In this document: positions 1 through 64,000 of the stretch, piece by piece | How positions within the stretch are numbered: the stretch's first letter is position 1 | Layout: each line of letters starts with the position of its first letter | Sequence record: PZ445488.1 | Strand: one strand, 5' to 3' | DNA from: a phage | Length of the DNA: 64,000 nt | The notes under the pieces: generated by a model | Databases searched by the model: none | What the model saw: the letters and a program-made list of their open reading frames with translations, nothing else | What the model was told of the DNA's origin: nothing | Made by a program: the position numbers and the translations under genes

Positions 1-514
1 AATCGGTAAGAGTCAAAGAATACTTAGGACGAGTCAAGCCAGAATCTTCAACTTTATTGTAACCATTGATAACAATTTTACCATCTTTATTTGTAATAGC
101 AATTGTATCAATCTGAAGACCACGTGAAACTCGAAGCAATTGTTGAAGGTCTTCGGCTTTAATTTCAGTAATCACAGAAGCCACTGGGAATTGAATTGGC
201 TTATTAGGAAAAACAATGGTGCTCTTGTCGGCAGCAGGCCAATAAACTGTGGAACGTGTATCTGCAATTTTAATATTGCCATCAGTGTGCATTGAAATTT
301 CAGCATCATCAGACACTAGACTCAAAATGCTTAAGAAGCTATTCAAATCATAAAGTGCTACGTCAAAATCAATTTCATCAGAGATATTTGCTTCTGCATA
401 AGTGGTGCCATTAACTGCACGAGTCATAATAAATTTACCTTGACTCAGCAGAATACCGGAGTTAATAGAGGCAAAGTTTTTCAGAATAGCGATAGTATCT
501 TTAGACAGTTTCAT
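1..514 (-). CDS. 45: DNA polymerase sliding clamp gp45, N-terminal ~171 aa; C-terminus lies beyond window edge
   Basis: Minus-strand ATG at 514 gives MKLSKDTIAILKNFASINSGILL...; close match to recalled T4 gp45 N-terminus; synteny with rpbA/46/47. Confidence 0.85.
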   Translation of the reverse strand, partial: MKLSKDTIAILKNFASINSGILLSQGKFIMTRAVNGTTYAEANISDEIDFDVALYDLNSFLSILSLVSDDAEISMHTDGNIKIADTRSTVYWPAADKSTIVFPNKPIQFPVASVITEIKAEDLQQLLRVSRGLQIDTIAITNKDGKIVINGYNKVEDSGLTRPKYSLTLTD

Positions 515-556
515 TTTATTTCCTTTCAAGACAATTCAAAGTTTATAACAAATTTA

Positions 557-973
557 TTATGCATCAACCATCTGCTTTTTAATAGCTTCAGGCAGTGATT
601 CAATATATTCTGGAATTTTAGAAGCAACAATTTCGCCAGCTGCAATTAATTGTTCGTCTGCATCAACACAGTAGAAATCTTCCAGACGCTCAGAACCGTC
701 TTTATCAAGAACGATTTTTCCACCGGCTTCAATAGAATCTTTATAGTGCTTACGCATCAGATGAATCCACATATCAGATACATCGTTATCAATAAAACCA
801 TAAATCATAAAACGAGTTTCTTGTGGCAAAGATTGAAGCTTTTTAGCACTTGCGTCATCACAATGCAGGACCCATGCTTTACGAACACGATTATGGTTAT
901 GCGGGTTAGCGTCAGTACGGATAGAAGTAACTTTCAGATCAGCAGCAGTGAAACCTTTAGCAGTAGTAAACAT
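557..973 (-). CDS. rpbA: RNA polymerase-binding protein RpbA-like (assigned by position)
   Basis: 138 aa ORF between gene 45 and gene 46 as in T4; ATG start. Confidence 0.5.
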   Translation of the reverse strand: MFTTAKGFTAADLKVTSIRTDANPHNHNRVRKAWVLHCDDASAKKLQSLPQETRFMIYGFIDNDVSDMWIHLMRKHYKDSIEAGGKIVLDKDGSERLEDFYCVDADEQLIAAGEIVASKIPEYIESLPEAIKKQMVDA

Positions 974-985
974 ATTATTTCTCTC

Positions 986-1186
986 TTATTCGTAGAAGTC
1001 AGTAACTGTCCATGCGGAATTGCGATTAGACATTATTTTATTATACTCATCTTTAAAAGCAGATTTGAGCATTTGTTCAGTAACAATATGTTCTTCACCT
1101 GAAAACGTATTGGTCAAAACATATTTTTTAATTTCAGGGACAACGAGAAGATGTTGTCCGGTTGAATACTCCATGTTGTTCTCCAT
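986..1186 (-). CDS. hypothetical small protein (T4 45.2 position)
   Basis: 66 aa ORF, ATG start, tightly packed between rpbA-like and 46. Confidence 0.45.
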   Translation of the reverse strand: MENNMEYSTGQHLLVVPEIKKYVLTNTFSGEEHIVTEQMLKSAFKDEYNKIMSNRNSAWTVTDFYE

Positions 1187-1228
1187 TTAATTTGATGTGG
1201 TCATTATAACCACATCGTGTTAAAGCGT

Positions 1229-2917
1229 TTATGAAACAGTCATTACCGTAAATCGTCCAACTTTGCTCATCTGAAGATGTTGTCCATAACGTTGAGGGTC
1301 ATGGTCTCGATGAGAGATAATGAACACATTAGTATTTTGTAAACTTCCAAGAATGGTATCTATAGCCTTAACAGCCTCAGAATCGACAGCACCATCAAAA
1401 ACCTCATCAAGAATCAGAGTGTTGATTTTAACGCCAGAGACCTTTTCAGCAATATCTCGCCATGTAAACAACAATGCGATATCGATACGTGCCTTTTCAC
1501 CTTGACTAAATGAAGCATAACTGAACTCTTCACGGCCACGTGATTTTATAGATTCATTGAATTCTTCGTCAATAGAAAACACGTAATCAGCTTCCATGAT
1601 TTTAAGATAGTGGTTAATCTGCTTGTTGAACAGAGGCACATATTTTTTAATGATAGCACCTTTAATACCAGAATCTTTTAACATATCTGTGATAATACCA
1701 CGATGGTATTTTTCAAGAACGATATCCGATTTTGTTTTAATGATTTTATCAAGTTCTTTTTGAAGCAAAGCTATCTCATCGGCGTGGTCGATAAATTCCG
1801 CCGAGGCTTGCTCTATTGCAGCTTTAACTTTCTTAGCTTTATCAATAGTGGCAATCATTGCTTGTTTCTTGGTACGGATATCGGATGCAAGGTCCTGTTT
1901 AGTCTTAACATTAGCTCGATATTCGTCCACTAGGACACTCAGATTATCTCTGTGGCAGGTAAGTTGCTCGAATGAGTGATTACATTCATGAAGCTTATCG
2001 GTAATCTTAGAGACAATAGGGTCACCCTGGTGCAACTGTGATGCGCAAGTAGGACATGTACCGCCATCATGATACATCTTAATAACTTTGTTATATGAGT
2101 CAATTTTAGATTTAATCAAGAATGCTTCTTGTCCGATCTTGTTGAATGCCTCAGTAGGGTCTTCGTCAAGAACGATATTAAGTAGACGCTCGTTAGCTTC
2201 TTCAATTTCTGCTTTTAATGAACGAGCTTCTTTGGCTAGGTCGTCATACATATTCTGTAGACGCGCTACATTATCGCCAGATAATTTCTTTTGACGTTCG
2301 ATATTCTCGTTATAAATCTTAATTTGTTGGATAATACCATCTTTCTTGGCATCGAGAACTTGTCCCTGGGAATTAAGTTCTCGAACTTGAGACTTATTGA
2401 TTTTATCCATTTCAGCTAGTGTTCCAACTTCTAATAAGTCTTCAACAAGCTTTCTGCGAGCAGGGGTGCTAAGAGCCATGAAAGGGGTATACCCTGCCGT
2501 CCCAAGCACAACGATCTGTTTAAAAGACGCGTATGACATTCTGATGCTACGTTCAAATTCTTCTTGGAAGTCACGACTGCTGGCAGATTCATCAAGACGA
2601 ACACCGTCAACGGAGATTTCGAAAATATTAGGCTTTTGGCCTCGTTTAATGAAGTATTTTTTATCATCGAATTCCATCCAAAGCTCAACTAAGAGCTCTT
2701 TCTTGTTCGTGCTATTAATGATTTGTCCTTTCTTAACATCACGAAATGGTTTACCGAAAAGTCCGAAAGTAATGGCTTCTAACATCGTAGATTTACCACC
2801 GCCATTTTTACCAGTGATTAATGTCTTTTGGACTTTATCTAATTGGATATCAATAGGATTCCCACCTACCGACATGATGTTTTGATAACGAACACGATTT
2901 AATTTAAATGATTTCAT
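1229..2917 (-). CDS. 46: recombination endonuclease subunit gp46 (Rad50/SbcC-like ATPase)
   Basis: 562 aa; Walker A GKNGGGKST; long coiled-coil middle; zinc-hook-like CPTC; C-terminal ABC signature region; T4 gp46 size. Confidence 0.92.
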   Translation of the reverse strand: MKSFKLNRVRYQNIMSVGGNPIDIQLDKVQKTLITGKNGGGKSTMLEAITFGLFGKPFRDVKKGQIINSTNKKELLVELWMEFDDKKYFIKRGQKPNIFEISVDGVRLDESASSRDFQEEFERSIRMSYASFKQIVVLGTAGYTPFMALSTPARRKLVEDLLEVGTLAEMDKINKSQVRELNSQGQVLDAKKDGIIQQIKIYNENIERQKKLSGDNVARLQNMYDDLAKEARSLKAEIEEANERLLNIVLDEDPTEAFNKIGQEAFLIKSKIDSYNKVIKMYHDGGTCPTCASQLHQGDPIVSKITDKLHECNHSFEQLTCHRDNLSVLVDEYRANVKTKQDLASDIRTKKQAMIATIDKAKKVKAAIEQASAEFIDHADEIALLQKELDKIIKTKSDIVLEKYHRGIITDMLKDSGIKGAIIKKYVPLFNKQINHYLKIMEADYVFSIDEEFNESIKSRGREEFSYASFSQGEKARIDIALLFTWRDIAEKVSGVKINTLILDEVFDGAVDSEAVKAIDTILGSLQNTNVFIISHRDHDPQRYGQHLQMSKVGRFTVMTVS

Positions 2918-3153
2918 ATGTATTCTCTTCGAATGAAGTCCTCTACATATTTTAACATGTCATCCCTATCAGCAAAATATTCATCTAGTTCTGCATACAT
3001 AACAACACCTGGGGCGTACTCACAGGTAACATACATTGTTCCAAAGAAACGAGGAGTTGATTCCTCGTAATTCTCAGTCCATTCAACTATACCAATATAA
3101 CCGTCACCAACACTAAATTCATGACGATGGATTTCATAATCAGTCTTCGTCAT
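2914..3153 (-). CDS. hypothetical protein
   Basis: ORF between 46 and 47; track start at 3168 is TTG, in-frame ATG at 3153 with GAGGA SD. Confidence 0.45.
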   Translation of the reverse strand: MTKTDYEIHRHEFSVGDGYIGIVEWTENYEESTPRFFGTMYVTCEYAPGVVMYAELDEYFADRDDMLKYVEDFIRREYI

Positions 3154-3397
3154 TATACGCATCCTCAATACACGCTTCAGCCATTTTAAGAATAGAGCCA
3201 GGAGTATCGTTGTCCATTATATTAAAGCTAAATTCAATAGCCCAGTCGGTACAGACATGAACGGCTTTAACTTCATTGCCTTCAACGCGTAATGGCTCAA
3301 TCCAATACTTGATAGTGTTCTCGAATCCATCATCATCTTTAACGTCTATTTCAACTTCAAGCCCGAGCCCAGCATTGTTAAATTCATCTAAAGTCAT
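3140..3397 (-). CDS. hypothetical protein
   Basis: 85 aa ORF, ATG start, stop/start overlap with gene 47. Confidence 0.45.
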   Translation of the reverse strand: MTLDEFNNAGLGLEVEIDVKDDDGFENTIKYWIEPLRVEGNEVKAVHVCTDWAIEFSFNIMDNDTPGSILKMAEACIEDAYNDED

Positions 3398-4413
3398 TGT
3401 GTTGCCTCAATATAAAGTTCGTTGGAATATTTGACCAGCGCTTCTCTGTCTTCGTCTGAGATATCTGGAATCGCGTCAATATATTCTTTAATGATATCTT
3501 GAAGTGATTTAATCTCGATTTCCTGGTCGTCATCAGATTCAACACTGTTATCAACTTTAGAAACCATACGAAGAGAGTGAACTACTTTTTCAAGTTCAGA
3601 TTCAAACTTAGTCAACTCTGAATCAATTTCTGATACTATAACACGTACGGCTAGATTAGTATAATCAGAATAATTAATTTTGCCTTTAAACGGATAAGTG
3701 ATTCGTCGATGCCATGTTGTTTCATTAGGAATAAATTCCATACGTTCAACATCAGTGTCAAATACCCAGAATCCGCGCGGATCGTTCTCATCACCTGCAG
3801 TAAGGGTCCATGGTGTCCCAATATATTTGACGTTAGCAGCTTCAGAGATTGTGTGGAAGTGGCCAGACCAGACTTGTTTATAGGTCTTTAAGAAATCAGG
3901 TTCAAGCCCATGAGACTTCATTCCTTTATAGAAATAAAAACCGTTCAGTTCCCAGTGACCAACACAATACGCAGCAGAAGAAGTCTTGATGTGCTCTAAG
4001 ATTTCACCTGTATTTTCTTCACACATCCACGGAACGATATCGATCAGACATCCGTCAAAATCTACAGTAGTTGGATGTTCGTAAATAGTAAAGTTTTCAA
4101 ATTGAGTTAACAATTCAGAAACAGTGTTAGGTGTTATTGTATTCTTAAACGCCATGTCATGGTTTCCTATCGTGACATGAACGTGAATGCCTGCCTTAGA
4201 AATCATATCAACGATTTCACGATTGAATTCCATTGTACGATGTGTTATTGCTTTACGGACGTCGAACCAATCACCGTACTGAATCCAAGTTTTAATCCCG
4301 TGTTTCTTAGAGTATTCAATTGCTTGACGAATACCATCGCGTTGAATATCTTGAACCCATGGGTCGTCTTGTTTGACTCCAATATGGAAGTCGCCTAAGT
4401 GCAAAATTTTCAT
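3394..4413 (-). CDS. 47: recombination endonuclease subunit gp47 (Mre11/SbcD-like phosphoesterase)
   Basis: 339 aa; N-terminal MKILHLGDFHIG and GNHD calcineurin-like phosphoesterase motifs; T4 gp47 size. Confidence 0.92.
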   Translation of the reverse strand: MKILHLGDFHIGVKQDDPWVQDIQRDGIRQAIEYSKKHGIKTWIQYGDWFDVRKAITHRTMEFNREIVDMISKAGIHVHVTIGNHDMAFKNTITPNTVSELLTQFENFTIYEHPTTVDFDGCLIDIVPWMCEENTGEILEHIKTSSAAYCVGHWELNGFYFYKGMKSHGLEPDFLKTYKQVWSGHFHTISEAANVKYIGTPWTLTAGDENDPRGFWVFDTDVERMEFIPNETTWHRRITYPFKGKINYSDYTNLAVRVIVSEIDSELTKFESELEKVVHSLRMVSKVDNSVESDDDQEIEIKSLQDIIKEYIDAIPDISDEDREALVKYSNELYIEATQ

Positions 4414-4457
4414 ATTATTTCCTCATTAGTTAATTCATTCTATCATCCGTTTATAAA

Positions 4458-4483
4458 GCAAAAAAGGAACTCCGAAGAGTTCC
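4458..4483 (-). terminator. rho-independent terminator-like hairpin (GGAACUC-UUCG-GAGUUCC + U6) on minus strand
   Basis: Perfect 7 bp stem with UUCG loop followed by TTTTTT on the minus strand, immediately after small ORF 4483..4656. Confidence 0.5.
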
Positions 4484-4656
4484 TATCCACATAGTACACC
4501 ATACAGAGGCTCATTTGAACTTTTAAATCGAATGGGCTTGTATGTAATAGTTCCTTCGGCTTTAGCTTTATCATAAGACTCTTTAAAACGTCTCATTCTT
4601 TCTGCTTTGCCTTTACGGATTTTATCGAAATTTTCAGAAGTCGGGATGTTCGTCAT
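4483..4656 (-). CDS. hypothetical small protein (57 aa, below ORF-track cutoff)
   Basis: ATG at 4656, translation MTNIPTSENFDKIRKGKAERMRRF..., stop abuts terminator hairpin. Confidence 0.35.
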   Translation of the reverse strand: MTNIPTSENFDKIRKGKAERMRRFKESYDKAKAEGTITYKPIRFKSSNEPLYGVLCG

Positions 4657-4695
4657 GCATAATCACCTCTCAGAAAATACCTAAATCGATTTCTC

Positions 4696-4902
4696 TCATC
4701 GTTTCCACCATTTCTTAACTTGAAATGAATCAACCCACACGAGTTGTTTTGGGTCTGCCTTTACAATAGGCGGACAAATTTCTGTAATAGAACCGTCGTG
4801 ATATTCCTTTTCAGAAATTTTAACACAAAGAGGACCTCCCAATTTAAGGGTGAACCCTGCATTCAGCTTCAGACGTTTAAACTTTGTTTGAACTAGCGCC
4901 AT
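4696..4902 (-). CDS. hypothetical protein
   Basis: Track start 4917 is TTG; in-frame ATG at 4902 preceded by GAGGA. Confidence 0.35.
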   Translation of the reverse strand: MALVQTKFKRLKLNAGFTLKLGGPLCVKISEKEYHDGSITEICPPIVKADPKQLVWVDSFQVKKWWKR

Positions 4903-5200
4903 TAATGATGTCCTCAATAGCCTGACGAGTAGTAACCCACTGGATTTTAATTAACTTGTCATTATATGGTTGTCGTAGAATATCCCGAGATTTCTTAATA
5001 GCATATTCGTAAGCTTCGAAGTTGTTTTGAATTGCTGCTTCTTGAGCATGAGCATAAAGACGGTTTAGTTCAAAACGATTCTTTTTAAGAATCTTTTCGG
5101 ATTTTTTACGTGCTTCAGCTTCATTTTTCTTTTGGATTTCTTGTAGCATTTTAGCTACTGCATCTTCTGCTTCTTTATTTTCAATAATCTCGGTAGTCAT
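4877..5200 (-). CDS. hypothetical protein
   Basis: 107 aa ORF with ATG start, Lys/Glu-rich. Confidence 0.45.
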   Translation of the reverse strand: MTTEIIENKEAEDAVAKMLQEIQKKNEAEARKKSEKILKKNRFELNRLYAHAQEAAIQNNFEAYEYAIKKSRDILRQPYNDKLIKIQWVTTRQAIEDIINGASSNKV

Positions 5201-5201
5201 A

Positions 5202-5417
5202 TTATCTCATTAAATTAAAATAAAAACGTCCATCCTCTTCAATACAGAACTCATACTCAACCGGAGTCCCATTTATCGAAAATGACACGTCATGTGGGTT
5301 CAAAGGGTCGATGTCAAAATTAATTTTAAATTCACGACCCAACAGTTTTACCAAATAAGGGATTGCTTCGTCAAAAGGTTCTTCTAAGTAGTTAGAGATG
5401 TCAATTGTCATCCTCAT
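5202..5417 (-). CDS. hypothetical protein (start uncertain)
   Basis: ORF immediately downstream of gene 55; internal Met chosen to avoid long overlap with 55. Confidence 0.35.
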
Positions 5418-5958
5418 ATAAAAAATCCAAACTAGGCGAATCGCTAACAACTTCCTTCTTTTCAGCCCCAGGAGCTTTATAAGCGGATTCTTCATAATGC
5501 GTCATTTTATCGTAGATGTCTTGAATAAACGTTTCATCTACCAACGCTACCATATCATCGTCATGACTGTCGTAGACATTATGAACGAAGTAACTATATT
5601 TCTTTGCAACTTCCTTACGTTCTTTTTTGATACGTTGGACAAAAGCATTAAAACAAGCTCGAGTTATGTATGCATGTGGGTTATTGTACTTAGTTTCGTC
5701 GAAATTATGAAGTCCCTTAATAGAGGCTTCAATCCCATCTGCAATCATCTCCTGCTTCCAAGACTGGGTATATCCTGAAAAGTTGAAACGTTTGGACAGG
5801 CCTTCGGCAATAAGCATAATTGCTAAACCGATGGTATCATTCTGACGAATAATTTTGTTTGGGTCTTTATTATTTAAGAGCTCCTTTTTCCACTCGATTA
5901 TAGCGGCGAGAAGCTCTTTATTATTCACATAGTTATTTTTAGGTTTTTGTTCAGTCAT
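5401..5958 (-). CDS. 55: late-transcription sigma factor gp55
   Basis: 185 aa from ATG at 5958 (track start 5976 is TTG): [24 protein letters not shown]...; near-identical to recalled T4 gp55. Confidence 0.92.
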
Positions 5959-5978
5959 AAGTACCTCTTGGCTCAATT

Positions 5979-6016
5979 CATAGGTCTATTATATCATAAT
6001 ATTTAGAGACCTATCT
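5979..6016 (-). promoter_or_regulatory. early-promoter-like element with flanking inverted repeat (PeSL-like) upstream of gene 55
   Basis: ATAGGTCT...AGACCTAT inverted repeat around a TATGATATAAT -10-like element on minus strand. Confidence 0.35.
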
Positions 6017-6030
6017 TAAAGCACGAGATA

Positions 6031-6300
6031 CTATCGGAGCAAACAATAAGCCTGAAACACTTTTTCCATTAAACGTTTGAACTCATGTATATCAATATAA
6101 AGCTCAGTAAGACCGGCATTATAAAGAAAATCTAAAAAGTTCTCATGTGTTTCGTTATAGTCGCCTTCATTTAATTGAGATACATGAGTTTCCCAAAAAC
6201 CAACACCTTTAACGAATGGAAAATACGTGACTTTCATGTATTCGTCAACATAAAATTCGCCCAGCTTTTCTTCAGTTATACTGATTCGAGTTAATTTCAT
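6031..6300 (-). CDS. hypothetical protein
   Basis: 89 aa ORF, ATG start. Confidence 0.45.
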   Translation of the reverse strand: MKLTRISITEEKLGEFYVDEYMKVTYFPFVKGVGFWETHVSQLNEGDYNETHENFLDFLYNAGLTELYIDIHEFKRLMEKVFQAYCLLR

Positions 6301-6524
6301 TCTAGTTCCTTTGCTGCTTCAAGAGCAGCATCAAGCGAATCAAATTGGTCAACGAAATCAATATTCAACGCATCGTCAACCGTAGCATATAGCCACCATT
6401 GTTTAAATTCATATTCTAGAATAAATCCAGGACCTTCGATCTGAGGAAGACCTAGACTATTTGTACCAACTTCGTAACCAGCTAGACGCAGATCATTAAT
6501 CAAAGTTTCTGTTAGTACGCTCAT
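6297..6524 (-). CDS. hypothetical protein
   Basis: 75 aa acidic ORF, ATG start, 4-nt overlaps with neighbours. Confidence 0.45.
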   Translation of the reverse strand: MSVLTETLINDLRLAGYEVGTNSLGLPQIEGPGFILEYEFKQWWLYATVDDALNIDFVDQFDSLDAALEAAKELE

Positions 6525-6853
6525 TTTACCGCCTTAACAATTTTCAAGTCAGCGAATTTTTTCTTACGTTGATTTTTCATACGACGGATAGTTTTTTCAG
6601 AGATTTCATGTTTCTGATAAGCTTTAGATTCAACACCAAATGCAGCAACGTCAAATTCAGAAAGAATATATTGTACTAGAATTTCGCGAATAGAATTACG
6701 TCCAATTTTCTGGTCGTGTTTTTGCATGATTTCATAAAGACGGAATTCCCACGCGTCAAGAACTTGAGGAGTAACAATACCACCTTTTTCTAGAAGACTA
6801 ACAACTTTATCGAAAGCGAAAGAGTTCACTACGTTTTTGATTTTAGTAGACAT
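6521..6853 (-). CDS. hypothetical protein
   Basis: Start moved to ATG 6853 (MSTKIKN...) preceded by GAGGAAA SD. Confidence 0.45.
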   Translation of the reverse strand: MSTKIKNVVNSFAFDKVVSLLEKGGIVTPQVLDAWEFRLYEIMQKHDQKIGRNSIREILVQYILSEFDVAAFGVESKAYQKHEISEKTIRRMKNQRKKKFADLKIVKAVK

Positions 6854-6871
6854 ATTATTTTCCTCTGTTAT

Positions 6872-6916
6872 TTTATTATCCAACGAGAGCATTATACTCT
6901 GCTCTCAAGAGTTTGT
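6872..6916 (-). repeat. 45-nt intergenic cassette, copy A (identical copy at 36283..36327)
   Basis: TTTATTATCCAACGAGAGCATTATACTCTGCTCTCAAGAGTTTGT on plus strand; contains GAGAGC/GCTCTC inverted repeat around GTATAAT (minus sense). Confidence 0.7.
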
Positions 6917-6919
6917 GCG

Positions 6920-7159
6920 TTATTTCGTGATAAGATAATGTAAATAGTTTGCTTGACGAACACTGATATCAACACCCATATCAAAGATACCTTTATAGAA
7001 CGGGTATTTGTTTTCAGTAGAATCTAGACTAAAAGCCTTTCCGCCACAACTAACGGTAATAGCATCAGTTAAAGTGTCATATGCAAACTTAATAGTTGAG
7101 CCGTTCACTACGACTTCAAGACGTTTTTTCGATGTAATAATGTCTAATTCTTGTTCCAT
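6920..7159 (-). CDS. hypothetical protein
   Basis: 79 aa ORF, ATG start. Confidence 0.45.
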   Translation of the reverse strand: MEQELDIITSKKRLEVVVNGSTIKFAYDTLTDAITVSCGGKAFSLDSTENKYPFYKGIFDMGVDISVRQANYLHYLITK

Positions 7160-7219
7160 GATATTTTCCTCATTTTAAGACGATAGGAAGATAACACTTC
7201 TTCCTACCATCGTAAACTA

Positions 7220-7420
7220 TTAACCGAACTTTTTAGCGCCTTTCCAGCCTTCGTACATAATTGCGCAAGTCAATAGCACAGCATGTTGGCATTCTTTGTA
7301 TTTGTAAATCCAGAACCAGCGTAAAAAGTCTTCATCCTCAACACCGTTGAGTTTCATATTGGCAAAGAATTCGGCACGTTCTTCACGAAGTTGCCATGAC
7401 ACAATATTTTCAGGATTCAT
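7220..7420 (-). CDS. hypothetical protein
   Basis: Start at in-frame ATG 7420 (MNPENIVSW...). Confidence 0.4.
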   Translation of the reverse strand: MNPENIVSWQLREERAEFFANMKLNGVEDEDFLRWFWIYKYKECQHAVLLTCAIMYEGWKGAKKFG

Positions 7421-7551
7421 TTTGTGTTCCACGCCCCATTTTCATCGATGAACTTAATCCAGTCATTTACAGACCATTTAGTTGTATCACCCTTTGGATT
7501 AACATTTAAAGTATATAATCCCTGCTTAAAAAGCATTCGTTTGATATTCAT
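7417..7551 (-). CDS. hypothetical small protein (44 aa)
   Basis: ATG 7551 with GAGGAAA SD; longer track ORF would overlap upstream gene by 86 nt. Confidence 0.3.
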   Translation of the reverse strand: MNIKRMLFKQGLYTLNVNPKGDTTKWSVNDWIKFIDENGAWNTK

Positions 7552-7558
7552 AATTTCC

Positions 7559-7852
7559 TCAACTGTAACGATAACATTCGTTAGCTTTACGTTTGGCTTC
7601 AGTATGAGAAGTATTATAATCATACTCTTCTTTACTGTAAACATCTTTTTTCAACTTACGAACCTCTTTGCGGAGTTGTCGATTCATTTCATTCTTGACT
7701 TCAGAATCAACACCTTTCATACGTTTCCATTTATCTGAGCGGAAGATGTTTTCAACCATGTCTTTGTGGCTAACACCGTCAGGAGCTTTACGCTTACCAA
7801 AATAGTCGTAATCGCGAACTTTCAAATCTTTACGACGATATGTTTTACCCAT
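7559..7852 (-). CDS. hypothetical basic protein
   Basis: ATG 7852 with GAGGT SD; Lys/Arg-rich. Confidence 0.4.
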   Translation of the reverse strand: MGKTYRRKDLKVRDYDYFGKRKAPDGVSHKDMVENIFRSDKWKRMKGVDSEVKNEMNRQLRKEVRKLKKDVYSKEEYDYNTSHTEAKRKANECYRYS

Positions 7853-7859
7853 AAGTACC

Positions 7860-8108
7860 TCAGAGGTTGATTGATACGACACGTTTGATAAAATTCACTT
7901 CACTTACTGAAAGGTCTTTGAGACCGATTGATTCTAAACGCTGAGTAAGCGTCAACATCGGGATATAATCCCATTGTGTTTTAGTCGTTTGATAAGTACG
8001 GACGCCATTAGCAATTTCAACATGTAAATCGGAAATGGTAATGAATACCAGTCGCTCGTCATTAACTTTAAGGGTTAGAACAACTTTCTTTGAATCTAAA
8101 CTAATCAT
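7860..8108 (-). CDS. hypothetical protein
   Basis: 82 aa ORF, ATG start overlapping upstream stop. Confidence 0.45.
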   Translation of the reverse strand: MISLDSKKVVLTLKVNDERLVFITISDLHVEIANGVRTYQTTKTQWDYIPMLTLTQRLESIGLKDLSVSEVNFIKRVVSINL

Positions 8109-8287
8109 GGCTTAATTTCCTTCGCAATTGAACAGAAGATACCACGGTCACAAAGCATTTCACCAATTTCTGGATATTTGATTGAACGGTACCAAACATC
8201 CAGGCTTGAAACTCTGGTTATCTGTACTGCATTACCGTTGACAGAATAATACTGGTCAACCTTAATTTCTTTATCTTCAATTGTCAT
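8105..8287 (-). CDS. hypothetical small protein
   Basis: ATG 8287 with GAGGAAAAT SD (MTIEDKEIKV...). Confidence 0.35.
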   Translation of the reverse strand: MTIEDKEIKVDQYYSVNGNAVQITRVSSLDVWYRSIKYPEIGEMLCDRGIFCSIAKEIKP

Positions 8288-8452
8288 TTTATTTTCCTCT
8301 ATAGTAGATGGTTTAATCTTAACACATCTATTGAGGATGTAAACTGTTTTATGAAAATATTTTTGATTTGAGAGGGGCACAAGGAGATAGTGAAGTGAGG
8401 ATTCCAATAGATTATATTAGAAATGGGATAAAGAAGACCAGGCGGCACCTGG

Positions 8453-8776
8453 TCAATCTTCTATGATATCAGAGTCGTATCCTAATGAAATCAAGGACTT
8501 TTTAAACTCTGCAATATTCTTTTGTTTCTTATCATTTAAAAATATGACAGGATAACGAATATTAAGTGAAGTGAATCCTGCACGTTTAGCAAGAGATACG
8601 ATTAAAGGACGATCATATTCAATCTTACCATTATTAGTGAGGACTTTATAAAATGTATAAGGAGCATTGAGCTCCTTTAAAAGTTTTGTAACAGTATAAC
8701 ATCCTGGACAACGACCTACTTCTTCAGGGATGCCATAAATTTCAATCTTGTTCTTTAAGTTCGAGTTTTGTTCCAC
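8453..8776 (-). CDS. glutaredoxin/NrdH-like redoxin (start uncertain, possibly GTG at 8776)
   Basis: CPGC active-site motif after beta-strand IEIYG; C-terminal YPVIFLNDKK glutaredoxin-fold pattern; lies upstream of nrdG/nrdD. Confidence 0.5.
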   Translation of the reverse strand: MEQNSNLKNKIEIYGIPEEVGRCPGCYTVTKLLKELNAPYTFYKVLTNNGKIEYDRPLIVSLAKRAGFTSLNIRYPVIFLNDKKQKNIAEFKKSLISLGYDSDIIED

Positions 8777-9059
8777 GAGAAATAATTCCTTGATAAGCCC
8801 AATAAGGAGGATTAACAGAATCATCACCAGAGTTTTCTTCAGGAAAATAAACCTGGATAACAAATCCAGATGCATCAAATGTAAAATAAACTGTAGGCAG
8901 TTCACCTAACAATTCGACACGAGCATTAATTTCTTCGAGATCTCGTTCGCGTTCAGCCCAAAAACTAGGATTTAGATTACATTCGTAAAAATAATAGTCA
9001 TTACCGAACATATCAAACCCATTCCAACTCTCTACCACGTACCGCTCAAAACTAATCAT
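8742..9059 (-). CDS. hypothetical protein
   Basis: 105 aa ORF, ATG start. Confidence 0.45.
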   Translation of the reverse strand: MISFERYVVESWNGFDMFGNDYYFYECNLNPSFWAERERDLEEINARVELLGELPTVYFTFDASGFVIQVYFPEENSGDDSVNPPYWAYQGIISRGTKLELKEQD

Positions 9060-9061
9060 AA

Positions 9062-9277
9062 TTAAGCCTTTTTATCAAGAACAGAATTCAGTCTGTTAGT
9101 AATTTTATCCAGACGCTCATTGAACTCATTAGAAGATAAGCCCTTTTCTGGAGAAATTAAACTAATCACGAAAAATACACCAGTAAAAGGAATAAGAAAA
9201 ATAGCTCCAACTGCCATAAACAAAAAGAACGTTACAGTTGTAAGAAAATCAGCTAAACCTTTACGAAATTTATACAT
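9062..9277 (-). CDS. hypothetical membrane protein
   Basis: 71 aa, one long hydrophobic segment. Confidence 0.45.
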   Translation of the reverse strand: MYKFRKGLADFLTTVTFFLFMAVGAIFLIPFTGVFFVISLISPEKGLSSNEFNERLDKITNRLNSVLDKKA

Positions 9278-9391
9278 ATTTACCCTTAATTAATTAACCA
9301 AGCATTGATAAGCACTAAACCATATTGCGAATAAAATTCTGGACCAAAATGAAAAATCATATCATTTATAGTATCCATAATGTAATTCAAT

Positions 9392-9862
9392 TTAATCATG
9401 TTTCCACACCCCATCGGTATTTGACCAAAGTCGCTGATTATCTGATCCTCGCCACAGCTTTTTGGTCGGAAGATTTTTCTCATACTTCCCATCAATAATA
9501 ACATCAACATATTTAAGCATTTCTAGCTGTTTAATATCTTCAAACTTATATCCTGTCCACAACCAAATGCTTTTATTGGGATAAAGATTTTTTACTGTTT
9601 GAACAATGTAATGAATAACATCTCGGTTATCAGGATAGAGAGGGTCTCCTCCGGTTATAGTTAATCCTTCTATATAATCATTATTCAAACATTCAATTAA
9701 TTGTTCTAGTGTTTCACCAGTGAATGGAATACCATTTCTAGCGTTCCATGTTGATTTATTATAACACCCTTCGCATTTATGCAAACAACCTGTAACGAAA
9801 AGAACGACCCTACAACCAGGGCCATTCACAAAATCGCAAGGATAAAATCTATCATAATTCAT
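9392..9862 (-). CDS. nrdG: anaerobic ribonucleotide reductase activating protein NrdG (radical SAM)
   Basis: 156 aa; CLHKCEGC radical-SAM cysteine cluster; immediately downstream of nrdD. Confidence 0.9.
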   Translation of the reverse strand: MNYDRFYPCDFVNGPGCRVVLFVTGCLHKCEGCYNKSTWNARNGIPFTGETLEQLIECLNNDYIEGLTITGGDPLYPDNRDVIHYIVQTVKNLYPNKSIWLWTGYKFEDIKQLEMLKYVDVIIDGKYEKNLPTKKLWRGSDNQRLWSNTDGVWKHD

Positions 9863-11676
9863 TGGTGTTTAACCCTATGCATGATTTCTTTATTTTTACC
9901 GAGATTAAATCCGCGTTCGTTCGGATTTCCAAGATAACCGCATGTTCTTCTTATGGTGTTCATCTTTTTAGGATCAGTTTCTCCACAAACTGAACAAACA
10001 AATCCGTTTTCAGTAGGAGTCATTTCATGGGTACTTCCACACGTAAAACATTTATCTACTGGCATATTAACACCAAAATAATCTAAATGTTGTGCAGCAT
10101 AATCCCACACAGCCTCAAGACCTTTTAGGTTATTTTTCATATCAGGAAGTTCAACATAAGAAATGTGACCACCTGTCGCAATGAAATGATATGGCGCTTC
10201 ACGAGAAATCTTTTCAAACGGAGTAATATTTTCTTCTACTGAAACATGGAAACTATTAGTGTACCAGCCTTTATCAGTGACATCCTTTACACTTCCATAT
10301 TTTTCTGTATCAAGTTTACAGAAACGATAACACAAGTTTTCAGCAGGAGTAGAATATAAACTAAAAGCAAATCCAGTTCTTTCAGTCCACTGTTTAAGAT
10401 GAGCATTCATTTTAGTTAAAATTTCTTGTCCAATATCACGACCAACAAGAATATTCAATTCATGAATACCAATATATCCTAAAGACACTGAACTTCTACC
10501 GTTTTTAAATAACTCAATTATATCATCGTCGGGTTTAAGACGAACACCAAATGCACCTTCTTGGTAAAGAATAGGAGCAACAGTAGCTTTAACTCCTTTT
10601 AAGGAACTAATTCTACACATCAAGGCTTCAAAGCACAGATCCATTCGTTCATTAAATAACTCAACAAATTTCTGTTCATTGAACTGTGTTCCAATATAAG
10701 AATCTAACGCGATGCGAGGAAGATTCAGTGTTACAACACCGAGATTATTACGTCCATCAAGAATTTCATTACCAGTCGAATCTTTCCATACACTCAAGAA
10801 ACTACGGCAGCCCATTGGAGAAACAGGAATAGATGAGCCGGTGATAGCTTTATTATTCTTAACAGAAATAATGTCAGGATACATTCTTTTGCTTGCACAC
10901 TCTAGAGCGAGTTGCTTAATATCATAGTTCGGATCGTCTTTATAAAGATTAACACCCTCTTCGACAAACATAACAAGTTTAGGGAAAATAGGAGTTATTC
11001 CATCACGACCAAGACCTTTAATCCGATTTTTCAGAATTGCTTTCTGAATCATTCGTTCGGTCCAATCAGTTCCAGTACCAAATGTAATTGTTACAAAAGG
11101 CGTTTGCCCGTTTGAACTAAAAAGAGTATTTACCTCATACTCATAAGCTTGAAATGCGTCATATACATCTTTTTCTGTTTTAGATTGAGCATAATTCAGA
11201 ATGTCTGGTATTTGCCATTTTTCTGCATCTTCAACATGTTTAGCGTATGTACGTTTAACATAAGGAGAAAGAACTTTATCGACATTCGCAAATGTAGTTC
11301 CGCCGTACTGATGTGAAGCAACTTGTGCAGTAATTTGTGCCATAATTGCAGTAGCAACACCAATCGATTTAGGCGTTTCAATTTGAGCATTGCCCAATTT
11401 AAATCCGTTCTCAAGCATCCCCTTTAAATCGACTAAACAGCAATTGGTAAACGGAAGAGCAGGAGAATAATCAATATCATGCATGTGGATAATTCCACTT
11501 TCATGCGCATTCATAATAAAAGACGGGACCATATTTTTGGCAATGTGCTTAGACACAATACCAGCCATAAGGTCCCGTTGAGTTGGAAAAACACGAGAAT
11601 CTTTATTAGCATTCTCGTTCAAAAGATCTTTATTAGTTTTATAAATTAATCCTTCAATTTCTTTTTCAATTTTCAT
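9859..11676 (-). CDS. nrdD: anaerobic ribonucleoside-triphosphate reductase NrdD (glycyl radical enzyme)
   Basis: 605 aa contiguous ORF; C-terminal zinc-ribbon CFTCG...CSVCG and glycyl-radical motif RTCGYLG; T4 NrdD length; no intron. Confidence 0.95.
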   Translation of the reverse strand: MKIEKEIEGLIYKTNKDLLNENANKDSRVFPTQRDLMAGIVSKHIAKNMVPSFIMNAHESGIIHMHDIDYSPALPFTNCCLVDLKGMLENGFKLGNAQIETPKSIGVATAIMAQITAQVASHQYGGTTFANVDKVLSPYVKRTYAKHVEDAEKWQIPDILNYAQSKTEKDVYDAFQAYEYEVNTLFSSNGQTPFVTITFGTGTDWTERMIQKAILKNRIKGLGRDGITPIFPKLVMFVEEGVNLYKDDPNYDIKQLALECASKRMYPDIISVKNNKAITGSSIPVSPMGCRSFLSVWKDSTGNEILDGRNNLGVVTLNLPRIALDSYIGTQFNEQKFVELFNERMDLCFEALMCRISSLKGVKATVAPILYQEGAFGVRLKPDDDIIELFKNGRSSVSLGYIGIHELNILVGRDIGQEILTKMNAHLKQWTERTGFAFSLYSTPAENLCYRFCKLDTEKYGSVKDVTDKGWYTNSFHVSVEENITPFEKISREAPYHFIATGGHISYVELPDMKNNLKGLEAVWDYAAQHLDYFGVNMPVDKCFTCGSTHEMTPTENGFVCSVCGETDPKKMNTIRRTCGYLGNPNERGFNLGKNKEIMHRVKHQ

Positions 11677-12146
11677 TTTAAACTCTTTCTAAGCTGCTTT
11701 TTGAATGAAGCTATTAATTGTGTTTTAGTATCAGATTCATTATATTCAAATCCTCTTTGAAGCATCTCAGTCATCATTTCCTCTTTACCTAGTCTTGAGA
11801 ACTCTTTAGTTTTGTCTGGAACAAAATTAGGATGGATATTATTATCAGAATAATCTTGTTTCAAATAAGCAAGAAGAGCTTCAAGCCATTCGAGGTAGTC
11901 GACATCACGACCTTTAAGACCAGAACGGTTGAACTTATGCTTCATTTGGCCTTCTGCTGCGTTGCACAGATTACAGAGTAATCCACGAACTCTACCGGCT
12001 TTTGGCCCGTTTAACTCGTGGTCGTGGTCAAGATGGTTACCTTGAACATCAGGGTCTAATTCACGGTGGCAAATAGGACACTTACCGTTCTGTGCATCAT
12101 AAAATTTTTGTTTTTCTTCTTTATATTTTGCGCCTGATAATAACAT
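11673..12146 (-). CDS. 49: endonuclease VII (Holliday junction resolvase) gp49
   Basis: 157 aa; MLLSGAKYKEEKQKFYDAQNGKCPIC...HLDHDHELNGPKAG; near-identical to recalled T4 gp49. Confidence 0.92.
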   Translation of the reverse strand: MLLSGAKYKEEKQKFYDAQNGKCPICHRELDPDVQGNHLDHDHELNGPKAGRVRGLLCNLCNAAEGQMKHKFNRSGLKGRDVDYLEWLEALLAYLKQDYSDNNIHPNFVPDKTKEFSRLGKEEMMTEMLQRGFEYNESDTKTQLIASFKKQLRKSLK

Positions 12147-12152
12147 GATAAA

Positions 12153-12183
12153 CCCTTACCTTAAATAGATAAGGGTATTTATA
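12153..12183 (-). promoter_or_regulatory. late promoter TATAAATA plus RBS-sequestering hairpin upstream of gene 49
   Basis: Minus strand TATAAATA (12183..12176) followed by CCCTTA-loop-TAAGGG hairpin whose 3' arm contains the SD of gene 49. Confidence 0.55.
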
Positions 12184-12185
12184 AT

Positions 12186-12356
12186 TTAGTAAATGTTATA
12201 AAAGTTACGATGAGAACGTTTAGCTTTGCGAAGCTGACGTTTAGTAGGACGAACTGTAAATGGTTGTCCAGAGAAAAAATTCGGATCGGTTTTAATAAGC
12301 AAATACCAATCACGCTTGCCATTTTTTAATAAACGGTACAATAATTTAACTTGCAT
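12186..12356 (-). CDS. hypothetical small protein (56 aa)
   Basis: Track start 12383 is TTG; in-frame ATG at 12356. Confidence 0.3.
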   Translation of the reverse strand: MQVKLLYRLLKNGKRDWYLLIKTDPNFFSGQPFTVRPTKRQLRKAKRSHRNFYNIY

Positions 12357-12484
12357 AATAATCTCTTCCCATTTCCATATCAATTAATTCATTTATTGAA
12401 GGTTCATCATAACATGGTTCTTCGTCGTTGTAAACCGTTTCGACGTCTGGCTCGACAGTCTCCCATCGAGCCGAATACCATGGT

Positions 12485-12841
12485 TTAACCCCGGAGTTTA
12501 TTGAGCTCTTCATAATCAATCCAGGATTCTAGCCCTGATGGCAGGTCACATTCAATGTTCCACAGAAGCTCTTCAATGGCTTGCAGGCGATTATATTCTT
12601 CAACGGTAATGGTAACCATTGGTGCAACCGGTTCTGCCTTTTTAACCATCATGTCGTTCATCAGGACGTAAAGGTCATCACGAACGACAGTGTCGTTCCA
12701 ACCCCATGATTTGGCTTCGTAAGCTAATGATGAAGGGAGCACATTTAAAACTTCAATAATAGTTGGAGCATCAGGACCAAGTTCATTGGCACAAACTTCG
12801 TATACATCTTGGAAATCTTTAAGATTTAATGAATATGTCAT
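12485..12841 (-). CDS. hypothetical protein
   Basis: 118 aa ORF, ATG start. Confidence 0.45.
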   Translation of the reverse strand: MTYSLNLKDFQDVYEVCANELGPDAPTIIEVLNVLPSSLAYEAKSWGWNDTVVRDDLYVLMNDMMVKKAEPVAPMVTITVEEYNRLQAIEELLWNIECDLPSGLESWIDYEELNKLRG

Positions 12842-12859
12842 TTAAAATATTCTCGCAGT

Positions 12860-13156
12860 TTATTGTTCTACCCAGGCACAGGAAACTTCGAAATCAGGAC
12901 CACCGTATTCCCAGTGATATTCACCAACAGGAATCCAGTCACCGTGCTCGTTTTCTTCATAGTCCTCAGCCTCAAGGCCAACGAATCGCCATTGGACACC
13001 GATGATTCGATTACCCATTAATATATGAAATTCACCCCATGGATTATCGATAGCATATTGGATATCGTTCTTAGCACGAGAACACATTTCTTGATATAAC
13101 AAAGCTTCTAATTCGCCCTGATCATAAGGGCCCGGGAAAGTTAAATCAATACTCAT
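12860..13156 (-). CDS. hypothetical protein
   Basis: 98 aa ORF, ATG start. Confidence 0.45.
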   Translation of the reverse strand: MSIDLTFPGPYDQGELEALLYQEMCSRAKNDIQYAIDNPWGEFHILMGNRIIGVQWRFVGLEAEDYEENEHGDWIPVGEYHWEYGGPDFEVSCAWVEQ

Positions 13157-13416
13157 TTAAAATATTCTCGTAGTTGGTCAAATCCACCAATATGACTTCC
13201 ATCAGGAGCAAATACTTGAGGCATAGTCAATCCAACTTGTGATTCACGTCCAAGCTTAACCAGAAGCTCAGCAATTTTCTCATCATCAAAAACACCTTTT
13301 TCTGGCATAACATTAATGAATTCGAATGGCTGTTTCTTAACAGTCAGCAATCGTTTCGCATTATCACAATAAATGCATTTATGAATAGTAGAGTCATACC
13401 CGTACACTTTAAACAT
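13153..13416 (-). CDS. nrdC: thioredoxin/glutaredoxin NrdC
   Basis: 87 aa from ATG 13416: MFKVYGYDSTIHKCIYCDNAKRLL...; near-identical to recalled T4 NrdC; AAAGGA SD. Confidence 0.9.
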   Translation of the reverse strand: MFKVYGYDSTIHKCIYCDNAKRLLTVKKQPFEFINVMPEKGVFDDEKIAELLVKLGRESQVGLTMPQVFAPDGSHIGGFDQLREYFK

Positions 13417-13822
13417 TATTTTTCCTTTCATCGATTAAATATGCAATGCCAAATACAATACATGTAATAAAACCTGTGATACAGATAGAAACCAACAACA
13501 CTGTACCAAAGAACCAAATCAAGTTATTTTTAGTAGTTTGTTTGATATCCATCTCACGAATTTCTATAGCTATCGTATCACCTTTATTCAGAAGCGTATA
13601 AAACGACGGTGATACACGCCTGTCAAAAACTCGTCCTTGCTCATCTTTATAGACTGCAATAAATTCTAATTTAGAATATTTTCCTGTAGATTGGCCTGAG
13701 ATTAATTCCACTACCTCCACAGGAATTACTTTAGTTTCCATGTAAGTATTCTGACTGTTCCAAATGAATGGAATAATGGCAAAAACTAAAGCTGCGATAA
13801 AACAACGAAGGCTATATCTCAT
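13409..13822 (-). CDS. hypothetical membrane protein
   Basis: 137 aa with N- and C-terminal hydrophobic segments. Confidence 0.5.
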   Translation of the reverse strand: MRYSLRCFIAALVFAIIPFIWNSQNTYMETKVIPVEVVELISGQSTGKYSKLEFIAVYKDEQGRVFDRRVSPSFYTLLNKGDTIAIEIREMDIKQTTKNNLIWFFGTVLLVSICITGFITCIVFGIAYLIDERKNNV

Positions 13823-14127
13823 TATAATATTCTCTCAAATTTGTGGAAGCATTTACGGCATTTCAATTTCAAGTTATCAGTGGTCCAGTTAACCAGTTGG
13901 ACTTGGATAGTTCCACATTCCGGGCATGGATGTTTTGCTGCTGATTTGGCAGCATTTTCACGTCGTTCAACCATTTTCATTATTTCGTTCCATGCCGGAG
14001 GAACGAACTCTTCTTCACCGTGGATTTTATCTCGCTGAACAAATTCAATCTTTGAACTATCGTCAATAAACTTAACCAAGCAGTGGTTAGTGTTCATATC
14101 AATATCCTCTAAAAGACGTAGTTTCAT
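13822..14127 (-). CDS. hypothetical zinc-ribbon protein
   Basis: 101 aa; CPECG...CRKC four-cysteine cluster at C-terminus. Confidence 0.5.
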   Translation of the reverse strand: MKLRLLEDIDMNTNHCLVKFIDDSSKIEFVQRDKIHGEEEFVPPAWNEIMKMVERRENAAKSAAKHPCPECGTIQVQLVNWTTDNLKLKCRKCFHKFERIL

Positions 14128-15077
14128 TATAACACCTCAATGGCATTTCGTAAACCATCCGCTTTTGCATTCAGAGCTTTTAATGATTTAGTTTGTTCTG
14201 CAATCTGGGCTTCGACTTCTTTCAGACGTGATTTGAGGTATTCACGTTCTTCGCTCAGGTTATCAACCTTTTCTGCTTTAGGTTCTTTAATAGGCTTAGA
14301 CTTAAACACATTAGGATTCTTCAGCTTAATTCGGGTGCGAGAACTATATAACATTGAACCGTTATCTTCGGATTCGTCGAACGTTTCAACAACATCCATA
14401 GTCTCTAACAATGTAATAAGTTTATAAGACAATGAACGAACGGTTTTGTTATGCTTATTAATTTCTTCAGCTTTCATGGTACCGAGATTACGTGAGTAGT
14501 AATAAGGAACCTGGATATCAATTGATAATGATGCGTTACCATTACCGGTTGGTTTGAATACTGCAGTAACCCAATCTTTAACATGAACTTTATTTGTACG
14601 GCCATCACCGCCAGTGAATAATTTACGAGAATGTTTAAAAAGCATATTCACTTGGTTATTGAATTCACAAGCAAATTTATCAGCAAATTTAGTTTCAGGA
14701 ATGGTAGATAACCAATCAGCCAAATGAGTCTTTTTAACATCATTAACAATAGTGAATTCAACCAAATCGGTTTTAGATGTCACAGATTTAATAAAGCTCG
14801 GCTTCATAAAGTTTTTAATGTTATCGCGAGCTACAGTAGAAGATAATAAACGAGAACGTTTGAACCATTGAAGCAGTGTCCCTAATGAATGAGAATACGC
14901 ATTCTGAGTATCTTTACAGATATGATTTTCTTGACCTGTGTATGTACCAAAATCGCGAAGAATACCACTTACTACATCTCGGTGTGGAACATCAAATCCT
15001 AGTGCACCAACAGCGCGCTTGGCATGAACGTTAGCGATAAGACCGGCAAAGTATTCAATGTAATGTGAACGTGTCAT
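14127..15077 (-). CDS. hypothetical protein with C-terminal coiled coil
   Basis: 316 aa; ATG start; heptad-like C-terminal ~50 aa; preceded by early-promoter repeat. Confidence 0.55.
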   Translation of the reverse strand: MTRSHYIEYFAGLIANVHAKRAVGALGFDVPHRDVVSGILRDFGTYTGQENHICKDTQNAYSHSLGTLLQWFKRSRLLSSTVARDNIKNFMKPSFIKSVTSKTDLVEFTIVNDVKKTHLADWLSTIPETKFADKFACEFNNQVNMLFKHSRKLFTGGDGRTNKVHVKDWVTAVFKPTGNGNASLSIDIQVPYYYSRNLGTMKAEEINKHNKTVRSLSYKLITLLETMDVVETFDESEDNGSMLYSSRTRIKLKNPNVFKSKPIKEPKAEKVDNLSEEREYLKSRLKEVEAQIAEQTKSLKALNAKADGLRNAIEVL

Positions 15078-15106
15078 AATATTTTCCTCTCGTTAAGATA
15101 GATTCA

Positions 15107-15132
15107 TTATACTCCAACCATCCTTGGTTGTA
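15107..15132 (-). promoter_or_regulatory. early-promoter-like repeat (GTTTAC - stem-loop - TATAAT), copy 1
   Basis: Minus sense GTTTACAACCAAGGATGGTTGGAGTATAAT; 26 nt identical to 16127..16152. Confidence 0.5.
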
Positions 15133-15139
15133 AACCGTT

Positions 15140-16099
15140 TTATGATTTTAATGCATTCATTGCATTAAAAAGTTTAGAATACTGCAACTGGAGATTCGTT
15201 ACAACACTTTGAGCATCACGAAGCTTAGCTTGTGCTTTGTCAAGTTCAACGGACAGTTGGTCCATAGTGGCCTTGATTTGATTGTAATGGTAATCTTCGA
15301 CCGGAAGAAGGTCATTAGAAACATTTAGTTTTACTGCAGACAGTTTGCACACATTTGGCAAACCTTTAAACATTGATTTACCCGAAGTAGAATATGAACC
15401 TAGAACTTCAGCATTACCAATTGGGGTTGCAGTAATTGACGCTTCAAATGTTGCATTTTCCTTTTTAAGATTTTGATAGTATTCAGAGTCTTTGTGCCAC
15501 CATGGCGCAGGAACCTTTTTACCAATAGATACACGAGCCTGGATAGCGATATGGCCCTTATTCTTGATAGGGTCGATAATATTAAGCTCACGAGAATAAA
15601 TTGCTTTAATCTGGTGGATATTATCACCTAAAACTTCCAACGCTTGGTGGAATACACGAGCAACGTTATCATTCTTAGGTTTATACGTAAGAGTGAACTC
15701 GTTCTCACTGATAACCATGATTTCCAACTTATCGTAAGTATATTTCAAATGTTTCATGTTAATTGCTTGAGGACGAATACGAGAAGCAATGGCCATCAGA
15801 TTGTTAAGGTTATTCCGGAACTGCTTAGCGAAATATTGTCCTTCACCGCCAATACAAAAATTACGAAGTTTCTGTTTGGCTAATAAACGGCTGAACTCAC
15901 CATTTTTAATGAACTCTTTAACGGGCGTGTTAGTAACACATTCAAATTGAGTAAACATACGAGAAGTAATCCCATAATACGAACAGACTTCCTCAATCTC
16001 TTCAGGAGTTTTTACAGGCATACGGATAGGATTAGGTCCTGGAGTATATGCGTTCGAGGTAAATTCTTTGATAAGTTCTCTACGTGTAATAAAAGCCAT
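15140..16099 (-). CDS. hypothetical protein with C-terminal coiled coil
   Basis: 319 aa; ATG start; C-terminal coiled-coil-like segment. Confidence 0.55.
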   Translation of the reverse strand: MAFITRRELIKEFTSNAYTPGPNPIRMPVKTPEEIEEVCSYYGITSRMFTQFECVTNTPVKEFIKNGEFSRLLAKQKLRNFCIGGEGQYFAKQFRNNLNNLMAIASRIRPQAINMKHLKYTYDKLEIMVISENEFTLTYKPKNDNVARVFHQALEVLGDNIHQIKAIYSRELNIIDPIKNKGHIAIQARVSIGKKVPAPWWHKDSEYYQNLKKENATFEASITATPIGNAEVLGSYSTSGKSMFKGLPNVCKLSAVKLNVSNDLLPVEDYHYNQIKATMDQLSVELDKAQAKLRDAQSVVTNLQLQYSKLFNAMNALKS

Positions 16100-16126
16100 T
16101 TTATATTCCTCATGTTGAAAAATTTA

Positions 16127-16152
16127 TTATACTCCAACCATCCTTGGTTGTA
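16127..16152 (-). promoter_or_regulatory. early-promoter-like repeat, copy 2
   Basis: Identical 26-nt core to 15107..15132 upstream of the next gene. Confidence 0.5.
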
Positions 16153-16154
16153 CA

Positions 16155-17150
16155 TCATTCCTTAAGAAGTTTTACTACTTGAATAAGATTAGCTCGTTCT
16201 GTTTTATTTTTACCATTTAAGCCTGCTAATCGTGAGATTTCATCGTCAGTCTGTTGAATAGTTACATTAAGTTCGTTAATCAAAGCTTCAAAGTATTTGA
16301 TTTGCTCAGCATGTTTTGATTCAAATTTCTGAACCGGAATAACGTCTTGGTTCAGTTCATCAATAAGGTCTTTAAGAGCATCTTCTTGGTTGATATCATA
16401 TTCAACTTCTTTTATTTCTTCAACGAGCTCGTCTTTATATCTAACGTCTTTTAGTCCTGGAGCTGGTCCTGAAATCTCTTCTTTAAGAGTACAAACATAC
16501 CCAATACGGTATCCAATGCCGTCTCGCTTGATATCAACTTCGTCGATAAATCCACAATGTTTAAGACCAGAGCCGATTATGTCAAAATATCCTTGACGTC
16601 GTCCTTCAAACGTTACACGAACTACTAAGACAGTTTTACCACCAACCTTTTGAAGCTCACATTTATAAAAGTCTGTTGAACCTGAATAACGTGGATGAGT
16701 TTTAAAGTTCATCTGACGATCTAGGCCCATTTGTAAACGTGCTGTTACGGCCATAAAACGTGTTTGGTTCTCGTTAAGATGAGCAACAATCCATTTCAAA
16801 GGCATTTTACACTGTTCACGACCGAACAAATCAGTACGTCCTAGATTACGCAGGATATTGTTAGAGTTAATCATCGACAGAACGTTAAGTTTATTCAGCG
16901 CGCTGAAGATTCCATCAGCCATTGATTTTCCATAACCTTTACACGCTTTAATAAGTGCTCGCGGCAGATTAGTATAGATTTCAGACGGCATATGAAAATC
17001 AAATTTACTAGTCAGTAATTGATGAACTTGGATAGCAATTTGCTCATAATTAAGTGCTCTGCGATCGTTATGGTCTTTAAACCACACTTTAATCTGTGAA
17101 GCACATAAACCGTTAATTTCATGTTTTACCGCATCAGATGTAATACTCAT
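16155..17150 (-). CDS. hypothetical protein with C-terminal coiled coil
   Basis: 331 aa; ATG start; C-terminal coiled-coil-like segment. Confidence 0.55.
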   Translation of the reverse strand: MSITSDAVKHEINGLCASQIKVWFKDHNDRRALNYEQIAIQVHQLLTSKFDFHMPSEIYTNLPRALIKACKGYGKSMADGIFSALNKLNVLSMINSNNILRNLGRTDLFGREQCKMPLKWIVAHLNENQTRFMAVTARLQMGLDRQMNFKTHPRYSGSTDFYKCELQKVGGKTVLVVRVTFEGRRQGYFDIIGSGLKHCGFIDEVDIKRDGIGYRIGYVCTLKEEISGPAPGLKDVRYKDELVEEIKEVEYDINQEDALKDLIDELNQDVIPVQKFESKHAEQIKYFEALINELNVTIQQTDDEISRLAGLNGKNKTERANLIQVVKLLKE

Positions 17151-17212
17151 AACTATTTCCTCAGATTGAATTGGAACTCAAAACCATTATAACCCGTCCT
17201 TGGGTAAAGCGT

Positions 17213-17740
17213 TTATGCGTGAACCGTCTTTAAACGTTCTTCAAATTTCCGAAGAGTACTAATACGTTCTGCTTTCTGTTTTGTATAGTTTGCAATACGT
17301 TCTGAAGTGAGAGCGTATCGTTCGTTTACTGTTTCTTTCATGAAGTCAGGGATTTCACGAGAAGCTTTAATTTCATCAAACTTGTCGAGTACTGCCTGGT
17401 CTTCAGCGATTAAATTTTCATACATCTCGATATCTTTCTTGATAAACTCGATATCTTCCTGAGTTACTTTGGATAAACGAGATGCTTTATCCTTTTTGTA
17501 CTGCTCGTTAGTTTCACGAGACCAGAATAATGTACGTTTTTTGTTAGTGTTTTTGTAGACTTCCACAATTCCAACTGAATCGATGATAACAATCCAATTC
17601 CAGCGAGATTTGAAAATCTGACCTCCATCCACGGTAATCTCGTTACCATAAGCAACGTCATTAAAGAACTTGCTCTGTGCTTCAGATTTAAATTTACCGT
17701 CGTTATAATTTACCAGGTTGAAAATATCTTTAGCGTTCAT
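17213..17740 (-). CDS. hypothetical protein
   Basis: 175 aa ORF, ATG start. Confidence 0.5.
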   Translation of the reverse strand: MNAKDIFNLVNYNDGKFKSEAQSKFFNDVAYGNEITVDGGQIFKSRWNWIVIIDSVGIVEVYKNTNKKRTLFWSRETNEQYKKDKASRLSKVTQEDIEFIKKDIEMYENLIAEDQAVLDKFDEIKASREIPDFMKETVNERYALTSERIANYTKQKAERISTLRKFEERLKTVHA

Positions 17741-17758
17741 GTTTTACCTCCAGTAGTT

Positions 17759-17796
17759 GATAGGTCTATAATAACATAACCATAGACCTTGTAAAC
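17759..17796 (-). promoter_or_regulatory. PeSL-like early promoter with stem-loop
   Basis: Minus sense GTTTAC...TATTATAGACCTATC with TAGGTCTAT/ATAGACCT inverted repeat. Confidence 0.5.
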
Positions 17797-17798
17797 AA

Positions 17799-18086
17799 CT
17801 AAAAGAAACTTTTTTCGGTATTTTTTCCACTGAACCAAACAGACTTCGGGATTTTTTGTAATTTTTCAGATTTAAGTTTCTCTTCCTGTTCTTTCTTATA
17901 TACACTCTTGTCGTACTGGAGCATCTCTATGGCATTCTTTTGCAAATGATCTAAGGTAATTAAGGCTTTAGTTTTTCCTTTCAAGGAAGAGTCCTGGCGA
18001 ACTTCCTCGCTATATTGCATCGTAGAACTAACCATACGATGTGCATAGAGTTCGACTGCGGCTTTAATTTTTTGCATAAAATCCAT
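17799..18086 (-). CDS. hypothetical protein
   Basis: 95 aa ORF, ATG start. Confidence 0.45.
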   Translation of the reverse strand: MDFMQKIKAAVELYAHRMVSSTMQYSEEVRQDSSLKGKTKALITLDHLQKNAIEMLQYDKSVYKKEQEEKLKSEKLQKIPKSVWFSGKNTEKSFF

Positions 18087-18223
18087 AACATATCCTCTTT
18101 GATTTGTACATCATTATTTTAAATATTTCTATGCCCTCAGTAGGTTCCTGGTGTCCTTCTTTGAGGTAAGCCATATGATTATTCATCTTTATGGCTTTTG
18201 TTACCTCAGGACTTCCTGTAAGC

Positions 18224-19225
18224 TTATTTCAGTAAAGTTACTTCAGAGATTTCCTCCCAACCATCTTTATCAGTTGAAATAAAATCTGCTACATAAAGAG
18301 CCGTACGTAATGATACATTGCGAAGACGAGATACGTTAGCCTTCATCCAGGACAATGCTTTGTACGTTTCAGCATCAGTCAAGCCACGTTTCTGCATCAT
18401 GTCAGTAGATAATATTACATCTTCAACTCGAACCATAATCTCTTCATTAGAGTGTACTCCAAGGTCCAAATACACTGAACGAGATACTAAAGCTTGAAGG
18501 TGTGGAGCAAGTTTCGAACCGCGTTCTAACTCTTTATCAATATCAACGTTTGTAATGAAAACGATAGTACCTTCAAACTCAAATTCTTTATCGATACCCT
18601 TATCCTCGAGATAAGATGACGCAGTGCTCCAACAAACTTTGCGTTTATCTCCGGTATCTAATGCTGCTTTAAGAAGGTTCAGGATGTCCATATCTGAGAA
18701 TACGTCAACGTCATCGATTAAGAGAACGCTGTCTTCATCACGGTTGAGCCAAAGTTGTTCGTAAAGGCCAATACCGGAGATTTTACCATTAATGCTTTTG
18801 TATTTGATGAAACCATTATCATTAGCATTATTAAGTGCTTTATCCAGAGAATACGTCTTACCAATACCAGCTGCACCTGAAATAATGAGTGAACGAATTT
18901 TGCCATCAATAATGCCATTCGTCATCATGTTCATTACTTTAAAGCGTTTGTTGATACGAGTTTTCATATCTTCAGTGCTTTCAACAACTGCAACTGGTGA
19001 CGTCTCAACTCCTTCCATTACGATGTCTGATTTGAAGACCCATACTCCACGTTCAGAACCATCAATCATAACGAAAATTTTACCGTCACCTAAGTGGGAA
19101 CATTCAGGATTAAGCTTTGCCGGGAACCATGTCTTTGTGGCAACATAAGAACCAGAGATTTCGTTATTACGATAGATACCTTTTTTGATTTGAACGTTGA
19201 ACATTTTATTCTCCAATTTACTCAT
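18224..19225 (-). CDS. P-loop NTPase (Walker A/B) of unknown function
   Basis: 333 aa; Walker A GAAGIGKT, Walker B-like LLIDDVD. Confidence 0.6.
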   Translation of the reverse strand: MSKLENKMFNVQIKKGIYRNNEISGSYVATKTWFPAKLNPECSHLGDGKIFVMIDGSERGVWVFKSDIVMEGVETSPVAVVESTEDMKTRINKRFKVMNMMTNGIIDGKIRSLIISGAAGIGKTYSLDKALNNANDNGFIKYKSINGKISGIGLYEQLWLNRDEDSVLLIDDVDVFSDMDILNLLKAALDTGDKRKVCWSTASSYLEDKGIDKEFEFEGTIVFITNVDIDKELERGSKLAPHLQALVSRSVYLDLGVHSNEEIMVRVEDVILSTDMMQKRGLTDAETYKALSWMKANVSRLRNVSLRTALYVADFISTDKDGWEEISEVTLLK

Positions 19226-19233
19226 TTCGTTTC

Positions 19234-19271
19234 GATAGGTCTATAGTATCATATCCTAAAAGCATGTACAC
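19234..19271 (-). promoter_or_regulatory. PeSL-like early promoter with stem-loop
   Basis: GATAGGTCTATAGTATCATATCC...GTACA motif upstream of ATPase gene. Confidence 0.45.
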
Positions 19272-19300
19272 TACTTTTTAAAAATATTTTAACCCCCTAA

Positions 19301-19318
19301 GGGGACCCGAAGGTCCCC
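19301..19318 (-). terminator. GGGGACC-UUCG-GGUCCCC hairpin at 3' end of late gene
   Basis: Perfect 7 bp GC stem with UUCG loop 5 nt after stop of 19323..19589; near-identical hairpin at 37209..37224. Confidence 0.45.
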
Positions 19319-19322
19319 ACAT

Positions 19323-19589
19323 TTACTTATCACACTTAGCAACATAATTAGGCATATCACAGAATACAGAGCGAGTAACTACTCGTCCCTTTGACCATGC
19401 TTCAGTTGCTTGTCCGGCCGTGCTATTAATATAGCTTGATTTAATGTTCTCAATACCCTGAGAATGTGATGCATTTACCGAACCGTTAGAAGGCGCAGGA
19501 GCCGGTGGTAACCAGTCTCCTGCGCCCGTGGTAGCACCAACAGAGAATGCCATCATTACTGCGAATAAACCAATTACTAATTTTTTCAT
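19323..19589 (-). CDS. small secreted protein (signal peptide), late-promoter driven
   Basis: 88 aa; N-terminal MKKLVIGLFAVMMAFSVGA signal-like segment; TATAAATA 29 nt upstream. Confidence 0.55.
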   Translation of the reverse strand: MKKLVIGLFAVMMAFSVGATTGAGDWLPPAPAPSNGSVNASHSQGIENIKSSYINSTAGQATEAWSKGRVVTRSVFCDMPNYVAKCDK

Positions 19590-19616
19590 ATTTACCTCAA
19601 GTTAATGGTTATTTAT

Positions 19617-20606
19617 CTATTTATAGTAAGAATTATGATTTTCGAGATAGACTTGCTCAAGGAAATCATCCCAGAAACTCATATCTACTTTTTGTTGCAT
19701 ACCATTCTTGGCAGCTTGTTCTGACGCATGTTCAACTTGGTCAACGATATCTTCTAGGAATTCTTGTACAGTTTTAAACGTATGTTTACCAAGCTTAACA
19801 TCGAGAATAAATGGAGCATCTTGAAGTGGGTAAACCAGGTCGCCGGTTTTGTAAATTTCCAATAATTGAAGTCCACCACGACATGCATGACTCAATGCTT
19901 TCCAGTCAATACCTTCGTTAGCTTCTGCCTTACGAGCACGTTCACCATAGTTCTCTTCCAGTTTAACCAGGATGGCATTGAACTCTTTATTGGTTAACGT
20001 GTCTTGGAATTTACGGTCTAACAGATTATAGAATGTTTGCTTACCTGTTTTCTCGTTTTCGGTTTCAACCCACGAAGCAAATTCACCTACAGGCAGAACA
20101 TTCTTCATATGTGATAAACGAATTACTGCACCATTATCAAAGTATTGTCCCCATTCATTAGAACGTTTAAGGGCTTGACGAAGAACAGCCAGTCGAGAAC
20201 CCTTGACACCGTATTTAGAAGCTTGCTTACGGACATACCCTAAATAAGATTTCATGTTAGTGGTATAGAAACGAGACCTGTTATCTTGAATATACTTCCA
20301 TACATCAGGCAAATCAGATTTAACTACTAGACTTGGTGGAGTGTGAAGCATATCTAATGCGACGGTTTCACCATCCGCAGCTAGTTTAAAGAAATATTTG
20401 AGACTATACAACTCATGGTCTACGTCGTCTTTTGTGTTCTTAGAAGATGTGTTATTCGTGTTCTTGCTCATGTGTTCTTTAACGTTACCGGTCAAGATAT
20501 CACGAGCATGAGGGACATAAATTTCTTTAAAATCGACGTCAGATTCAGGAGTAGACGTTCCATAAAGGTGGCTACCAAAGTAGCTTTTCATAATTGTTTT
20601 CATCAT
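19617..20606 (-). CDS. Pol-beta-superfamily nucleotidyltransferase-domain protein
   Basis: 329 aa; N-terminal YFGSHLYGTSTPESDVDF matches the minimal nucleotidyltransferase signature GS-x(10)-D-x-D. Confidence 0.6.
   Translation of the reverse strand: MMKTIMKSYFGSHLYGTSTPESDVDFKEIYVPHARDILTGNVKEHMSKNTNNTSSKNTKDDVDHELYSLKYFFKLAADGETVALDMLHTPPSLVVKSDLPDVWKYIQDNRSRFYTTNMKSYLGYVRKQASKYGVKGSRLAVLRQALKRSNEWGQYFDNGAVIRLSHMKNVLPVGEFASWVETENEKTGKQTFYNLLDRKFQDTLTNKEFNAILVKLEENYGERARKAEANEGIDWKALSHACRGGLQLLEIYKTGDLVYPLQDAPFILDVKLGKHTFKTVQEFLEDIVDQVEHASEQAAKNGMQQKVDMSFWDDFLEQVYLENHNSYYK
19618..19625 (-). promoter_or_regulatory. T4-type late promoter TATAAATA
   Basis: Exact TATAAATA on minus strand upstream of 19323..19589. 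Confidence 0.5.
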
Positions 20607-21076
20607 TTAGCCTTATATTCAAGAGTAGGACAGACTTTTTCTTTACGAGCTTTAAGGTATTCACCTATTAATGATTTCTTACGTTCAATAGGCTCAAGTC
20701 CATTTTTAATTCGTTCTTGGTTTTGCGCAATGAGCTCAATTTCTTTATAATATTTTCTGTCGTTATATTTGTCTAACAACCAAGACGGACCAATTACCAA
20801 CCCGGTAGCAATAAAAGCCATGACTGCTACAATTAAAATGCCTACACCAATTGAGGCTGGAACTAATGTCCATAGACTGCTAAAAACAAAGAATTTAGTT
20901 AAAATTTCCTGGCCAATGATTGTGACTGCTGCTAAAATCGCAAATCCAATAATTGAAACAGCCAATACCGGGATTAACGTTTTCCAAAAATAAGCACATA
21001 ATGTTTTCGGACGATTCCACGTACTATTGAACGCGGCATAAATTTTAAAGTGCCAAGAGTTTTCATTGATAATCAT
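20603..21076 (-). CDS. hypothetical multi-pass membrane protein
   Basis: 157 aa with several hydrophobic helices; 4-nt overlap with nucleotidyltransferase gene. Confidence 0.5.
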   Translation of the reverse strand: MIINENSWHFKIYAAFNSTWNRPKTLCAYFWKTLIPVLAVSIIGFAILAAVTIIGQEILTKFFVFSSLWTLVPASIGVGILIVAVMAFIATGLVIGPSWLLDKYNDRKYYKEIELIAQNQERIKNGLEPIERKKSLIGEYLKARKEKVCPTLEYKAK

Positions 21077-21085
21077 AATAATTCC

Positions 21086-21616
21086 TTATTTCAAAGTCGG
21101 GATAATAGAATCGAGATAAGCTTTAAGAGCAACTGCTTCATCTTTGTCTAATGTAACGATATGTTGACGAAGGTCATCAATTTGGCGAATAACTACGACA
21201 TCACCGTCTTCATAAGAAGGATTAACGCCTAGGACCGTTGTATAGTCAGGGCGGTCCTGATTTGTAATAAAAGCATTACGGCATTTAGCCCATTGAAGTT
21301 TGGCTTTTTTGACTGTTTCAGATTCCATGAATTCTTTCACCTTAGTGACAAATGTTTTCCAATTATTAATAGAAAAACATTTGTCTTCAGTTTCGATATT
21401 AACCCCACTATAAAGTCCGTGATAAAAACGAACTTGAAGGTCTTCATCAATGTTAATTACAGATGCATGGCCGGGTGGATTGAGTTTCAAAATCTTGTCC
21501 AGTTCCATAGGAAGAATAGTAACAGCATCATCTTCTTGTGTCAGAACGTAAGCATAACCACGTTTTTCGATACATAAATCACCAAACAACTCGGTTGTTT
21601 CAATTACAATTTTCAT
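21086..21616 (-). CDS. hypothetical protein
   Basis: Start at ATG 21616 (MKIVIETTEL...); first gene of a tight three-gene unit. Confidence 0.5.
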   Translation of the reverse strand: MKIVIETTELFGDLCIEKRGYAYVLTQEDDAVTILPMELDKILKLNPPGHASVINIDEDLQVRFYHGLYSGVNIETEDKCFSINNWKTFVTKVKEFMESETVKKAKLQWAKCRNAFITNQDRPDYTTVLGVNPSYEDGDVVVIRQIDDLRQHIVTLDKDEAVALKAYLDSIIPTLK

Positions 21617-21617
21617 A

Positions 21618-21797
21618 TTATTCACCAATTAAAGTTTCAACAAAATTCACCAAAGCATTCTGGCACGCATCAACCTGATTTTCATAAAAGTCTCCGTTAT
21701 CATTTACCGCGTGATAAGCTACATCATTCAAATCTGAATCGGCTTCACGTAGGTCACGGATAAGGCCCATCAATTTATTAGCTTGTTCACGGGTCAT
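21618..21797 (-). CDS. hypothetical small protein (59 aa, below ORF-track cutoff)
   Basis: ATG 21797, MTREQANKLMGLIRDLREADSDLNDVAYHAVN..., stop overlaps next start. Confidence 0.3.
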   Translation of the reverse strand: MTREQANKLMGLIRDLREADSDLNDVAYHAVNDNGDFYENQVDACQNALVNFVETLIGE

Positions 21798-21923
21798 TTT
21801 ACCATACTCGTTTCAATAAGATTCACTATGCCGTTTACCATGTTATAAGTAAACATCGGATAATTGTATTGTACTACAACATAAGCGATAAGCAAAAGTT
21901 TCATTTTGTTCTCCGTTCATTTT

Positions 21924-21962
21924 GGTAGGACTACTATAACATAATCCTACCAAGATGTAAAC
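21924..21962 (-). promoter_or_regulatory. PeSL-like early promoter with stem-loop
   Basis: GTAGGACTACTATAACATAATCCTAC...GTAAAC on plus (GTTTAC -35 on minus). Confidence 0.45.
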
Positions 21963-22195
21963 TACCGATTGTGTTTTAAATGTTGATAAAGTTCTTCAAC
22001 TTGTTTTGGGTCCAAAACAATTAGATCATTTTCTTGACGAAGATAAATCCATCCCTTATCCCCAGGGCCATTTTTACAAAACATCACCACCATATCATCA
22101 TCTTCAGCGCTTTCAGGTAAAAGTTCAAGTACACCGTCTTCAGATTTTCCAGTATAATCGTAAAGCATAATGTCCTCACATAATCTCGTTAACAT
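21962..22195 (-). CDS. hypothetical protein
   Basis: 77 aa acidic ORF, ATG start. Confidence 0.4.
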   Translation of the reverse strand: MLTRLCEDIMLYDYTGKSEDGVLELLPESAEDDDMVVMFCKNGPGDKGWIYLRQENDLIVLDPKQVEELYQHLKHNR

Positions 22196-22355
22196 ACATT
22201 TGCAATTCGGTGTGGGCGTCGGCCATCTTTTTCATAGCTCTGTTAATGTCGATGTCTCCATCTTCGCAACCATGAGCATTTTCCCAATCGGATACAGAAT
22301 TAGCATACTCTTCAATCAAAAACATCAACTTAGAAATCTTTTCTTTACGTGTCAT
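22176..22355 (-). CDS. hypothetical protein
   Basis: Start moved to ATG 22355 (MTRKEKISKL...) downstream of PeSL-like promoter. Confidence 0.4.
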   Translation of the reverse strand: MTRKEKISKLMFLIEEYANSVSDWENAHGCEDGDIDINRAMKKMADAHTELQMYVNEIM

Positions 22356-22359
22356 AACG

Positions 22360-22411
22360 TTCTCCTCTAGTAAGTAAGGACTACTATAACACAACCTGAG
22401 GAGAAGTAAAC
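22360..22411 (-). promoter_or_regulatory. PeSL-like early promoter with stem-loop
   Basis: TCTCCTC...GAGGAGA inverted repeat around TATAAC, GTTTAC on minus. Confidence 0.45.
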
Positions 22412-22456
22412 TGATAGATGCCAAAAAGCCCCAACCATAAGGAAGGGGCTAGTAAA

Positions 22457-22759
22457 TTAGATAGATGTAGGCTCTAATTTTATTTTCATGAACTCAGCAA
22501 ATTGTCTGGCAGTTTTTATGCCTTGTTCATGACATTCAAATGCATCATCACAGGGGCTATTTTTGTAATGCTTTGCCATATACTTATAGAATTTTTCAGA
22601 ATTCTCGACATTTTGAATTTCAAACAAAGTATATACGTTTTTAATCCCTGATTCCATAAAGTTATCAAAATATGGGTCAATATGTGCAGTACCAACGATA
22701 GGAGTTGTTGCTGCAAAAAACCCCAGCATCGCTATGACAGCTATCGCTCTTAAGGCCAT
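22457..22759 (-). CDS. rI: lysis inhibition regulator rI-like membrane protein
   Basis: 100 aa; N-terminal signal-anchor; similar to recalled T4 rI (MALKATALFAMLG...DPHFDKFMESGI...). Confidence 0.75.
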   Translation of the reverse strand: MALRAIAVIAMLGFFAATTPIVGTAHIDPYFDNFMESGIKNVYTLFEIQNVENSEKFYKYMAKHYKNSPCDDAFECHEQGIKTARQFAEFMKIKLEPTSI

Positions 22760-22771
22760 ATAGGCCTCCTG

Positions 22772-22984
22772 TTAATTTTGGCCAGTATTTATTTTTCGCC
22801 TTTGGACGGCCTTAACATCTGCGAGGTATTTTTCCAGCTTGCGCTTGCGTGTATAATCAGCTTTAGAACCGGTTTGACGGATATCCTCGTTTAAATGAGA
22901 AATAGAATGTCCTAATTCTCTTCGGATTTCGTCCAATTGGGTTACAGTAAGATTACGAAGTTGTCTTTCGTTTAATTGCTGCAT
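22772..22984 (-). CDS. hypothetical protein
   Basis: 70 aa basic ORF between rI and tk. Confidence 0.45.
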
Positions 22985-23011
22985 ATATACCTCTTGGTTA
23001 GATATTAGTAT

Positions 23012-23593
23012 TTATAACAACCCTGTCAAATCATTCCAATGCTTCCGGCATAATGACACGTATCTATCGGTATCACCAATTTCAATTTGACTGCCATCTG
23101 TAATTGGAAGTCCGTCTTCCGTGACTCTAGCTACCATTGTGGCCTTTTTACCGCAATGACAGACACCTTTAAGTTCAACAAGCTTATCGGCAATAGCCAT
23201 TAATGCTTGAGAACCTTCAAATAGATTACCTTTAAAATCTGTTCGTAGTCCATATGCCATTACTGGCACATTGTATACGTCAACAATACGACTAAGTTGA
23301 TACACCTTTTCAGTAGTTAAGAACTGAGCTTCGTCAACAAATACACAGTGAATATCCTTTTGTGCTGCAGCCCATTTATAGAATTCAAAGATATCCATGT
23401 CTTTTGTAATTATATTGGCATCCTGACGAATACCAATACGAGAGACTATTTCACCTTTTGAATCACGAGTATCAATAGCCGGTTTAAGAACTAATACACC
23501 CATGCCACGTTCTTTATAGTTATGTGCGGCAGTAAGTAATGAAGCAGACTTACCAGCGTTCATAGCGGCATAGGTAAAAATTAAACTAGCCAT
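23012..23593 (-). CDS. tk: thymidine kinase
   Basis: 193 aa; P-loop NAGKSASL, conserved TK motifs, C-terminal zinc ribbon CHCGKKA...LCRKH. Confidence 0.95.
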   Translation of the reverse strand: MASLIFTYAAMNAGKSASLLTAAHNYKERGMGVLVLKPAIDTRDSKGEIVSRIGIRQDANIITKDMDIFEFYKWAAAQKDIHCVFVDEAQFLTTEKVYQLSRIVDVYNVPVMAYGLRTDFKGNLFEGSQALMAIADKLVELKGVCHCGKKATMVARVTEDGLPITDGSQIEIGDTDRYVSLCRKHWNDLTGLL

Positions 23594-23783
23594 AAGAGTC
23601 CTTAGTTAAATTTTCTAAATATGTTTCTAAATCATTTTCAGCTTTATTGATAGATTTTACTAATTCGTAATATGTTTCGGCATCTCCATATTCAGAAGAT
23701 ATTTCAAAAGACAAATCCTTTTCTAAACTAATAATTTCACCAACTAAAAATAATATTTCGTTCTTTTGTTCGCGAGTAATCAT
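23586..23783 (-). CDS. hypothetical protein
   Basis: 65 aa acidic ORF, ATG start. Confidence 0.4.
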   Translation of the reverse strand: MITREQKNEILFLVGEIISLEKDLSFEISSEYGDAETYYELVKSINKAENDLETYLENLTKDSYG

Positions 23784-23971
23784 AAGGAATTTATATAATT
23801 AATAAGTTCTTGTTCTTTATTATCGAATTCTTTAGAAAGTTCTTCGTACTCGTTTTCACTAAAAGGACCGCATTCATTACAAACTTTTTCCAATTCACTA
23901 TTTTTATCCATAACTTCGTGGATAAGAGAAAAGAGTTTGTCTTTTTGTTCTTTACTTAAACTCATAACCAT
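23780..23971 (-). CDS. hypothetical protein
   Basis: 63 aa ORF, ATG start. Confidence 0.4.
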   Translation of the reverse strand: MVMSLSKEQKDKLFSLIHEVMDKNSELEKVCNECGPFSENEYEELSKEFDNKEQELINYINSL

Positions 23972-24174
23972 GTCACCTTTAAGCAGTATTCTTCTACATG
24001 CTGTTTACGACCTTTCTTATCAATAAAGGTATATTCAACGAATGTTCCGATGTAGTCTTTATCTACATCATGTGGACTATTAATTGGACATTTGGTACGA
24101 CAAATGCGTTCCCATTGACGAATAATTACTGCCTTATTCTTTGGGTCATATGGATGCGGATAATGTATATTCAT
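23962..24174 (-). CDS. hypothetical protein
   Basis: Track start is TTG; in-frame ATG at 24174. Confidence 0.4.
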   Translation of the reverse strand: MNIHYPHPYDPKNKAVIIRQWERICRTKCPINSPHDVDKDYIGTFVEYTFIDKKGRKQHVEEYCLKVTWL

Positions 24175-24638
24175 AATAATGGTTCCCAATCAACAATCAC
24201 AATTTCTAGTTTAGTGGAATACGTATCTAAAATCTCTTCGATGACATCCCAGTTTCCACCACCTATACCTGCACCAATTCTTGGCATATAAATTACAGGC
24301 TTTGCTATCTTATTCTTTCCGAATTTATTTAATTCTATTATACAATTCATTAAAGCAGAGTACTCAAAATTAGGTCCCGGCTCAAACTGCGTATAAAGAT
24401 TAAAGCAATAAGCTTTATGGGTCTTGAAATATTTTTCATAAACCGAATAGGAACCGAGTTTAGTCTCATCGCCGAATTCGGTTTGGAGCTTATCGGCTTC
24501 TAAAATCTTTGGAAAGGCCTTCGCTAATTGCCCGGCTACTCCTGCGCCCATTGTATGGAAACAGTTACAACCATGAGCAACATTTTTACCTTCAGAAAAC
24601 AGGGCGACAATATCGCCCTTGATATAGTTTTTAATCAC
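24171..24638 (-). CDS. TARG1/OARD1-like macrodomain protein (putative ADP-ribosyl hydrolase); apparent GTG start
   Basis: 155 aa; YIKGDIVALFSEGKNVAHGCNCFHTMGAGVAG and MPRIGAGIGGGNWDVIEEIL align with TARG1 motifs (KGDLF...AHC...MGAGIA; MPRIGCG...W..V..IEE). Confidence 0.7.
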   Translation of the reverse strand: MIKNYIKGDIVALFSEGKNVAHGCNCFHTMGAGVAGQLAKAFPKILEADKLQTEFGDETKLGSYSVYEKYFKTHKAYCFNLYTQFEPGPNFEYSALMNCIIELNKFGKNKIAKPVIYMPRIGAGIGGGNWDVIEEILDTYSTKLEIVIVDWEPLL

Positions 24639-24978
24639 TTGCTACAAGTCCTCTAGTATAAGAGTCAACTAGACGGTCCACCATAGAATTGCATGCTGCC
24701 TTATCTTTAGGTTCCGCCACCGAGCATTCTAATATTTGCCATTTTTTATAGTATCTTTTAATTAAGGTAGATGCCTTGAACCTACTAGACGCCCCATCTT
24801 TTTCTCCGTCTTTATACGCATATAACAATTTTTGTGAAAAATCTACTTTACACTCTTGACTTTTACCACAATAATCAGACGCCGTTCTGTTTGTATACTC
24901 CGTTACATCAGTATATGTAGTATTAGCAAGAGCGTTAAATGAAACCAAGCTAACTATTAAAGCCAACATTTTGGTCAT
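24631..24978 (-). CDS. small secreted protein; positional counterpart of T4 vs
   Basis: 115 aa (same length as T4 Vs by memory); N-terminal signal-like segment; position between macrodomain gene and vs.1-like gene. Confidence 0.4.
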   Translation of the reverse strand: MTKMLALIVSLVSFNALANTTYTDVTEYTNRTASDYCGKSQECKVDFSQKLLYAYKDGEKDGASSRFKASTLIKRYYKKWQILECSVAEPKDKAACNSMVDRLVDSYTRGLVASD

Positions 24979-25517
24979 TCTTTTATTTCCAGTAGTTTAT
25001 TTGATTTAAGGTAATTAGCCTTTTCTAGGACTTCAGAAGCATATTTACTTCCAGCACTTGTCTTCCATCCCGCATTATATGAGGATATAGCTTTTCTTAT
25101 ATCCCCGTTATGTATATTTAACCAATAAGAAAATTCGATATAAGCCCATCTTGCTGAATTAGACCGCTTAGATAGCATTTTCTTAATTTGGGCATCAGTC
25201 ATATTATAACCAAGCTGGTTAATTCTTGCCCTCATTGTTGGTAGATAGTTTTGGAACATTCCATACGCATGGTGACCTTTCTTATCTTTAAGATTAATAC
25301 CTGCGGATGATTCTTGCCATAGTATTGCGGCCATTATGTATCCAAGTCCTTTCTTATGCATATTTTCATGCGTTTTAAATTTTCCGTCCTTAGAAAACTG
25401 TTCCCCAAACTGATAAGCATAATTCAAGTTATCGAGTTGGACATTACTAAAAGTATGCTCGGAGCTATGTGCTGATAACGAAAGAGCAAATAGACCAGCG
25501 AGTAGTGCTTTTCTCAT
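24975..25517 (-). CDS. lytic transglycosylase (SLT-domain)-like protein with signal peptide (T4 vs.1 position)
   Basis: 180 aa; signal peptide; WQESS...GMFQ motif typical of soluble lytic transglycosylase catalytic region. Confidence 0.6.
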   Translation of the reverse strand: MRKALLAGLFALSLSAHSSEHTFSNVQLDNLNYAYQFGEQFSKDGKFKTHENMHKKGLGYIMAAILWQESSAGINLKDKKGHHAYGMFQNYLPTMRARINQLGYNMTDAQIKKMLSKRSNSARWAYIEFSYWLNIHNGDIRKAISSYNAGWKTSAGSKYASEVLEKANYLKSNKLLEIKE

Positions 25518-25525
25518 GTTTACCT

Positions 25526-25984
25526 CTAGATTTTAATCACTGCTTTAGAAGCTTTTCCTGGTAGTCGTTTACTGTTAATAATAGCCATTCTGCATTGAAG
25601 AGTCTTCATTTTGAATGCTGGATTTTCGCGACAGACTGTAAGTCCTAACCAAAGATTTCCATCAGTTATTTCTAAACGGCCTGGGCGATATTCGACACCT
25701 TCGACAAAATCTTCATCAACATCTGGACGTGCCGGCATTGATAAAAATTCTGCAACTTCTTTAACATGATTTTTTACTTTATGAAATAATTCAAAAACGT
25801 AATTCTCATCTATTTCTCTCTGGATGGCACGATCTAAGAGATGTTGAGAATACTTGATATGAAAGCCTGGTAGTCCAAGAGACTTTGCAGCATCTTTTAT
25901 ACCGGCATTTATTTTGCGGAACTCCGTTTCAAAGATTCGACGGAGTTTATTACGGCGGATAAAAACTTCCGAATTGATAGACAT
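25526..25984 (-). CDS. regB: site-specific endoribonuclease RegB
   Basis: 152 aa; MSINSEVFIRRNKLRRIFETEFRKIN...; highly similar to recalled T4 RegB. Confidence 0.9.
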   Translation of the reverse strand: MSINSEVFIRRNKLRRIFETEFRKINAGIKDAAKSLGLPGFHIKYSQHLLDRAIQREIDENYVFELFHKVKNHVKEVAEFLSMPARPDVDEDFVEGVEYRPGRLEITDGNLWLGLTVCRENPAFKMKTLQCRMAIINSKRLPGKASKAVIKI

Positions 25985-25991
25985 TTTGATT

Positions 25992-26041
25992 TCTCCTCTA
26001 GTTGACAGGTCTATAGTAACACAACTAGAGGAGAAGTAAAC
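25992..26041 (-). promoter_or_regulatory. PeSL-like early promoter with stem-loop upstream of regB
   Basis: 13-nt inverted repeat TCTCCTCTAGTTG/CAACTAGAGGAGA flanking TATAGT; GTTTAC on minus. Confidence 0.5.
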
Positions 26042-26045
26042 TACT

Positions 26046-26261
26046 TTATTGATAAAACGGAGTTAAAGCCCAAGATTCTTTAGATACCATATCGGTGAAA
26101 TGTCTCATCTCTTCGATTTGGCGACGACGCTGGTCAGCATAATCTTCTTCACCTTCTTCCTTACAATCTTCAAGGTCTTCTTCAAGATACTTTAAGTATT
26201 CACTACAAATTTTGTTGACCTTTTCTTGAAAGTCCAATAACCCAGTAATAGTAGAAGCCAT
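26046..26261 (-). CDS. hypothetical acidic protein
   Basis: 71 aa ORF, ATG start. Confidence 0.45.
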   Translation of the reverse strand: MASTITGLLDFQEKVNKICSEYLKYLEEDLEDCKEEGEEDYADQRRRQIEEMRHFTDMVSKESWALTPFYQ

Positions 26262-26527
26262 TAGTATTTTTCCTCAGGTCGAAATACTGCACGACACGCC
26301 CACATGCTGGCTTCTTTTAGATGTTGCTTAGCATACTTAAGAGCCTGTACTGCATCCATATCTTCTTTGGTTTGTTGCTCTGTTTCATTTTCTTTCAAGA
26401 TATAGGCTTCTTCAATCAGAGCATCAAACAACAATCCAAGACGGACTTCTGCATCTTTAATAGCGTTCACTTTACCGATTTTATCATCGGTATGCGGCTT
26501 GTAGCCTTTGATGTCTTCAATCGACAT
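26261..26527 (-). CDS. hypothetical protein; positional candidate for T4 vs.4 (Acb2 anti-CBASS sponge)
   Basis: 88 aa from ATG 26527 with GAGGAA SD; helical, acidic; position after regB matches T4 vs.3/vs.4 order from memory; no sequence confirmation. Confidence 0.35.
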   Translation of the reverse strand: MSIEDIKGYKPHTDDKIGKVNAIKDAEVRLGLLFDALIEEAYILKENETEQQTKEDMDAVQALKYAKQHLKEASMWACRAVFRPEEKY

Positions 26528-26741
26528 AAGGAATTTCCTCATCGGTGGCAAGGTCATATTCGACCAATTGGATAGGCTCATTAATACCATATCCACGTAC
26601 AATGATATCAGTTGTCGGATAGTTTCCAGTAATATCACCCATTCTAAATGCTTCAGTGAATGATTGCTCGCCAGAGCAACTAAACCAGGCGGCAAAACAT
26701 TTTAAAACATCTTCAGACCCTTCTATAATCAATTTAGCCAT
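26517..26741 (-). CDS. hypothetical protein
   Basis: 74 aa ORF, ATG start. Confidence 0.4.
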   Translation of the reverse strand: MAKLIIEGSEDVLKCFAAWFSCSGEQSFTEAFRMGDITGNYPTTDIIVRGYGINEPIQLVEYDLATDEEIPYVD

Positions 26742-27103
26742 TATAGGCTCTCAGTAAAGGTACGAGCGATAACGTCGCGCTGCTGTTCCGGAGTCAGAGA
26801 GTTAAAGCGAACTGCATAACCGGATACACGGATGGTCAGCTGAGGATATTTTTCCGGATGCTTAACTGCATCTTCCAGAGTTTCGCGACGCAGAACGTTA
26901 ACGTTCAGGTGTTGACCACCTTCAATTTTAACTTTAGGTTGATGTTCAATTTCAATTTCACGGGCATTCAAACCGTAGAAAATTTCCGGGTCTACAATAG
27001 CGTCTTCTTTAAAAGTCTTAGAGACAATAATCCGGGCTTGAGTACCGTCTTCAAAATAAATAGTGCCTTTGTGTGTGCCTTCAAGAATTTGATATGCTTT
27101 CAT
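26741..27103 (-). CDS. autonomous glycyl-radical cofactor (GrcA/YfiD-like; T4 Y06I-like)
   Basis: 120 aa; C-terminal glycyl-radical motif [27 protein letters not shown]. Confidence 0.8.
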
Positions 27104-27109
27104 ATAACC

Positions 27110-27418
27110 TCAATTAGAAAATAAATTTATCCAAGTTTTTTCTTTAATCAAAAATGGGTCAGAATTAAACGCCATTAAACTTTGAGTGATTAATCCCTTA
27201 AACGGCCCATCAATAAATTCCATTTTGAAATGCGGAATACTAGTCATCAACCGTGCATTAGGAGCAGTACAAAGAACCTGCTGCCCTGCGAACGGACCTT
27301 TAGTCAAACGATATCGTTTAGGTTTAAAATGGTAAATCTCGTAATTTTCTACAAGAGCCCTTTTATTGCATACTGGGCTGTTATAACAATACTCAAAAAC
27401 TTCAATAGTGGTCATCAT
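27110..27418 (-). CDS. hypothetical protein
   Basis: Track start is TTG; in-frame ATGs at 27418/27415. Confidence 0.35.
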   Translation of the reverse strand: MMTTIEVFEYCYNSPVCNKRALVENYEIYHFKPKRYRLTKGPFAGQQVLCTAPNARLMTSIPHFKMEFIDGPFKGLITQSLMAFNSDPFLIKEKTWINLFSN

Positions 27419-27954
27419 TGCATTCCAATCACAAAAAATTGAGGACGAGCAATACCGCCGATGCAATATTTGCTTTTGCAACAGTGTTGGACTGTTTTAA
27501 TATGGACATTGTAAATCTTATCCATATCAGGAGCTTTAATAGGCTCGTCAATTATGTACAGAATACGAGAAAGCGTTAATCCACGGAATTTAGAACCTTC
27601 ATTGCCAATAAAACTACGGACAGAATCAGTAAATAAACGGAATCGAATATCATCGCTAGAATAACGAGAAAATTCTTTTTTAATGTTGCCAGCAGAAATT
27701 TTAGCATAGGCTGAAGTATTAGAAAGAACAATAACTGTTCCACCGTCATACAGCCAATTAACAGCAAAATTAGTTACTGCAGTCGATTTACCTGATTGTC
27801 GGCCGCCGTCTAAACGAAGTGTACAGTACTGCTTGAGTACGTCTTCAAACGGTGGGATATAACCGTTCTTACAAATTTCTTCTACTCTAGCATCAGAATG
27901 GTGTGTAAAAGCATTCATCAGGGATAGATAAGGTCCAGTTAAAAATGTTCTCAT
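27415..27954 (-). CDS. hypothetical P-loop protein
   Basis: 179 aa; GGRQSGKST Walker A-like motif. Confidence 0.5.
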   Translation of the reverse strand: MRTFLTGPYLSLMNAFTHHSDARVEEICKNGYIPPFEDVLKQYCTLRLDGGRQSGKSTAVTNFAVNWLYDGGTVIVLSNTSAYAKISAGNIKKEFSRYSSDDIRFRLFTDSVRSFIGNEGSKFRGLTLSRILYIIDEPIKAPDMDKIYNVHIKTVQHCCKSKYCIGGIARPQFFVIGMQ

Positions 27955-28126
27955 TTAGTTTCTCTTAAGGTTGGGGCCATTCCGTGGCACATGTTAGGTC
28001 CTTCGACTCGCTATGTAAACCCATTACCGCATTGCGCTCGACCTTATTACAGGTTGGAAAAGGTACATCACTTAGAGGACTCGACGTTCATAAGGAGAGG
28101 TTGCGTTTCCCTTTATTAGACAAGAA

Positions 28127-28456
28127 TTATACTCTAGGCTTTTGAGCTTGTTTGGTATTGGATTCCCATGCGGCTTTGGTAATTTTGTTAGCGGCATAGC
28201 CAAAGGCATTAGATAGAACACCTTTAGAGTTGAATACATCCAATCCAATAAGTACACCTGCTGTGTTAAATTTAGGAGCAAAGTATGCATTAGTTTTAGA
28301 AAGAGCTTTTTTCAATTCAGGGTCTTGAACCAAGCCATCAAAAACGCCTTTACTATTTACTTTATATGTTACTTTGGGATTTTTACCTTCTTCGATAGCA
28401 GCTTTCTGTTCAGCAGATAATGTAACTTCAGTGATAAATTCTTGATACATTTTCAT
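28127..28456 (-). CDS. internal-protein-like protein with capsid-targeting N-terminus
   Basis: 109 aa; N-terminus MKMYQEFITEV resembles T4 internal protein CTS MKTYQEFIAE. Confidence 0.55.
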   Translation of the reverse strand: MKMYQEFITEVTLSAEQKAAIEEGKNPKVTYKVNSKGVFDGLVQDPELKKALSKTNAYFAPKFNTAGVLIGLDVFNSKGVLSNAFGYAANKITKAAWESNTKQAQKPRV

Positions 28457-28462
28457 TTTTCC

Positions 28463-28876
28463 TTAGTAAATTGATTTACCATAGTATTTGTACCAAGTCA
28501 GTCGTTGAGCAATTTTTTCATCTAAGCGTGCTTGACTTATCGCAATGGACGCTTCGGAAGGGACATAATTATTACGAAATTCGGCAGGGATGTCGGAAAT
28601 ATCCTGGACTGTCGTGTCCTTGATTTTGAAACCACGTTTCAAGCATTCAGCGATTAGCTCGATTTGTCGTAAACGTAAAAATTCAAGTTTGTCGTAAAAG
28701 AATGTTACGTGACCTGTGCCTAAGATAAATGTTGGAGAGATTTTAAAATCCTTTACACGTTTACCGTTTTGAACATGTTTACGGACTGCACCAAATACGC
28801 GTGGTAATTCACGATACTCAGCCATAAGATGTTGGTCGGTCAGTTCAGAAACAAGTGTTAAATTGATACGGGTCAT
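28463..28876 (-). CDS. denV: endonuclease V (pyrimidine dimer DNA glycosylase) DenV
   Basis: 137 aa from ATG 28876: [35 protein letters not shown]...; near-identical to recalled T4 endonuclease V. Confidence 0.92.
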
Positions 28877-28894
28877 AATTTCCTCCAAGTAGTT

Positions 28895-28933
28895 GATGAA
28901 TGTATAGTATCAAAGTCCTTGGAGGAAGTAAAC
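28895..28933 (-). promoter_or_regulatory. PeSL-like early promoter with stem-loop upstream of denV
   Basis: 9-nt inverted repeat TCCTCCAAG/CTTGGAGGA flanking TATAGTAT; GTTTAC on minus. Confidence 0.5.
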
Positions 28934-28934
28934 A

Positions 28935-29216
28935 CTATTTTTCTGAAGCGCCTGAAATATATTTTTCAAGACGTTGTTTCATTAACGAGCCGTTCTTAGC
29001 GATTTCTTCCGGTTTATCGCACATACGCAACAGTGCTTCAAGCTTAGCGATATCGCTGGTACGTTCAAATTTGCGAGTATCTATCTTACTGGCAAGTTCA
29101 GAAATACGTGCTAATAGACTTTCGGCTTCAACCAAAGCTGCACCTAGCTTAGTTGCAAATGTGTCAGTAGCTTCGTTAAGAATAGATTCTGATAAAAATT
29201 CACTATATGTTTTCAT
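28935..29216 (-). CDS. internal-protein-like protein with capsid-targeting N-terminus
   Basis: Start at ATG 29216 ([16 protein letters not shown]...), ATGA overlap with lysozyme stop. Confidence 0.5.
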
Positions 29217-29701
29217 ATATACGCTTTCCAAGTTCCTGTTTTAAATGTTGAGATTACGCGTTTCGCGCGATTAGGTGTCTGACGATACCATTTAGATTGG
29301 GCTAGATTTACTGCCGCTTCATCCCAACGTTTCTGTTGAAGCATACGAAGAGAATTAGTAAAACCAGCAACGCCTGCTACACCCATTTGGAAGACCATAT
29401 TGACCAATGCACATCGACGAACTGCATCTAAAGAATCATATACCGGTTTAAGTTTAGCATTACCCAAGATTCCGCGAACGGCTTTATCGACGTCTTCATT
29501 AAATAGCTTTTCAGCCTCATCAAGGGTAATTGTACCGTTGCATTTACGACCGATCATTCTGTCAAGTTCAGCTTTAGCTACGGCTAAAGACGGGTTCTTT
29601 GTTACTAAATGGCCTATGCCAATCGTCCAAAAGCCTTCAGTGTCTTTGTATAAAGTCAGTCTAAGACCTTCGTCATTACGAAGCATTTCAAATATATTCA
29701 T
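29213..29701 (-). CDS. e: endolysin (T4 lysozyme, gene e)
   Basis: 162 aa; [32 protein letters not shown]...; near-identical to T4 lysozyme including catalytic E11/D20/T26 context. Confidence 0.95.
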
Positions 29702-29729
29702 AATACCTCCTACGTTTATAGGAGGTATT
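29702..29729 (-). promoter_or_regulatory. 11-bp hairpin sequestering the Shine-Dalgarno of gene e
   Basis: AATACCTCCTA-loop-TAGGAGGTATT immediately 5' of the e start codon; SD AGGAGG lies in the 3' arm. Confidence 0.5.
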
Positions 29730-29735
29730 TATTAC

Positions 29736-30194
29736 TTATAGGAGGGTAGTGAGCACCTTATATAATGATTTGCCCATCACATATTCCCATTGAGAAGGTT
29801 TAATTAAAGCGAATGCATCAAATTCAGGAATCTGTCGTCCGTCTGGGAATGTATGATAGGAATTACAAACACTGTTTCTGAATTGCTCGTGCTCTACAGG
29901 GATGGTATATAGGAACAGATGAATATTCTTATTGTCTGAGTAATGATGTTCACCTAGGTCTTTCAGGAAGGCAGGGTCATATTGTGTAAACCCAGTTTCT
30001 TCTTCGCATTCACGAATAGCGGCTTCAATAGGAGATTCGCCAGGTTCGACACGGCCTTTAGGAATATCCCAGCGATGAGCTAATGCACCTTTAGGACGAG
30101 AACCAGTTACACGCCCCATGAATAATTCTTTATCTTCGGTAAGGAAAATAATACCGGCTGATAGCTCTTTCACTTTATTTTTCTTACTCATCAT
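29736..30194 (-). CDS. nudE: Nudix hydrolase NudE
   Basis: 152 aa; Nudix box GRVEPGESPIEAAIRECEEETG; position downstream of e as in T4. Confidence 0.85.
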   Translation of the reverse strand: MMSKKNKVKELSAGIIFLTEDKELFMGRVTGSRPKGALAHRWDIPKGRVEPGESPIEAAIRECEEETGFTQYDPAFLKDLGEHHYSDNKNIHLFLYTIPVEHEQFRNSVCNSYHTFPDGRQIPEFDAFALIKPSQWEYVMGKSLYKVLTTLL

Positions 30195-30435
30195 CTCGGT
30201 CCCATGATTTGGCCATTAATTCGGACATAAATTCTTCAATGCGCGTTTCTTTAGATGGACTTTCACTATTAGAGACCACAAGTTTGTAATCTGCAATAGG
30301 ACAGAACATATCAAGGTCCGTATTAAGGTCGTCTTTGATTTTTTCTTCTGACACATCTTTATCGTATGTGTACAGATAACTATCACATGATTCTGATTTA
30401 ATGTAAATTGCTATACTCATCTCAAATTCCTGCAT
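30184..30435 (-). CDS. hypothetical acidic protein
   Basis: 83 aa ORF, ATG start. Confidence 0.45.
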   Translation of the reverse strand: MQEFEMSIAIYIKSESCDSYLYTYDKDVSEEKIKDDLNTDLDMFCPIADYKLVVSNSESPSKETRIEEFMSELMAKSWDRDDE

Positions 30436-30908
30436 TCGGTAATAAAACGTTCAACTTCATTATTCTTGGCTTTTATCTTGTCTTTATGTTCTTGTAAACC
30501 ACTTTTAATAAGATTAATAATGATGGCGGCGGTACCGCCGCCAATGATGCCACCAACAACACTTACGATACTAGATGCTAATAAGATAGCAATAATATCA
30601 ACAAAACCGAAAGAACTCACCTTAGTACTGAAAAACCATACCGACGGTACAAATATAATCCATCCTGTTATCCATTGGCACTTATTGAAAAACTTTTCAA
30701 GCTCAGCTTGAGTTGTTCGTATTACTTCATCGATAGGTTGATATCCATTAATGTATCTGTTCACGATAATACCTGCTGGCTGGTCGATTTTAAATTCTTG
30801 GCAAATACGTTTCACTAAGTAGGATGGACATCCTGTCCAATCCACTGAATAGTACGAAATACCTTCGTTGCCATCGTCTATATTAGACCAATATGTTTTG
30901 TTAATCAT
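30417..30908 (-). CDS. hypothetical membrane protein, C-terminal E-x-F-I-x-E-C-R motif family
   Basis: 163 aa; hydrophobic core; ends ...VERFITECRNLR. Confidence 0.5.
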   Translation of the reverse strand: MINKTYWSNIDDGNEGISYYSVDWTGCPSYLVKRICQEFKIDQPAGIIVNRYINGYQPIDEVIRTTQAELEKFFNKCQWITGWIIFVPSVWFFSTKVSSFGFVDIIAILLASSIVSVVGGIIGGGTAAIIINLIKSGLQEHKDKIKAKNNEVERFITECRNLR

Positions 30909-31594
30909 TACCAGCCTTCCATAGGGAATTCCAGATAAACTTGAGCATTGACACGAATTTCATTGGTAATCTTTTTAACTCGGTCTGTATTACGAGATAC
31001 ACGTCCGAACCAACGCCATCCGTTACTAGTTGCACGAGAACCAGTGTGCCATGTTTGCCAATCAAACTGAAGAAGAGTACGATCTGGAGCTTCCCATTTC
31101 TCTAGTTCGCCTTTTTCGATTTTTTCGAGGACTTCTTTGTGCCACTGGCGATAGATAAGTTCGCCATCAGGAATCTGACTGAACTCTGCAGTTCCTGTTG
31201 CAAAATGAGTAGGACACACATCAGCGTTAACAAGACCAAGAATATGTTCAGACAAATAGCGAGGATTGTCATAGTCAGGTTGTCCTGCAGTAATAAAATG
31301 TTGACCAACCGGAATATCCGGGCGTGGTACGTCATCATGGTGATAACCAGGAATAGCAGGATACCAACCAGGCATCAGCATATGGACTCGTGAATCAAAT
31401 ACTACATCTGAGTCTTTCCAATCGTCAGGGAGATTTTGGATAAAGCTACGAGTAATTGGACCGCCGTTATCAAAAGCAAAATTCAAATCGCAATTAAAGA
31501 ACATAGGCTCGTTTTTAATCTGGTCATTTTTAATCGCATGAGCAAAACCACCTACTGCACGAGCTTGACTATTAAACACTTTAGAACTATTCAT
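30908..31594 (-). CDS. hypothetical protein
   Basis: 228 aa; Trp/His-rich; no confident domain assignment. Confidence 0.5.
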   Translation of the reverse strand: MNSSKVFNSQARAVGGFAHAIKNDQIKNEPMFFNCDLNFAFDNGGPITRSFIQNLPDDWKDSDVVFDSRVHMLMPGWYPAIPGYHHDDVPRPDIPVGQHFITAGQPDYDNPRYLSEHILGLVNADVCPTHFATGTAEFSQIPDGELIYRQWHKEVLEKIEKGELEKWEAPDRTLLQFDWQTWHTGSRATSNGWRWFGRVSRNTDRVKKITNEIRVNAQVYLEFPMEGW

Positions 31595-31595
31595 A

Positions 31596-31901
31596 TTATT
31601 TTCCTCGACATTCTTTAATGAAATTTTCTAGATTGGTAGATTCAATAGCTTTTTTACGAGCTTCTGCGTGTTCTTCTTCAGACAATTTACATTTATAATT
31701 GACCCAGACGTTATGGTCGAAACTAGTCGTGGCATATAATAACAATGCTCCAACGAATAGCAAAAACGGCGATAAGAATACAAAACCAGGAACACCATCC
31801 ATACTGTAAGCCTTTTGTAATACTGCAACAGAAAGAGCTGCGTAAAAAAGTGATACAAATATTGTTAAAAGACCAATTCGGTTGGTTTCGCCTAATTTCA
31901 T
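31596..31901 (-). CDS. hypothetical membrane protein, C-terminal E-x-F-I-x-E-C-R motif family
   Basis: 101 aa; two hydrophobic helices; ends ...LENFIKECRGK. Confidence 0.5.
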   Translation of the reverse strand: MKLGETNRIGLLTIFVSLFYAALSVAVLQKAYSMDGVPGFVFLSPFLLFVGALLLYATTSFDHNVWVNYKCKLSEEEHAEARKKAIESTNLENFIKECRGK

Positions 31902-31922
31902 AATATTCTCCTCATGTTTTAA

Positions 31923-31958
31923 TAGGACTACTATAACATAGTCCTATCAGTTTGTACA
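31923..31958 (-). promoter_or_regulatory. PeSL-like early promoter with stem-loop
   Basis: TAGGACTACTATAACATAGTCCTA inverted repeat around -10-like element. Confidence 0.45.
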
Positions 31959-31959
31959 C

Positions 31960-32160
31960 TTATTTTGACATTTCTTCGATGTCACGACGATACCCATCAC
32001 GAACTTCACGAAGAGCTTCAAGGCCACACATAGGCTCGATACCAGTAATGTGAACTTGATTAATCTGATACTCTACATCTTCTAACTGAGCGAAAACATA
32101 ACGACGTTCTGCTGCACAACCAGGTTTAGCTTTACCGAAACGTTTATTCAAAGTAGTCAT
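31960..32160 (-). CDS. hypothetical protein
   Basis: Track start is GTG; in-frame ATG at 32160 with GGAG SD. Confidence 0.4.
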   Translation of the reverse strand: MTTLNKRFGKAKPGCAAERRYVFAQLEDVEYQINQVHITGIEPMCGLEALREVRDGYRRDIEEMSK

Positions 32161-32189
32161 TTTTATATCTCCATTCACTCATTTGTTTT

Positions 32190-32228
32190 GATAGGTCTAT
32201 AGTATCAACAACTACAGACCTTGTAAAC
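32190..32228 (-). promoter_or_regulatory. PeSL-like early promoter with stem-loop
   Basis: GATAGGTCTATAGTATCAACAACTACAGACCTTGTAAAC on plus. Confidence 0.5.
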
Positions 32229-32240
32229 TGTTTTGTGAAA

Positions 32241-33197
32241 TTATTTGAAAGGTTTTACCATATGAAAGTTTTGTTTGAAACGCTTGACGTAATCGTCGTG
32301 TCCTAAGCTTTGGTACATACTTACTACTTTGCTATAATTTTCCCAAGCGAACTCACGGAACCATCCTGATGTGATTGATGTACAGACCTTTTCAAGGGCC
32401 ATCATAAAACTATCACGTGGATGGATTTCAAAGTTATTAGGAATCTGAGAACGTTCTAACGCTAGTACACATGATTCTTCGTATACGCCGGCCAATTTGA
32501 CCATTTCTGGTAATGATTCGAACTTCTCGCGTGAGGTCATGACTTCAGAACCATCTTTCATATAAAATGTATACGCTGGACGGTCTGTTAGTGCAATGGC
32601 TTCATGAATAGTATCATGGTCATATGTATAGATGTCATCTTTAAAGAACGCACTTTTAGAAGTGTCAAGAACTGGGTGAGCATAATTCAAGGTTTCTTTC
32701 TGGCGTTTCAGCATAATTTCAGTAAGTTCATCGTTCAGTGTAACACCTTTACCACGAAGATACTGAATATGGTTCATAGTCTTTAAAAAGAATGGATTAT
32801 TTTTCTTGAAACGATGAGACATCTTAATTGCAAGACATATCTCAGGAGTTGCCCAGTAAAACCCGTTCAAACGGTCTTTAGTCAAATTTTTCTTGGCGTA
32901 TTTTAAAAGGTCATAAGAAGACGTGAAATCTTCAGGAGTGAGTTCACCGACTAGTTCGCGAACGTTAGTGATAGCCGGAACGATGTATGCTTCAAAATGA
33001 GTTTCGCGTCCATTATGGAAGCATTTGAAAACTTGGACATCAGGGTTATCTTGGTGAACATATACACCCATCATTTGATTTTTGAATGCATTCCAAGAAC
33101 CTTGGTCCGCAATAAAGTCCCAATCACTATTTTTAATAGCGCTAGAATCAATAAGACCGTGATAGTGAAGTGCACGAGAACCAATAACTAACATCAT
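32241..33197 (-). CDS. hypothetical protein with weak nucleotidyltransferase-like N-terminal motif
   Basis: 318 aa; IGSRALHYHG...SDWDF loosely fits GS...DxD pattern; low confidence in the domain. Confidence 0.5.
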   Translation of the reverse strand: MMLVIGSRALHYHGLIDSSAIKNSDWDFIADQGSWNAFKNQMMGVYVHQDNPDVQVFKCFHNGRETHFEAYIVPAITNVRELVGELTPEDFTSSYDLLKYAKKNLTKDRLNGFYWATPEICLAIKMSHRFKKNNPFFLKTMNHIQYLRGKGVTLNDELTEIMLKRQKETLNYAHPVLDTSKSAFFKDDIYTYDHDTIHEAIALTDRPAYTFYMKDGSEVMTSREKFESLPEMVKLAGVYEESCVLALERSQIPNNFEIHPRDSFMMALEKVCTSITSGWFREFAWENYSKVVSMYQSLGHDDYVKRFKQNFHMVKPFK

Positions 33198-33225
33198 AAT
33201 ATTTTCCTCGGATTAATTCATTAAC

Positions 33226-33477
33226 TTAAATTTCGCGACATGCGATATTATATTCATCCCAGAGGTCGTCATGTGAAGCCTCTACCAATGGAACGATTGT
33301 GCCGTTTATGTCTTCATTATAAGGGCAAATTGTACAGTGCGCATCTTCGAATCGGATGTCTTTGTGTTCAGATTTTTTATAACGCATATCGAATATCTTT
33401 GCAAACTTTTCACGAGTAATAGTTTTAGCAACTACTTCGGTTCCGATACTTTCGTAATAAATCATTGTGGACTCCAT
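33226..33477 (-). CDS. hypothetical protein
   Basis: 83 aa ORF, ATG start. Confidence 0.45.
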   Translation of the reverse strand: MESTMIYYESIGTEVVAKTITREKFAKIFDMRYKKSEHKDIRFEDAHCTICPYNEDINGTIVPLVEASHDDLWDEYNIACREI

Positions 33478-33484
33478 TTGTTTT

Positions 33485-33523
33485 GATAGGACTACTATAA
33501 CATAGCCCTATCTTGTTGTAAAC
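33485..33523 (-). promoter_or_regulatory. PeSL-like early promoter with stem-loop
   Basis: GATAGGACTACTATAACATAGCCCTATC...GTAAAC on plus. Confidence 0.5.
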
Positions 33524-33527
33524 TGTT

Positions 33528-33725
33528 TTAGCAAGAATAACTAGATGATACCCAGCCTTGAACAGTGATACTATTGTGGGATAATGAGATCGCGTCCTGG
33601 AGATTCAGACCTGCGTTATCTTCAATCCACAATGTAACTTCTTCACGCTCTTCGGTTGCAATCTGGAACAGGTTTTCCAGGGCAGCTACTGCCGTACGTA
33701 CAGCACAATCTAATTCACGAGACAT
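33528..33725 (-). CDS. small protein, C-terminal GWVSSSxxC family, paralog 1
   Basis: 65 aa ending ...VQGWVSSSYSC. Confidence 0.5.
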   Translation of the reverse strand: MSRELDCAVRTAVAALENLFQIATEEREEVTLWIEDNAGLNLQDAISLSHNSITVQGWVSSSYSC

Positions 33726-33734
33726 ATGATTTCC

Positions 33735-34007
33735 TTAACAAGTGTGAGAAGATGCAACCCAACCACCATCTTCAAGGCTCAGGTTGTAGTCGTATTGGTA
33801 AACGTCAGCCCATTCAGCCTGGCCGTTTTTTGTACAACGTTCAAGATCGGCTTTAAGATGTCCGGGTGAATGATAGGTTCCACCCATGCCATAAGCTGGA
33901 TACAAGTTGAATGTTGTGTTTTGTTTATCAGCAATTTCTTTGGCAGCCTCAATAGCTGCATAGATTTTTGCTACAGCTTCAGCCAGTTCGGTTTGTTCTT
34001 TAGACAT
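33735..34007 (-). CDS. small protein, C-terminal GWVSSSxxC family, paralog 2
   Basis: 90 aa ending ...DGGWVASSHTC; shares YxxGxGxTY motif with paralog 3. Confidence 0.5.
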   Translation of the reverse strand: MSKEQTELAEAVAKIYAAIEAAKEIADKQNTTFNLYPAYGMGGTYHSPGHLKADLERCTKNGQAEWADVYQYDYNLSLEDGGWVASSHTC

Positions 34008-34016
34008 AATGATTCC

Positions 34017-34322
34017 TTAGCACAACGCAGAAGACGAAACCCAAGCACCTTCAGTAATAACGTATCCATTACCTTCACGCTTAACATCGCCGCCATTATT
34101 TTCAATTTCATCTTTCATCCACTGGGATACGATTTCACCCTTAGGATAATAAGTACGACCGCTACCATAATCACCTACAGAAAATGATACGGCATATTGG
34201 TCTGCGATCTTTGTTGCTTCTTCTTCGATACGTTCAGCTTGATTCAGAAGTTTATAAATTGCATCTGAAGCGGATTTGGCATCATTAAACTCTGGTACTT
34301 TAATTTCAATAATCTTACTCAT
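34017..34322 (-). CDS. small protein, C-terminal GWVSSSxxC family, paralog 3
   Basis: 101 aa ending ...EGAWVSSSALC. Confidence 0.5.
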   Translation of the reverse strand: MSKIIEIKVPEFNDAKSASDAIYKLLNQAERIEEEATKIADQYAVSFSVGDYGSGRTYYPKGEIVSQWMKDEIENNGGDVKREGNGYVITEGAWVSSSALC

Positions 34323-34678
34323 TTTCTACATTCCTTAATAAAGTTTTCGATTGTTTCATTTTCACGTCTAGCTAGGAGTTCATTATAACTAATCATTTGA
34401 GAAGCGTAAACCTTTTTATTTTTCTTGTTGTGGTTTATAAAATCGTAGTAAAAATAGACTACAGTAAAAAATGATGCGATGGATGCAAAGGCTTGGGTAT
34501 ACCGTAAGTCCTGCCATTGGTCTGTGAATCCACCAGTGTTCCCTATAAATCCTAACACAACGCCGTCAATAAGAAATCCAACTAATCCAAAGGCAAATCC
34601 CATGCCAATACTCATAATAAAAATTAGAATGTTCTCACCAAGAGAAGGCCATACGGTTAAGAGTTGAGGCTTTTGCAT
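34319..34678 (-). CDS. hypothetical membrane protein, C-terminal E-x-F-I-x-E-C-R motif family
   Basis: 119 aa; hydrophobic; ends ...IENFIKECRK. Confidence 0.5.
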   Translation of the reverse strand: MQKPQLLTVWPSLGENILIFIMSIGMGFAFGLVGFLIDGVVLGFIGNTGGFTDQWQDLRYTQAFASIASFFTVVYFYYDFINHNKKNKKVYASQMISYNELLARRENETIENFIKECRK

Positions 34679-35052
34679 CTTATTTCCTTAACGAATTCCA
34701 TAGCTTCTTCATATTCATACTTTTTAACAGCTTCATCATACTGAGCTTGGGCTTTTGCGCACTGAACTTTCCATTCTCTTAATCGGGCTCTGTGATGACG
34801 TCCTTGGTACCAATATCCCATCCAGTTAATAGGCATTAATAAAAACGGTACAATAAGTGGTGCGACGAACATTAATGAAAATGCTGCATCGGACGATATA
34901 ACTTCACTAGAATCTAAAACGGCTCCTATAATCATAAAGATTAAAAATGCTAAAGCTAAAATAGGGCCAAATAGTACTTCATTTGGGATTAATTTACGCT
35001 TGTATTCATACGCCCAGGGCTTACTTGGCATGTACAGGGTTGGCTTTGACAT
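34657..35052 (-). CDS. hypothetical membrane protein (start uncertain)
   Basis: Start placed at ATG 35052 inside the C-terminal codons of the upstream gene; ends ...EFVKEIRCKSLNS. Confidence 0.4.
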   Translation of the reverse strand: MSKPTLYMPSKPWAYEYKRKLIPNEVLFGPILALAFLIFMIIGAVLDSSEVISSDAAFSLMFVAPLIVPFLLMPINWMGYWYQGRHHRARLREWKVQCAKAQAQYDEAVKKYEYEEAMEFVKEIRCKSLNS

Positions 35053-35617
35053 ATTCTCTACATTCCATAATAAATTGCTCAAGGATTAAATTGTTAGTGA
35101 AATTAGGACTAACAACCATAGTTTCATAAAGCGCATCAATAGAACTTAAAGCATCAACTCTTTTAAGCAAAGGCTTGCCTTCATACATAGTTTCAGAATC
35201 GACGATTAACGTAAAGTAGTATTTTTTATTATCGACTAGAACTTCTGTATCGATATAAAACATATTAGACCTCAGAAGCTTATCTCTAAAACCATAATAA
35301 TCTTCAGAGCGTTCGCTGATATATTCCCATTCAGTGTTTAAACAACAAACAGACCACGTAGGAGCAACGAAATCAGTGAATCTAATATCATGGTCTGCAA
35401 CTAGTTTAGCAATAGCTCCGATATCATTAATCATGATACCTGGGGCTAATAAAGATTTTCGGTTATTTGCATATTCAGTTGTCTCATAAGAAGACGACCA
35501 GTACCATTTACGTCCAGTTGCAACATATCGTAATGAATCAACTAAAGACGTAGGTGGATTTACCTTATTTCGGAACTCTTCGAACATTGAGTCAATATCA
35601 TTATTTTGGTTTCGCAT
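35021..35617 (-). CDS. hypothetical protein, C-terminal E-x-F-I-x-E-C-R motif
   Basis: Start at ATG 35617 with AAGGAG SD; ends ...LEQFIMECREYVKANPVHAK. Confidence 0.5.
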   Translation of the reverse strand: MRNQNNDIDSMFEEFRNKVNPPTSLVDSLRYVATGRKWYWSSSYETTEYANNRKSLLAPGIMINDIGAIAKLVADHDIRFTDFVAPTWSVCCLNTEWEYISERSEDYYGFRDKLLRSNMFYIDTEVLVDNKKYYFTLIVDSETMYEGKPLLKRVDALSSIDALYETMVVSPNFTNNLILEQFIMECREYVKANPVHAK

Positions 35618-35640
35618 GTTAACTCCTTTATTATCCAAAA

Positions 35641-35658
35641 GGAGGACCGGAGTCCTCC
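35641..35658 (-). terminator. GGAGGAC-UCCG-GUCCUCC hairpin followed by U-rich tract (minus sense)
   Basis: Perfect 7 bp stem between genes 35667..36260 and 35021..35617, followed by UUUUGG. Confidence 0.45.
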
Positions 35659-35666
35659 GTATTATT

Positions 35667-36260
35667 TTATTTCAAAGAGTTAATATATTCTTGTACATCA
35701 GCAGAAGTGGTTTCGACACCGGTTGGAGTGCCATTGAACGTTTCAACACGAGTCAGAGTGTCTTCGATATCAACCTTGGTCAGTGCAGCGATTTCAATTA
35801 CATCATCAGCCGTAGAGATACCAAGGGCATTAGCTGCTCGAGTTTCACGAATGTATTCGAGTTTGATTGCCAGGTTCTGACGAGCATCGTCAAGTTCAAC
35901 CACCTTACGAGCAATTTCAATTCGCATAGCGGCATACCCGTCAGCTTTTGTATTAAGTTGTTCGGCAGTTCGACGATACAGAAGACCAAGCTTAGCATGC
36001 ATAGTAACATCTTGTCCTTCAGCCAGGAGCTTACGAATTTCACGTTCCTTAGAAGCGGCTTGCTTGTTCTTTTCATTAACAAGTTCGCGAATACGTTTTT
36101 CTTCGTTAATAGATTTAACAGAAGCCGTTTTTAGTTCTTTGATTTGGGTAATCAACTTATCTGCAGCTGCGTTATACTGTTCTTCGACAGTCAGATTTTT
36201 AGCCATAACAGTACCCAGTTTAGTGCGGATGAATTCAACAAGTTTCTTCAGTGTGTTCAT
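35667..36260 (-). CDS. hypothetical coiled-coil protein
   Basis: Start at ATG 36260 ([10 protein letters not shown]...); track start is TTG. Confidence 0.5.
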
Positions 36261-36282
36261 ATTATTACCTTTCAATTGGTGG

Positions 36283-36327
36283 TTTATTATCCAACGAGAG
36301 CATTATACTCTGCTCTCAAGAGTTTGT
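36283..36327 (-). repeat. 45-nt intergenic cassette, copy B (identical to 6872..6916)
   Basis: Exact 45-nt identity with copy A, same position relative to downstream start codon. Confidence 0.7.
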
Positions 36328-36330
36328 AAA

Positions 36331-36558
36331 TTATTTTTTAATCAAATTAACATAAAACTTGGCGTCTTCCGGGTGCATTCCTTCGCAGTATTCTTCAACC
36401 ATGAACTTCTTAACAGCTTCATAAGGACCACTCAGATTAAGCTCAGTTGTCCAGAACTTGGAATCTTGTACTGAATCGATACGAACTTCAGGGTGACGGT
36501 TGCGAATAACTTCTTCTGTGTATTCATAATCAACGACATCAATACTAACTTTAGCCAT
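36331..36558 (-). CDS. hypothetical protein
   Basis: 75 aa ORF, ATG start. Confidence 0.45.
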   Translation of the reverse strand: MAKVSIDVVDYEYTEEVIRNRHPEVRIDSVQDSKFWTTELNLSGPYEAVKKFMVEEYCEGMHPEDAKFYVNLIKK

Positions 36559-36588
36559 TTTGTTTCTCCTCTTGATTTGATAGGTCTA

Positions 36589-36620
36589 TAGTAACACCGT
36601 CCATGGTGTTTGTACATCAT
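36589..36620 (-). promoter_or_regulatory. PeSL-like early promoter element
   Basis: GATAGGTCTATAGTAACACC...TGTACA motif on plus. Confidence 0.4.
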
Positions 36621-37120
36621 TTATTTTTAATTTTGCAAATTTTTCCAGCTTCGATACATGCAGCATAGATGATGCTCTGGGCAATTTTATTGCTAGTAGA
36701 CCTTGCAATCACACTAAGAACAATTTCTTTTTCTTCACCACCACAACCCCAGGACCTTTGCTCATGAGTACCTTTAACTACGGCTGAAACTTCAACAGAA
36801 CGTCCGCCATCAGAAGTTTTAACATCTACAACCCAATCGCCATCTTTCTCTTCAACCTGTGGTTTATCCCAAGAAATACTAATATATGATTCACTGTCAA
36901 TAGAAGTCGCCGGGTTTTTCTTTACTGTAAGGCCTTCACTTTCCAGCCATTCAATAGTATTTGCGCATAAATCAGAAGAACACCTCATCGGAAACCGGCA
37001 AGATTTTTCACCTTTAGCTGCAGTGTTATACATCTTTTCTAAAATACGCTTTTGCACGTTTTTAAAAATAGTTTCAGCAGATTCTTCAGATTTTTTATTC
37101 AGTTCAGTGTAAAGACTCAT
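36617..37120 (-). CDS. hypothetical protein
   Basis: Start at ATG 37120 (MSLYTELNKK...) with GAGGAAAAT SD; longer track ORF would overlap upstream gene and hairpin. Confidence 0.5.
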   Translation of the reverse strand: MSLYTELNKKSEESAETIFKNVQKRILEKMYNTAAKGEKSCRFPMRCSSDLCANTIEWLESEGLTVKKNPATSIDSESYISISWDKPQVEEKDGDWVVDVKTSDGGRSVEVSAVVKGTHEQRSWGCGGEEKEIVLSVIARSTSNKIAQSIIYAACIEAGKICKIKNK

Positions 37121-37138
37121 AATATTTTCCTCTGTGGT

Positions 37139-37177
37139 TGATAAATCTATAGTATCACATCTAGGGAAGAAGTAAAC
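37139..37177 (-). promoter_or_regulatory. PeSL-like early promoter
   Basis: GTTTAC...TACTATAGA on minus sense upstream of 36617..37120. Confidence 0.45.
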
Positions 37178-37208
37178 AACTTTTTCAGTAAGTTGTAGAC
37201 CCCCTAAT

Positions 37209-37224
37209 GGGGACCGAAGTCCCC
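37209..37224 (-). terminator. GGGGAC-UUCG-GUCCCC hairpin at 3' end of late gene
   Basis: 6 bp GC stem with UUCG loop, 6 nt after stop of 37230..37856; near-identical to 19301..19318. Confidence 0.45.
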
Positions 37225-37229
37225 ATTCT

Positions 37230-37856
37230 TTACTTACGAGTTTTTGCATACTGAGCAGCGTCAGCAGCCAAACGACCTGCTTGTCGAAGTTTTTCTTTAA
37301 TCTCATCATGAAGTGGTTGAGTATACTTCAAACCTTCGATAGTCAAATAAAGACGATAAAGGTCTGGGGTATCAAGGTTGTTGATATGTTGGCCATTACG
37401 AAGACTATTGAATTCACGAACGAGTGAAGATGTATCAGATTCAATATCACGAACAAGCGAAGATAGTTGTTTATATTTTTTTTCCAGGCTAGAAGTATCA
37501 AACTTAAGAGCAGGAGCTTTAGGAGTTGCTTTTACTTCCGGCTTAGGCTCAGGTTTTGCTACTGCTTTAGGGGTCGCAGGTTTAGGAGTGGTAGGAGCAG
37601 GTTTTACTTTAGGCGAACCAGATTTAGCAGAAACACCACCACTAACAATATCTTTGAATGCTTTAGAAGCTCTGTAATATTCTTTTTGGCTGGAAGTGTC
37701 GATACCGTACATGGCTTGAACGTTTTTGAAAAACTCTGTACTAGTTTTTGTACCAGAAATAGCATCGTAAGCAGCTTGCCATTTCTCTTTTGTCATACGT
37801 ACACCGGCTTCGGTGATTACTTCCGTTTCGGCTAAAAATTCATTAAAAGTATACAT
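37230..37856 (-). CDS. internal-protein-like protein (CTS-like N-terminus, Pro/Lys-rich linker), late-promoter driven
   Basis: 208 aa; N-terminus MYTFNEFLAETEVITEAG; PKPATPKAVAKPEPKPEVKATPKAP low-complexity linker; TATAAATA upstream. Confidence 0.55.
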   Translation of the reverse strand: MYTFNEFLAETEVITEAGVRMTKEKWQAAYDAISGTKTSTEFFKNVQAMYGIDTSSQKEYYRASKAFKDIVSGGVSAKSGSPKVKPAPTTPKPATPKAVAKPEPKPEVKATPKAPALKFDTSSLEKKYKQLSSLVRDIESDTSSLVREFNSLRNGQHINNLDTPDLYRLYLTIEGLKYTQPLHDEIKEKLRQAGRLAADAAQYAKTRK

Positions 37857-37891
37857 TGATGGTCCTTAGAAAGTAGGTTTATTGTTTACTA

Positions 37892-37899
37892 TATTTATA
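37892..37899 (-). promoter_or_regulatory. T4-type late promoter TATAAATA
   Basis: Exact TATAAATA on minus strand ~36 nt upstream of ATG 37856. Confidence 0.5.
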
Positions 37900-37900
37900 C

Positions 37901-37928
37901 AAAAAAGCCCCAACCTTTCGGAAGGGGC
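37901..37928 (-). terminator. rho-independent terminator (GC hairpin + U6) at distal end of tRNA region
   Basis: GCCCC..CCTT-TCGG-AAGG..GGGGC hairpin followed by TTTTTT on minus strand. Confidence 0.55.
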
Positions 37929-37971
37929 TATATACCTTGTCGGGGTTTCCACCTACTAGGTAAGTGTTTGT

Positions 37972-38063
37972 ACGAAACGCCGGGATTCGAACCCGGTTAT
38001 TAAGCAGTTGACGCTACTCAATATTTTTAAAAGGCCATATCTCTACCATATCCGAACGTCCCG
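37972..38063 (-). ncRNA. tRNA-like element: canonical T-arm and acceptor 3' strand but no convincing cloverleaf (tRNA remnant or stable RNA)
   Basis: Minus sense CCGGG-TTCGAAT-CCCGG followed by CGTTTCG-T; possible 5' partner CGGGACG 85 nt upstream gives 92 nt; D and anticodon arms not convincing. Confidence 0.3.
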
Positions 38064-38231
38064 TCAAAAACGCTACTCGGCTTACGGCAAAGATATTTCC
38101 TCGAATCGATAATTCTGTGCGCCGTTTCTGCTGTGATGTAAGGGGATATTAACGAATCATAAAGATTTATTAAGACCAGTCCTTACTCAGGGAACATCAG
38201 TCCGACGACTTGCCGGTAGCGACCCGGCTTC

Positions 38232-38576
38232 TTATTTTGGCATATCATCAATTTGCTCTCGACGCCGATGCCATAGATTAATCGCTTCATAAACACATTC
38301 AGCATTTGGTATATGGCGACAATAGTATAGTGATTCGCGTTTCTGGAACCGATGTTGCAATGGGATTTCGTTTAAAAGGTCTTTACGGTCAAAGTATTCA
38401 AAACTAGTTAACCCGGAACGGTTTTTAAGAAACTTCCAATGGCCAAATTCATTTTGGAAATAAACGTAATCAGCGTGTTGATATAATGAATTAATCAACC
38501 GGTCGGAAATAACTGTATCCTGTTCGTTAAAATAAAACGTTAAATCATGAACTACCAGATAAATATTACCTTTCAT
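38232..38576 (-). CDS. hypothetical protein in tRNA region
   Basis: Start at ATG 38576 (MKGNIYLVVHDL...) with GAGGAAA SD; avoids overlap with tRNA-Arg. Confidence 0.45.
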   Translation of the reverse strand: MKGNIYLVVHDLTFYFNEQDTVISDRLINSLYQHADYVYFQNEFGHWKFLKNRSGLTSFEYFDRKDLLNEIPLQHRFQKRESLYYCRHIPNAECVYEAINLWHRRREQIDDMPK

Positions 38577-38594
38577 ATTTTCCTCACTTGAAGT

Positions 38595-38671
<77 letters not shown>

Positions 38672-38674
38672 AAT

Positions 38675-38749
38675 TGGTGACCCTGGCTGGTTTCGATCCA
38701 GCTACCTATCAGTTATGAGCTGACAGCTCTCCCATTGAGCTACAGGGCC
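38675..38749 (-). tRNA. tRNA with CAU anticodon (Ile2-type as in T4, or Met), CCA encoded
   Basis: Minus strand GGCCCTG-TA-GCTCAATGGGAGAGC-T-GTCAG-CTCATAA-CTGAT-..-GCTGG-ATCGAAA-CCAGC-CAGGGTC-A-CCA; manual cloverleaf. Confidence 0.75.
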
Positions 38750-38828
38750 TTAATAACTTTCTATTATGAAAGGCACTTTAGAGCACCTTTGGTAATAGAG
38801 GGTATGAATTAATAATAACACATAATTC

Positions 38829-39344
38829 TTAAAGCAAATCAATCATTTTAACAGTTGGCAAAACAATTTCTTCTTCAATATAAGCAAATTCGACACGTTC
38901 AACTACACGCAAGAAATCGTAATCATAGTATTCAGAAGCATAGCCAAGAATATCAATAAGTCCTTGAGATATCTCATCGCCTTTCACAAAGAACAGGTCG
39001 AATACGCGGGCTTCGTCTTCTTCAGATTTATCACCAAGGTCTACTTCGATGCCAAAGACCTTTTTAATAAATTCCGGTTGGAGTTGGTCTGAGAACAGTC
39101 CTTCAACCAGATATTCGTAGATAATAAGCGAGCAACGACCGAATGGTGTATTACCGCAATAACGTTCGGCTTTGGTGCTAGAATGACGGCTCTTAAATTT
39201 CTTCAAGAGATATTTAAACTGTTGGAGCTCATGCTCTTCCACTTCAAACAATGTTTTGGTTTTATAGTTGTCACCATCACTTTCATAGGTAGTGACATCA
39301 ATTACGTAGCCCTTAGGAATTGTACTGCCTAATCGAATATTCAT
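38829..39344 (-). CDS. hypothetical protein
   Basis: 171 aa ORF, ATG start. Confidence 0.5.
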   Translation of the reverse strand: MNIRLGSTIPKGYVIDVTTYESDGDNYKTKTLFEVEEHELQQFKYLLKKFKSRHSSTKAERYCGNTPFGRCSLIIYEYLVEGLFSDQLQPEFIKKVFGIEVDLGDKSEEDEARVFDLFFVKGDEISQGLIDILGYASEYYDYDFLRVVERVEFAYIEEEIVLPTVKMIDLL

Positions 39345-39348
39345 TTAA

Positions 39349-39639
39349 TCACCGTACCATATTAATGTAATTATATTCAATGCAACGTAATTTCAAAGGA
39401 TTCTTGAAAATATCATATTCAAGAGGGCCTTTTTCTGTTTCAATAAAGAAATCAAAGTTAACTGTGTTAAATTTATCATCTTCACAGAGTAATTTAACCT
39501 GTGAAGACGAACGGTCAATGTAAACCTTTTCAACTTCAAAATATGTTAAAATGCCATAATCATCGACTAGTGCTTTAGCTGCACGTTGATCGCTTTCGTA
39601 TCCATTCTCGACAGATTTTACTTTAGCATAAAGAATCAT
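39349..39639 (-). CDS. hypothetical protein
   Basis: 96 aa ORF, ATG start. Confidence 0.45.
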   Translation of the reverse strand: MILYAKVKSVENGYESDQRAAKALVDDYGILTYFEVEKVYIDRSSSQVKLLCEDDKFNTVNFDFFIETEKGPLEYDIFKNPLKLRCIEYNYINMVR

Positions 39640-39998
39640 GAGTGTTCCACCACTTCAAAGGTATGAGCATCAACAATATGATACCAGTCAAAATTTTCTT
39701 CTGCGTTTTTATAAATTTCGCGAAGAGCTTCAACAGTTTTTCCTGTAGCAACAAGGTCGTCAATACCACCAAGAGGATAACAGTCATAACCAGCAAACAG
39801 AAGGAAATTAATAGTTTCTGTAGGTTCTGGATGCAAAACACCATTATCATCTACCACTTCAAAGAAAGTGTAAGAAGGAGTACAAGTTTTAATCCAGGCC
39901 CATGCTTGAGCTGCTGAATCAAACGGATTACGGAATAAACGACAATCCGGGTCTTTAGAAGGATTTGCTTCAAAATCCGCATATATGTGATATTTCAT
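39636..39998 (-). CDS. hypothetical protein
   Basis: Track start is TTG; in-frame ATG at 39998 with AAGGTGAG SD. Confidence 0.45.
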   Translation of the reverse strand: MKYHIYADFEANPSKDPDCRLFRNPFDSAAQAWAWIKTCTPSYTFFEVVDDNGVLHPEPTETINFLLFAGYDCYPLGGIDDLVATGKTVEALREIYKNAEENFDWYHIVDAHTFEVVEHS

Positions 39999-39999
39999 T

Positions 40000-40206
40000 T
40001 TACTCACCTTTTGCAATTTTATCCATAACGATAGCGATTAAGCCGATTAGAAATGCTACTACCAATGAGATAGAGTTTTCAGTTGTTGTCAGTAGTCCAC
40101 AAATGAATCCTACAAACATCGAAAAACTAAAAGCCATTGAAGCAATTACTACAGCAACATTACGAATCAGTTCAGCGCGTTTCATTTTATTTCTCCATTT
40201 ACTCAT
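40000..40206 (-). CDS. hypothetical membrane protein
   Basis: 68 aa, two hydrophobic helices. Confidence 0.45.
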   Translation of the reverse strand: MSKWRNKMKRAELIRNVAVVIASMAFSFSMFVGFICGLLTTTENSISLVVAFLIGLIAIVMDKIAKGE

Positions 40207-40213
40207 TTGATTT

Positions 40214-40249
40214 GATAGGACTACTATAACATAGTCCTATCATGTAAAC
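40214..40249 (-). promoter_or_regulatory. PeSL-like early promoter with stem-loop
   Basis: GATAGGACTACTATAACATAGTCCTATC + GTAAAC (plus); same core as 40542..40580. Confidence 0.5.
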
Positions 40250-40251
40250 TA

Positions 40252-40515
40252 TTAAATACCAGCTTCGCGTTTAACATAATCGACGTAAGCTTGGATAGCT
40301 TTCTTGCTGGTAATTTTTACCTGGCCTCGTCCGTTGCCTTCTTTAGAGTTTTTCTTAACAACTACATTACCATCTTTAACACCCCATACATGGACATAAG
40401 TACCGATGTTTCGGTCGTAGAACATTGCATGGTCGTTGTTGTAAGAGAATGATTCGTAGTTCTCTGACAGAGTAGAAGATTGAGATTCAGCGATAAATTC
40501 TTTATAGGTTTTCAT
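40252..40515 (-). CDS. internal-protein-like protein with capsid-targeting N-terminus (ipI position)
   Basis: 87 aa; N-terminus MKTYKEFIAES matches T4 IP CTS. Confidence 0.6.
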   Translation of the reverse strand: MKTYKEFIAESQSSTLSENYESFSYNNDHAMFYDRNIGTYVHVWGVKDGNVVVKKNSKEGNGRGQVKITSKKAIQAYVDYVKREAGI

Positions 40516-40541
40516 TTGTTTTTCCGTTTGGTTGTTGATTT

Positions 40542-40580
40542 GATAGGACTACTATAACATAGTCCTATCAGCATGTAAAC
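40542..40580 (-). promoter_or_regulatory. PeSL-like early promoter with stem-loop
   Basis: GATAGGACTACTATAACATAGTCCTATC...GTAAAC; minus sense GTTTAC-N17-TATAGT. Confidence 0.5.
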
Positions 40581-40583
40581 TAC

Positions 40584-40871
40584 TTACAGAAGAGTTTTTG
40601 CAATAATTTTAAGCTGAGCTACAGAAATATGCTTAGCTTTAAACAGTGCGGTCTCTTCGGCCGGAGAGATAACAACAGTAGCGCCATCTTTCTTAGCAGA
40701 CCATCCGTCCCCTAAGTAAACAGTACCTTTTACTTCTTCACCATCAACCAGACTAATCATCGGTTTACCCTCACGTCCTTTATTTGCTTTAATAACTTCG
40801 GAAGTAAGGGTTGCTTCGGTCAGAGTAGAAACGTTAGCAACAGGTGATATAAATTCTTTATAGGTTTTCAT
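40584..40871 (-). CDS. internal-protein-like protein with capsid-targeting N-terminus
   Basis: 95 aa; N-terminus MKTYKEFISPV. Confidence 0.55.
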   Translation of the reverse strand: MKTYKEFISPVANVSTLTEATLTSEVIKANKGREGKPMISLVDGEEVKGTVYLGDGWSAKKDGATVVISPAEETALFKAKHISVAQLKIIAKTLL

Positions 40872-40906
40872 TTTATTTCCTTGAGGTTGTTTATTTGATA
40901 GGATGA

Positions 40907-40935
40907 TAGTATCACACCATCATCCTTATGTAAAC
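40907..40935 (-). promoter_or_regulatory. PeSL-like early promoter with stem-loop
   Basis: GATAGGATGATAGTATCACACCATCATCC...GTAAAC. Confidence 0.45.
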
Positions 40936-40948
40936 TGTTTTGTGAAAA

Positions 40949-41634
<686 letters not shown>

Positions 41635-41638
41635 TTTA

Positions 41639-42373
41639 TTACCTTAAGATTGTTTCAATTTTAGAATAAAGCTCTTCTAAAGAGCCGTCGTTTGTAATAA
41701 CTAAATCGCCTTCTTCAATAGGCAACCCAGCTTCTGTAATATGTTTATCGGTGGATTCCGTACCAGAGCGAACCACATGAATAACTGTAGCACCCATCGC
41801 TCTAGCGGTTTCCATTTCATGGACTTGGCGTGTATCGGTTACAACATAGTAATCGAAATCACTTCCAATATAATCCATATAATTTAATGCAAAAAGTTTA
41901 ACCCAATACATACGGTCAAATAAATTAACGACAACATCCGTACCGAGGGCTTGCATAAGACGGCGGATTGACCATGTGTCGTTGATATTATTTATAGCTT
42001 CACGCAGGGCTTCATATGGTTTAATATCTAGATATGAATATCCACCTTCTAACGATGATAATACTTTAACATTATTAATTGGTAAATATTGACTTTGTAA
42101 ATAAATTAGCGCTTCTTCCAATAATTCAATAACATCCAACTTATTGAGATTTAATGGTGTTTCACGGTCATATCCAACACCTTCAAAGTATTCGTATTTC
42201 AACTCGGTGAATACGTTGGGGTTTTCAGCATGTTTACGCTCCCAGGCTATTGCTAGAGCGTCTTTAATTGGATATGCCAATTGGTATTTTACGGATTTAA
42301 AGTTTGAATTGATGTAATCAGCAGTAGTGTCTTTACCACTACGTTTGATGCCACTTAAAAAGATTAGCTCCAT
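41639..42373 (-). CDS. 1: deoxynucleoside monophosphate kinase gp1
   Basis: 244 aa; P-loop SGIKRSGKDT; T4 gp1-like. Confidence 0.85.
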   Translation of the reverse strand: MELIFLSGIKRSGKDTTADYINSNFKSVKYQLAYPIKDALAIAWERKHAENPNVFTELKYEYFEGVGYDRETPLNLNKLDVIELLEEALIYLQSQYLPINNVKVLSSLEGGYSYLDIKPYEALREAINNINDTWSIRRLMQALGTDVVVNLFDRMYWVKLFALNYMDYIGSDFDYYVVTDTRQVHEMETARAMGATVIHVVRSGTESTDKHITEAGLPIEEGDLVITNDGSLEELYSKIETILR

Positions 42374-42426
42374 AGGTTTTCCTCATATAATTTATGAATG
42401 ATTATAACATACAGAGCTAGAAGCGA

Positions 42427-43011
42427 TTAACGCAAAGAAGGGTGTCTAGAAATGGATTTAGATTCGACCGCTTGACGTGGTTGTTGAGATACAATGACTT
42501 CGCCGTCTTTTTCTATCGTCATATACGCGAAGTGAATAGTTGCTACGCACGTAACGGCAGGGTCAGAATCTTCAGTGTAACTAAATTCAATTTCGCTCAG
42601 ATCGGAAATCCATGGTTTATAGAAATTCGCAGTCAAAACTACTTCGGTCTTATTGTTGTTTAAAATGTGCAAAGTAACAAACTCAGGACCATCGGCATGT
42701 GCCGTATTATGTCCGGTTATATAGTTATTAGTGCTGAGCATCCATTTATACATGTTCATCCAGGACGTCATGTCTTCATCAACTATAAATCGTACAATAA
42801 AAGGGTCATATTCAAATGTAGTGCCTGCACGCATTGCACGCCCTAGCCCCATTGTGCCTGTCACAGTTTCAACAACAGGAATTCTCACACCTGGCAGTGG
42901 AGCCGTTTGGGCATTGAGCACAAAACCTGAAGTTCGTGTACTATCCGGGATATCCACAACAAAGTTTGTTATATTTGTTTGGTTAAAAATCTGTCTCGCT
43001 GGACGAGTCAT
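42427..43011 (-). CDS. 3: tail completion/sheath stabiliser protein gp3
   Basis: Start at ATG 43011 (track start is GTG); position between 1 and 2 as in T4. Confidence 0.7.
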   Translation of the reverse strand: MTRPARQIFNQTNITNFVVDIPDSTRTSGFVLNAQTAPLPGVRIPVVETVTGTMGLGRAMRAGTTFEYDPFIVRFIVDEDMTSWMNMYKWMLSTNNYITGHNTAHADGPEFVTLHILNNNKTEVVLTANFYKPWISDLSEIEFSYTEDSDPAVTCVATIHFAYMTIEKDGEVIVSQQPRQAVESKSISRHPSLR

Positions 43012-43113
43012 AAGCACCTCAAAAACGCTTTAATAAAAATGCAGTATAATGGTTTTAGGTCTCTTCCATTAATCCGGTTCAACAGAATATCAGAAGAACG
43101 GAAGAGAATAGAA

Positions 43114-43935
43114 TTAAGATTTCCAAACAGTATTCGCAGAGAAACGTTTTCCTTTTGACATAAACTGCTGAGTAGGTAACATGATTATGTTAGCCCAGTC
43201 TTTAGGAGCGATTTCTGTTATTGTTCCTCTAATGTGGCCTGGCAGGTATGCTTTAATCATTTTGTCAGCACCTTGAAATCCTTTCACCTTGCTCCAGTCT
43301 ATCTTCAACTTTGTGTTATTAGTAATAGTAGTTGTGCTAGCATATTGCTTCAGCAATTCTTCAAGAAACTGTTGTCGTGCTTTAGGTGGGATATAGTGCA
43401 AGTTTAACCCATACATCAAATTATGTTTACCTAATCCTAAATAAATAATCAAAGGATATCTGTCCCAATACGGCAGAGTATCTTTATGTTTAGCATCATA
43501 CACGTAAGTATAAATTTTGCCTGGCGTAGGCTTGACTACTTTATGACCTTTTACACTTTTCTTAATTGTTTCAACAAACCACTTAGATGATTTGTTGTTT
43601 ACTGCTGCGCCTTCATTTCTAATCTTTTCTCGTATTGAACTGCGAAACGAGTTTATCATCAGAAGTTGACGTTCTTGCTTATTAAGTTTATTTTTAGGTT
43701 TAGATTCAAGCGTTTCAATTTTCTGTGCAGTCTTAATAGATGATGCATATCTAGACATTGCAGATGTAAACGACGAGTATTTTATTCCTTTTGATTCTGC
43801 AAATGCTTTTGCAGTGATTCCTTTCTCTTTAGCTTTCTTGTATTCTAATCCTATCTCAATCCATTTTCTTTCATTCATAGACTGAGCAATCTTAGGGGCT
43901 TGTACGCCTTCAGATATAATTTGGAATATGCTCAT
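43114..43935 (-). CDS. 2: DNA end protector protein gp2
   Basis: 273 aa; T4 gp2 size and position. Confidence 0.8.
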
Positions 43936-43937
43936 AA

Positions 43938-44387
43938 TTACCCCTTGTATCCGAGTTTCCTAAGTCCGTCTTCGGTTAGAACTCGAAATTTTATATTTCT
44001 CTTTTCAGCAACAGCTGAAGCAGCTTTCCATTTGTCACAGTTCACAGACCAGGTGTATATTTCATTCATATAACGTTTCTTTGCTGCGGTAGTAAGATTT
44101 GCAGGCTTAATAGGTGGTTGAGTTTCTTTCTTTGGTTTTATTTCTACAAAGAACTCTTGACCTGATGCATCTTTCATCCATATATCCATAAAGTATCGAC
44201 GTTTTTTACCTTCTGCGTTACAGAAATATGGAATTACTGCCGTTTCGCTGCCCCATGCAATAATTTCTGGATTTTTATCTAACCATTCGAAAAAGAATTT
44301 TTCCCAGTTTGAACGGTACGTTATTTTGGTATGGTCTCCACGGTATTTTTTTAAATTTTTTGGGACCCATTTACCAGAGTAGGCCAT
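43938..44387 (-). CDS. 4: head completion protein gp4
   Basis: 149 aa; [18 protein letters not shown]... matches recalled T4 gp4 N-terminus. Confidence 0.85.
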
Positions 44388-44398
44388 GTTGTCCTCCT

Positions 44399-44406
44399 TA
44401 TAAATA
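44399..44406 (+). promoter_or_regulatory. T4-type late promoter TATAAATA for gene 53 / baseplate operon
   Basis: Exact TATAAATA on plus strand in the 4/53 divergent intergenic region. Confidence 0.5.
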
Positions 44407-44413
44407 GTATTAT

Positions 44414-44421
44414 TATTTATA
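44414..44421 (-). promoter_or_regulatory. T4-type late promoter TATAAATA for gene 4
   Basis: Exact TATAAATA on minus strand ~27 nt upstream of gp4 ATG. Confidence 0.5.
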
Positions 44422-44448
44422 CCAATTTAATATTGGAAGGAGACTATT

Positions 44449-45024
44449 TTGTTATTTACATTCTTCGACCCAATAGGATATAGTGCTAAAACAGTTGATA
44501 AGAATGCACCTACTATTCCTATGACAGACATATTTCGTAACTATAAAGAGTACTTTAAACGTGTTGCTGCCAATTATAGATTACGTTCTTATTACATTAA
44601 AGGCTCTCCACGTCCTGAAGAACTAGCAAACATAATTTATGGCAACCCTCAATTATACTGGGTCCTTTTGATGTGTAATGATAACTATGATCCGTATTAT
44701 GGTTGGATTACATCTCAGGAAGCAGCGTATCAAGCGTCTATTCAGAAATATGCAAATGCTGGTGGAGACCAAATTCTTTACCATATTAACGAGAACCGTG
44801 AGAAATTTTACAATTTAGTTTCATATCCAGACGAGCCTTTAGTGTGGTATGATAAAGGTGATGAAGCTCGTAAGTATCCGCAATATAAAGGACCTTTAGC
44901 TGCAGTAGATACTTATGAAGCGGCAATATTAGATAATGAAAAACTTCGTAAAATAAAAATTGTTGCAAAAGAAGATATAAACTCGTTTATTACTGATTTG
45001 ATTCGTGAGATGGAGATTGCATAA
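44449..45024 (+). CDS. 53: baseplate wedge protein gp53 (apparent TTG start)
   Basis: 191 aa; MLFTFFDPIGYSAKTVDKNAPTIPMTDIFRNY...; GGAAGGAG SD 7 nt upstream of TTG. Confidence 0.8.
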   Translation: MLFTFFDPIGYSAKTVDKNAPTIPMTDIFRNYKEYFKRVAANYRLRSYYIKGSPRPEELANIIYGNPQLYWVLLMCNDNYDPYYGWITSQEAAYQASIQKYANAGGDQILYHINENREKFYNLVSYPDEPLVWYDKGDEARKYPQYKGPLAAVDTYEAAILDNEKLRKIKIVAKEDINSFITDLIREMEIA

Positions 45025-46760
45025 TGGAAATGATTAGCAGTAGCCTTAATTGGTTCGTGGGTGTTGTTGAGGACAGAATGGACCCATTAAAACAAGGGCG
45101 AGTTCGAGTTCGAGTCGTTGGTCTTCATCCAGCACAGAGAGCACAAGGTGATGTACAAGGTATTCCTACAGAAAAACTTCCGTGGATGACTGTTATTCAA
45201 CCTATTACGTCTGCATCAATTTCAGGTATTGGTGGTTCTGTTACAGGTCCTGTTGAAGGAACTCGAGTATATGGTCATTTCTTAGACAAATGGAAAACAA
45301 ACGGGATTGTACTTGGTACATACGGCGGAATCGTACGTGAAAAGCCTAATAGACTTGAAGGTTTTTCAGACCCGACTGGCCAATATCCGCGACGTTTAGG
45401 TAATGATACGAACGTATTAAACCAAGGTGGTGAAGCTGGTTATTATTCAAACTCTAACGTAATTCAAGATAACAACTTGGATTATGGTATAAACCCAGAT
45501 GATACAGATTTAGCAAATATTCCAGAAGATGATGACCCTAATTTTACAATAACAGAAATGTTACGTCGTGACGAAGGACTTCGTGATAAAGTGTATTGGG
45601 ACCATCTAGGGTATCCTACAGTAGGTATTGGACACCTTATCGTAATGGAAAAGACCCGAGATATGTCTCGAATTAATAAATTGTTATCTGATCAAGTAGG
45701 GCGTGAAGTAACAGGAAATCCCGGGACTATTACATTAGAAGAAGCAACAGCGTTATTTGAGAAAGACCTTGCTAAGATGCAGAAAGATATTCGTTCTAAT
45801 TCTAAAGTAGGTCCTGTTTATGCCAAAATGAATAGGTCTCGCCAAATGGCATTAGAAAACATGTGCTTCCAAATGGGTGTTGGCGGTGTAGCAAAATTCA
45901 ATACTATGCTTAAAGCAATGGCCGCAGGCGATTGGAAAACTGCATACAAATCTGGGCGTGATTCGTTATGGTTCCAACAGACTAAAGGACGTGCTTCACG
46001 CGTAACAACAATTATTTTAACTGGTAACATGGAATCATACGGTGTTCCTGTTAAAACACCACCTTCGCCTGGTGTTGGTGCCGATTTAGTTACTAGAAAT
46101 ACAGATCCAGAAGATCCGGCTAGTCCTCCTGTTCCATTAGATTCACGTATCCTTTTTAAAGAACCGGAATCAAGTTATCGTGGTGAATACCCGTATGTTC
46201 ATGCTATGGAAACAGAAAGCGGACATATCCAAGAGTTTGACGACACTCCAGGTAATGAACGTTATCGCTTAGTTCATCCAACAGGGTCATATGAGGAAGT
46301 TTCTCCATCCGGTCGTCGTACTCGTAAAACTGTAGAAGACCTTTTTGACATCACTAATGGCGATGGGAACTTCTTGATTTCTGGTGATAAACTTGTTAAC
46401 GTTGGTGCTAATGAAATATATTATAACATGGCAGACCGCCTCCATCAAATAGATGGCAGCGACACAATCTTTATTCGTGGTAACCAAACTAAAACTGTTG
46501 AAGGCGATGGAACTCTTTACGTTAAGGGCAATATCAAAATAGTTGTTGACGGAAATGCAGATATTCTTGTTAAAGGTGATGCTAAAACTCAGGTTGAAGG
46601 GAATCATGATTACACCGTCAACGGAAACGTTAAATGGACTGTTAATGGTAATGTTGATATGACTGTTGCCGGGAATTGGGCAGAAACAATGTCTACAATG
46701 AGCTCAGTAGCTTCAGGACAATACACAATTGATGGTAGCCGTGTGGATGTCGGGTTATAA
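45024..46760 (+). CDS. 5: baseplate hub subunit and tail lysozyme gp5
   Basis: 578 aa; N-terminal OB domain, central T4-lysozyme-like domain (GIGHLIV...), C-terminal VxGxxxxxx beta-helix repeats. Confidence 0.93.
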   Translation: MEMISSSLNWFVGVVEDRMDPLKQGRVRVRVVGLHPAQRAQGDVQGIPTEKLPWMTVIQPITSASISGIGGSVTGPVEGTRVYGHFLDKWKTNGIVLGTYGGIVREKPNRLEGFSDPTGQYPRRLGNDTNVLNQGGEAGYYSNSNVIQDNNLDYGINPDDTDLANIPEDDDPNFTITEMLRRDEGLRDKVYWDHLGYPTVGIGHLIVMEKTRDMSRINKLLSDQVGREVTGNPGTITLEEATALFEKDLAKMQKDIRSNSKVGPVYAKMNRSRQMALENMCFQMGVGGVAKFNTMLKAMAAGDWKTAYKSGRDSLWFQQTKGRASRVTTIILTGNMESYGVPVKTPPSPGVGADLVTRNTDPEDPASPPVPLDSRILFKEPESSYRGEYPYVHAMETESGHIQEFDDTPGNERYRLVHPTGSYEEVSPSGRRTRKTVEDLFDITNGDGNFLISGDKLVNVGANEIYYNMADRLHQIDGSDTIFIRGNQTKTVEGDGTLYVKGNIKIVVDGNADILVKGDAKTQVEGNHDYTVNGNVKWTVNGNVDMTVAGNWAETMSTMSSVASGQYTIDGSRVDVGL

Positions 46761-46778
46761 ATAATTCAGAGGTAAATT

Positions 46779-47240
46779 ATGAAGAAATCCAAAACCATAC
46801 AATTCCGTTACATTTATAAATCAACAGTAACCAACCCAAAGGGGTTGGTTCGAATATATATAGGAAAGCATGAATCCAGATATTTTAATCTAGAGGATGA
46901 TAATTACGTAGGAAGCGGGGATTATATACAAAAGATTAAAAACAAACCAGGCTATGCTATAGATTTCGAAATTATCGAATTCGTTTCAACACTCGATGTT
47001 TTAAATGAAAGAGAAAAATTTTGGATATCTGAATATAGAAAAACAGGCCAGTGTGTTAATATAAAAGACGGTGGAGATGGATTTTCTTCAAACGATTTAA
47101 AACGAATGTGGTCTAATCCTGAGTATCGAGAAACTCAACTTAAAGCTTTGGCAAAAGGAAAATCTACAAAAGAATTTTCAGAAAAATTTCAAAAATTAAT
47201 AAACTTAGATGTTCGGAATCTGAATATCGAAAGAAAATGA
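46779..47240 (+). CDS. GIY-YIG homing endonuclease, catalytic N-terminal part (frame 1 of split gene)
   Basis: RYIYKSTVTNPKGLVRIYIGKHES...YVGSG...EREKFWISEY = GIY-YIG motifs; C-terminus begins NUMOD-like repeats. Confidence 0.65.
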   Translation: MKKSKTIQFRYIYKSTVTNPKGLVRIYIGKHESRYFNLEDDNYVGSGDYIQKIKNKPGYAIDFEIIEFVSTLDVLNEREKFWISEYRKTGQCVNIKDGGDGFSSNDLKRMWSNPEYRETQLKALAKGKSTKEFSEKFQKLINLDVRNLNIERK

Positions 47241-47641
47241 GTAATGCGATGAAAACTGCTTTTGAAAATGATCCCACATTAAAAATTCGTATTTCTAATA
47301 CTGTCAAATCTTTATGGAAATCCGATGAATATAGAAACAAATTAATTAATCATCCAGGAAAAATAGAAGGAACGAAAAAATCCTGGAATAATCCTTTAAT
47401 AAGAAAATCAAGATTAGATACTAGAAATAAAAAACTAAGATCAGTTGAACCTTGGATTAGTATTGAAAAAGTCAAAAAACTTTGGGAGGATTTGGGAAAA
47501 CCTCATCCGCAGAAATATAAATGGTTTAGAGAAAAAGCAATTGAACATAATCTACCGGATGTAAGTTATAACGCAATTTTAAAAGCATTGAAAAAATGTG
47601 ATTATAAATTTACACCATTGGAGAATTCAATAATTGGCTAA
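47237..47641 (+). CDS. homing endonuclease C-terminal DNA-binding part (frame 2 of split gene)
   Basis: Repeated W-x-[SN]-x-E-Y-R-x-K-L-like modules; reading frame is open upstream of its ATG back to 47144. Confidence 0.5.
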   Translation: MSNAMKTAFENDPTLKIRISNTVKSLWKSDEYRNKLINHPGKIEGTKKSWNNPLIRKSRLDTRNKKLRSVEPWISIEKVKKLWEDLGKPHPQKYKWFREKAIEHNLPDVSYNAILKALKKCDYKFTPLENSIIG

Positions 47642-47675
47642 TATACTTCCTTTAAATACCGACTTAGGAGAAGAC

Positions 47676-48149
47676 ATGGAAGGGGCGTCTATTGACGTCC
47701 TTTTTACTCCACAGTTAGAAACAACCGAAACTTTAGTGTCAATAAATATAACAGATTATGAACCGACACAAGGCATTACGGTGGACGGTAATCGTTTATA
47801 TGGAACATATGAAAGTGTGTTTAGCTTTTCTTCTGATGCATTGAAATACCGATTAAATGATGATTTTGAAACCGCATCTTCATGGGATGATTTACCAAAA
47901 GATGAGTCAACACAGTTATATTTGTGGAGAGCTCCTCAGAATCTTCGTAAAGTGTTTAGTTATACGGTTGAAATGATTTATAACCACCAAGAAGAAAGTT
48001 CATCAGGCGGTTCTAGAAGTGACTCTGGTACAGAACCTCCACCGGCTCCAGTACAAAAAACTCTTACTAAGGTTTATACAAAAACTATAGTAGGAAATTG
48101 GAGCAAATGGGCTCATCAATTACGAAACTATGTTTATGTGAGGCCGTGA
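47676..48149 (+). CDS. hypothetical protein
   Basis: Track start is TTG; ATG at 47676 with AGGAG SD ([10 protein letters not shown]...). Confidence 0.5.
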
Positions 48150-48151
48150 AA

Positions 48152-48445
48152 ATGTCTGGTTTAAGTTACGACAAGTGCGTTACAACAGGTCATGAAGCAT
48201 GGCCTCCTACTGTAATAAATGCTTCCCAATCTAAAGTGTTCACCGGCGGTATTCCTGTTCTTGTGGCAGGAGACCAAATAACACCTCATACAGAAATTAA
48301 AAAACCATACGAGACTCATGGAGGTGTTACTGAACCTCGTACATCTAAAGTATACATCACCGGTAAAAAGGCCGTTCAAATGGCTGATCCAATTTCATGC
48401 GGTGATACTGTTTCTCAGGCCTCGTCAAAAGTCTTTATAAAATAG
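48152..48445 (+). CDS. 5.4: PAAR-repeat spike tip protein gp5.4
   Basis: 97 aa from ATG 48152: [21 protein letters not shown]...; near-identical to recalled T4 gp5.4. Confidence 0.85.
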
Positions 48446-48453
48446 GAATTAAA

Positions 48454-50424
48454 ATGGCAAACACTCCTGTAAATTATCAATTAGCCAGAACAGCGAATGC
48501 TATTCCCGAGATTTTTATCGGTGGTACATTTGCCGAAATCAAACAAAACATTATCGAATGGCTCAATGGGCAGAATGAATTTCTTGATTATGATTTTGAA
48601 GGTTCACGCTTAAATGTATTGTGCGACCTTTTAGCATATAATACTCTTTATATCCAACAGTTCAGTAATAGTGCAGTGTATGAAAGTTTTATGCGTACTG
48701 CAAACTTGCGTAGTTCTGTTGTACAAGCGGCTCAAGATAACGGATATCTGCCTTCATCTAAATCAGCAGCACAAACAGAAATTATGCTCACATGTACGGA
48801 TGCATTAAATAGAAACTATATCACTATTCCACGTGGTACTCGTTTCCTGGCGTATGCTAAAGGTACTTCTGTAAATCCATATAACTTTGTTTCCACCGAA
48901 GACGTCATTGTAGTTAAAGACAAAAATAATCAATATTTCCCACGTCTTAGGTTAGCTCAGGGACGTATTGTTCGCACTGAATTAACATTTGATAAATTAA
49001 AACCTATCATTATTCGTGATAAGAACATTGACCGTAATTTGGTTAAATTGTATGTTGACGGAGCAGAATGGATTAACTGGACTCGCAAATCGATGGTTCA
49101 TGCTGGTTCTACTTCAACCATTTATTATATGCGAGAAACTGTTGACGGGAACACTGAATTTTATTTTGGTGAAGGTGAAATCTCTATTAACACATCAGAA
49201 GGTGCTTTAACATCCAACTACATTGGTGGCCTTAAACCTGTCCAGGGTTCTAAAATCGTAATTGAATATATTTCTACTAATGGTGCTGAAGCAAATGGTG
49301 CAGTAGGATTCTCTTATGCTGATACATTAGCTAATATCACAGTTATTGGAATTAATGAAAACCCAAGTAATAACCCTGACTTCGTTGGTGCGGATGGTGG
49401 TGGCGACCCTGAAGATATTGAACGTATCCGTGAATTAGGTACAATTAAACGTGAAACTCAACAACGATGTGTGACTGCAACCGATTACGACACATTCGTC
49501 TCTGAACGATTTGGTTCTATTATTCAAGCGGTTCAGACATTTACGGATTCATCTAAGCCTGGGTACGCATTTATTGCTGCTAAACCTAAGTCTGGGTTAT
49601 ATTTGACTTCCGTCCAACGAGACGATATTAAAAATTATCTTAATGAGTATAACTTAGGGACGATAACTCCTGTTGTTATTTCTCCTGATTATTTGTTTAT
49701 TAAAATGAATATTCGCGTTACGTATGCATTGAACAAATTACAAGAATCTGAACAATGGTTAGAAGGCCAAATTATTAATAAAATCGACCGGTATTATATT
49801 GAAGACGTGGAAATTTTTAACTCGTCATTCGCAAAATCTAAAATGCTAACATATGTCGATGACGCAGATATTTCTATCATTGGTTCGTCTGCGACTATTC
49901 AAATGGTTCGCGAGGTACAGAACTTCTACAAAACACCTGAAATAGGTATTAAATACAATAACCAGATTAAAGATAGAACATTAGAATCTAACGTGTTTTC
50001 ATTTGATAGTTTACGCGTTGACCCTGAAACAGAAGCTACTATTAAATACGACGTTCGCATTGTAGGTTCAGATAGAAATGACCGTGGCATTGGACAAGTT
50101 ATCATTGGTCCGTTTGCAGATGGCGACGTTATAGAAAACGCTTATATTCAACCATATACTGGTGACGATTTTAATAAACTTCATGTTACGGACGGAAGAA
50201 ACAAATATTACTCTATAGGTGAAGTAAATTATCCGGCTGATTCAATTTATTGGAATATAGCTAAAATTGATTTAACTTCTGATAGGTTTGAAGTTCAAAC
50301 TATTGAACTCTATTCAGACCCAGCTGATGATGTTATCTTTACTAAAGACGGGTCATTAATTGTATTTGAAAATGACTTACGTCCACAATATTTAACCATA
50401 GATTTGGAGCCTATTTCACAATGA
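48454..50424 (+). CDS. 6: baseplate wedge protein gp6
   Basis: 656 aa; MANTPVNYQLARTANAIPEIF...; T4 gp6 size and order. Confidence 0.9.
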   Translation: MANTPVNYQLARTANAIPEIFIGGTFAEIKQNIIEWLNGQNEFLDYDFEGSRLNVLCDLLAYNTLYIQQFSNSAVYESFMRTANLRSSVVQAAQDNGYLPSSKSAAQTEIMLTCTDALNRNYITIPRGTRFLAYAKGTSVNPYNFVSTEDVIVVKDKNNQYFPRLRLAQGRIVRTELTFDKLKPIIIRDKNIDRNLVKLYVDGAEWINWTRKSMVHAGSTSTIYYMRETVDGNTEFYFGEGEISINTSEGALTSNYIGGLKPVQGSKIVIEYISTNGAEANGAVGFSYADTLANITVIGINENPSNNPDFVGADGGGDPEDIERIRELGTIKRETQQRCVTATDYDTFVSERFGSIIQAVQTFTDSSKPGYAFIAAKPKSGLYLTSVQRDDIKNYLNEYNLGTITPVVISPDYLFIKMNIRVTYALNKLQESEQWLEGQIINKIDRYYIEDVEIFNSSFAKSKMLTYVDDADISIIGSSATIQMVREVQNFYKTPEIGIKYNNQIKDRTLESNVFSFDSLRVDPETEATIKYDVRIVGSDRNDRGIGQVIIGPFADGDVIENAYIQPYTGDDFNKLHVTDGRNKYYSIGEVNYPADSIYWNIAKIDLTSDRFEVQTIELYSDPADDVIFTKDGSLIVFENDLRPQYLTIDLEPISQ

Positions 50425-53400
50425 CAGTAAAAGCGCCAGCAGTCACGAGTCTCAGATTATCTAAATTGTCCGCAAACCAAGTTCAAATTCGCTGGGATGA
50501 GGTTGGCGCTAATTTCTACTATTTTGTGGAAATAGCTGAGACCAAAACAGCTAACGGGGAAGTAATTCCACGTAATAGCTATAGATGGACTAATTTAGGA
50601 TATACCGCTGATAACAATTTCTTTGAGTCTGGTTTAAATTCATTAACAACATATATGATGCGTGTGGCTACAGCAGCGGAGGGATTTGAGCAGTCTGATT
50701 GGAGATATACCGAAGAGTTTGAAACATTTGAAATAAACGCTTATACATTCCAACATATGATTGAAATGCAATTAGCTAATGAGTTTATTTCTGAAAAATT
50801 TACAAAAAATAATACAAACTACGTTGATTTTAATAATGACACGATCATGGCAGCACTGATGAGCGAGTCGTTCCAATTTAGTCCTGCATACACCGATGTG
50901 TCATCGATTAGAAATTTTATAATTGGCGAAAATCAGTATCATGAAATCCAGGGGCATATCCAAGATGTATGTAAAGATATAAATCGAGTATATCTAATGG
51001 AATCTGAAGGAATTCTTTACCTTTTTGAAAGATTCCAACCTATTGTAAAAGTGTCTAATGATAAAGGCCAAACATGGAAAGCGGTTAAATTGCTTAATGA
51101 CCGTGTAGGATATCCACTTTCACGAACTGTATATTACCAATCAGAATATACGACGTATTTGCTCGGCTATGATAAGATTTTTTACGGGCGTAAATCATCC
51201 GATATTCGTTGGTCTGCTGATGATGTTCGTTTCAGTTCACAAGATGTAACATTTGCTAAAATCGGGGATCGATTAAATTTAGGTTTTGATGTAGAGATTT
51301 TCGGTACATACGCGTCATTACCAGGAAACGTATCACGTATTGCAGAAGCTATTACTTGTAATGATGACTATGTTTATATTGCGGCCAGAGATAAAGTTCG
51401 CTTCGTTAAAACCAGTAACGCTCCTATTGATTCAGATCCATTATCTCCGACCTATTCCGAACGGTTGTTTGAACCTGAGACGTTTACAATAACAGGCAAC
51501 CCTAAAGCAGTTTGTTATAAAATGGATTCTGTTGGTGGAAGAATATTCGCTCTTATTATTGGTGAAGTCGAAAACGTTAATGACGACCCAAGAACAAAGC
51601 CTATTTTAGATTCCGTTGATAAAGGTGTATACGTTTTAGACCATGACGCTGGAACATTTAAAAGGATATTTGGTAATACCGAAGAAGAACGCCGTCGTAT
51701 AGAACCGGCTTTCACCAATATGTCTACTGACGGTGTTGAGCTTTATATCTCTTCTAGTAATTTTAAATTTTTGGAATCTGATATTGTTGACGACCCAGAA
51801 ACGCAATCTAAGTATGGACTTTTAGGAGCAGTTAAGTACGAATATCCTAGAGAATGGCTCGCAGATAAACATTACCATATGATGATTTTCGCATCAAACG
51901 AAGAAAGTAATTGGGAAACTTTTTCACCAACTCCTATGCAGTATTATGCAGAACCTTTCTTTAGTTATTCTAGAAAATCAGGCACACGTTCTTGGATTAA
52001 TAACTCTGATAGAGCGGTAGTGATTTATTCTGATTTGCTTTACACAAAGGTAGTGGAAAGCCACCCTAGCACTTCACCTGATCGTAAAGTTCATGAATAC
52101 TGGAATGATGGCGATTGTAAGATTGTTATGCCGAATATAGAATTCACTGGATTTAAAAAATACGCATCTGGTATGTTGTTTTATAAATCATCAGGTGAAA
52201 TAATTTCATATTACGATTTTAGTTATCGTGTTAGAGATAACGTTTCTATAATTTGGAAGCCCACTAATGTATTTTTGACCTCCTCATTACAAAACCAAGA
52301 AAAAGAAACTTCTTGGGTTCCTGTTGAAGAGACAGGTCTAGCTGACCCGGATTTACGCCCATTACTCACTACAATGATGCCAGAGTCTTATCTGTTGGAT
52401 AATACAAACTTTGAAGCATTTTGTGAAGCGTATATTCAATATCTTTCTGATGGATACGGGACTCATTATAATAACTTATTGAATTTGATTAAAAATAAAT
52501 ACCCACGAGAAGAACACGCATGGGAATATCTTTGGTCCGAAATTTATAAACGGAACATTTATTTGAATGCTGAGAAACGTGATTTAGTTTCTAGGTTCTT
52601 TGAGTCCAGAAGTTATGATTTTTATTCTACTAAAGGAACTGAAGCGTCGTATAAGTTTTTGTTTAAAGTTCTTTATAACGAAGACGTTGAAGTGGAAATT
52701 GAGTCATCTGCTGGAACAGAGTACGATATCATAATTCAATCTGATTCTATAAGTGAAGATTTGGTTGGACAAACTATATACACCGCTACAGGTAGATGTA
52801 ATGTTACATATTTAGAAAGAAGCTATTCTAAAGGTAAATTACAATGGACTGTGACTATTCATAACCTTTTAGGTAGGCTTTTAGTCGGTCAAGAAGTAAA
52901 AGCCGAAAGACTAGCAGATTTTGAAGGTGAAATAGTTCGCGGTATTAAAGGTAAAGAACTTGCCCAAAACACTATCGATTATTTTAATCGTGGTAGAGCT
53001 TATTACGTCATGAAAATAAAGTCAAATCTTCCGTCCTCTCGTTGGAAATCTGACGTACTACGTTTTGTACATCCGGTAGGATTTGGATTTATTGCAATAA
53101 CCTTATTAACAATGTTTATTAATACAGGATTAACGCTTAAACATGTTGAAACTATTATTAATAAATATAAAAATTATAAGTGGGATTCCGGACTGCCTAC
53201 GGAATATGCAGACCGCGTCGCTCGTTTAGACCCTCAAGGTAATGTAGAATTCAATCCTGTTACAGGTGAAGTAATTTATGATGCTGGGCCTTATGCCGGT
53301 ATCGAATACCCTTTACCTGCAAATTATAACGAAGAAAATGATAACTCTATTTTCCAAGGACAATTACCGTCCGAACGACGCAAGCCAATGAGCCCATTAT

Positions 53401-53519
53401 TTGACGCATCAGGTACAACGTTCTCTAGATTTAGAGAGCTTGTTAATGAAAGATTGTTAGATAACGTGGGAAATCCTAGAGACCCGATTAATCCACCACA
53501 GGTTAAATTAGATGAATGA
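50421..53519 (+). CDS. 7: baseplate wedge protein gp7
   Basis: 1032 aa; MTVKAPAVTSLRLSKLSANQVQIRW...; same length as T4 gp7. Confidence 0.92.
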   Translation: MTVKAPAVTSLRLSKLSANQVQIRWDEVGANFYYFVEIAETKTANGEVIPRNSYRWTNLGYTADNNFFESGLNSLTTYMMRVATAAEGFEQSDWRYTEEFETFEINAYTFQHMIEMQLANEFISEKFTKNNTNYVDFNNDTIMAALMSESFQFSPAYTDVSSIRNFIIGENQYHEIQGHIQDVCKDINRVYLMESEGILYLFERFQPIVKVSNDKGQTWKAVKLLNDRVGYPLSRTVYYQSEYTTYLLGYDKIFYGRKSSDIRWSADDVRFSSQDVTFAKIGDRLNLGFDVEIFGTYASLPGNVSRIAEAITCNDDYVYIAARDKVRFVKTSNAPIDSDPLSPTYSERLFEPETFTITGNPKAVCYKMDSVGGRIFALIIGEVENVNDDPRTKPILDSVDKGVYVLDHDAGTFKRIFGNTEEERRRIEPAFTNMSTDGVELYISSSNFKFLESDIVDDPETQSKYGLLGAVKYEYPREWLADKHYHMMIFASNEESNWETFSPTPMQYYAEPFFSYSRKSGTRSWINNSDRAVVIYSDLLYTKVVESHPSTSPDRKVHEYWNDGDCKIVMPNIEFTGFKKYASGMLFYKSSGEIISYYDFSYRVRDNVSIIWKPTNVFLTSSLQNQEKETSWVPVEETGLADPDLRPLLTTMMPESYLLDNTNFEAFCEAYIQYLSDGYGTHYNNLLNLIKNKYPREEHAWEYLWSEIYKRNIYLNAEKRDLVSRFFESRSYDFYSTKGTEASYKFLFKVLYNEDVEVEIESSAGTEYDIIIQSDSISEDLVGQTIYTATGRCNVTYLERSYSKGKLQWTVTIHNLLGRLLVGQEVKAERLADFEGEIVRGIKGKELAQNTIDYFNRGRAYYVMKIKSNLPSSRWKSDVLRFVHPVGFGFIAITLLTMFINTGLTLKHVETIINKYKNYKWDSGLPTEYADRVARLDPQGNVEFNPVTGEVIYDAGPYAGIEYPLPANYNEENDNSIFQGQLPSERRKPMSPLFDASGTTFSRFRELVNERLLDNVGNPRDPINPPQVKLDE

Positions 53520-54516
53520 TTCAAGTGTTGTCTATCGTTCGATAGTTACTTCAAAATTTAGAACTGAAAAAATGTTGAATTTCTACAATTCAATAGGTGA
53601 TGGTGATAATAAAAACACCATCTTTATAACGTTTGGTCGGTCTGAACCATGGGCTGCTAATGAAAATGAGGTGGGCTTCGCCCCGCCGTATCCAACAGAC
53701 TCGGTTTTAGGCGTAACAGATATGTGGACTAACATGATGGGTTTAGTTAAAGTTATCCCATCTATGTTAGACTCGGTTATTCCTAGACGTGACTGGGGAG
53801 ATATTCGTTATCCAGACCCTTATACATTCAAAATAAATGATATAGTCGTATGTAATACAGCCCCTTATAATGCTACTGAAGTCGGTGCCGGGTGGTTAGT
53901 ATATCGTTGCGTAGATGTTCCTGATGTTGGGATGTGTTCTATTGAGTCTCTCGACAACAAAGAAGAATGTCTTAAATTAGGTGGTAAATGGACTCCGTCT
54001 GTTAGGTCTTTAACCCCTCCTGAAGGCCGTGGAGATGCTGAAGGGATTATCGAAGTTGGTGATGGATATATATGGGAGTATCTTTATGAGATTCCACCTG
54101 ATGTGTCTATAAACCGATGTACTAATGAATATATAGTCGTTCCATGGCCGGAAGAAGTTAAAGAAGACCCTGCTCGTTGGGGATACGAAAACAATCTAAC
54201 CTGGCAACAAGATGATTTTGGCCTTGTGTATAGAGTTAAAGCAAACATAATTCGTTTTAAAGCCTATTTAGACTCAGTTTATTTCCCTAATGCAGCACTG
54301 CCTGGTAATAAAGGATTTAGACAAATTTCTATTATCACAAACCCATTGGAAGCTAAACTCCGTCCTAATGACCCTAATATAAAAGCTGAAAAGGATTATT
54401 ATGACCCCAGAGATTTACAGCGTCATTCTGGTGAAATGATTTATATGGAAAACCGTCCACCTATTATTATGGCAATGGACCAAACCGAAGAGATCAATAT
54501 TTTGTTTATGTTCTAA
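53512..54516 (+). CDS. 8: baseplate wedge protein gp8
   Basis: 334 aa; same length and position as T4 gp8. Confidence 0.9.
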   Translation: MNDSSVVYRSIVTSKFRTEKMLNFYNSIGDGDNKNTIFITFGRSEPWAANENEVGFAPPYPTDSVLGVTDMWTNMMGLVKVIPSMLDSVIPRRDWGDIRYPDPYTFKINDIVVCNTAPYNATEVGAGWLVYRCVDVPDVGMCSIESLDNKEECLKLGGKWTPSVRSLTPPEGRGDAEGIIEVGDGYIWEYLYEIPPDVSINRCTNEYIVVPWPEEVKEDPARWGYENNLTWQQDDFGLVYRVKANIIRFKAYLDSVYFPNAALPGNKGFRQISIITNPLEAKLRPNDPNIKAEKDYYDPRDLQRHSGEMIYMENRPPIIMAMDQTEEINILFMF

Positions 54517-54520
54517 TTTA

Positions 54521-54538
54521 GGGAGACTTCGGTCTCCC
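54521..54538 (+). terminator. GGGAGAC-UUCG-GUCUCCC hairpin + U-rich tail between genes 8 and 9
   Basis: Perfect 7 bp stem, UUCG loop, followed by TTTCGTG then late promoter. Confidence 0.45.
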
Positions 54539-54545
54539 TTTCGTG

Positions 54546-54553
54546 TATAAATA
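54546..54553 (+). promoter_or_regulatory. T4-type late promoter TATAAATA upstream of gene 9
   Basis: Exact TATAAATA 26 nt upstream of gp9 ATG. Confidence 0.55.
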
Positions 54554-54578
54554 GTATAAACTATTAAGGATTAGCCAC

Positions 54579-55442
54579 ATGTATATTCAAACTCCAAAAC
54601 AATTGATTGACGTTGGCGAAATTGGTAACGCTTCTACAGGCGATATCCTTTTTGACGGCGGTGTTAAAATAAACAATGATATAAATGCTATTTACAATGC
54701 GTTTGGTGACCAACGAAAAATGGCAACTGCTAATGGGACAGGACCAAATGGACAAATAATCCATGCCACTGGATACTATCAAAAAGGAGGCCCTACTGAT
54801 TATTTCACCCCTGTTCCAGTAGGAAGTAGACACGACATAGATGCTTCTACCGGTGGTGTTATTGTTACTGTTGCTAGAGGTGAACTCGGCGATTCCGTGG
54901 AATTTATAAATTCAAACGGGTCAATTTCTGTAAACAACCCATTAAGTATCCAAGCATTAGATTCTATTAAAGGTGTTGCAGGTAATTTAGTTATAACTAC
55001 ACCTTATACTAAAGTTACTCTTCGTTGTATTTCTTCTGGTGCAGGCGGTTCAATATGGGATTATTCTACAGAAAGTATGTTTAGTCATACCGAAATTCCT
55101 GTAGACGGGACATGGAATATTATTTCAGACTATGTCAATATTCCTCTATTTTATAAAACCGAATATAATGCTGCTAAACTTTTGGTTACATGCCAATCTG
55201 CCAACGGCAGAAAAATTAAATCATGTGAAATAAATATTCTAATAGATACAATTAATTCAAGAGTTATTTCAACCGAATACGCAGTGATGCGCGTTGGTAA
55301 TGATAACGAAGAAGACGAAATTGCTAATATTAGTTTTTCGATAATTAACAATTTTGCCACTATGACAGTTTCTTCACATATAAATGGTCTTCGAGTGGCA
55401 GCTAAAGTTATTTCAACTCAGAAAATTAGGGTCGCTCAATAA
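54579..55442 (+). CDS. 9: baseplate wedge / long tail fibre connector gp9
   Basis: 287 aa; MYIQTPKQLIDVGEIGNASTGDILFDGG...; T4 gp9-like. Confidence 0.9.
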   Translation: MYIQTPKQLIDVGEIGNASTGDILFDGGVKINNDINAIYNAFGDQRKMATANGTGPNGQIIHATGYYQKGGPTDYFTPVPVGSRHDIDASTGGVIVTVARGELGDSVEFINSNGSISVNNPLSIQALDSIKGVAGNLVITTPYTKVTLRCISSGAGGSIWDYSTESMFSHTEIPVDGTWNIISDYVNIPLFYKTEYNAAKLLVTCQSANGRKIKSCEINILIDTINSRVISTEYAVMRVGNDNEEDEIANISFSIINNFATMTVSSHINGLRVAAKVISTQKIRVAQ

Positions 55443-57256
55443 TGAAACAAAATATTAAAATTGGGAACGTCGTTGATGACGGACAAGGCGATTACCTTCG
55501 TCGTGGTGGTGCAAAAATTAATGAAAACTTTGATGAGTTGTATTATGAATTAGGCGATGGCGAAGTTCCATATTCCGCTGGTGCCTGGAAAACATACCAT
55601 TCTTCAGATGGACTTAATTTAGCTGCTGAATGGGGTAAATCATACGCAATTGATACTTCAACAGGGCGTGTTTCTATAAATTTACCTAAAGGAACAGTGG
55701 AAGATTATAATAAAGTAATTAGAGCCCGTGATGTATTCGCCACATGGAATATTAACCCTGTAACATTAATTGCTGCCAGCGGTGATACTATTAAAGGTTC
55801 TTCTAGCCCAGTAGAAATCAATGTGCAGTTTTCAGACTTAGAATTAGTTTACTGTTCTCCTGGGCGCTGGGAATACGTTAAAAATAAACAAATAGACAAA
55901 ATTACTAGTTCTGATATTAGTAGTGTAGCTCGTAAAGAATTTTTAGTCGAAGTTCAAGGTCAAACTGATTTTCTTGATGTATTTGGGTCTGTTTCTTATA
56001 ATGTGAATAATATCCGTGTAAAACATCGTGGTAACGAATTATACTACGGTGACGTGTTCAGTGACAATAGTGACTTTGGTTCTCCAGGAGCTAATCCTGG
56101 TGAAATCGTTGCATTAGATGGTAAAAACATCCGTTTAAGACAACCATGTAATATCGGCGACACCGTACAAATTGAAACCTTTTTAGATGGGATTACACAA
56201 TTACGTAGTTCTTATTCTCGCCGCCAAATACGTATTTTAGATTCGAAATTAACAACCCGTCCTTCCTTAGAAGGAAGTGTATATGTCGCGGATTTGTCAA
56301 CTTTGAAATCTATTCCTTTTTCGGCATTTGGAGTTAATCCTTCAGAACCGGTCAATACCAATTCTTTAGAAGTTCGTTTTAACGGTATTCTTCAAGAATT
56401 AGCTGGTACTGTTGGTTTACCTATGTTCAGATGTGAAGGTGCTGATGCAGAAACTTCTACCGAGTGTTCAGCTTTAGGTGGGACTTGGGTTACATCTAAC
56501 ACCGATTATTCTATTGAATATGATGATAACGATGCAACTATTGCACGTGCTTTAGTCTTTGACCGTAAGTTTGAAGACCAAGACATTATTGATATTACAT
56601 GGTTTAATAACGATTTAGGCACTTTATTAAGTATCGATGACATTTTAGATACAACTGATGAAAGGTATGTCGCACAAGGTGCAACCGTAAATGTGACCGG
56701 CGATGTGGCTTTGACCGATTTCAATAATATCGGATGGCCTAATGTAGAATCTGTTCCGGCATATAGCAGGGAATTCTCATCTATTGCAAATATTTTTAAC
56801 ACTATTTACCCTGTCGGTACTATTTACGAAAATGCAGTGAACCCTAATAACCCAGCCACGTATTTAGGATTTGGTTCTTGGAAATTATGGGGACAAGGAA
56901 AAGTATTAGTTGGATGGAACGACGATATTAGCGATCCTAATTTTGCATTAAATAATAACGACCTTGATTCTAGCGGGAATCCTACACATACCGCCGGTGG
57001 AACAGTCGGAACAACGTCTAACACACTAACTAATTCTGATTTACCTCCTACTCAAACTGACGAGAAAGTTCTTATTTCCGATGAGAACGGTACAATTATT
57101 ATTGGTGGCTGTCAATACGACCCTGATGCAGAAGGTCCTATATACACCAAATACCGTGAAGGCCACGTCACAACGAATAGTACACACGTACCGCCTCAAG
57201 CCGTAAATAATATTCAACCGTCAATTACCGTATACCGTTGGGTAAGGATTGCATAA
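55442..57256 (+). CDS. 10: baseplate wedge subunit and tail pin gp10
   Basis: 604 aa; T4 gp10 size and order. Confidence 0.9.
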
Positions 57257-57915
57257 TGACCATACTTAATACTAAAGCGGGAGTAATATCCCGCGAAGCA
57301 GATTTTTTAGGATTTAGAAAAAATCCTACTCAAATTGATATTTTAAACAACCAAGGCGTAGGTTCTGTAACTATTTCTCAATTGGCAAAAGGATTCTACG
57401 ATGATAACGTAGAATCTGCAATAAACGATGTTCATAATATTGCTAGAGCAGATGTAGGAACAGTTACAATTAACACCTCAGGTGTATCTCCTGAAGGAAC
57501 TTCACAGGTAGATTATTGGTCCTTTAGTGGAAGTGTAACTGACCCTAGTTTGCCCGATGGAAGCCCTGTTATTGTAAAAGTTTACGGGCTTCCTGTTAAT
57601 GCTACTGTAGGTATGACAGCCGACGAATTTGTTGTACAATTACGTACTACTCTCCGGAATGCGATTTCCGACCAATTGGCTATTGCAGAGTATAAAGATG
57701 ACCCTACTGTTGGGACTAAATTACAAATAACATATTTAGATAACCAAAGACACGTACTCCCAACGTATTCCGCTTATGGTATCACGGTTTCTCAAGAAAT
57801 AGTGTCTCAGGCTAAGTCCGGATACGGCACTTGGAATTTACTAGGTGCGCAAACCCTTACTCTTGACAACCATACTTCACCTACAACCTTTTATTATTTT
57901 GTGAGAACCGCATGA
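57256..57915 (+). CDS. 11: baseplate wedge subunit and tail pin gp11
   Basis: 219 aa from ATG 57256 (TAATG overlap with gp10 stop): [20 protein letters not shown]... Confidence 0.9.
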
Positions 57916-59462
57916 GTAACAATACATATCAACACGTTTCGAACGAATCTGTATATGTTGAATTTGACCCTACTGGGTCAAATTTTGATAGTTCAATAAC
58001 CAATGTCCAGACGGCCTTAGCCTCAATTAGCGCATATGGTGTTAAAGGTGTTCCGGACGCAAGCGAAGCAGAAAAAGGTGTAATTCAATTAGCGACAGAA
58101 CAAGAAGTTCTTGATGGATTTAATAGTACTAAAGCCGTTACACCCGCCACATTAAATGCAAGACTTCAGTATCCGAACGCGTCAGAAACACAATACGGTG
58201 TAACTAAATACGCAACACAAGAGGAAGCCATTGCCGGCACTTTAGACACTGTTTCTATTACTCCGCTTAAATTAAACCAAACTATTGATAACACGTTCTC
58301 TACTCGTTATTCAACAGAAACAACTAACGGTGTTATTAAAATTGCAACTCAAACCGCTGCACTTGCCGGGTCCGATGACACCACAGCAATGACTCCGCTT
58401 AAAACGCAGCAATTAGCAATAAAATTAATTTCTCAAATAGCTCCTAATAACGACCCGGCTTCAGAATCTATTACCGGTGTTGTGCGTTTAGCTACTGTGG
58501 CTCAAACACGTCAAGGAACTCTTCGCGAAGGATATGCAATTTCCCCGTATACCTTTATGAATTCTGTTGCAACACAAGAATATAAAGGTGTTATACGTCT
58601 AGGAACACAAGCGGAAATTAATAGTAATTTGGGAGATGTTGCTGTAACAGGTGAAACGCTAAATGGTAGAGGAGCTACCGGTTCTATGCGTGGAGTCGTA
58701 AAATTAACGACGCAGGCCGGTGTTGCACCCGAAGGCGATAGTTCTGGAGCATTAGCATGGAACGCAGATGTAATTAATACACGCGGTGGGCAAACTATTA
58801 ATGGTTCTTTAAATTTAGACCATCTCACAGCAAATGGAATTTGGTCACGTGGTGGAATGTGGAAAAACGGTGACCAGCCGGTTGCAACAGAGCGATACGC
58901 ATCTGAACGTGTTCCTGTTGGAACAATTCAAATGTTCGCAGGTGATAGCGCTCCTCCAGGTTGGGTTTTATGTCATGGCGGGACCATTTCTGGGAACCAA
59001 TTTCCGGACTATCGAAATGTGGTTGGAACGAGATTTGGCGGTGATTGGAATAATCCTGGAATTCCAGACATGCGCGGTCTTTTTGTTAGAGGAGCTGGTA
59101 CAGGCAGCCATATTTTAAATAATCGCGGTCAAGACGGCTATGGAAAGGATAGATTAGGTGTAGGATGTGACGGCATGCATGTTGGCGGTGTCCAAGCACA
59201 ACAAATGTCATATCATAAACATGCCGGTGGATGGGGCGAATATAGTCGGCATGAGGCACCGTTCGGAGCATCTGTATATCAAGGTTATTTGGGTACTAGA
59301 AAATACTCTGATTGGGATAACGCATCATATTTCACAAATGACGGCTTCGAATTAGGTGGTCACCGCGACGCAACAGGCACTCTTAACCGTGAAGGACTTA
59401 TCGGATATGAGACTCGTCCATGGAATATATCTTTAAATTATATTATTAAAGTCCATTACTAA
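57912..59462 (+). CDS. 12: short tail fibre protein gp12
   Basis: 516 aa; [22 protein letters not shown]...; T4 gp12-like. Confidence 0.92.
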
Positions 59463-59471
59463 GGGTAAAAA

Positions 59472-60914
59472 ATGATCGAATTAAAAAGTCTACCATATGT
59501 TGATGGCCCTCCTGATGAGGGTCAAAAACGTTTAAACTGGATTAAAAATTCAGAAGAAATAACTGGCGCTGATACGTTATACGGTTCCGAAGGAGTAATG
59601 AACCGTCCAATAACAGAAGTTCAACGAAATGTAGAAACAATTAACGATAACGTTAAGACTATCGCAGAATCTTTAGATACCGCTAATGCCGATATTGTCA
59701 CAATTAAAAGTATCTTGGATGTTTCTGGTGACGTAGATGCTTTAGCACAAATTGGACATAACACTGATGATATTGAAGTATTAAAACACACTGTAAATTC
59801 ACACAGTGTTGATATTTTAAACACTGAAGAAAAACTAGATGATACTATTGCTAATATCGGAGTAGTTAATCCAGAAACAGATTCAGTGTATCGTACTGTG
59901 CGTAACGACCTTCTTTGGATTAAAACCGAATTAGGGCAATATACTGGTCAAGATATTAATGGTGTCCCGACCGAAGGTAATGAAAGCACCGGGATGAAAC
60001 GACGTATTATTACTAACAGCTCAGTGTTGGTTGACCAAGGCGTTCGTTTAACCGAGTTAGAAAATAAATTTGCCGATTCTGATGTTGGGGCTCTGACAAC
60101 CGAAGTTGAAAACCTCCGTCAAGAAATAGGTCCTAGACCATCGTTAACAGTACCGGTTTACACTCGTTTATCTGGTATTGATTCATCCATTTCTATCCAA
60201 ACTAGAGATATTGCAGCGTTAAAAGATTTTGTTGGATATCCTAATTCAACCGCTATTAAAACTCAAGTCGAGGCCAATCGTCTTTCTATATCAACAATAA
60301 ATTCAGACATTAACTCGCCTGGCGGTATTAAACCACGTTTGACAACGTTAGAAACTACTATAGGCTCTCCAGATTTACCGACTACTCTTCAGGGTAAGAT
60401 CAAATTAAATACCGATTCCATTTCAGGTATTAACACAGTTTTAGGTGTTGATTCTTCTAGTGGTTTACGTTTTAACGTAGCATGGCTTAATCAGGTGGTT
60501 GGCGTTGATTCAAATGGTGGACAACCTGAACCGGCTGGTTCACTTTTATATAGGACTCGTATTCTTGAAACTGGTGTTACTGACCTAGGCAATAACATTC
60601 AAAACGTTCAAACCGAATTGGGAACTAATTCGTCCGGTATTAAAGGACAAGTGACTAGTTTAAATAAACTTATAAGCGGCACTAACCCAAACGGTCAAAC
60701 CATAGAAGAACGTGGTATATTGCCAACAGTTAAAAACCATGACACGACAATTACGGATTTAACTACGCGTGTTACCACTTTAGAAACAGACCTTGCTGCA
60801 GCAGAAGCAGAAATTCAAGCCCTTAAAGAGGCTGGATATATCGAAGATGCTCCTTCAGACGGTAAATTCTATGTTCGTAAAGATGGTGCTTGGGTTGAAC
60901 TTCCTACAGCTTAA
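59472..60914 (+). CDS. wac: fibritin (whisker antigen control, wac)
   Basis: 480 aa; coiled-coil repeats; C-terminal foldon GYIEDAPSDGKFYVRKDGAWVELP. Confidence 0.92.
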   Translation: MIELKSLPYVDGPPDEGQKRLNWIKNSEEITGADTLYGSEGVMNRPITEVQRNVETINDNVKTIAESLDTANADIVTIKSILDVSGDVDALAQIGHNTDDIEVLKHTVNSHSVDILNTEEKLDDTIANIGVVNPETDSVYRTVRNDLLWIKTELGQYTGQDINGVPTEGNESTGMKRRIITNSSVLVDQGVRLTELENKFADSDVGALTTEVENLRQEIGPRPSLTVPVYTRLSGIDSSISIQTRDIAALKDFVGYPNSTAIKTQVEANRLSISTINSDINSPGGIKPRLTTLETTIGSPDLPTTLQGKIKLNTDSISGINTVLGVDSSSGLRFNVAWLNQVVGVDSNGGQPEPAGSLLYRTRILETGVTDLGNNIQNVQTELGTNSSGIKGQVTSLNKLISGTNPNGQTIEERGILPTVKNHDTTITDLTTRVTTLETDLAAAEAEIQALKEAGYIEDAPSDGKFYVRKDGAWVELPTA

Positions 60915-60920
60915 TGAAAA

Positions 60921-60934
60921 GGGCCTTCGGGCCC
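60921..60934 (+). other. GGGCC-UUCG-GGCCC hairpin between wac and gene 13
   Basis: Perfect 5 bp GC stem with UUCG loop in a 32-nt intergenic spacer. Confidence 0.4.
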
Positions 60935-60946
60935 TAAAGGATTTAT

Positions 60947-61873
60947 ATGTCAGGTTATAATGCACAAAACCCTAAAGAATTAAAGGATGTAATATTACGT
61001 CGTTTAGGCGCTCCTATTGTAAATGTTGAATTAACTACAGACCAAATTTATGACTGTATTTCACGGGCATTAGAACTTTATGGCGAATACCATTTTGACG
61101 GGTTGAATAAAGGTTTCCACGTATTTTTTGTTGACGACGAAGAAAAATATCGTCATGGTGTGTTTGATATGCGTGGTTCTAACGTATTTGCCGTAACAAG
61201 AATTATAAGAACAAACGTTGGCTCTATTACTTCAATGGACGGTAATGCAACTTATCCTTGGTTCACTGATTTCCTTTTAGGAATGGCCGGTGTTTCTGGC
61301 GGTATGGGTAGTAATTGTGGTAAATTCTACGGTCCGAACGCTTTTGGTGCCGACCTCGGATATTATTCTCAATTAGTATCTTATATGGGTATGCTTCAAG
61401 ATATGATTGCTCCTCTTCCGGATTTTTGGTTTAACTCTGCAAACGAGCAATTAAAAGTAATGGGTAACTTTAGACAGAAAGATGTCATTATCGTTGAATC
61501 GTATGTTCGCTCTTATATCGAGACCCATAAGATGGTAGGAAATACAGTAGGGTACGGACAGGTCGGTCCTCGTGATTCATGGTCTATTTCTGAACGTTAT
61601 GATAATCCAGACCATAATTTGGTCGGACGTCGAGTTGGTGAAGATCCTGCAACTAAACAAGGCGCATATAACAACCGCTGGGTTAAAGATTATGCAACTG
61701 CATTAGCTAAAGAGCTTAATGGACAAATTCTTGCTAAACATCAAGGTATGATGTTACCTGGTGGTGTCACTGTTGATGGTGTTCGATTAATTGAAGAAGC
61801 TCGTTTAGAGAAAGAAGCTTTACGAGAAGAGTTATATTTACTGGACCCTCCTGCAGGTATTTTGGTAGGTTAA
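60947..61873 (+). CDS. 13: neck protein gp13
   Basis: 308 aa; T4 gp13 size and order. Confidence 0.88.
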
Positions 61874-61874
61874 T

Positions 61875-62639
61875 ATGGCAACTTATGATAAAAATCTTTT
61901 CGCCAAGCTGGAAAATCGTGGTGGCTATTCTAAAACTAATGAAACTGAGATTTTAAACAAATACGTGAACTTCAACAAATACGAAAATAGTCAAACCCTA
62001 GCTGATGTTTTAGTGGCAGAAAGCATACAGATGCGCGGTATTGAATGTTTTTATGTTCCACGTGAATATGTTGCCGTGGACCTTATCTTTGGTGAGGACC
62101 TTAAAAATAAATTTACTAAAGCATGGAAATTTGCTGCATATCTGAACTCTTTTGAAGGTTATGAAGGAGCGAAATCGTTCTTCAGCAACTTCGGAATGCA
62201 AGTTCAAGACGAAGTTACATTATCTATTAACCCGGGTCTTTTCAAACACCAGGTCAACAATCAGGAGCCCAAGGAAGGTGATTTAATATACTTCCCAATG
62301 GACAACAGTTTGTTTGAGATTAACTGGGTTGAACCATATGACCCATTCTATCAAGTAGGTAAAAATGCGATTCGTAAAATTACTGCAGGCAAGTTTATTT
62401 ACTCTGGTGAAGAAATCAATCCGGTGCTTCAGAAAAATGAAGGTATCAATATACCTGAATTTAGTGACTTGGAACTTAATCCTGTTAGAAATCTTGACGG
62501 TATCCATGACATTAATATCGATGAATATTCTGAAGTTGAGCAAATCAATTCAGAGGCAAGTGAATACGTTGAACCATACGTAGTAGTTAACAACCGTGGT
62601 AGACAAAATTCACCGTTTGACGATTGGTTTATGAATTAA
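61875..62639 (+). CDS. 14: neck protein gp14
   Basis: 254 aa; T4 gp14 size and order. Confidence 0.88.
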
Positions 62640-62661
62640 TAAATAGATAAGATAAAGCAAA

Positions 62662-62679
62662 CACCGGTCGAAAGGCCGG
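62662..62679 (+). other. ACCGGUC-GAAA-GGCCGGU hairpin immediately upstream of gene 15 RBS
   Basis: 7 bp stem (one G-U) with GAAA loop, 2 nt before TAGGAG SD. Confidence 0.35.
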
Positions 62680-62691
62680 TTAGGAGAAATG

Positions 62692-63513
62692 ATGTTTGGC
62701 TATTTTTACAACTCGTCGTTCAGGCGATATATCACAATGATGGGCGATTTGTTTTCAAATATCCAAGTTAACCGTCAATTGTCTACAGGCAATAAATTAA
62801 TTAGAGTTCCTATTACGTATGCATCTAAAGAGCACTTTATGATGAAACTTAATAAATGGACCTCTATAAACTCACAAGAAGATGTGGCTAAAGTCGAAAC
62901 TATTCTACCACGTATAAATCTCCAAATGGTAGATTTCGTTTATAACCCAACGTTTAAAACGAATATATTGAATAACTCTCTTTTGAGTAAATCGTCTAAG
63001 GATATTGTAGACCAATACAACCCATCACCAATTAAAATGATTTTTGAACTGAGCATTTTTACTCGTTACGAAGATGATATGTTCCAAATCGTTGAGCAAA
63101 TTATTCCATATTTTCAGCCGCATTTTAATACGACTATGATTGAGCAATATGGGCAGGATATTCCATTTGAAAGGGATATTAAAGTCGTATGGATGGCAGC
63201 AGCAATGGATGAACAAATAGACGGCGATAATTTATCCCGTCGACGTTTAGAGTGGTCATTAACATTTGAAGTAAATGGATGGATGTATCCTCCGGTAGGC
63301 GCAGCTGAAGGCCTTATTAAAACGACTTATCTTGATTTTCATGCTAATGAACGAGACCTTCAAACAGCCGCCAGCGTTTTTGAATCAGTTGATACAGAAA
63401 TTAAACCGAGAGACGTTGAAGCACAAGATTGGAATGGTGAAGTTGAACAAACTTATACTCATGATATTCCAATCCCGACTCCACCAACCCCTCCTGGTCC
63501 TAGAAAACAATAA
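62692..63513 (+). CDS. 15: tail sheath stabiliser / tail terminator gp15
   Basis: 273 aa from second ATG (MFGYFYNSSFRRY...) with TAGGAG SD; matches recalled T4 gp15. Confidence 0.9.
   Translation: MFGYFYNSSFRRYITMMGDLFSNIQVNRQLSTGNKLIRVPITYASKEHFMMKLNKWTSINSQEDVAKVETILPRINLQMVDFVYNPTFKTNILNNSLLSKSSKDIVDQYNPSPIKMIFELSIFTRYEDDMFQIVEQIIPYFQPHFNTTMIEQYGQDIPFERDIKVVWMAAAMDEQIDGDNLSRRRLEWSLTFEVNGWMYPPVGAAEGLIKTTYLDFHANERDLQTAASVFESVDTEIKPRDVEAQDWNGEVEQTYTHDIPIPTPPTPPGPRKQ

Positions 63514-64000
<487 letters not shown>

Follow-up and report, generated by a model that had tools for sequence, protein, structure and literature searches.

The 88-aa ORF that lies between the nrdC.11 and nrdC.10 genes of phage CEV1 is a real gene, largely ordinary, flanked by standard T4-type control elements. 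CEV1, an RB69-like Mosigvirus to which the 64-kb window (the whole stretch of DNA that was analysed) belongs, was isolated for the control of E. coli O157. Our best explanation, to which we give as a whole a probability of about 0.7, is that of an accessory gene with an exported product and dual transcription, whose messages would end, or be protected, at a hairpin, and which would be exchanged at a boundary of the PeSL type. The ORF, a late-promoter octamer upstream of it, the hairpin and an early promoter behind the hairpin are all on the minus strand.

The ORF and its genomic setting

The ORF proposed in the initial annotation at 19323..19589 is indeed present; it runs from 19589 to 19323, ATG to TAA with the stop codon included, belongs to PHROG 2243, and its product starts with MKKLVIGLFAVMMAFSVGA. 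It is under coding constraint: dN/dS is 0.02 for VR25 versus 04086 and 0.10-0.21 for the window versus other genera, with dS values of 0.7-1.7 in these comparisons. The reading that the ORF is not a real gene is excluded by this range (0.02-0.2).

Upstream of it lies an nrdC.11-like nucleotidyltransferase gene (19617..20606, minus strand, 329 aa; PF10127 RlaP, 6e-13; PHROG 388), whose T4 and RB69 orthologues are annotated nrdC.11, and downstream an nrdC.10-like AAA-ATPase gene (18224..19204, minus strand, the start at 19204 being taken from the annotation of relatives). Both belong to the early class, with early promoters and ribosome-binding sites of the RegB type, which bears out the earlier placement of the ORF among early accessory genes. 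The slot between them is hyperplastic, and the ORF behaves there as a presence/absence cassette: T4 has nothing in the slot, RB69 and SF carry ORF72, and other phages carry other ORFs. In JM17 and phi25-307 the two ORFs occur together, and the early promoter, in duplicate, flanks ORF72 on both sides.

Transcription and translation signals

An exact TATAAATA (19618..19625, minus strand), located 28 nt before the ATG and not 29 as first annotated, is probably a functional late promoter of the gp55 type. Such promoters are defined by TATAAATA at -13 to -6, with no need for a -35 element, and by an AT-rich downstream region (PMC2988020, PMC1524935). Besides the octamer, the site has an AT-rich opening region, GATAAATAACC, and a same-strand gene shortly downstream, the placement (28-32 nt before ATG) being typical; a late transcript is predicted to start near 19612, which would leave a 5'UTR of about 23 nt. 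That the octamer lies inside the 3' end of the nucleotidyltransferase gene is correct, since at 19625..19618 it is formed by the end of nrdC.11 (TAT AAA TAG, the two final codons with the stop).

Another possibility, unlikely in our opinion, is that TATAAATA is an unused by-product of the Tyr-Tyr-Lys-stop end of nrdC.11 and that the ORF is transcribed early (or early and middle) by read-through, like other novel T4-like ORFs. It is in line with the number of exact octamers in the window, which is at chance level (9 found versus 8.6 expected), and for this reason enrichment was dropped as evidence and replaced by a positional test. TATAAAT is found, too, at the nrdC.11 stop of loci that lack the ORF (T4, RB69, SF, JS98-like), and part of the octamer's conservation comes from coding, because it overlaps conserved Tyr-Lys-stop codons. 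However, seven of the nine exact octamers precede a gene start on the same strand by 15-35 nt, where random positions would give 0.48 of nine; none of 2000 random trials reached seven, and 8% of the one-mismatch octamers are in promoter position. The eighth base also argues against a by-product: it is A where the ORF follows, the octamer being exact in all 12 ORF-bearing Mosigvirus copies, and G in all nine YYK-ending nrdC.11 loci without the ORF, which have TATAAATG. These 12 copies are about 95% identical, so that they represent approximately one evolutionary event. The typical spacing to the ATG and the AT-rich stretch weigh on the same side, and the late promoter of the initial annotation stands in its position and in its exactness among the 12 copies. 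The rI.1/rI pair of the window also has TATAAATA, at 23016. Nolan et al. 2006 reported late promoters only before orthologues of T4 late genes and classed novel ORFs as early, which favours the by-product reading; their RB69 tables are silent on the ORF because RB69 does not have it. Our literature search found no usable Mosigvirus transcriptome.

Two further points in favour of read-through concern the other promoters. The ORF is the last cistron of an early unit that starts from an early promoter near 21961 and passes through nrdC.11, and no terminator was found between that promoter and the ORF. In Gaprivervirus and Dhakavirus the homologues lack TATAAATA and carry middle promoters of the MotA type. 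The window has more MotA motifs than expected (10 versus 1.7), and none that could serve as a middle promoter for the ORF was found in CEV1 within about 4.7 kb upstream. The term 'late cassette' used initially is therefore too narrow: the late promoter is probable, but the upstream early unit is unterminated and the homologues are under MotA promoters.

The ribosome-binding sites, in contrast, speak against a by-product. The RegB consensus, GG*AGRAYARAA (PMC3014915), is found at those of both flanking early genes, with an exact match to the strong consensus at nrdC.10 (GGAGAATAAAA, 19214..19204, minus strand), and is absent at that of the ORF, where the Shine-Dalgarno sequence is GAGG (19595..19598, minus strand, 5 nt before the ATG). 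Since this site contains no GGAG and is not a RegB target, the ORF mRNA should stay translatable after the inactivation of early mRNAs.

The 88-aa protein and its family

From the N-terminus on, the protein has a signal peptide of the Sec type, then a hypervariable linker and finally a domain of 55 aa that is invariant and contains two cysteines. For a Sec (SPase I) signal peptide we looked for a positive n-region, a hydrophobic h-region of about 10-16 residues and small residues at -3/-1. Residues 1-19 (19533..19589, minus strand), assessed manually, read MKK / LVIGLFAVMMAFS / V-G-A, that is, a positive MKK n-region, a core (LVIGLFAVMMAF) with a mean Kyte-Doolittle hydropathy (KD) of 2.76 and V-G-A|T. 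Cleavage is predicted at A19|T20. In an alignment of Mosigvirus, Gaprivervirus and Dhakavirus, the MKK start, V at -3 and A at -1 are kept, with a core KD of 2.3-2.8. The signal-peptide-like N-terminus noted initially thus proves to be conserved in three genera, and an oxidising compartment would suit the two cysteines that are invariant at the C-terminal end. The lipobox L-[AS]-[GA]-C is absent, as no Cys occurs in the window protein up to residue 70.

Cleavage may be questioned. It is possible, and to our mind rather unlikely, that the N-terminal segment stays uncleaved as a signal anchor (or a releasable one of the SAR type, as in T4 rI), in which case the linker would hold the domain at the inner membrane, on its periplasmic side. 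A tether would be the best reading of a flexible linker whose length varies and which comes right after a hydrophobic segment, Gly, Ala and Ser are abundant in that segment, and a homologue of rI is encoded at a distance of 3 kb. But the hydrophobic core is of about 16 residues only, V-x-A|T at -3/-1/+1 is strictly kept in the three genera, as expected by signal peptidase I, and no sequence similarity to rI was found. Export with cleavage thus remains the reading that we prefer.

The linker (residues 20-33; 19491..19532, minus strand) is rich in Gly, Ser and Pro and differs in length and sequence among relatives; family proteins range from 86 to 93 aa. The region coding for it contains a perfect 35-bp palindrome (19492..19526) with 10-bp arms and a 15-bp centre. 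Relatives have the centre in the opposite orientation (reverse complement), so that the window shows a micro-inversion in frame, with DWLPPAPAP in place of AGGNQSSGP.

The conserved mature domain (residues 34-88; 19326..19490, minus strand), with its invariant Cys77 and Cys86, is predicted with low confidence to form a long helix followed by a C-terminal Cys loop. The structure prediction for the full-length protein, from a 12-sequence alignment, has a pLDDT of 51.6, and that for the mature domain alone one of 62.5; the models are too poor for a fold search and, with such values (52 and 62), the fold says nothing on function. The family is narrow (17 clusters), and no homologues were found beyond the three coliphage genera. 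An exhaustive HMM profile search of 1.84 billion representatives returned the family's own cluster only, Pfam, PADLOC and PDB profiles gave no match to the protein, and its hhalign probability was about 1% with both the rI antiholin and Spackle. Our best guess, made with low confidence, is that it could be an envelope-directed accessory factor of mid to late infection, acting for instance in the exclusion of competing phages or in the modulation of the envelope or lysis.

The hairpin and the boundary behind it

The hairpin announced downstream of the ORF is present, beginning 4 nt after the stop codon and not 5. It is a C(UUCG)G tetraloop hairpin, GGGGACC-UUCG-GGUCCCC (19301..19318, minus strand), with a dG of -15.3 kcal/mol; its 18-mer sequence has no other copy in the window with up to 3 mismatches, the expected number being 0. 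It is under structural selection: among eight positionally homologous alleles, five of the eight pairs show compensatory double changes, 95% of the cells are paired (none of 500 shuffles gave as high a value) and the UUCG loop is invariant in seven. Shuffle z-scores for the region are modest, from -1.2 to -1.3, since the G-run next to the stem allows pairing in shuffled sequences too, and covariation is the better evidence for the hairpin. In O157tp3, a related genome, there are 21 C(UUCG)G hairpins, and CTTCGG has twice its expected frequency.

It had been suggested that this hairpin is a late-gene terminator. An intrinsic terminator should have a U-tract, but here the tail of the stem is UUAGGGGGUUAAAA, and UUAGGGGG stands where the U-tract would be; the homologous hairpin of T4 and VR25 does have U5-6. 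The hairpin is therefore not a canonical terminator, and its termination efficiency is uncertain. A TTAGGGGGT run (19292..19300, minus strand) immediately follows it, in common with the RB69/SF allele and with a site at 37 kb.

Nor is the hairpin the ORF's own. Behind it is a T4-type early promoter (19243..19271, minus strand; -35 GTGTAC at 19271..19266, 17-nt spacer, -10 TACTAT at 19248..19243), which has one mismatch, in the -35, to the consensus TTTACW-N17-TAYWAT (PMC4122927). Boundaries of the PeSL type, in which a stem-loop precedes an early promoter of the T4 type between genes of a hyperplastic region, have been published (PMC2839356, PMC4122927), and the hairpin and promoter form one of these, so that they are not a private element of the ORF. 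At this junction T4, RB69 and SF, which lack the ORF, also show a C(UUCG)G hairpin with an early promoter after it, and Nolan et al. 2006 had already predicted a terminator and the promoter Pe:55296 there in RB69 (supplement). The promoter half of the PeSL recurs at least 12 times in the window. The ORF is not flanked by PeSLs on both sides, its upstream edge being the nrdC.11 stop codon; such flanking, which would let recombination between two PeSLs account for an indel, is seen for the adjacent ORF72 cassette.

We may also speculate that the cassette context of the ORF shifted it between temporal classes, with MotA/middle control in Gaprivervirus and Dhakavirus and gp55/late control in Mosigvirus, the late promoter having been born at the insertion junction through the TATAAAT microhomology that ends nrdC.11. 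We regard this as distinctly improbable. If true, octamers would serve, beside PeSLs, as sites where ORFan cassettes recombine or land, which would make this a 'late-promoter stem-loop' cassette, and the exported protein would be an unrecognised late-acting periplasmic factor, in exclusion or lysis timing for example.

The hairpin was said to be nearly identical to one at 37 kb and hence to belong to a possibly mobile element. The likeness holds for the core of the stem, 6 bp at 37224..37209 (GGGGAC-TTCG-GTCCCC), which extends there to 9 bp (AAUGGGGAC-UUCG-GUCCCCAUU, 37206..37227, minus strand) and is followed by AGGGGGT and an early promoter. This second copy is downstream of a PHROG 2280 gene (37856..37230) with its own TATAAATA at 37899..37892. 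Beyond the stem, the similarity of about 110 nt between the two sites is mostly the generic early promoter, and TTAGGGGGT is the only part that they specifically share. As a sign of mobility the likeness is weak: in IMG/VR the same 16-18-mer stem turns up, among the matches listed, in unrelated viral contigs of 31-66% GC, over 120 of them, and none of the matches listed for the bare stem had a T4-like context. The bare stem is thus convergent and useless as a lineage marker. The extended motif with TTAGGGGG has two matches in IMG/VR, one unrelated (high GC) and one a genuine relative of the 37-kb locus. It is highly improbable that late genes are carried around by the hairpin and TTAGGGGGT as a discrete element, mobile or recombining site-specifically. 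In favour of it, the two copies of the window come after variable accessory genes, one different from the other and both with TATAAATA, and the 37-kb type recurs behind the homologous gene on a distant viral contig of 144 kb; against it, besides the convergence of the stem and the scarcity of the extended motif, the complete O157tp3 genome has one copy, the RB69/SF allele retains TTAGGGGGT with a different stem and no ORF, and neither a recombinase nor a target duplication is evident.

Proposed explanation

Taken together, the features suggest a lineage-restricted accessory gene of RB69-like coliphages, placed in the slot between nrdC.11 and nrdC.10. Its product would be exported by the Sec pathway, with probable cleavage at VGA|T, and the mature protein would consist of a floppy linker and a helical domain of about 55 residues with one disulphide. 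Transcription would probably occur both early, the ORF being the last cistron read from the promoter near 21961 through nrdC.11, and late, from the gp55-type promoter formed by TATAAATA in the last two nrdC.11 codons and stop. With no GGAG at its ribosome-binding site, the message would escape RegB, which would cut the neighbouring early messages. Both kinds of transcript would end at the very stable C(UUCG)G hairpin, or be shielded there from 3' exonucleases, and the hairpin with the early promoter behind it would form a PeSL-type terminator/promoter boundary at which transcription restarts for nrdC.10 and at which recombination could bring about the gain or loss of the cassette.

Since none of the regulatory elements is new, the value of this case is incremental. 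If our reading holds, it illustrates neatly how ORFans are inserted by T4-like phages at pre-existing regulatory boundaries, with one accessory gene under different temporal promoters according to genus, and the protein would join rI and Spackle on the short list of small exported T-even proteins that act on the envelope. The ORF is a reasonable knockout candidate for superinfection-exclusion, lysis-inhibition and host-range phenotypes in phages such as CEV1.

Comparison with known systems

Hairpins of the C(UUCG)G type are reportedly present in T4 intercistronic regions. The one studied here resembles them in its C-G closing pair, UUCG loop and G+C-rich stem right after a stop codon, and no difference in kind was found; the ORF copy is followed by UUAGGGGGU where a U-run would be expected. 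With the rI antiholin and Spackle the protein shares a size of about 90-100 aa, an export signal at the N-terminus, cysteines in its periplasmic portion and a location among early genes together with a late promoter, whereas its domain is different, without detectable sequence or profile similarity. As in T4 late promoters, which depend on gp55/gp33/gp45 (Geiduschek & Kassavetis 2010, PMC2988020), there is an exact TATAAATA that needs no -35, an AT-rich downstream region and 28-32 nt to the ATG; unlike them, the predicted promoter would drive a non-structural accessory ORF from a site within an early gene, at its 3' end; homologues of that ORF are under MotA middle promoters in other genera. 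PeSL cassettes (Arbiol et al. 2010, PMC2839356; Comeau et al. 2014, PMC4122927) differ in that the 88-aa ORF has a PeSL downstream only, its upstream edge being the nrdC.11 stop fused to the octamer, in that its stem-loop does not have the U-tract of an efficient terminator, and in that the PeSL papers do not mention late promoters (0 occurrences in the 2010 paper). They are alike in the stem-loop directly followed by an early promoter and in ORFans that differ between close relatives, and the neighbouring ORF72 cassette lies between duplicated early promoters, as in the PeSL model.

Organization of the locus

Over the 551 bases that surround the locus, the source phage, a Mosigvirus (RB69-like T-even), matches a fragment of phage CEV1 at 100% identity and E. 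coli O157 typing phage 3 (O157tp3) at 97%. The arrangement described in the initial annotation, a small ORF between a late-promoter octamer and a hairpin, was confirmed, with slightly corrected distances and all elements on the minus strand. The 88-codon ORF (19589..19323, ATG to TAA) follows the nucleotidyltransferase gene (20606..19617; 329 aa, Pfam RlaP, PHROG 388), the orthologue of T4 nrdC.11, whose last two codons and stop (TAT AAA TAG) form the exact TATAAATA octamer (19625..19618); a 28-nt leader with a GAGG Shine-Dalgarno sequence separates octamer and ATG. The hairpin GGGGACC-UUCG-GGUCCCC (19318..19301; dG -15.3 kcal/mol) begins 4 nt past the TAA, and this 18-mer occurs once in the window. 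Compared with 11 other sampled Mosigvirus copies (L001 and others), the CEV1 lineage has lost 4 nt directly behind the octamer (19612..19625), so that nrdC.11 ends in TAG instead of TAA and the distance from octamer to ATG is 28 rather than 32 nt. In the hairpin of this lineage a C-G pair stands at the place of a G·U in the other 11.

A variable slot between nrdC.11 and nrdC.10

Comparison with relatives indicates that the nrdC.11-nrdC.10 junction is a gene-swapping hotspot. In T4, which lacks the 88-aa ORF, nrdC.11 ends TAT AAA TGA; the hairpin AGGGAGC-CUUCGG-GCUCCCU, with a run of U residues, comes directly next, and after it an early promoter and nrdC.10. In RB69 and SF, both Mosigvirus and also without the ORF, nrdC.11 ends TATAAATGA; then come the hairpin AGGGCC-UUCG-GGCCCU, the same TTAGGGGGT and early promoter as in the window, and a 72-aa ORF (RB69ORF102c). 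In the RB69 annotation (Nolan et al. 2006) this hairpin already figures as a terminator (55313-55326), and the early promoters, two in number, are named Pe:55296 and Pe:55018. JM17 and phi25-307 have both the 88-aa and the 72-aa ORF, and still other small ORFs occupy the slot in other T-evens. Since the ORF-less T4, RB69 and SF have a UUCG hairpin and an early promoter at the same junction, we take the hairpin to be where the nrdC.11 transcription unit ends throughout this set of phages, the 88-aa ORF having been inserted between the nrdC.11 stop codon and this hairpin/promoter boundary. The idea that the ORF came with its own matching hairpin is thus not upheld.

Two further cassettes were seen in the slot. 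The 72-aa one (PHROG 6001) is bracketed by two near-identical early-promoter copies (…ATGTTATTATAGACCTATC…), at 1900..2280 of the JM17 locus L003 and 4930..5350 of the RB69 locus L156; this duplication, adjoining the 88-aa ORF locus, is a textbook case of the promoter-early stem-loop (PeSL) style. The other, a basic ORF of 62 aa (MKVFLSYGRP…CRETGRR…C), is a slot-specific ORFan of Gaprivervirus and Dhakavirus, where it lies between nrdC.11 and the 88-aa ORF homologue (loci L151, 3510..3780; L153, 2240..2500; L155, 2198..2490).

The hairpin and the question of a mobile element

Among eight positionally homologous hairpin alleles the stem sequences differ while pairing is kept: compensatory double changes are found in 5/8 base pairs and 95% of cells are paired, with 0/500 shuffles scoring as high, and the UUCG loop is retained in 7/8 alleles. 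Such covariation is good evidence for selection acting on RNA structure. Because the window stem is followed by UUAGGGGGU instead of a U-tract, it does not fit the definition of a canonical terminator, and in this phage its main role may be to stabilise the 3' end of the RNA, or it may be a weak terminator.

The initial annotation also proposed a shared, possibly mobile, late-gene terminator or stability element, on the grounds of a second hairpin at 37 kb (37227..37206, minus), which has a 6-bp-core version of the same stem. The two sites share ~110 nt at 79% identity, through TTAGGGGGT and the early promoter, and within the window the hairpin+TTAGGGGG half is confined to them. The promoter half, searched with a profile of the two copies, recurs at 12 or more further minus-strand window sites, and is therefore the generic early promoter of this phage. 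Among the matches listed, more than 120 unrelated viral contigs (GC 31-66%) contain the bare stem GGGGAC(C)UUCG(G)GUCCCC, mostly in terminator use and never with TTAGGGGG, so that stem identity is convergent. C(UUCG)G hairpins are also a genome-wide habit: there are 21 in O157tp3, where CTTCGG has twice its expected frequency, and the complete O157tp3 genome has one copy of TTAGGGGG, at the 88-aa ORF. A 37-kb-type hairpin does reappear behind the homologous gene in a distant 144-kb contig, but for these reasons the case for a mobile element is weak.

(A)TTAGGGGGT stands after both UUCG hairpins (19292..19300 and 37198..37206) in place of the usual U-tract. It is kept in the RB69/SF allele (loci L156 and L126) despite a different stem, and at the 37-kb-type locus of the 144-kb contig. 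The 37-kb gene (PHROG 2280, function unknown) is just downstream of tRNA-Met and tRNA-Arg (38749..38595, minus). Between them, in the region 37887..38000 (minus), is a tRNA-like stretch (…GGTTCGAATCCCGG…), followed by a terminator hairpin and TATAAATA; ARAGORN and Rfam gave no call on it, ~110 nt of it are kept in 635 phage records, including Tequatrovirus, and we presume that it may be the counterpart of small stable RNAs encoded in the tRNA region of T4.

Expression of the 88-aa ORF

The count of TATAAATA in the window (9, with 8.6 expected) shows no excess over chance, and in a complete relative the two strands have 10 and 18, where about 15.6 per strand are expected. Their placement departs strongly from randomness: 7 of the 9 exact octamers precede a gene start on the same strand by 15-35 nt, as compared to 0.48/9 for random positions, and none of 2000 random-position trials reached 7. 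Only 8% of one-mismatch octamers are so placed. This leaves exact octamers almost restricted to promoter positions, and the octamer before the 88-aa ORF is one of these. At 44399..44421 both strands have an exact copy, the two being back to back with 8 nt between them. The copy on the minus strand precedes a 149-aa ORF by 26 nt, and the pair has the look of divergent late promoters.

Four observations speak for a functional late promoter before the 88-aa ORF. The octamer is an exact consensus followed by an AT-rich stretch (PMC2988020, PMC1524935); its spacing to the ATG is typical, and the positional statistic also speaks for it; at its eighth position, 12/12 sampled Mosigvirus copies with the ORF have A (stop TAA or TAG), against G (stop TGA) in 9/9 YYK-ending loci without it; and the ribosome-binding site, UUGAGGUAAAU, has no GGAG, while both neighbouring early genes have the exact RegB strong consensus GG*AGRAYARAA (GGAGAATAAAA and GGAGAACAAAA).

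Purely late expression is another matter. Our search found no terminator on the way from the early promoter near 21961 to the ORF, which leads one to expect read-through early in infection, and since the ORF-bearing Mosigvirus copies are ~95% identical, the 12/12 match amounts to about one evolutionary event. The homologues in Gaprivervirus (VR7, VR25) and Dhakavirus (04086) lie behind another small ORF, without TATAAATA, and have a MotA-box middle promoter (TGCTT[CT]A, 12 nt, TAnnnT); in the window MotA motifs are in use (10, with 1.7 expected), and none is near the 88-aa ORF. The class of promoter preceding the gene differs by genus. These points count against a purely late gene, and our reading is that the ORF would be expressed early by read-through, then again late from its own promoter.

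The 88-aa protein

Between-genus comparison shows this to be a real gene: dN/dS of the conserved domain is 0.02 (VR25 versus 04086) and 0.10-0.21 (window versus VR25, VR7 and 04086), at dS 0.7-1.7. The protein begins with MKK and a 12-16-residue hydrophobic core (mean Kyte-Doolittle hydropathy 2.3-2.8), followed by a V-x-A|T motif (the bar marks the predicted cleavage) kept in three genera, a Gly/Ser/Pro linker variable in length and sequence, and an invariant C-terminal domain of ~55 residues with two invariant cysteines; there is no lipobox. We infer from this anatomy a periplasmic protein with one disulphide, exported by the Sec route and cleaved by SPase I. The interpretation of the initial annotation is supported in part: its calls of export and of a late promoter are reasonable, those of an own matching hairpin and of a shared mobile element are not supported. 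The lysis or superinfection role that it proposed is speculation.

PHROG 2243 (function unknown), to which the protein belongs, is a very small family, with 17 clusters at 90% identity and 103 phage records; about 100 GenBank records already list the ORF as a 'hypothetical protein'. When 1.84 billion representatives were searched with a profile, nothing beyond the family came up, and comparisons with Pfam, PADLOC, PDB, rI and Spackle gave no match. AlphaFold models, of low confidence (pLDDT 52 and 62), suggest one long helix and a C-terminal Cys loop, nothing more. The linker contains a 35-bp perfect palindrome (19492..19526; 10-bp arms GGCGCAGGAG/CTCCTGCGCC, 15-bp centre), whose centre is the reverse complement (14/15) of the relatives' sequence and whose right arm is 'corrected' to the left. 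An in-frame micro-inversion, or a quasi-palindrome template switch, seems to have turned AGGNQSSGP into DWLPPAPAP.

Comparison with known systems

Published PeSLs consist of a stem-loop and then an early promoter, in hyperplastic regions, bordering ORFans that differ among close relatives (PMC2839356, PMC4122927). The nrdC.11-nrdC.10 junction is alike in that a stem-loop and an early promoter, GTGTAC-N17-TACTAT (one mismatch to the T4-type consensus), border variable ORFans. It differs in its upstream cassette boundary, at which a late-promoter octamer and the stop codon of the gene before it are fused; the PeSL papers do not discuss late promoters. This fusion allows one to speculate that TATAAAT microhomology served as a recombination junction for the cassette. 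The regulatory pieces are each of a known kind: T4 late promoter, C(UUCG)G hairpin and PeSL.

As for timing, T4 rI is reported to be expressed both early by read-through and late. In the window, the 88-aa ORF has homologues of rI (22457..22759, minus; the antiholin of lysis inhibition) and rI.1 (22772..23016, minus) 3 kb upstream, and this pair too has an octamer in promoter position, an exact TATAAATA 24 nt before the rI.1 start, which gives the region a second small exported protein with a late-position octamer.

What the first reader, a model, noticed from the sequence alone, without database searches (positions are those of the whole stretch)
19617..21616. Three-gene cassette: nucleotidyltransferase-domain protein, multi-pass membrane protein and upstream partner
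ORF 19617..20606 starts with a textbook minimal nucleotidyltransferase signature (FGSHLYGTSTPESDVDF = GS-x10-D-x-D) followed by ~280 aa of unassigned sequence. It is translationally coupled (4-nt overlap) to a membrane protein (20603..21076) and preceded by 21086..21616. Such Pol-beta-fold enzymes occur in toxin-antitoxin/Abi modules and nucleotide-signalling systems; in a phage this could be an anti-defence enzyme or a superinfection-exclusion module. By position these may be counterparts of late T4 nrdC.x genes, whose functions I cannot confirm.
Basis: partly seen in the sequence, partly recalled or inferred. Interest (0 to 1): 0.6.

Follow-up and report, generated by a model that had tools for sequence, protein, structure and literature searches.

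The report
T4 NrdC.11-type RNA-repair nucleotidyltransferase, not a cassette

Summary
The window is Escherichia phage CEV1, a T4-like Mosigvirus. All three ORFs, the GS-x10-DxD motif and the 4-nt ATGA overlap are real and lie on the minus strand.

The 329-aa protein is the ortholog (78% identity) of T4 NrdC.11. It matches Pfam RlaP (PF10127) above threshold. A 2025 preprint that characterises RlaP enzymes as adding 1-2 NMP to RNA 3'-OH ends names T4 NrdC.11 as a member. Its nucleotidyltransferase nature was noted in 2006.

New supporting evidence found here: full-length NrdC.11-type relatives in bacteria sit in RNA-repair operons (Pnkp/Hen1, RtcB/RtcA, Ro60). In 35 of 80 loci they lie immediately upstream of a canonical RlaP.

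The "cassette" is not a unit:
- Among 79 diverse viral loci with the NTase, the membrane protein is nearby in 43 and mobD.1 in 15.
- T4 has the homing endonuclease mobD in place of the membrane gene.
- The membrane family also occurs in phage ICP1.
- 38% of adjacent gene pairs in this window overlap.

Most likely role: a gap-filling step in T4-type tRNA repair (Pnkp, then NrdC.11, then Rnl1). This role is inferred, not shown. The finding is ordinary and already classified, so interest is low to moderate.

The parts
19617..20606 (-). NrdC.11 ortholog: a 329-aa RlaP-family (PF10127) Pol-beta nucleotidyltransferase
   Evidence: ORF. 78% identical to T4 nrdC.11. Pfam RlaP E=6.3e-13 and phrog_388 'nucleotidyltransferase' E=2.6e-126. 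AF2 model pLDDT 94, pTM 0.83.
20193..20597 (-). NTase catalytic domain (aa 4-138), the part matched by the RlaP profile
   Evidence: Pfam match aa 4-138 to profile positions 20-145 of 249. hhalign against 20 canonical RlaPs aligns aa 3-132, E=3.8e-5.
20532..20576 (-). GS-x10-D-x-D motif (G11 S12 ... D23 x D25)
   Evidence: Translation. G11/S12 present in 120 of 121 and D23/D25 in 121 of 121 homologs.
20424..20426 (-). D61, the likely third catalytic carboxylate. D85 (nt 20352-20354) is always D or E.
   Evidence: D61 is invariant in 121 of 121 sequences. It aligns with the invariant Asp of the canonical RlaP 'lDlnGWD' stretch, and D85 aligns with the invariant Glu.
19920..20192 (-). Subfamily-specific middle region (aa 139-229): the end of a long helix, a small beta-sheet subdomain and two helices. 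No Pfam or hhalign match.
   Evidence: DSSP on the model: H119-155, E177-184, E188-195, E198-201, H206-219, H222-229. No Pfam hit for the C-terminal fragments.
19878..19901 (-). Invariant helix motif K236-x3-H240-A-x-R243 (KALSHACR) in the C-terminal helical domain
   Evidence: K236, H240, A241 and R243 are invariant in 121 of 121 sequences. Canonical RlaP has an invariant K-x3-Y-x2-R with the same spacing. The equivalence is inferred, not aligned.
20603..21076 (-). 157-aa two-helix membrane protein (phrog_944): a variably present syntenic neighbour, not shown to be functionally linked
   Evidence: Family signature NSWH..SLCxYFWK ... KAxKxKxCPxIEF with invariant C27 and C149. No PDB fold match.
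21086..21616 (-). T4 mobD.1/y05I ortholog, 176 aa (Pfam 'putative transcription factor' N- and C-terminal domains)
   Evidence: PF24449 E=2.2e-41 and PF24448 E=1.5e-19. 45% identical to T4 mobD.1.
21618..21797 (-). 59-aa DUF7438 protein, upstream member of the same apparent transcription unit
   Evidence: PF24219 E=1.8e-14. Its stop codon lies 1 nt before the mobD.1 start.
21794..21904 (-). 36-aa ORF with an ATGA overlap onto the DUF7438 gene
   Evidence: Translation. Annotated in the relative NC_041863.
21933..21961 (-). Sigma-70 / T4-early-type promoter-like site (TTTACA, 17 nt, TG-extended TATAGT) upstream of the unit
   Evidence: This is a consensus match only; function is inferred.
19323..19589 (-). 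88-aa signal-peptide protein (phrog_2243), the last gene before the hairpin. TATAAATA (19618-19625) lies just upstream.
19291..19318 (-). GC-rich UUCG-loop hairpin (GGGGACCTTCGGGTCCCC) followed by a T-rich tract: the likely 3' end of the unit, separating it from nrdC.10

Best explanation
ORF 19617..20606(-) is the CEV1 ortholog of phage T4 nrdC.11. It belongs to a divergent but very widespread subfamily of the RlaP (PF10127) Pol-beta nucleotidyltransferases. By analogy with the two characterised RlaP enzymes, it most likely uses NTPs and a divalent metal (Mn2+ was preferred by those enzymes) to add one or two nucleotides, without a template, to the 3'-OH of broken RNA, above all the 5' half of a cleaved tRNA. 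In a T4-type phage this would be a gap-filling step between end-healing by Pnkp (which creates the 3'-OH and 5'-P) and sealing by RNA ligase 1. It would let the phage restore tRNAs from which a host anticodon nuclease has removed nucleotides as well as cut (RloC-type 'smart' ribotoxins). What is shown: orthology, family membership, conservation of the catalytic residues, and the RNA-repair genomic context of bacterial relatives. What is inferred: the enzymatic activity of this subfamily, tRNA as its substrate, and cooperation with Pnkp and Rnl1. The two upstream genes (the mobD.1/y05I homolog and a small two-helix membrane protein) are co-transcribed early-region neighbours kept together by T4-like synteny. 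They are not components of a three-gene module.
For: Orthology and family: 100% match to phage CEV1; 78% identity to T4 nrdC.11 at the syntenic position tk-rI-...-mobD.1-[X]-nrdC.11-nrdC.10; Pfam RlaP at 49.4 bits against a 23-bit cut-off; PF10127 precomputed on nearly all homologs; the RlaP preprint places T4 NrdC.11 in PF10127 SSN cluster 5; COG3541 NTase match noted in 2006. Active enzyme: G11, S12, D23, D25 and D61 invariant or nearly so, and D85 always acidic, across 121 homologs of 24-55% identity. Family chemistry: RlaP adds 1-2 NMP to RNA 3'-OH, prefers the 5' tRNA half, does not act on DNA or protein, and its product is compatible with 5'-P ligases such as those of the T4 type. Context independent of phage synteny: 121 full-length relatives were found in bacterial and archaeal genome assemblies. 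A canonical full-length RlaP lies immediately downstream in 35 of 80 loci, Pnkp occurs in 9, Hen1 in 8, RtcB in 9, RtcA in 2 and Ro60/TROVE in 2, and 49 of 80 loci hold at least one of the RNA-repair-linked query genes, canonical RlaP included. Example operons are Hen1-Pnkp-NTase-RlaP-RNA ligase (L154) and RtcB-RtcA-NTase-RlaP-Hen1 (L102). Phage-side hints: genus counts of NTase, Rnl1 and Pnkp are almost identical across T4-like phages; a close relative of this window (EP32a) carries Rnl1; the NTase sits beside a tRNA cluster in Rhodobacter phage RcXuper; one viral contig has an Rnl1-like gene 3.5 kb upstream. Not a cassette.
Against: No NrdC.11-type enzyme has been assayed; the biochemistry comes from cluster-1a Pseudomonas RlaPs, which share only the N-terminal ~130 aa detectably (hhalign probability 70.7%). 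Residues 139-329 have no sequence-level match to canonical RlaP, and the PfRlaP structure is not in the PDB copy searched, so fold equivalence of the C-terminal domain is untested. In T4-like phages the gene is not adjacent to pseT or rnlA, which lie ~80 kb away in T4, and neither gene is in this window. The co-distribution with Pnkp and Rnl1 is confounded by shared ancestry. In bacteria the enzyme usually comes paired with a canonical RlaP, which the T-even-type phages appear to lack (no Escherichia, Shigella or Enterobacteria phage among the 80 records), so its solo activity could differ. T4 nrdC.11-mobD.3 can be deleted without loss of viability. That fits an accessory role but gives no positive evidence.
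Confidence: 0.55

Rival explanations
1. Hailong-like two-gene module. The NTase would make an oligonucleotide (as HalB makes oligo-dA) that gates the adjacent membrane protein (as HalA), giving the phage a superinfection-exclusion or lysis-control switch, or a decoy against host Hailong.
Confidence: 0.04
2. Host-directed (toxin-like) tRNA tailing. The NTase would add nucleotides to the 3' ends of intact host tRNAs or other RNAs, as MenT/AbiEii toxins do, to remodel or shut down host translation.
For: RlaP labelled full-length tRNAs and rRNAs in total E. coli RNA in vitro. It has the same superfamily fold as AbiEii/MenT-type enzymes. One bacterial locus (L126) has an AbiEii gene next to the pair.
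Against: The phage needs host tRNAs. There is no match to AbiEii, MenT or MntA models. The bacterial context is overwhelmingly repair enzymes (ligases, Pnkp, Hen1, RtcA/B), not toxin-antitoxin pairs. RlaP prefers the damaged 5' half over the acceptor end.
Confidence: 0.1
3. tRNA maturation. The NTase would complete or repair the 3' CCA ends of phage-encoded or host tRNAs, acting as a phage CCA-adding or CCA-repair enzyme.
For: The NTase is adjacent to a tRNA gene cluster in phage RcXuper. HD/PolyA_pol_RNAbd (CCA-enzyme-like) genes are neighbours in 3 bacterial loci. This window carries tRNA-Arg and tRNA-Met genes.
Against: There is no match to the CCA-adding enzyme family in Pfam. RlaP shows little NTP specificity and stops after 1-2 nt. 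From established knowledge (my recollection, not checked here), maturation of some T4 tRNAs depends on the host cca enzyme, so T4 does not supply this function itself.
Confidence: 0.08
4. The trio, or the membrane-NTase pair, is a functional unit of some other kind, for example a membrane-anchored NTase complex regulated by the mobD.1 putative transcription factor.
For: Where the membrane gene is present it is upstream and on the same strand in 42 of 43 loci, and it abuts the NTase in about 15. All three genes lie in one apparent early transcription unit between a promoter-like site and a hairpin.
Against: T4-like genomes are broadly collinear, so conserved order is weak evidence. The three phyletic ranges differ. 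Bacterial relatives of the NTase have no recurrent membrane or y05I-like neighbour among the clustered neighbours. Homing endonuclease insertion or replacement at the junction is tolerated. Overlaps are generic in this genome.
Confidence: 0.1
5. The NTase modifies a non-RNA substrate, either a small molecule (as KNTase/ANT or LinB do) or a protein (as the MntA antitoxin or GlnE do).
Against: These are weak fold-level hits (TM 0.25-0.35, 8-11% identity). The sequence family is RlaP, which did not modify proteins or DNA. The genomic context of relatives is RNA repair.
Confidence: 0.06

Closest known systems
Phage T4 NrdC.11 (NP_049709), annotated 'nucleotidyltransferase'
   Same: Ortholog: 78% identity over the full length, with the same position between mobD.1 and nrdC.10 downstream of tk and rI. 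Conserved in 1543 phage records.
   Different: In T4 the HNH homing endonuclease mobD lies immediately upstream. In CEV1 and many other T4-like phages a 150-160-aa membrane protein lies there instead.
RlaP family (Pfam PF10127): Pseudomonas fluorescens and P. aeruginosa RlaP (bioRxiv 10.64898/2025.12.29.696909)
   Same: Pol-beta NTase domain with GS, DxD and a third Asp; a helical C-terminal domain; a Pfam match above threshold; relatives embedded in RtcB/RtcA and Pnkp/Hen1 RNA-repair operons.
   Different: It is a separate subfamily (SSN cluster 5 against 1a). About 60-80 aa longer, with a long helix plus a small beta-sheet insertion (aa ~139-229). Its C-terminal motif is K-x3-H-x2-R rather than K-x3-Y-x2-R. 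Only aa 3-132 align by profile. In bacteria it usually sits in tandem with a canonical RlaP rather than replacing it. Its activity is untested.
T4 tRNA repair pathway (Pnkp/pseT plus RNA ligase 1/rnlA) countering the anticodon nuclease PrrC
   Same: Proposed to act in the same pathway. An RlaP product (3'-OH) suits a 5'-P/3'-OH ligase. The genes co-distribute across T4-like phages.
   Different: It is not genetically linked to pseT or rnlA in the phage. No genetic or biochemical evidence yet ties nrdC.11 to repair.
Hailong HalB (PDB 9dbh), a defence NTase paired with the membrane channel HalA
   Different: There is no detectable sequence similarity. The membrane partner is not HalA-like. The pairing is not obligate. 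HalB is 217 aa and Tyr-primed; nothing here indicates protein priming.
Kanamycin nucleotidyltransferase / ANT(4') and MNT-HEPN type minimal NTases
   Same: A minimal NTase domain followed by a helical, HEPN-like bundle.
   Different: Weak fold-level similarity only (Foldseek E>=3e-3, TM<=0.35). There is no family-level sequence match.

Membership tests
RlaP (Pfam PF10127) | Sequence match to the family profile above the curated threshold | tested here: met
   49.4 bits against a 23-bit cut-off, E=6.3e-13, although only profile positions 20-145 of 249 are matched. PF10127 is precomputed for nearly all homologs. T4 NrdC.11 is placed in the family's SSN by the preprint.
RlaP (Pfam PF10127) | Pol-beta catalytic signature: GS, DxD and a third conserved Asp | tested here: met
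   G11/S12 in 120 of 121 sequences; D23, D25 and D61 in 121 of 121; D85 always D or E. hhalign pairs these with the invariant residues of canonical RlaP.
RlaP (Pfam PF10127) | C-terminal helical domain forming a cleft with the NTase domain, with the last helix packing back on the NTase domain (PfRlaP crystal structure) | tested here: inconclusive
   The AF2 model (pLDDT 94) has a helical C-terminal region ending in a long terminal helix, H309-328. The only link is the shared K-x3-[H/Y]-x2-R motif.
RlaP (Pfam PF10127) | Genomic association with RNA ligases and RNA-repair genes | tested here: met
   Not met in the phage itself. Met for bacterial members of the same subfamily: Pnkp 9, Hen1 8, RtcB 9, RtcA 2, TROVE 2 and canonical RlaP 37 of 80 loci.
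RlaP (Pfam PF10127) | Adds 1-2 NMP to an RNA 3'-OH, prefers Mn2+, does not act on DNA or protein | not testable with these tools
   Biochemistry is known only for PfRlaP and PaRlaP.
Hailong (HalA/HalB) | HalA-type membrane channel effector with a cytoplasmic crown | tested here: not met
   157-aa two-helix hairpin. The Foldseek search of the PDB gave a best E of 3.2 and no HalA hit. No PDB sequence hit.
Hailong (HalA/HalB) | Obligate two-gene operon | tested here: not met
   The NTase has no membrane gene within 5 kb in 36 of 79 loci, nor in the T4 region examined. mobD or other genes are inserted between the two in many phages. The membrane family is present in ICP1.
Hailong (HalA/HalB) | HalB-type NTase that synthesises Tyr-primed oligo-dA | tested here: inconclusive
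Toxin-antitoxin / Abi NTases (AbiEii, MenT, MntA-HepT) | Match to the family models and a cognate partner gene | tested here: not met
   NCBIfam MntA 13.1 bits against a 60-bit cut-off. No AbiEii hit in Pfam. PADLOC gave no hits. There is no HEPN or AbiEi neighbour in the window.
CD-NTase / CBASS-type signalling enzymes | Match to CD-NTase models and an adjacent effector | tested here: not met
   No PADLOC or Pfam hit. No cGAS/CD-NTase among the listed top structural matches.
T4 mobD.1 / y05I family (for ORF 21086..21616) | Both y05I N- and C-terminal Pfam domains, at the syntenic position | tested here: met
   PF24449 E=2.2e-41 and PF24448 E=1.5e-19. 45% identity to T4 mobD.1.

The most novel reading that the evidence does not exclude
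NrdC.11-type enzymes would be a distinct second RlaP paralogue. In bacteria this paralogue would work side by side with a canonical RlaP inside Pnkp/Hen1 and RtcAB operons. In T4-like phages, acting alone, it would be the missing third, gap-filling enzyme of the classic T4 tRNA-repair pathway, letting the phage defeat anticodon nucleases that excise nucleotides (RloC-type) and were thought to be repair-proof.
Probability: 0.35. Interest if true: 0.6.

Novelty: already known. Interest (0 to 1): 0.3.

Why it matters
If NrdC.11 does patch nucleotide-excised tRNAs, the textbook two-enzyme T4 tRNA repair pathway (Pnkp plus Rnl1) would gain a third step. It would also explain how T4-like phages could escape RloC-type nucleases that evolved to defeat simple religation. 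The gene is present in about 1,500 sequenced T4-like phages and in about 2,000 sequence clusters (50% identity) overall. As a scan finding, however, it is an already named, already annotated family member. The proposed three-gene module, which was the reason for flagging it, does not hold up.

Tried and rejected
1. Sequence search of the NTase, and of its 121-sequence profile, against PDB sequences found nothing meaningful. The PfRlaP crystal structure appears not to be released, so a direct structural membership test was impossible.
2. Pfam scans of the C-terminal fragments (aa 123-329 and 196-329) found nothing.
3. hhalign against canonical RlaP aligns only the N-terminal domain.
4. PADLOC and NCBIfam gave no defence or TA assignment for any of the five proteins tested.
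6. tRNA adjacency as a general feature was rejected: only 2 of the 87 loci fetched by that point have a tRNA within the flanks.
7. A co-occurring canonical RlaP in T4-like phages was looked for and not found: none in the window, and no Escherichia, Shigella or Enterobacteria phage record among the 80 hits.
8. The late-promoter motif TATAAATA at the NTase stop is not enriched in the window (9 found, 8.6 expected), so it is weak evidence.
9. The generic promoter scan found no excess of sites over shuffles (22 against 24.2). Only the site at 21961-21933 looks convincing on inspection.
10. The Burroughs & Aravind 2016 paper and the Hailong primary paper were not available, so I could not check whether the tandem RlaP arrangement had been noted before.
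Full report
**Identity of the window and check of the observation**

The 3-kb stretch around the finding is 100% identical to Escherichia phage CEV1. It is 97-98% identical to Mosigvirus (RB69-like) T4-type phages such as E. coli O157 typing phage 3. All genes from about 16 to 24.6 kb are on the minus strand.

The three ORFs exist exactly as described:
- 19617..20606 encodes 329 aa.
- 20603..21076 encodes 157 aa.
- 21086..21616 encodes 176 aa.

All three start with ATG. The first two share the 4-nt ATGA overlap. Residues 10-26 of the 329-aa protein read FGSHLYGTSTPESDVDF.

Two qualifications apply. The overlap is not distinctive, because 37 of 97 adjacent same-strand ORF pairs in this window overlap, 17 of them by 4 nt. 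The "unassigned" part of the protein is also smaller than stated, because the Pfam match runs to residue 138.

**What the three genes are**

The T4 reference annotation gives the gene order tk - rI.1 - rI - ... - mobD.1 - mobD - nrdC.11 - nrdC.10. The window has tk (23012..23593), rI (22457..22759), then the finding, then an nrdC.10 ortholog (18224..19225).

- **The 329-aa protein** is 78% identical to T4 NrdC.11.
- **The 176-aa protein** is 45% identical to T4 MobD.1/y05I. It carries both y05I Pfam domains, which Pfam describes as a "putative transcription factor".
- **The 157-aa membrane protein** (phrog_944) has no homolog in the T4 region examined (46-61 kb). At that position T4 has the free-standing HNH homing endonuclease mobD, documented as inserted at the nrdC.11/mobD.1 junction.

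**The nucleotidyltransferase belongs to a named family**

It matches Pfam PF10127, RlaP ("RNA repair pathway DNA polymerase beta family"), at 49.4 bits against a 23-bit cut-off. It also matches phrog_388, annotated "nucleotidyltransferase". RefSeq already annotates near-identical proteins as nucleotidyltransferase. A COG3541 NTase match for nrdC.11 orthologs was reported in 2006.

A December 2025 preprint (Carruthers, Fatma and Huang, bioRxiv 10.64898/2025.12.29.696909) characterised two Pseudomonas RlaPs. It reports that:
- They add one or two NMPs, from any NTP and also from dATP, to the 3'-OH of RNA.
- They prefer Mn2+.
- They prefer the 5' half of a cleaved tRNA.
- They do not modify DNA or protein.
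- Their structure is an N-terminal NTase domain plus a C-terminal helical domain.

The authors propose RlaP as the antidote to "smart" ribotoxins such as RloC, which cut a tRNA and then remove nucleotides. They explicitly place T4 NrdC.11 in the family (SSN cluster 5) as a protein of unknown function.

**Tests of membership done here**

I assembled 120 diverse homologs of 24-55% identity. G11 and S12 are present in 120 of 121 sequences. D23, D25 and D61 are invariant in all 121. D85 is always Asp or Glu.

A profile-profile comparison with 20 canonical RlaPs aligns residues 3-132 (E=3.8e-5, probability 70.7%). It pairs D61 and D85 with invariant acidic residues of canonical RlaP.

Residues 139-329 do not align by sequence methods. 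Both groups do have an invariant K-x3-[H/Y]-x2-R helix motif, which here is K236, H240 and R243.

An AlphaFold2 model is confident, with pLDDT 94 and pTM 0.83. It shows the NTase domain, a long helix, a small beta-sheet insertion and a helical C-terminal region.

The PfRlaP structure is not in the PDB copy searched. Structural neighbours are therefore only generic minimal NTases with helical or HEPN-like domains:
- By Foldseek: KNTase/ANT(4') at E of about 3e-3.

Family membership is solid for the catalytic domain and plausible, but untested, for the C-terminal part.

**Independent evidence for an RNA-repair role**

A scan of one genome per prokaryotic species with the subfamily-specific motif DWK..HAxR found 121 full-length relatives of 31-52% identity. 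They occur in assemblies assigned to Alphaproteobacteria, Desulfobacterota, Nitrospirota, Chlamydiota and some archaea, among others. Some lie on megabase contigs.

In 35 of the 80 fetched loci, a canonical full-length RlaP lies immediately downstream on the same strand. One example, L154, scores PF10127 E=7e-67.

Other recurrent neighbours, verified with Pfam on representatives, are:
- Pnkp (kinase-phosphatase-ligase) in 9 loci
- Hen1 in 8 loci
- RtcB in 9 loci
- RtcA in 2 loci
- Ro60/TROVE in 2 loci
- HD/CCA-enzyme-like proteins in 3 loci

Example operons are Hen1-Pnkp-NTase-RlaP-RNA ligase (L154) and RtcB-RtcA-NTase-RlaP-Hen1 (L102). Overall, 49 of 80 loci have at least one of these RNA-repair-linked genes, counting the canonical RlaP.

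This ties the NrdC.11-type subfamily itself to RNA repair, not just PF10127 in general, and it is independent of T4-like synteny. The subfamily is large, with 1,987 clusters (50% identity) at E<=1e-30.

**Phage-side evidence is weaker**

- NTase, Rnl1 and Pnkp have almost identical genus-level counts among T4-like phages, but that is expected from shared ancestry.
- The genes are not adjacent in T4, and neither repair gene is in this window.
- No Escherichia, Shigella or Enterobacteria phage record carries the canonical RlaP, and the window has none.
- The NTase sits beside a tRNA cluster in Rhodobacter phage RcXuper, and 3.5 kb from an Rnl1-like gene in one viral contig.
- T4 tolerates deletion of nrdC.11-mobD.3, which fits an accessory gene.

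**The "cassette" does not hold**

The three genes have different phyletic ranges: 1543, 1211 and 729 phage records for the NTase, the membrane protein and MobD.1 respectively.

In 79 diverse IMG/VR loci that encode the NTase:
- A membrane-protein homolog lies within 5 kb in 43, and abuts the NTase in about 15.
- MobD.1 is present in 15.
- nrdC.10 is present in 36.
- The 88-aa downstream gene is present in 2.

Where the membrane gene is present but not abutting, 0.35-1.8 kb of other genes intervene. In L017 a mobD endonuclease sits between the membrane gene and the NTase. In loci without the membrane gene, the upstream neighbour is usually an unrelated soluble protein. The membrane family also occurs in Vibrio phage ICP1. 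Bacterial relatives show no recurrent membrane or y05I-like neighbour.

In the window, the genes appear to belong to a longer early transcription unit:
- a promoter-like site at 21961-21933
- a 36-aa ORF
- the DUF7438 gene
- mobD.1
- the membrane gene
- the NTase
- the 88-aa signal-peptide gene
- a GC-rich UUCG hairpin at 19318-19291

A MotA-box-like sequence follows the hairpin, ahead of nrdC.10. These regulatory assignments are consensus matches only.

**The Hailong rival**

The 157-aa protein models as a two-helix transmembrane hairpin with short N- and C-terminal elements (pLDDT 79.5). It has no PDB match better than E=3.2, and HalA is not among the hits. Pairing is not obligate (above). 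The NTase has no sequence similarity to HalB. I rate this reading at about 4%.

**Most likely mechanism**

I propose three steps:
1. Pnkp heals the ends of a host-nuclease-cleaved tRNA, producing a 3'-OH and a 5'-P.
2. [quoted passage not shown]
3. Rnl1 seals the break.

Because addition is untemplated, only a fraction of the products would be correct, as the preprint argues for bacterial RlaP.

What is shown: orthology, family membership, catalytic conservation, and the RNA-repair context of relatives. What is inferred: the activity of this subfamily, its substrate, its partners, and the identity of the host nucleases countered.

**Verdict**

This is a correctly spotted enzyme signature in a gene that is already named, annotated and assigned to a family with a recently described activity. 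The three-gene module that motivated the flag is a product of T4-like gene order and of the routinely overlapping genes in this genome. The residual interest lies in two things: the untested phage role of NrdC.11, and the tandem pairing of NrdC.11-type and canonical RlaP genes in bacterial repair operons.

Noticed in passing
Loci L088-L167 (bacterial and archaeal genome contigs), e.g. L154:6001-7802 and L102:6001-7746: In bacteria the NrdC.11-type NTase gene is immediately followed, often with an overlap, by a canonical full-length RlaP gene in 35 of 80 loci. The pair often sits inside Pnkp/Hen1 or RtcB/RtcA operons. This tandem of two RlaP paralogues is not mentioned in the 2025 RlaP preprint, and it suggests a two-enzyme or heterodimeric arrangement. 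I could not check the 2016 Burroughs & Aravind paper.
   Followed up: partly
window 20603-21076 (-), and homologs in L009-L083: The 150-160-aa membrane-protein family has an invariant signature: N-terminal S7-W8-H9, then L26-C27-x-Y29 before the first TM helix, and a C-terminal K-x-C149-P motif. The AF2 model pairs a short N-terminal strand with a C-terminal strand, so H9, C27 and C149 might form a cytoplasmic metal or redox site. Its function is unknown. It is also present in Vibrio phage ICP1.
   Followed up: partly
window 19323-19589 (-), with 19618-19625 and 19291-19318: An 88-aa signal-peptide protein (phrog_2243) is present in only 2 of 79 NTase loci. It is preceded by a T4 late-promoter-like TATAAATA that overlaps the NTase stop codon, and followed by a strong UUCG-loop hairpin. 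It may be a lineage-specific secreted or periplasmic protein expressed late as well as early. The motif count in the window is no higher than chance.
   Followed up: partly
window 18224-19225 (-), with ~19255-19270: The nrdC.10 ortholog is a 333-aa AAA/STAND-like P-loop protein with only sub-threshold Pfam matches. It lies downstream of the NTase in 36 of 79 viral loci, and appears to have its own MotA-box-like middle promoter (ATGCTTTTA ... TATAGA) after the hairpin. One bacterial RNA-repair operon (L102) also has an AAA_5 ATPase nearby.
   Followed up: no
L007 (Rhodobacter phage RcXuper) 3501-7819: The NTase homolog (28% identity) lies directly upstream of a cluster of five tRNA genes in a non-T4-like phage.
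   Followed up: no
GenBank records listed: Name-derived misannotations are widespread. NrdC.11 and its neighbours are labelled 'thioredoxin' (from the locus name nrdC.x). MobD.1 and MobD.4 are labelled 'molybdopterin-guanine dinucleotide biosynthesis protein MobD'. The 59-aa DUF7438 protein is labelled 'helicase loader'.
   Followed up: no
L017:4240-4995, and T4 L002:10430-11209: The homing endonuclease mobD is found in two states: inserted between the membrane gene and nrdC.11 (L017), and occupying that position with no membrane-gene homolog in the region examined (T4). These may be snapshots of endonuclease invasion followed by loss of the neighbouring gene.
   Followed up: partly
L126:4892-5911: An AbiEii-type NTase toxin gene lies immediately upstream of an NrdC.11-type/RlaP pair in a Thermodesulfobacteriota genome. 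In L146 a Fic-domain gene lies two genes downstream of the NrdC.11-type gene, directly after a shorter (188-aa) RlaP-like ORF. Both suggest conflict-system neighbourhoods.
   Followed up: no
window 38595-38749 (-): There are two phage tRNA genes, tRNA-Arg(TCT) and tRNA-Met(CAT), about 18 kb from the NTase.
   Followed up: no
window 24171-24638 (-): This 155-aa ORF corresponds by position to T4 tk.4, which is annotated as an A1pp/macro-domain phosphatase in T4 and its relatives. It is another RNA- or ADP-ribose-related accessory gene in the same early region.
   Followed up: no

Follow-up and report, generated by a model that had tools for sequence, protein, structure and literature searches.

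The adfM locus

The window that we analyzed, a stretch of 64,000 nucleotides of phage DNA (record PZ445488.1), contained a single ORF at positions 24171..24638 of the minus strand, as indicated by the ORF listing of the window. The translation included YIKGDIVALF, VAHGCNCFHTMGAGVAGQ and YMPRIGAGIGGGNWDVIEEIL, and the ORF list and translation bore out the 155-aa ORF and the sequence blocks quoted in a previous reading of the DNA letters (the sequence-only reading). Judging from sequence, the ORF is the orthologue of the T4 gene tk.4, and we use the newer name of that gene, adfM, for both. The gene order tk–tk.1–tk.2–tk.3–tk.4–vs–vs.1–regB was identical in T4, phage moskry, and the window, in agreement with the earlier proposal that the ORF adjoins tk and occupies the T4 tk.4 slot. 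The features of the locus are listed below, with the basis for each in parentheses.

26013..26041, minus strand: site resembling a T4 early promoter, GTTTAC-N17-TACTAT, 5' of regB (read by eye)
24631..24978, minus strand: vs (valyl-tRNA synthetase modifier), the upstream neighbor (ORF list, synteny)
24649..24653, minus strand: Shine-Dalgarno sequence GAGGA, 10 nt 5' of the GTG and within the 3' end of vs (direct reading)
24171..24638, minus strand: adfM, the tk.4 orthologue, encoding a single-domain macrodomain protein of 155 aa (ORF list, Pfam, AF2)
24638..24636 and 24173..24171, minus strand: GTG start and TGA stop of adfM (ORF list)
24534..24575, minus strand: predicted ADP-ribose-binding loop 1, codons 22-35, HGCNCFHTMGAGVA, containing N25 (alignment)
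24387..24401, minus strand: catalytic-position motif NLYTQ, codons 80-84 (MAFFT alignment A2, hhalign)
24249..24284, minus strand: predicted glycine-rich diphosphate-binding loop 2, codons 119-130, PRIGAGIGGGNW, with G126 at the TARG1 D125 position (alignment)
23962..24174, minus strand: tk.3, the downstream neighbor (ORF list, protein comparison)
23610..24260, no strand assigned: T4-like DNA block of about 650 bp with 96-100% identity (sliding-window identity)

A megablast search with the 23.0-25.6 kb region matched 673 phage records. The best matches were 97-98% identical and belonged to the genus Mosigvirus (RB69-like phages); PNJ-6, HX01, moskry, and SHSML-52-1 were among them.

The sequence-only reading had also proposed that the gene starts with GTG, and this start was supported by three observations. 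The GTG of the window paired codon for codon with the ATG that starts T4 tk.4, the same GAGGA was located 11 nt 5' of the T4 ATG by direct sequence reading, and the N-terminal MI.. was kept throughout the family in our family alignment (A1). The start of adfM overlapped the vs stop by 8 nt (GTGATTAA), compared to 4 nt in T4, and the stop of adfM overlapped the tk.3 start codon (24174..24172) as ATGA. Such overlaps reflect the tight packing that is usual for T-even early gene arrays.

The window and T4 AdfM proteins were 86% identical (95% similar) over 155 of 155 residues without gaps. The two genes share the slot between vs and tk.3, the GAGGA sequence, the invariant residues described below (including Q84), and the allele class. 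They differ in the start codon (GTG versus ATG) and at 21 residues, one of which lies in loop 2, where the window protein has the family consensus G127 and T4 has K127.

The T4-like block covered the 3' end of adfM, tk.3, tk.2, and tk.1, and its flanks were only 60-85% identical to T4, which indicates a recent exchange. The encoded proteins were also compared three ways, with those of the Tequatrovirus vB_SsoM_113 added. For tk, vs, vs.1, and regB, T4 and vB_SsoM_113 were 99% identical to each other, and the window was 66-83% identical to both. The pattern was inverted for tk.2, tk.3, and tk.4: window-T4 identities were 95, 100, and 86%, respectively (the Tk.3 proteins being the same), and T4-vB_SsoM_113 identities were 56, 91, and 58%. 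Based on these sequence comparisons, the adfM locus is mosaic.

The promoter-like site upstream of regB is a candidate source of a regB-vs.1-vs-adfM-tk.3 transcript. The genes downstream of this site were co-directional and tightly packed or overlapping, and this array, adfM included, is probably transcribed early. The strict T4-early promoter pattern had no match. A generic sigma-70 scan of 22.9-27.2 kb identified 12 sites, compared to 15.6 in shuffled sequences, and nothing convincing nearer adfM; with fewer sites than the shuffles, the scan was uninformative. Within the ORF, one site (24357..24332) resembled a MotA box but was set aside, as it was not conserved in T4. Separately, a terminator-like hairpin at 24619..24601 was kept in three phages, with weak folding z-scores (-2.4, -0.9, and -0.9).

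Macrodomain fold and active site

We are confident that the adfM product is a macrodomain. The protein scored 28.9 bits with the Pfam Macro family (PF01661), for which the gathering threshold is 22 (E=1.2e-6), and residues 22-136 aligned with profile positions 2-117, which covered 116 of the 118 positions. PHROG 335, a family labeled phosphatase, was matched at E=1.4e-65. A sequence search of the PDB retrieved Bacteroides BT1257 (E=1.7e-11), yeast Poa1p (1e-8), Streptomyces coelicolor SCO6735 (1.4e-4), Thermus DarG (2.6e-4), Mycobacterium tuberculosis DarG (2.8e-3), and human TARG1 (5e-3). The AF2 model of the protein had a pLDDT of 92.6, and its top Foldseek match was human TARG1 (4j5r; E 4.7e-10). 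The nearest folds were BT1257, Poa1p, DarG, TARG1, and SCO6735; the ALC1-like/TARG1 class (TARG1, DarG, Poa1p, and SCO6735) was nearer in fold than the MacroD-type, viral, PARG, and macroH2A macrodomains. A fold search of this kind had been suggested as a check in the sequence-only reading, and its outcome, a macrodomain with TARG1 as top match and DarG among the nearest folds, was the one expected there. The match to the NCBIfam DarG model (NF048014) reached 32.4 of the 250 bits required and covered positions 11-146 of 338; this match and the PADLOC DarG match were weak and below threshold, and we took them as evidence of class rather than of membership.

Relatives of adfM were found by tblastn in 2,790 of 50,697 phage records, and the hosts of these phages included Escherichia, Klebsiella, Salmonella, Pseudomonas, Vibrio, Acinetobacter, and Aeromonas. 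With the window protein as reference, identity was sharply bimodal: 381 of the records were at least 80% identical, 5 were 60-80% identical, and 2,404 were below 60%. The NLYTQ motif was present in both allele classes in alignment A1. Together, the Pfam Macro match, the PHROG 335 match, and the relatives in 2,790 phage records confirmed that the ORF is real and not due to chance. adfM is a real, functional gene and an ordinary one for a T-even phage.

Next, we compared the ADP-ribose-binding loops and the catalytic position with those of characterized macrodomains. The reference sequences were taken from the PDB search alignments; the TARG1 sequence was verified against PDB 2lgr, and the SCO6735 numbering was confirmed via V25, Q85, and K89, which are given in PMC9411070. 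In alignment A1, H22, G23, N25, C26, G33, and A35 of loop 1 and P119, I121, G122, and G124 of loop 2 were invariant. In the MAFFT alignment with the reference proteins (A2), Q84 of the window protein shared one column with Q84 of T4 AdfM, Q85 of SCO6735, and a Gln of BT1257. The same column contained K84 of TARG1, the Lys of both DarG proteins (K80), and a Lys of gp104, a macrodomain of phage PhiKZ. Residue D125 of TARG1 faced G126 of the window protein. Thus, the proposal that the protein carries the signature blocks of the TARG1 family was right in that the blocks are present, but these blocks are the ADP-ribose-binding loops of the whole class, and the TARG1 catalytic residues K84 and D125 are replaced by Q84 and G126 here.

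The hhalign comparisons gave the same placement of Q84. The family profile aligned with SCO6735 at 98.2% probability (E 3e-14), with N80-L-Y-T-Q84 opposite N81-M-I-G-Q85; in SCO6735, five additional residues follow the Gln. The alignment with PhiKZ gp104 (95.5%, E 1.5e-8) placed Q84 opposite the K of FPTK. In phmmer pairwise alignments with BT1257 and SCO6735, a gap kept Q84 off SCO6735 Q85; this placement was overruled by the MAFFT and hhalign results. In the AF2 model, Q84 is located in the loop right after strand 75-81, where the catalytic residue of this class is also placed. Residue Q84 was invariant in all 32 sequences of A1, down to 37% identity. In addition, Q84, N80, and Y82 were invariant in 120 of 120 retrieved homologues and in 81 of 81 sequences when 80 bacterial relatives were added (all 80 of which had the Gln). 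This invariance in phage and bacterial relatives fits selection on an active site. With a Gln in the column that holds the Lys of DarG and TARG1, T-even AdfM belongs with the Gln-type proteins SCO6735 and BT1257, and not with the Lys-type proteins DarG, TARG1, and PhiKZ AdfM.

Some of the existing annotations point in a different direction. In the closest public records, the gene product is called "macro domain protein," "phosphatase," or "Poa1p_like family protein"; the T4 tk.4 entry reads "contains A1pp phosphatase motif," and the JGI label of relatives is O-acetyl-ADP-ribose deacetylase. The phosphatase, A1pp, and deacetylase labels, including that of PHROG 335, and the high rank of yeast Poa1p in both the sequence and the fold searches would suit a small-molecule enzyme, either a Poa1p-like ADP-ribose-1''-phosphate phosphatase or an O-acetyl-ADP-ribose deacetylase. 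We judged such a function to be very unlikely. The "phosphatase" and "A1pp" labels are inherited domain names and not assays, and Poa1p has a Ser in place of the Gln that is invariant in the AdfM family (LFTSS versus LYTQF). When the neighbors of the bacterial relatives were inspected, Tpt1/KptA or sirtuin genes were not beside them. Furthermore, a small-molecule activity would leave the DarTG2-specific phenotype of T4, described below, unexplained.

A predicted role against DarTG2

DarTG systems stop phages via DNA ADP-ribosylation. In T4, full resistance to DarTG2 remained after deletion of both adfA and adfN, and a further factor was predicted (PMC11825919). The tk.4/AdfM result filled this gap. 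Specifically, a T4 transposon library was selected on a DarTG2-expressing host in the HIDEN-SEQ study (bioRxiv preprint, 20 November 2025), tk.4 was the sole significant match of the screen, and a clean tk.4 deletion made T4 sensitive to DarTG2 (10.1101/2025.11.20.689424). The gene was renamed adfM (anti-DarT factor Macrodomain), a likeness to the M. tuberculosis DarG macrodomain structure was noted, and the authors wrote that it "seems likely" that ADP-ribose is taken off the DNA enzymatically (10.1101/2025.11.20.689424). The suggestion in the sequence-only reading that a phage copy could reverse DarT-type DNA ADP-ribosylation was therefore supported, but with a role already known from the T4 orthologue. 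The T4 experiment was carried out on the same allele class as that of the window, which strengthens the transfer of function, and sequence similarity suggests that the DarTG2 phenotype would carry over from T4 to Mosigvirus.

We propose that the adfM product is a free-standing macrodomain that defends replicating phage DNA against DarTG2, likely by hydrolysis of thymidine-linked ADP-ribose, and we put the probability of this explanation at about 0.75. In the proposed pathway, host DarT2 ADP-ribosylates the second thymidine of TNTC in single-stranded phage DNA, and this blocks replication. The two conserved loops of AdfM, loop 1 (residues 22-35, including N25; HGCNC..MGAGVA) and loop 2 (residues 119-130), most likely hold the ADP-ribose, and the protein then most likely hydrolyzes the thymidine-ribose bond. 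Q84 would position the distal ribose, and the product would be normal, replicable DNA. By analogy with SCO6735, the chemistry is probably Lys-independent; the Lys mechanism of DarG and TARG1 is unavailable here. The same analogy suggests that AdfM would act by catalysis on dT-ADPr DNA rather than by binding-based neutralization and that Q84 would be essential for its activity.

Several findings count against this explanation. The window protein has neither the catalytic Lys of DarG nor the longer, Lys-bearing mobile loop of SCO6735. It also differs from T4 AdfM at the 21 positions noted above, one of them the G127/K127 exchange in loop 2.

The missing Lys would also fit a protein that neutralizes DarTG2 without catalysis, by binding and inhibiting DarT2 or by shielding the modified DNA, in the manner of AdfA and AdfB, which block DarT by interacting with it. 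Catalytically dead SCO6735 (Q85A), DarG (K80A), and TARG1 (K84A) still inhibit the activity of DarT on DNA through interaction, SCO6735 most strongly (PMC9411070), and hydrolysis is thus not the sole possible route. The deeply divergent allele classes and the mosaic locus would fit an arms-race interface as well. However, the ADP-ribose site (H22, G23, N25, G33, N80, Y82, Q84, G122, and G124) was invariant from phages to free-living bacteria in which a single-probe search detected no nearby darT, which suggests selection on the chemistry of the ligand and not on the surface of one toxin. In addition, the DarT-binding C-terminal domain of DarG is missing from the window protein, which has 155 aa compared to the 338 positions of the DarG model. 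We therefore consider non-catalytic neutralization to be unlikely.

A different proposal, a version of which was raised in the sequence-only reading, is that AdfM erases ADP-ribose from protein or RNA, either to tune the phage's own Alt, ModA, and ModB enzymes or to reverse the action of host ARTs, and that the DarTG2 phenotype is a side activity. T-even phages encode several ADP-ribosyltransferases, which speaks for such an eraser. Against it, Alt and ModA target arginine, and the arginine linkage is not known to be cleaved by TARG1-class macrodomains. No ART gene was found adjacent to adfM. TARG1 and SCO6735 take protein (Glu/Asp-linked) and DNA substrates alike (PMC9411070), but T4 did not require tk.4 on plain E. 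coli K-12, and the screen singled out the gene specifically with the DarTG2 host (10.1101/2025.11.20.689424). On balance, a main function on protein or RNA seemed quite improbable.

AdfM might also bind or degrade immune signals derived from ADP-ribose, or the products of NAD+ breakdown, as an anti-Thoeris factor or against other NAD-based defenses. This idea is extremely unlikely, because the protein showed no specific similarity to known sponges, its best matches were all TARG1-class glycohydrolases, and the literature examined described no phenotype in its favor. Hydrolysis of thymidine-linked ADP-ribose remained our preferred explanation. An anti-DarTG2 role explains why about 2,800 phage genomes retain this small gene. 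In T-even phages, AdfA, AdfN, and AdfM appear to form a layered toolkit against DarTG. In practical terms, an intact adfM of the same class in RB69-like phages helps to predict their host range on DarTG2 strains and hence the choice of therapeutic phages.

Bacterial relatives and comparison with known systems

We scanned 185,579 species-representative genomes and found 193 relatives of the T-even family. Among the best 80 of the 193 loci, the proteins almost always had a single domain and a length of 140-160 aa, and residue 84 was always a Gln. A tblastn search with one P. aeruginosa DarT2 probe, which has limited sensitivity, detected no DarT2 homologue within 4 kb on either side of these 80 loci. 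There was also no conserved partner gene; the neighbors were varied housekeeping genes on Ruegeria, Desulfobacter, Shewanella, Stieleria, Pseudoalteromonas, and Flammeovirga chromosomes. A single-domain, Gln-type protein with no nearby darT looks like a stand-alone macrodomain that was recruited by phages and not like a captured DarTG antitoxin. We consider it an even chance that T-even AdfM arose by independent recruitment from a widespread bacterial clade of stand-alone "genome-guardian" proteins in which N-x-Y-T-Q is invariant (members of which include Desulfobacter, Ruegeria, Shewanella, and Stieleria proteins) and that it clears thymidine-linked ADP-ribose from DNA with the Lys-independent Gln/water chemistry of SCO6735. 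If this is true, Gln-type enzymes may act more broadly, on DNA and on protein Glu/Asp-ADPr, whichever toxin made the modification.

AdfN (T4 gp30.3) follows the same strategy as the one proposed here, as it is a phage orphan ADP-ribosylglycohydrolase that undoes DarT damage (PMC11825919). However, AdfN has an unrelated NADAR fold, removes only the guanosine-linked ADP-ribose made by DarT1, and does not act against DarTG2 (PMC11825919).

DarG (5m31, 5m3i, and 7omu) has a catalytic Lys, a C-terminal DarT-binding domain, and an adjacent darT gene, all of which are absent here. Human TARG1/OARD1 (4j5r) has the same two ADP-ribose-binding loops as the window protein and also cleaves dT-ADPr DNA (PMC9411070), but its K84/D125 dyad corresponds to Q84/G126 here. 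The catalytic residues used by these enzymes differ: TARG1 uses the Lys84/Asp125 dyad, DarG uses only a Lys (K80), and SCO6735 uses neither and has Gln85 instead (PMC9411070).

SCO6735 (5e3b) cleaves thymidine-linked ADP-ribose on DNA and guards against DarT, and its Q85A variant is inactive (PMC9411070). In simulations of SCO6735, the Gln at the DarG K80 position holds the distal ribose while an activated water attacks (PMC9411070). The similarity of the window protein to SCO6735 and to BT1257 (2fg1/2afc) has limits, as the identity is only 22-31%. Loop 1 reads HGCNCFHTMGAG in the window protein and AHVCNDLGGWGKG in SCO6735 and BT1257. SCO6735 also has a longer mobile loop with Lys89 and Lys94, which are implicated in DNA binding (PMC9411070). 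The corresponding loop after the Gln of the window protein (QFEPGPNFEY) contains no Lys and, at TARG1 length, is 5 residues shorter than that of SCO6735 (QHGMKTGSKGAPVRY). The resemblance of T-even AdfM, which lacks the DarG Lys, to Gln-type SCO6735 was a point that we did not find in the literature examined. By this analogy, T-even AdfM, with its 155 aa, may offer enzymologists a natural and very compact system in which to study DNA de-ADP-ribosylation that does not depend on a Lys.

A precedent is PhiKZ gp104, which was also named AdfM, independently of T4 AdfM (Cell Reports 2026; PMC13309987). In vitro, when DarT2 has ADP-ribosylated the second T of TNTC sites on ssDNA, gp104 removes the modification; it also rescues DarT2 toxicity, and an N23A mutant is impaired (PMC13309987). 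As proposed for AdfM here, gp104 is encoded by the phage as a free-standing macrodomain and acts against DarTG2, and its loop 1 residue N23 aligns with N25 of the window protein. The two proteins differ in several respects. gp104 belongs to a different, DarG-type subfamily (E 9e-25 to M. tuberculosis DarG) and retains the Lys of FPTK, and a BLASTP comparison with the window protein aligned only 23 residues. In addition, gp104 enters the phage nucleus by import, and its activity was demonstrated biochemically, whereas the activity of T-even AdfM is predicted. The word "lysine" is absent from the text of both AdfM papers (10.1101/2025.11.20.689424; PMC13309987); thus, the distinction between Gln-type and Lys-type proteins appears undiscussed. 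The residual novelty would then be mechanistic, as the sequences suggest that T-even AdfM forms a lineage of stand-alone, Gln-type proteins separate from the DarG-type AdfM of PhiKZ. If two macrodomain subfamilies were indeed recruited, phages would have arrived at anti-DarT2 activity by convergence on at least two occasions. The name AdfM now spans two different macrodomain lineages, one in T-even phages and one in PhiKZ.

A T4-like block and two adfM allele classes

When the window was compared with T4, 96-100% DNA identity was observed across one stretch of about 650 bp, as follows.

23610-24260: T4-like block, covering the 3' end of tk.4 (adfM), tk.3, tk.2, and tk.1

The genes flanking this block (tk, vs, vs.1, and regB) were only 60-85% identical to those of T4, and this contrast indicates that the T4 and Mosigvirus lineages have recently exchanged DNA horizontally at 23610-24260. 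At the protein level, Tk.3 and Tk.2 of the window were 100% and 95% identical to their T4 counterparts, respectively. In the mechanical ORF list, tk.3 was a 75-aa gene with a TTG start (23962-24189, minus strand). The true start is likely to be the ATG at 24174, because it yields a 70-aa product identical to T4 Tk.3 and overlaps the adfM stop codon as ATGA.

We also compared adfM (24171-24638) with its counterparts in T4 (4923-5390 of that locus) and vB_SsoM_113 (2501-2980). In the T-even phages, tk.4/adfM fell into two classes of allele that have diverged deeply. One class was common to T4 and the window (86% identity), and the other, which was present in many other Tequatroviruses, was about 57% identical to both. 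The distribution of identities was bimodal, with the 60-80% range almost empty, and the genes flanking tk.4/adfM in the Tequatroviruses of the second class were 99% identical to those of T4. This dichotomy may have arisen through replacement of a cassette or in an arms race with variants of DarT2.

Promoter-like sites and a hairpin in the adfM region

The whole window was scanned for MotA-box-like middle-promoter patterns (TGCTTNA-N11-13-TANNNT). The pattern was enriched, with 12 occurrences versus 3.6 expected, and none of 100 shuffles reached 12. The local elements were as follows.

24332-24357, minus strand: MotA-box-like site inside adfM, directed at tk.3 through tk
24601-24619, minus strand: terminator-like hairpin, adfM codons 7-13
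26013-26041, minus strand: T4-early-type promoter-like site (GTTTAC-N17-TACTAT) inside the 61-nt gap that precedes regB

The MotA-box-like site inside adfM had no counterpart in the T4 region. Downstream of the early-type site was a palindromic sequence, CTCCTCTAG...CTAGAGGAG, which spanned the regB Shine-Dalgarno sequence. The candidate hairpin, with the sequence AGGGCGAUAUUGUCGCCCU and a U-rich tail, was located about 20 nt into the adfM ORF and was kept in T4 and vB_SsoM_113. In the MFE fold of the window sequence, its U-rich tail was also paired with the Shine-Dalgarno region. The folding z-scores of the hairpin were weak (-2.4, -0.9, and -0.9).

Annotation of relatives and other genes of possible relevance

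Public annotations of close relatives carried propagated errors, as seen in phage moskry across the region matching roughly 13-28 kb of the window. There, the 70-aa Tk.3 was labelled "putative ABC transporter ATP-binding protein," the homologues of Vs.1, vs.7, and vs.8 were all given as "endoribonuclease RegB," and every gene in a run of nrdC.x genes was labelled "thioredoxin." Two further regions were placed by analogy with moskry.

~30.4-30.8 kb and ~41 kb: Nudix hydrolase (e.1/NudE slot) and 57A/57B region

The Nudix hydrolase assignment was taken from the moskry annotation. T4 NudE uses ADP-ribose as a substrate and could therefore clear any ADP-ribose that AdfM sets free. The other region is presumably 57A/57B, given our reading of T4 gene order. 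T4 57B is the anti-CBASS protein Acb1 (10.1101/2025.11.20.689424).

Two macrodomain subfamilies under one name

The name AdfM was coined independently by two groups (10.1101/2025.11.20.689424; PMC13309987). Judged from their sequences, the two proteins that bear it are members of different macrodomain subfamilies, and a BLASTP alignment of the T4 Tk.4-type AdfM with PhiKZ gp104 covered only 23 residues. T4 Tk.4 is of the Gln type and resembles BT1257/SCO6735, whereas PhiKZ gp104 is of the Lys type and resembles DarG.
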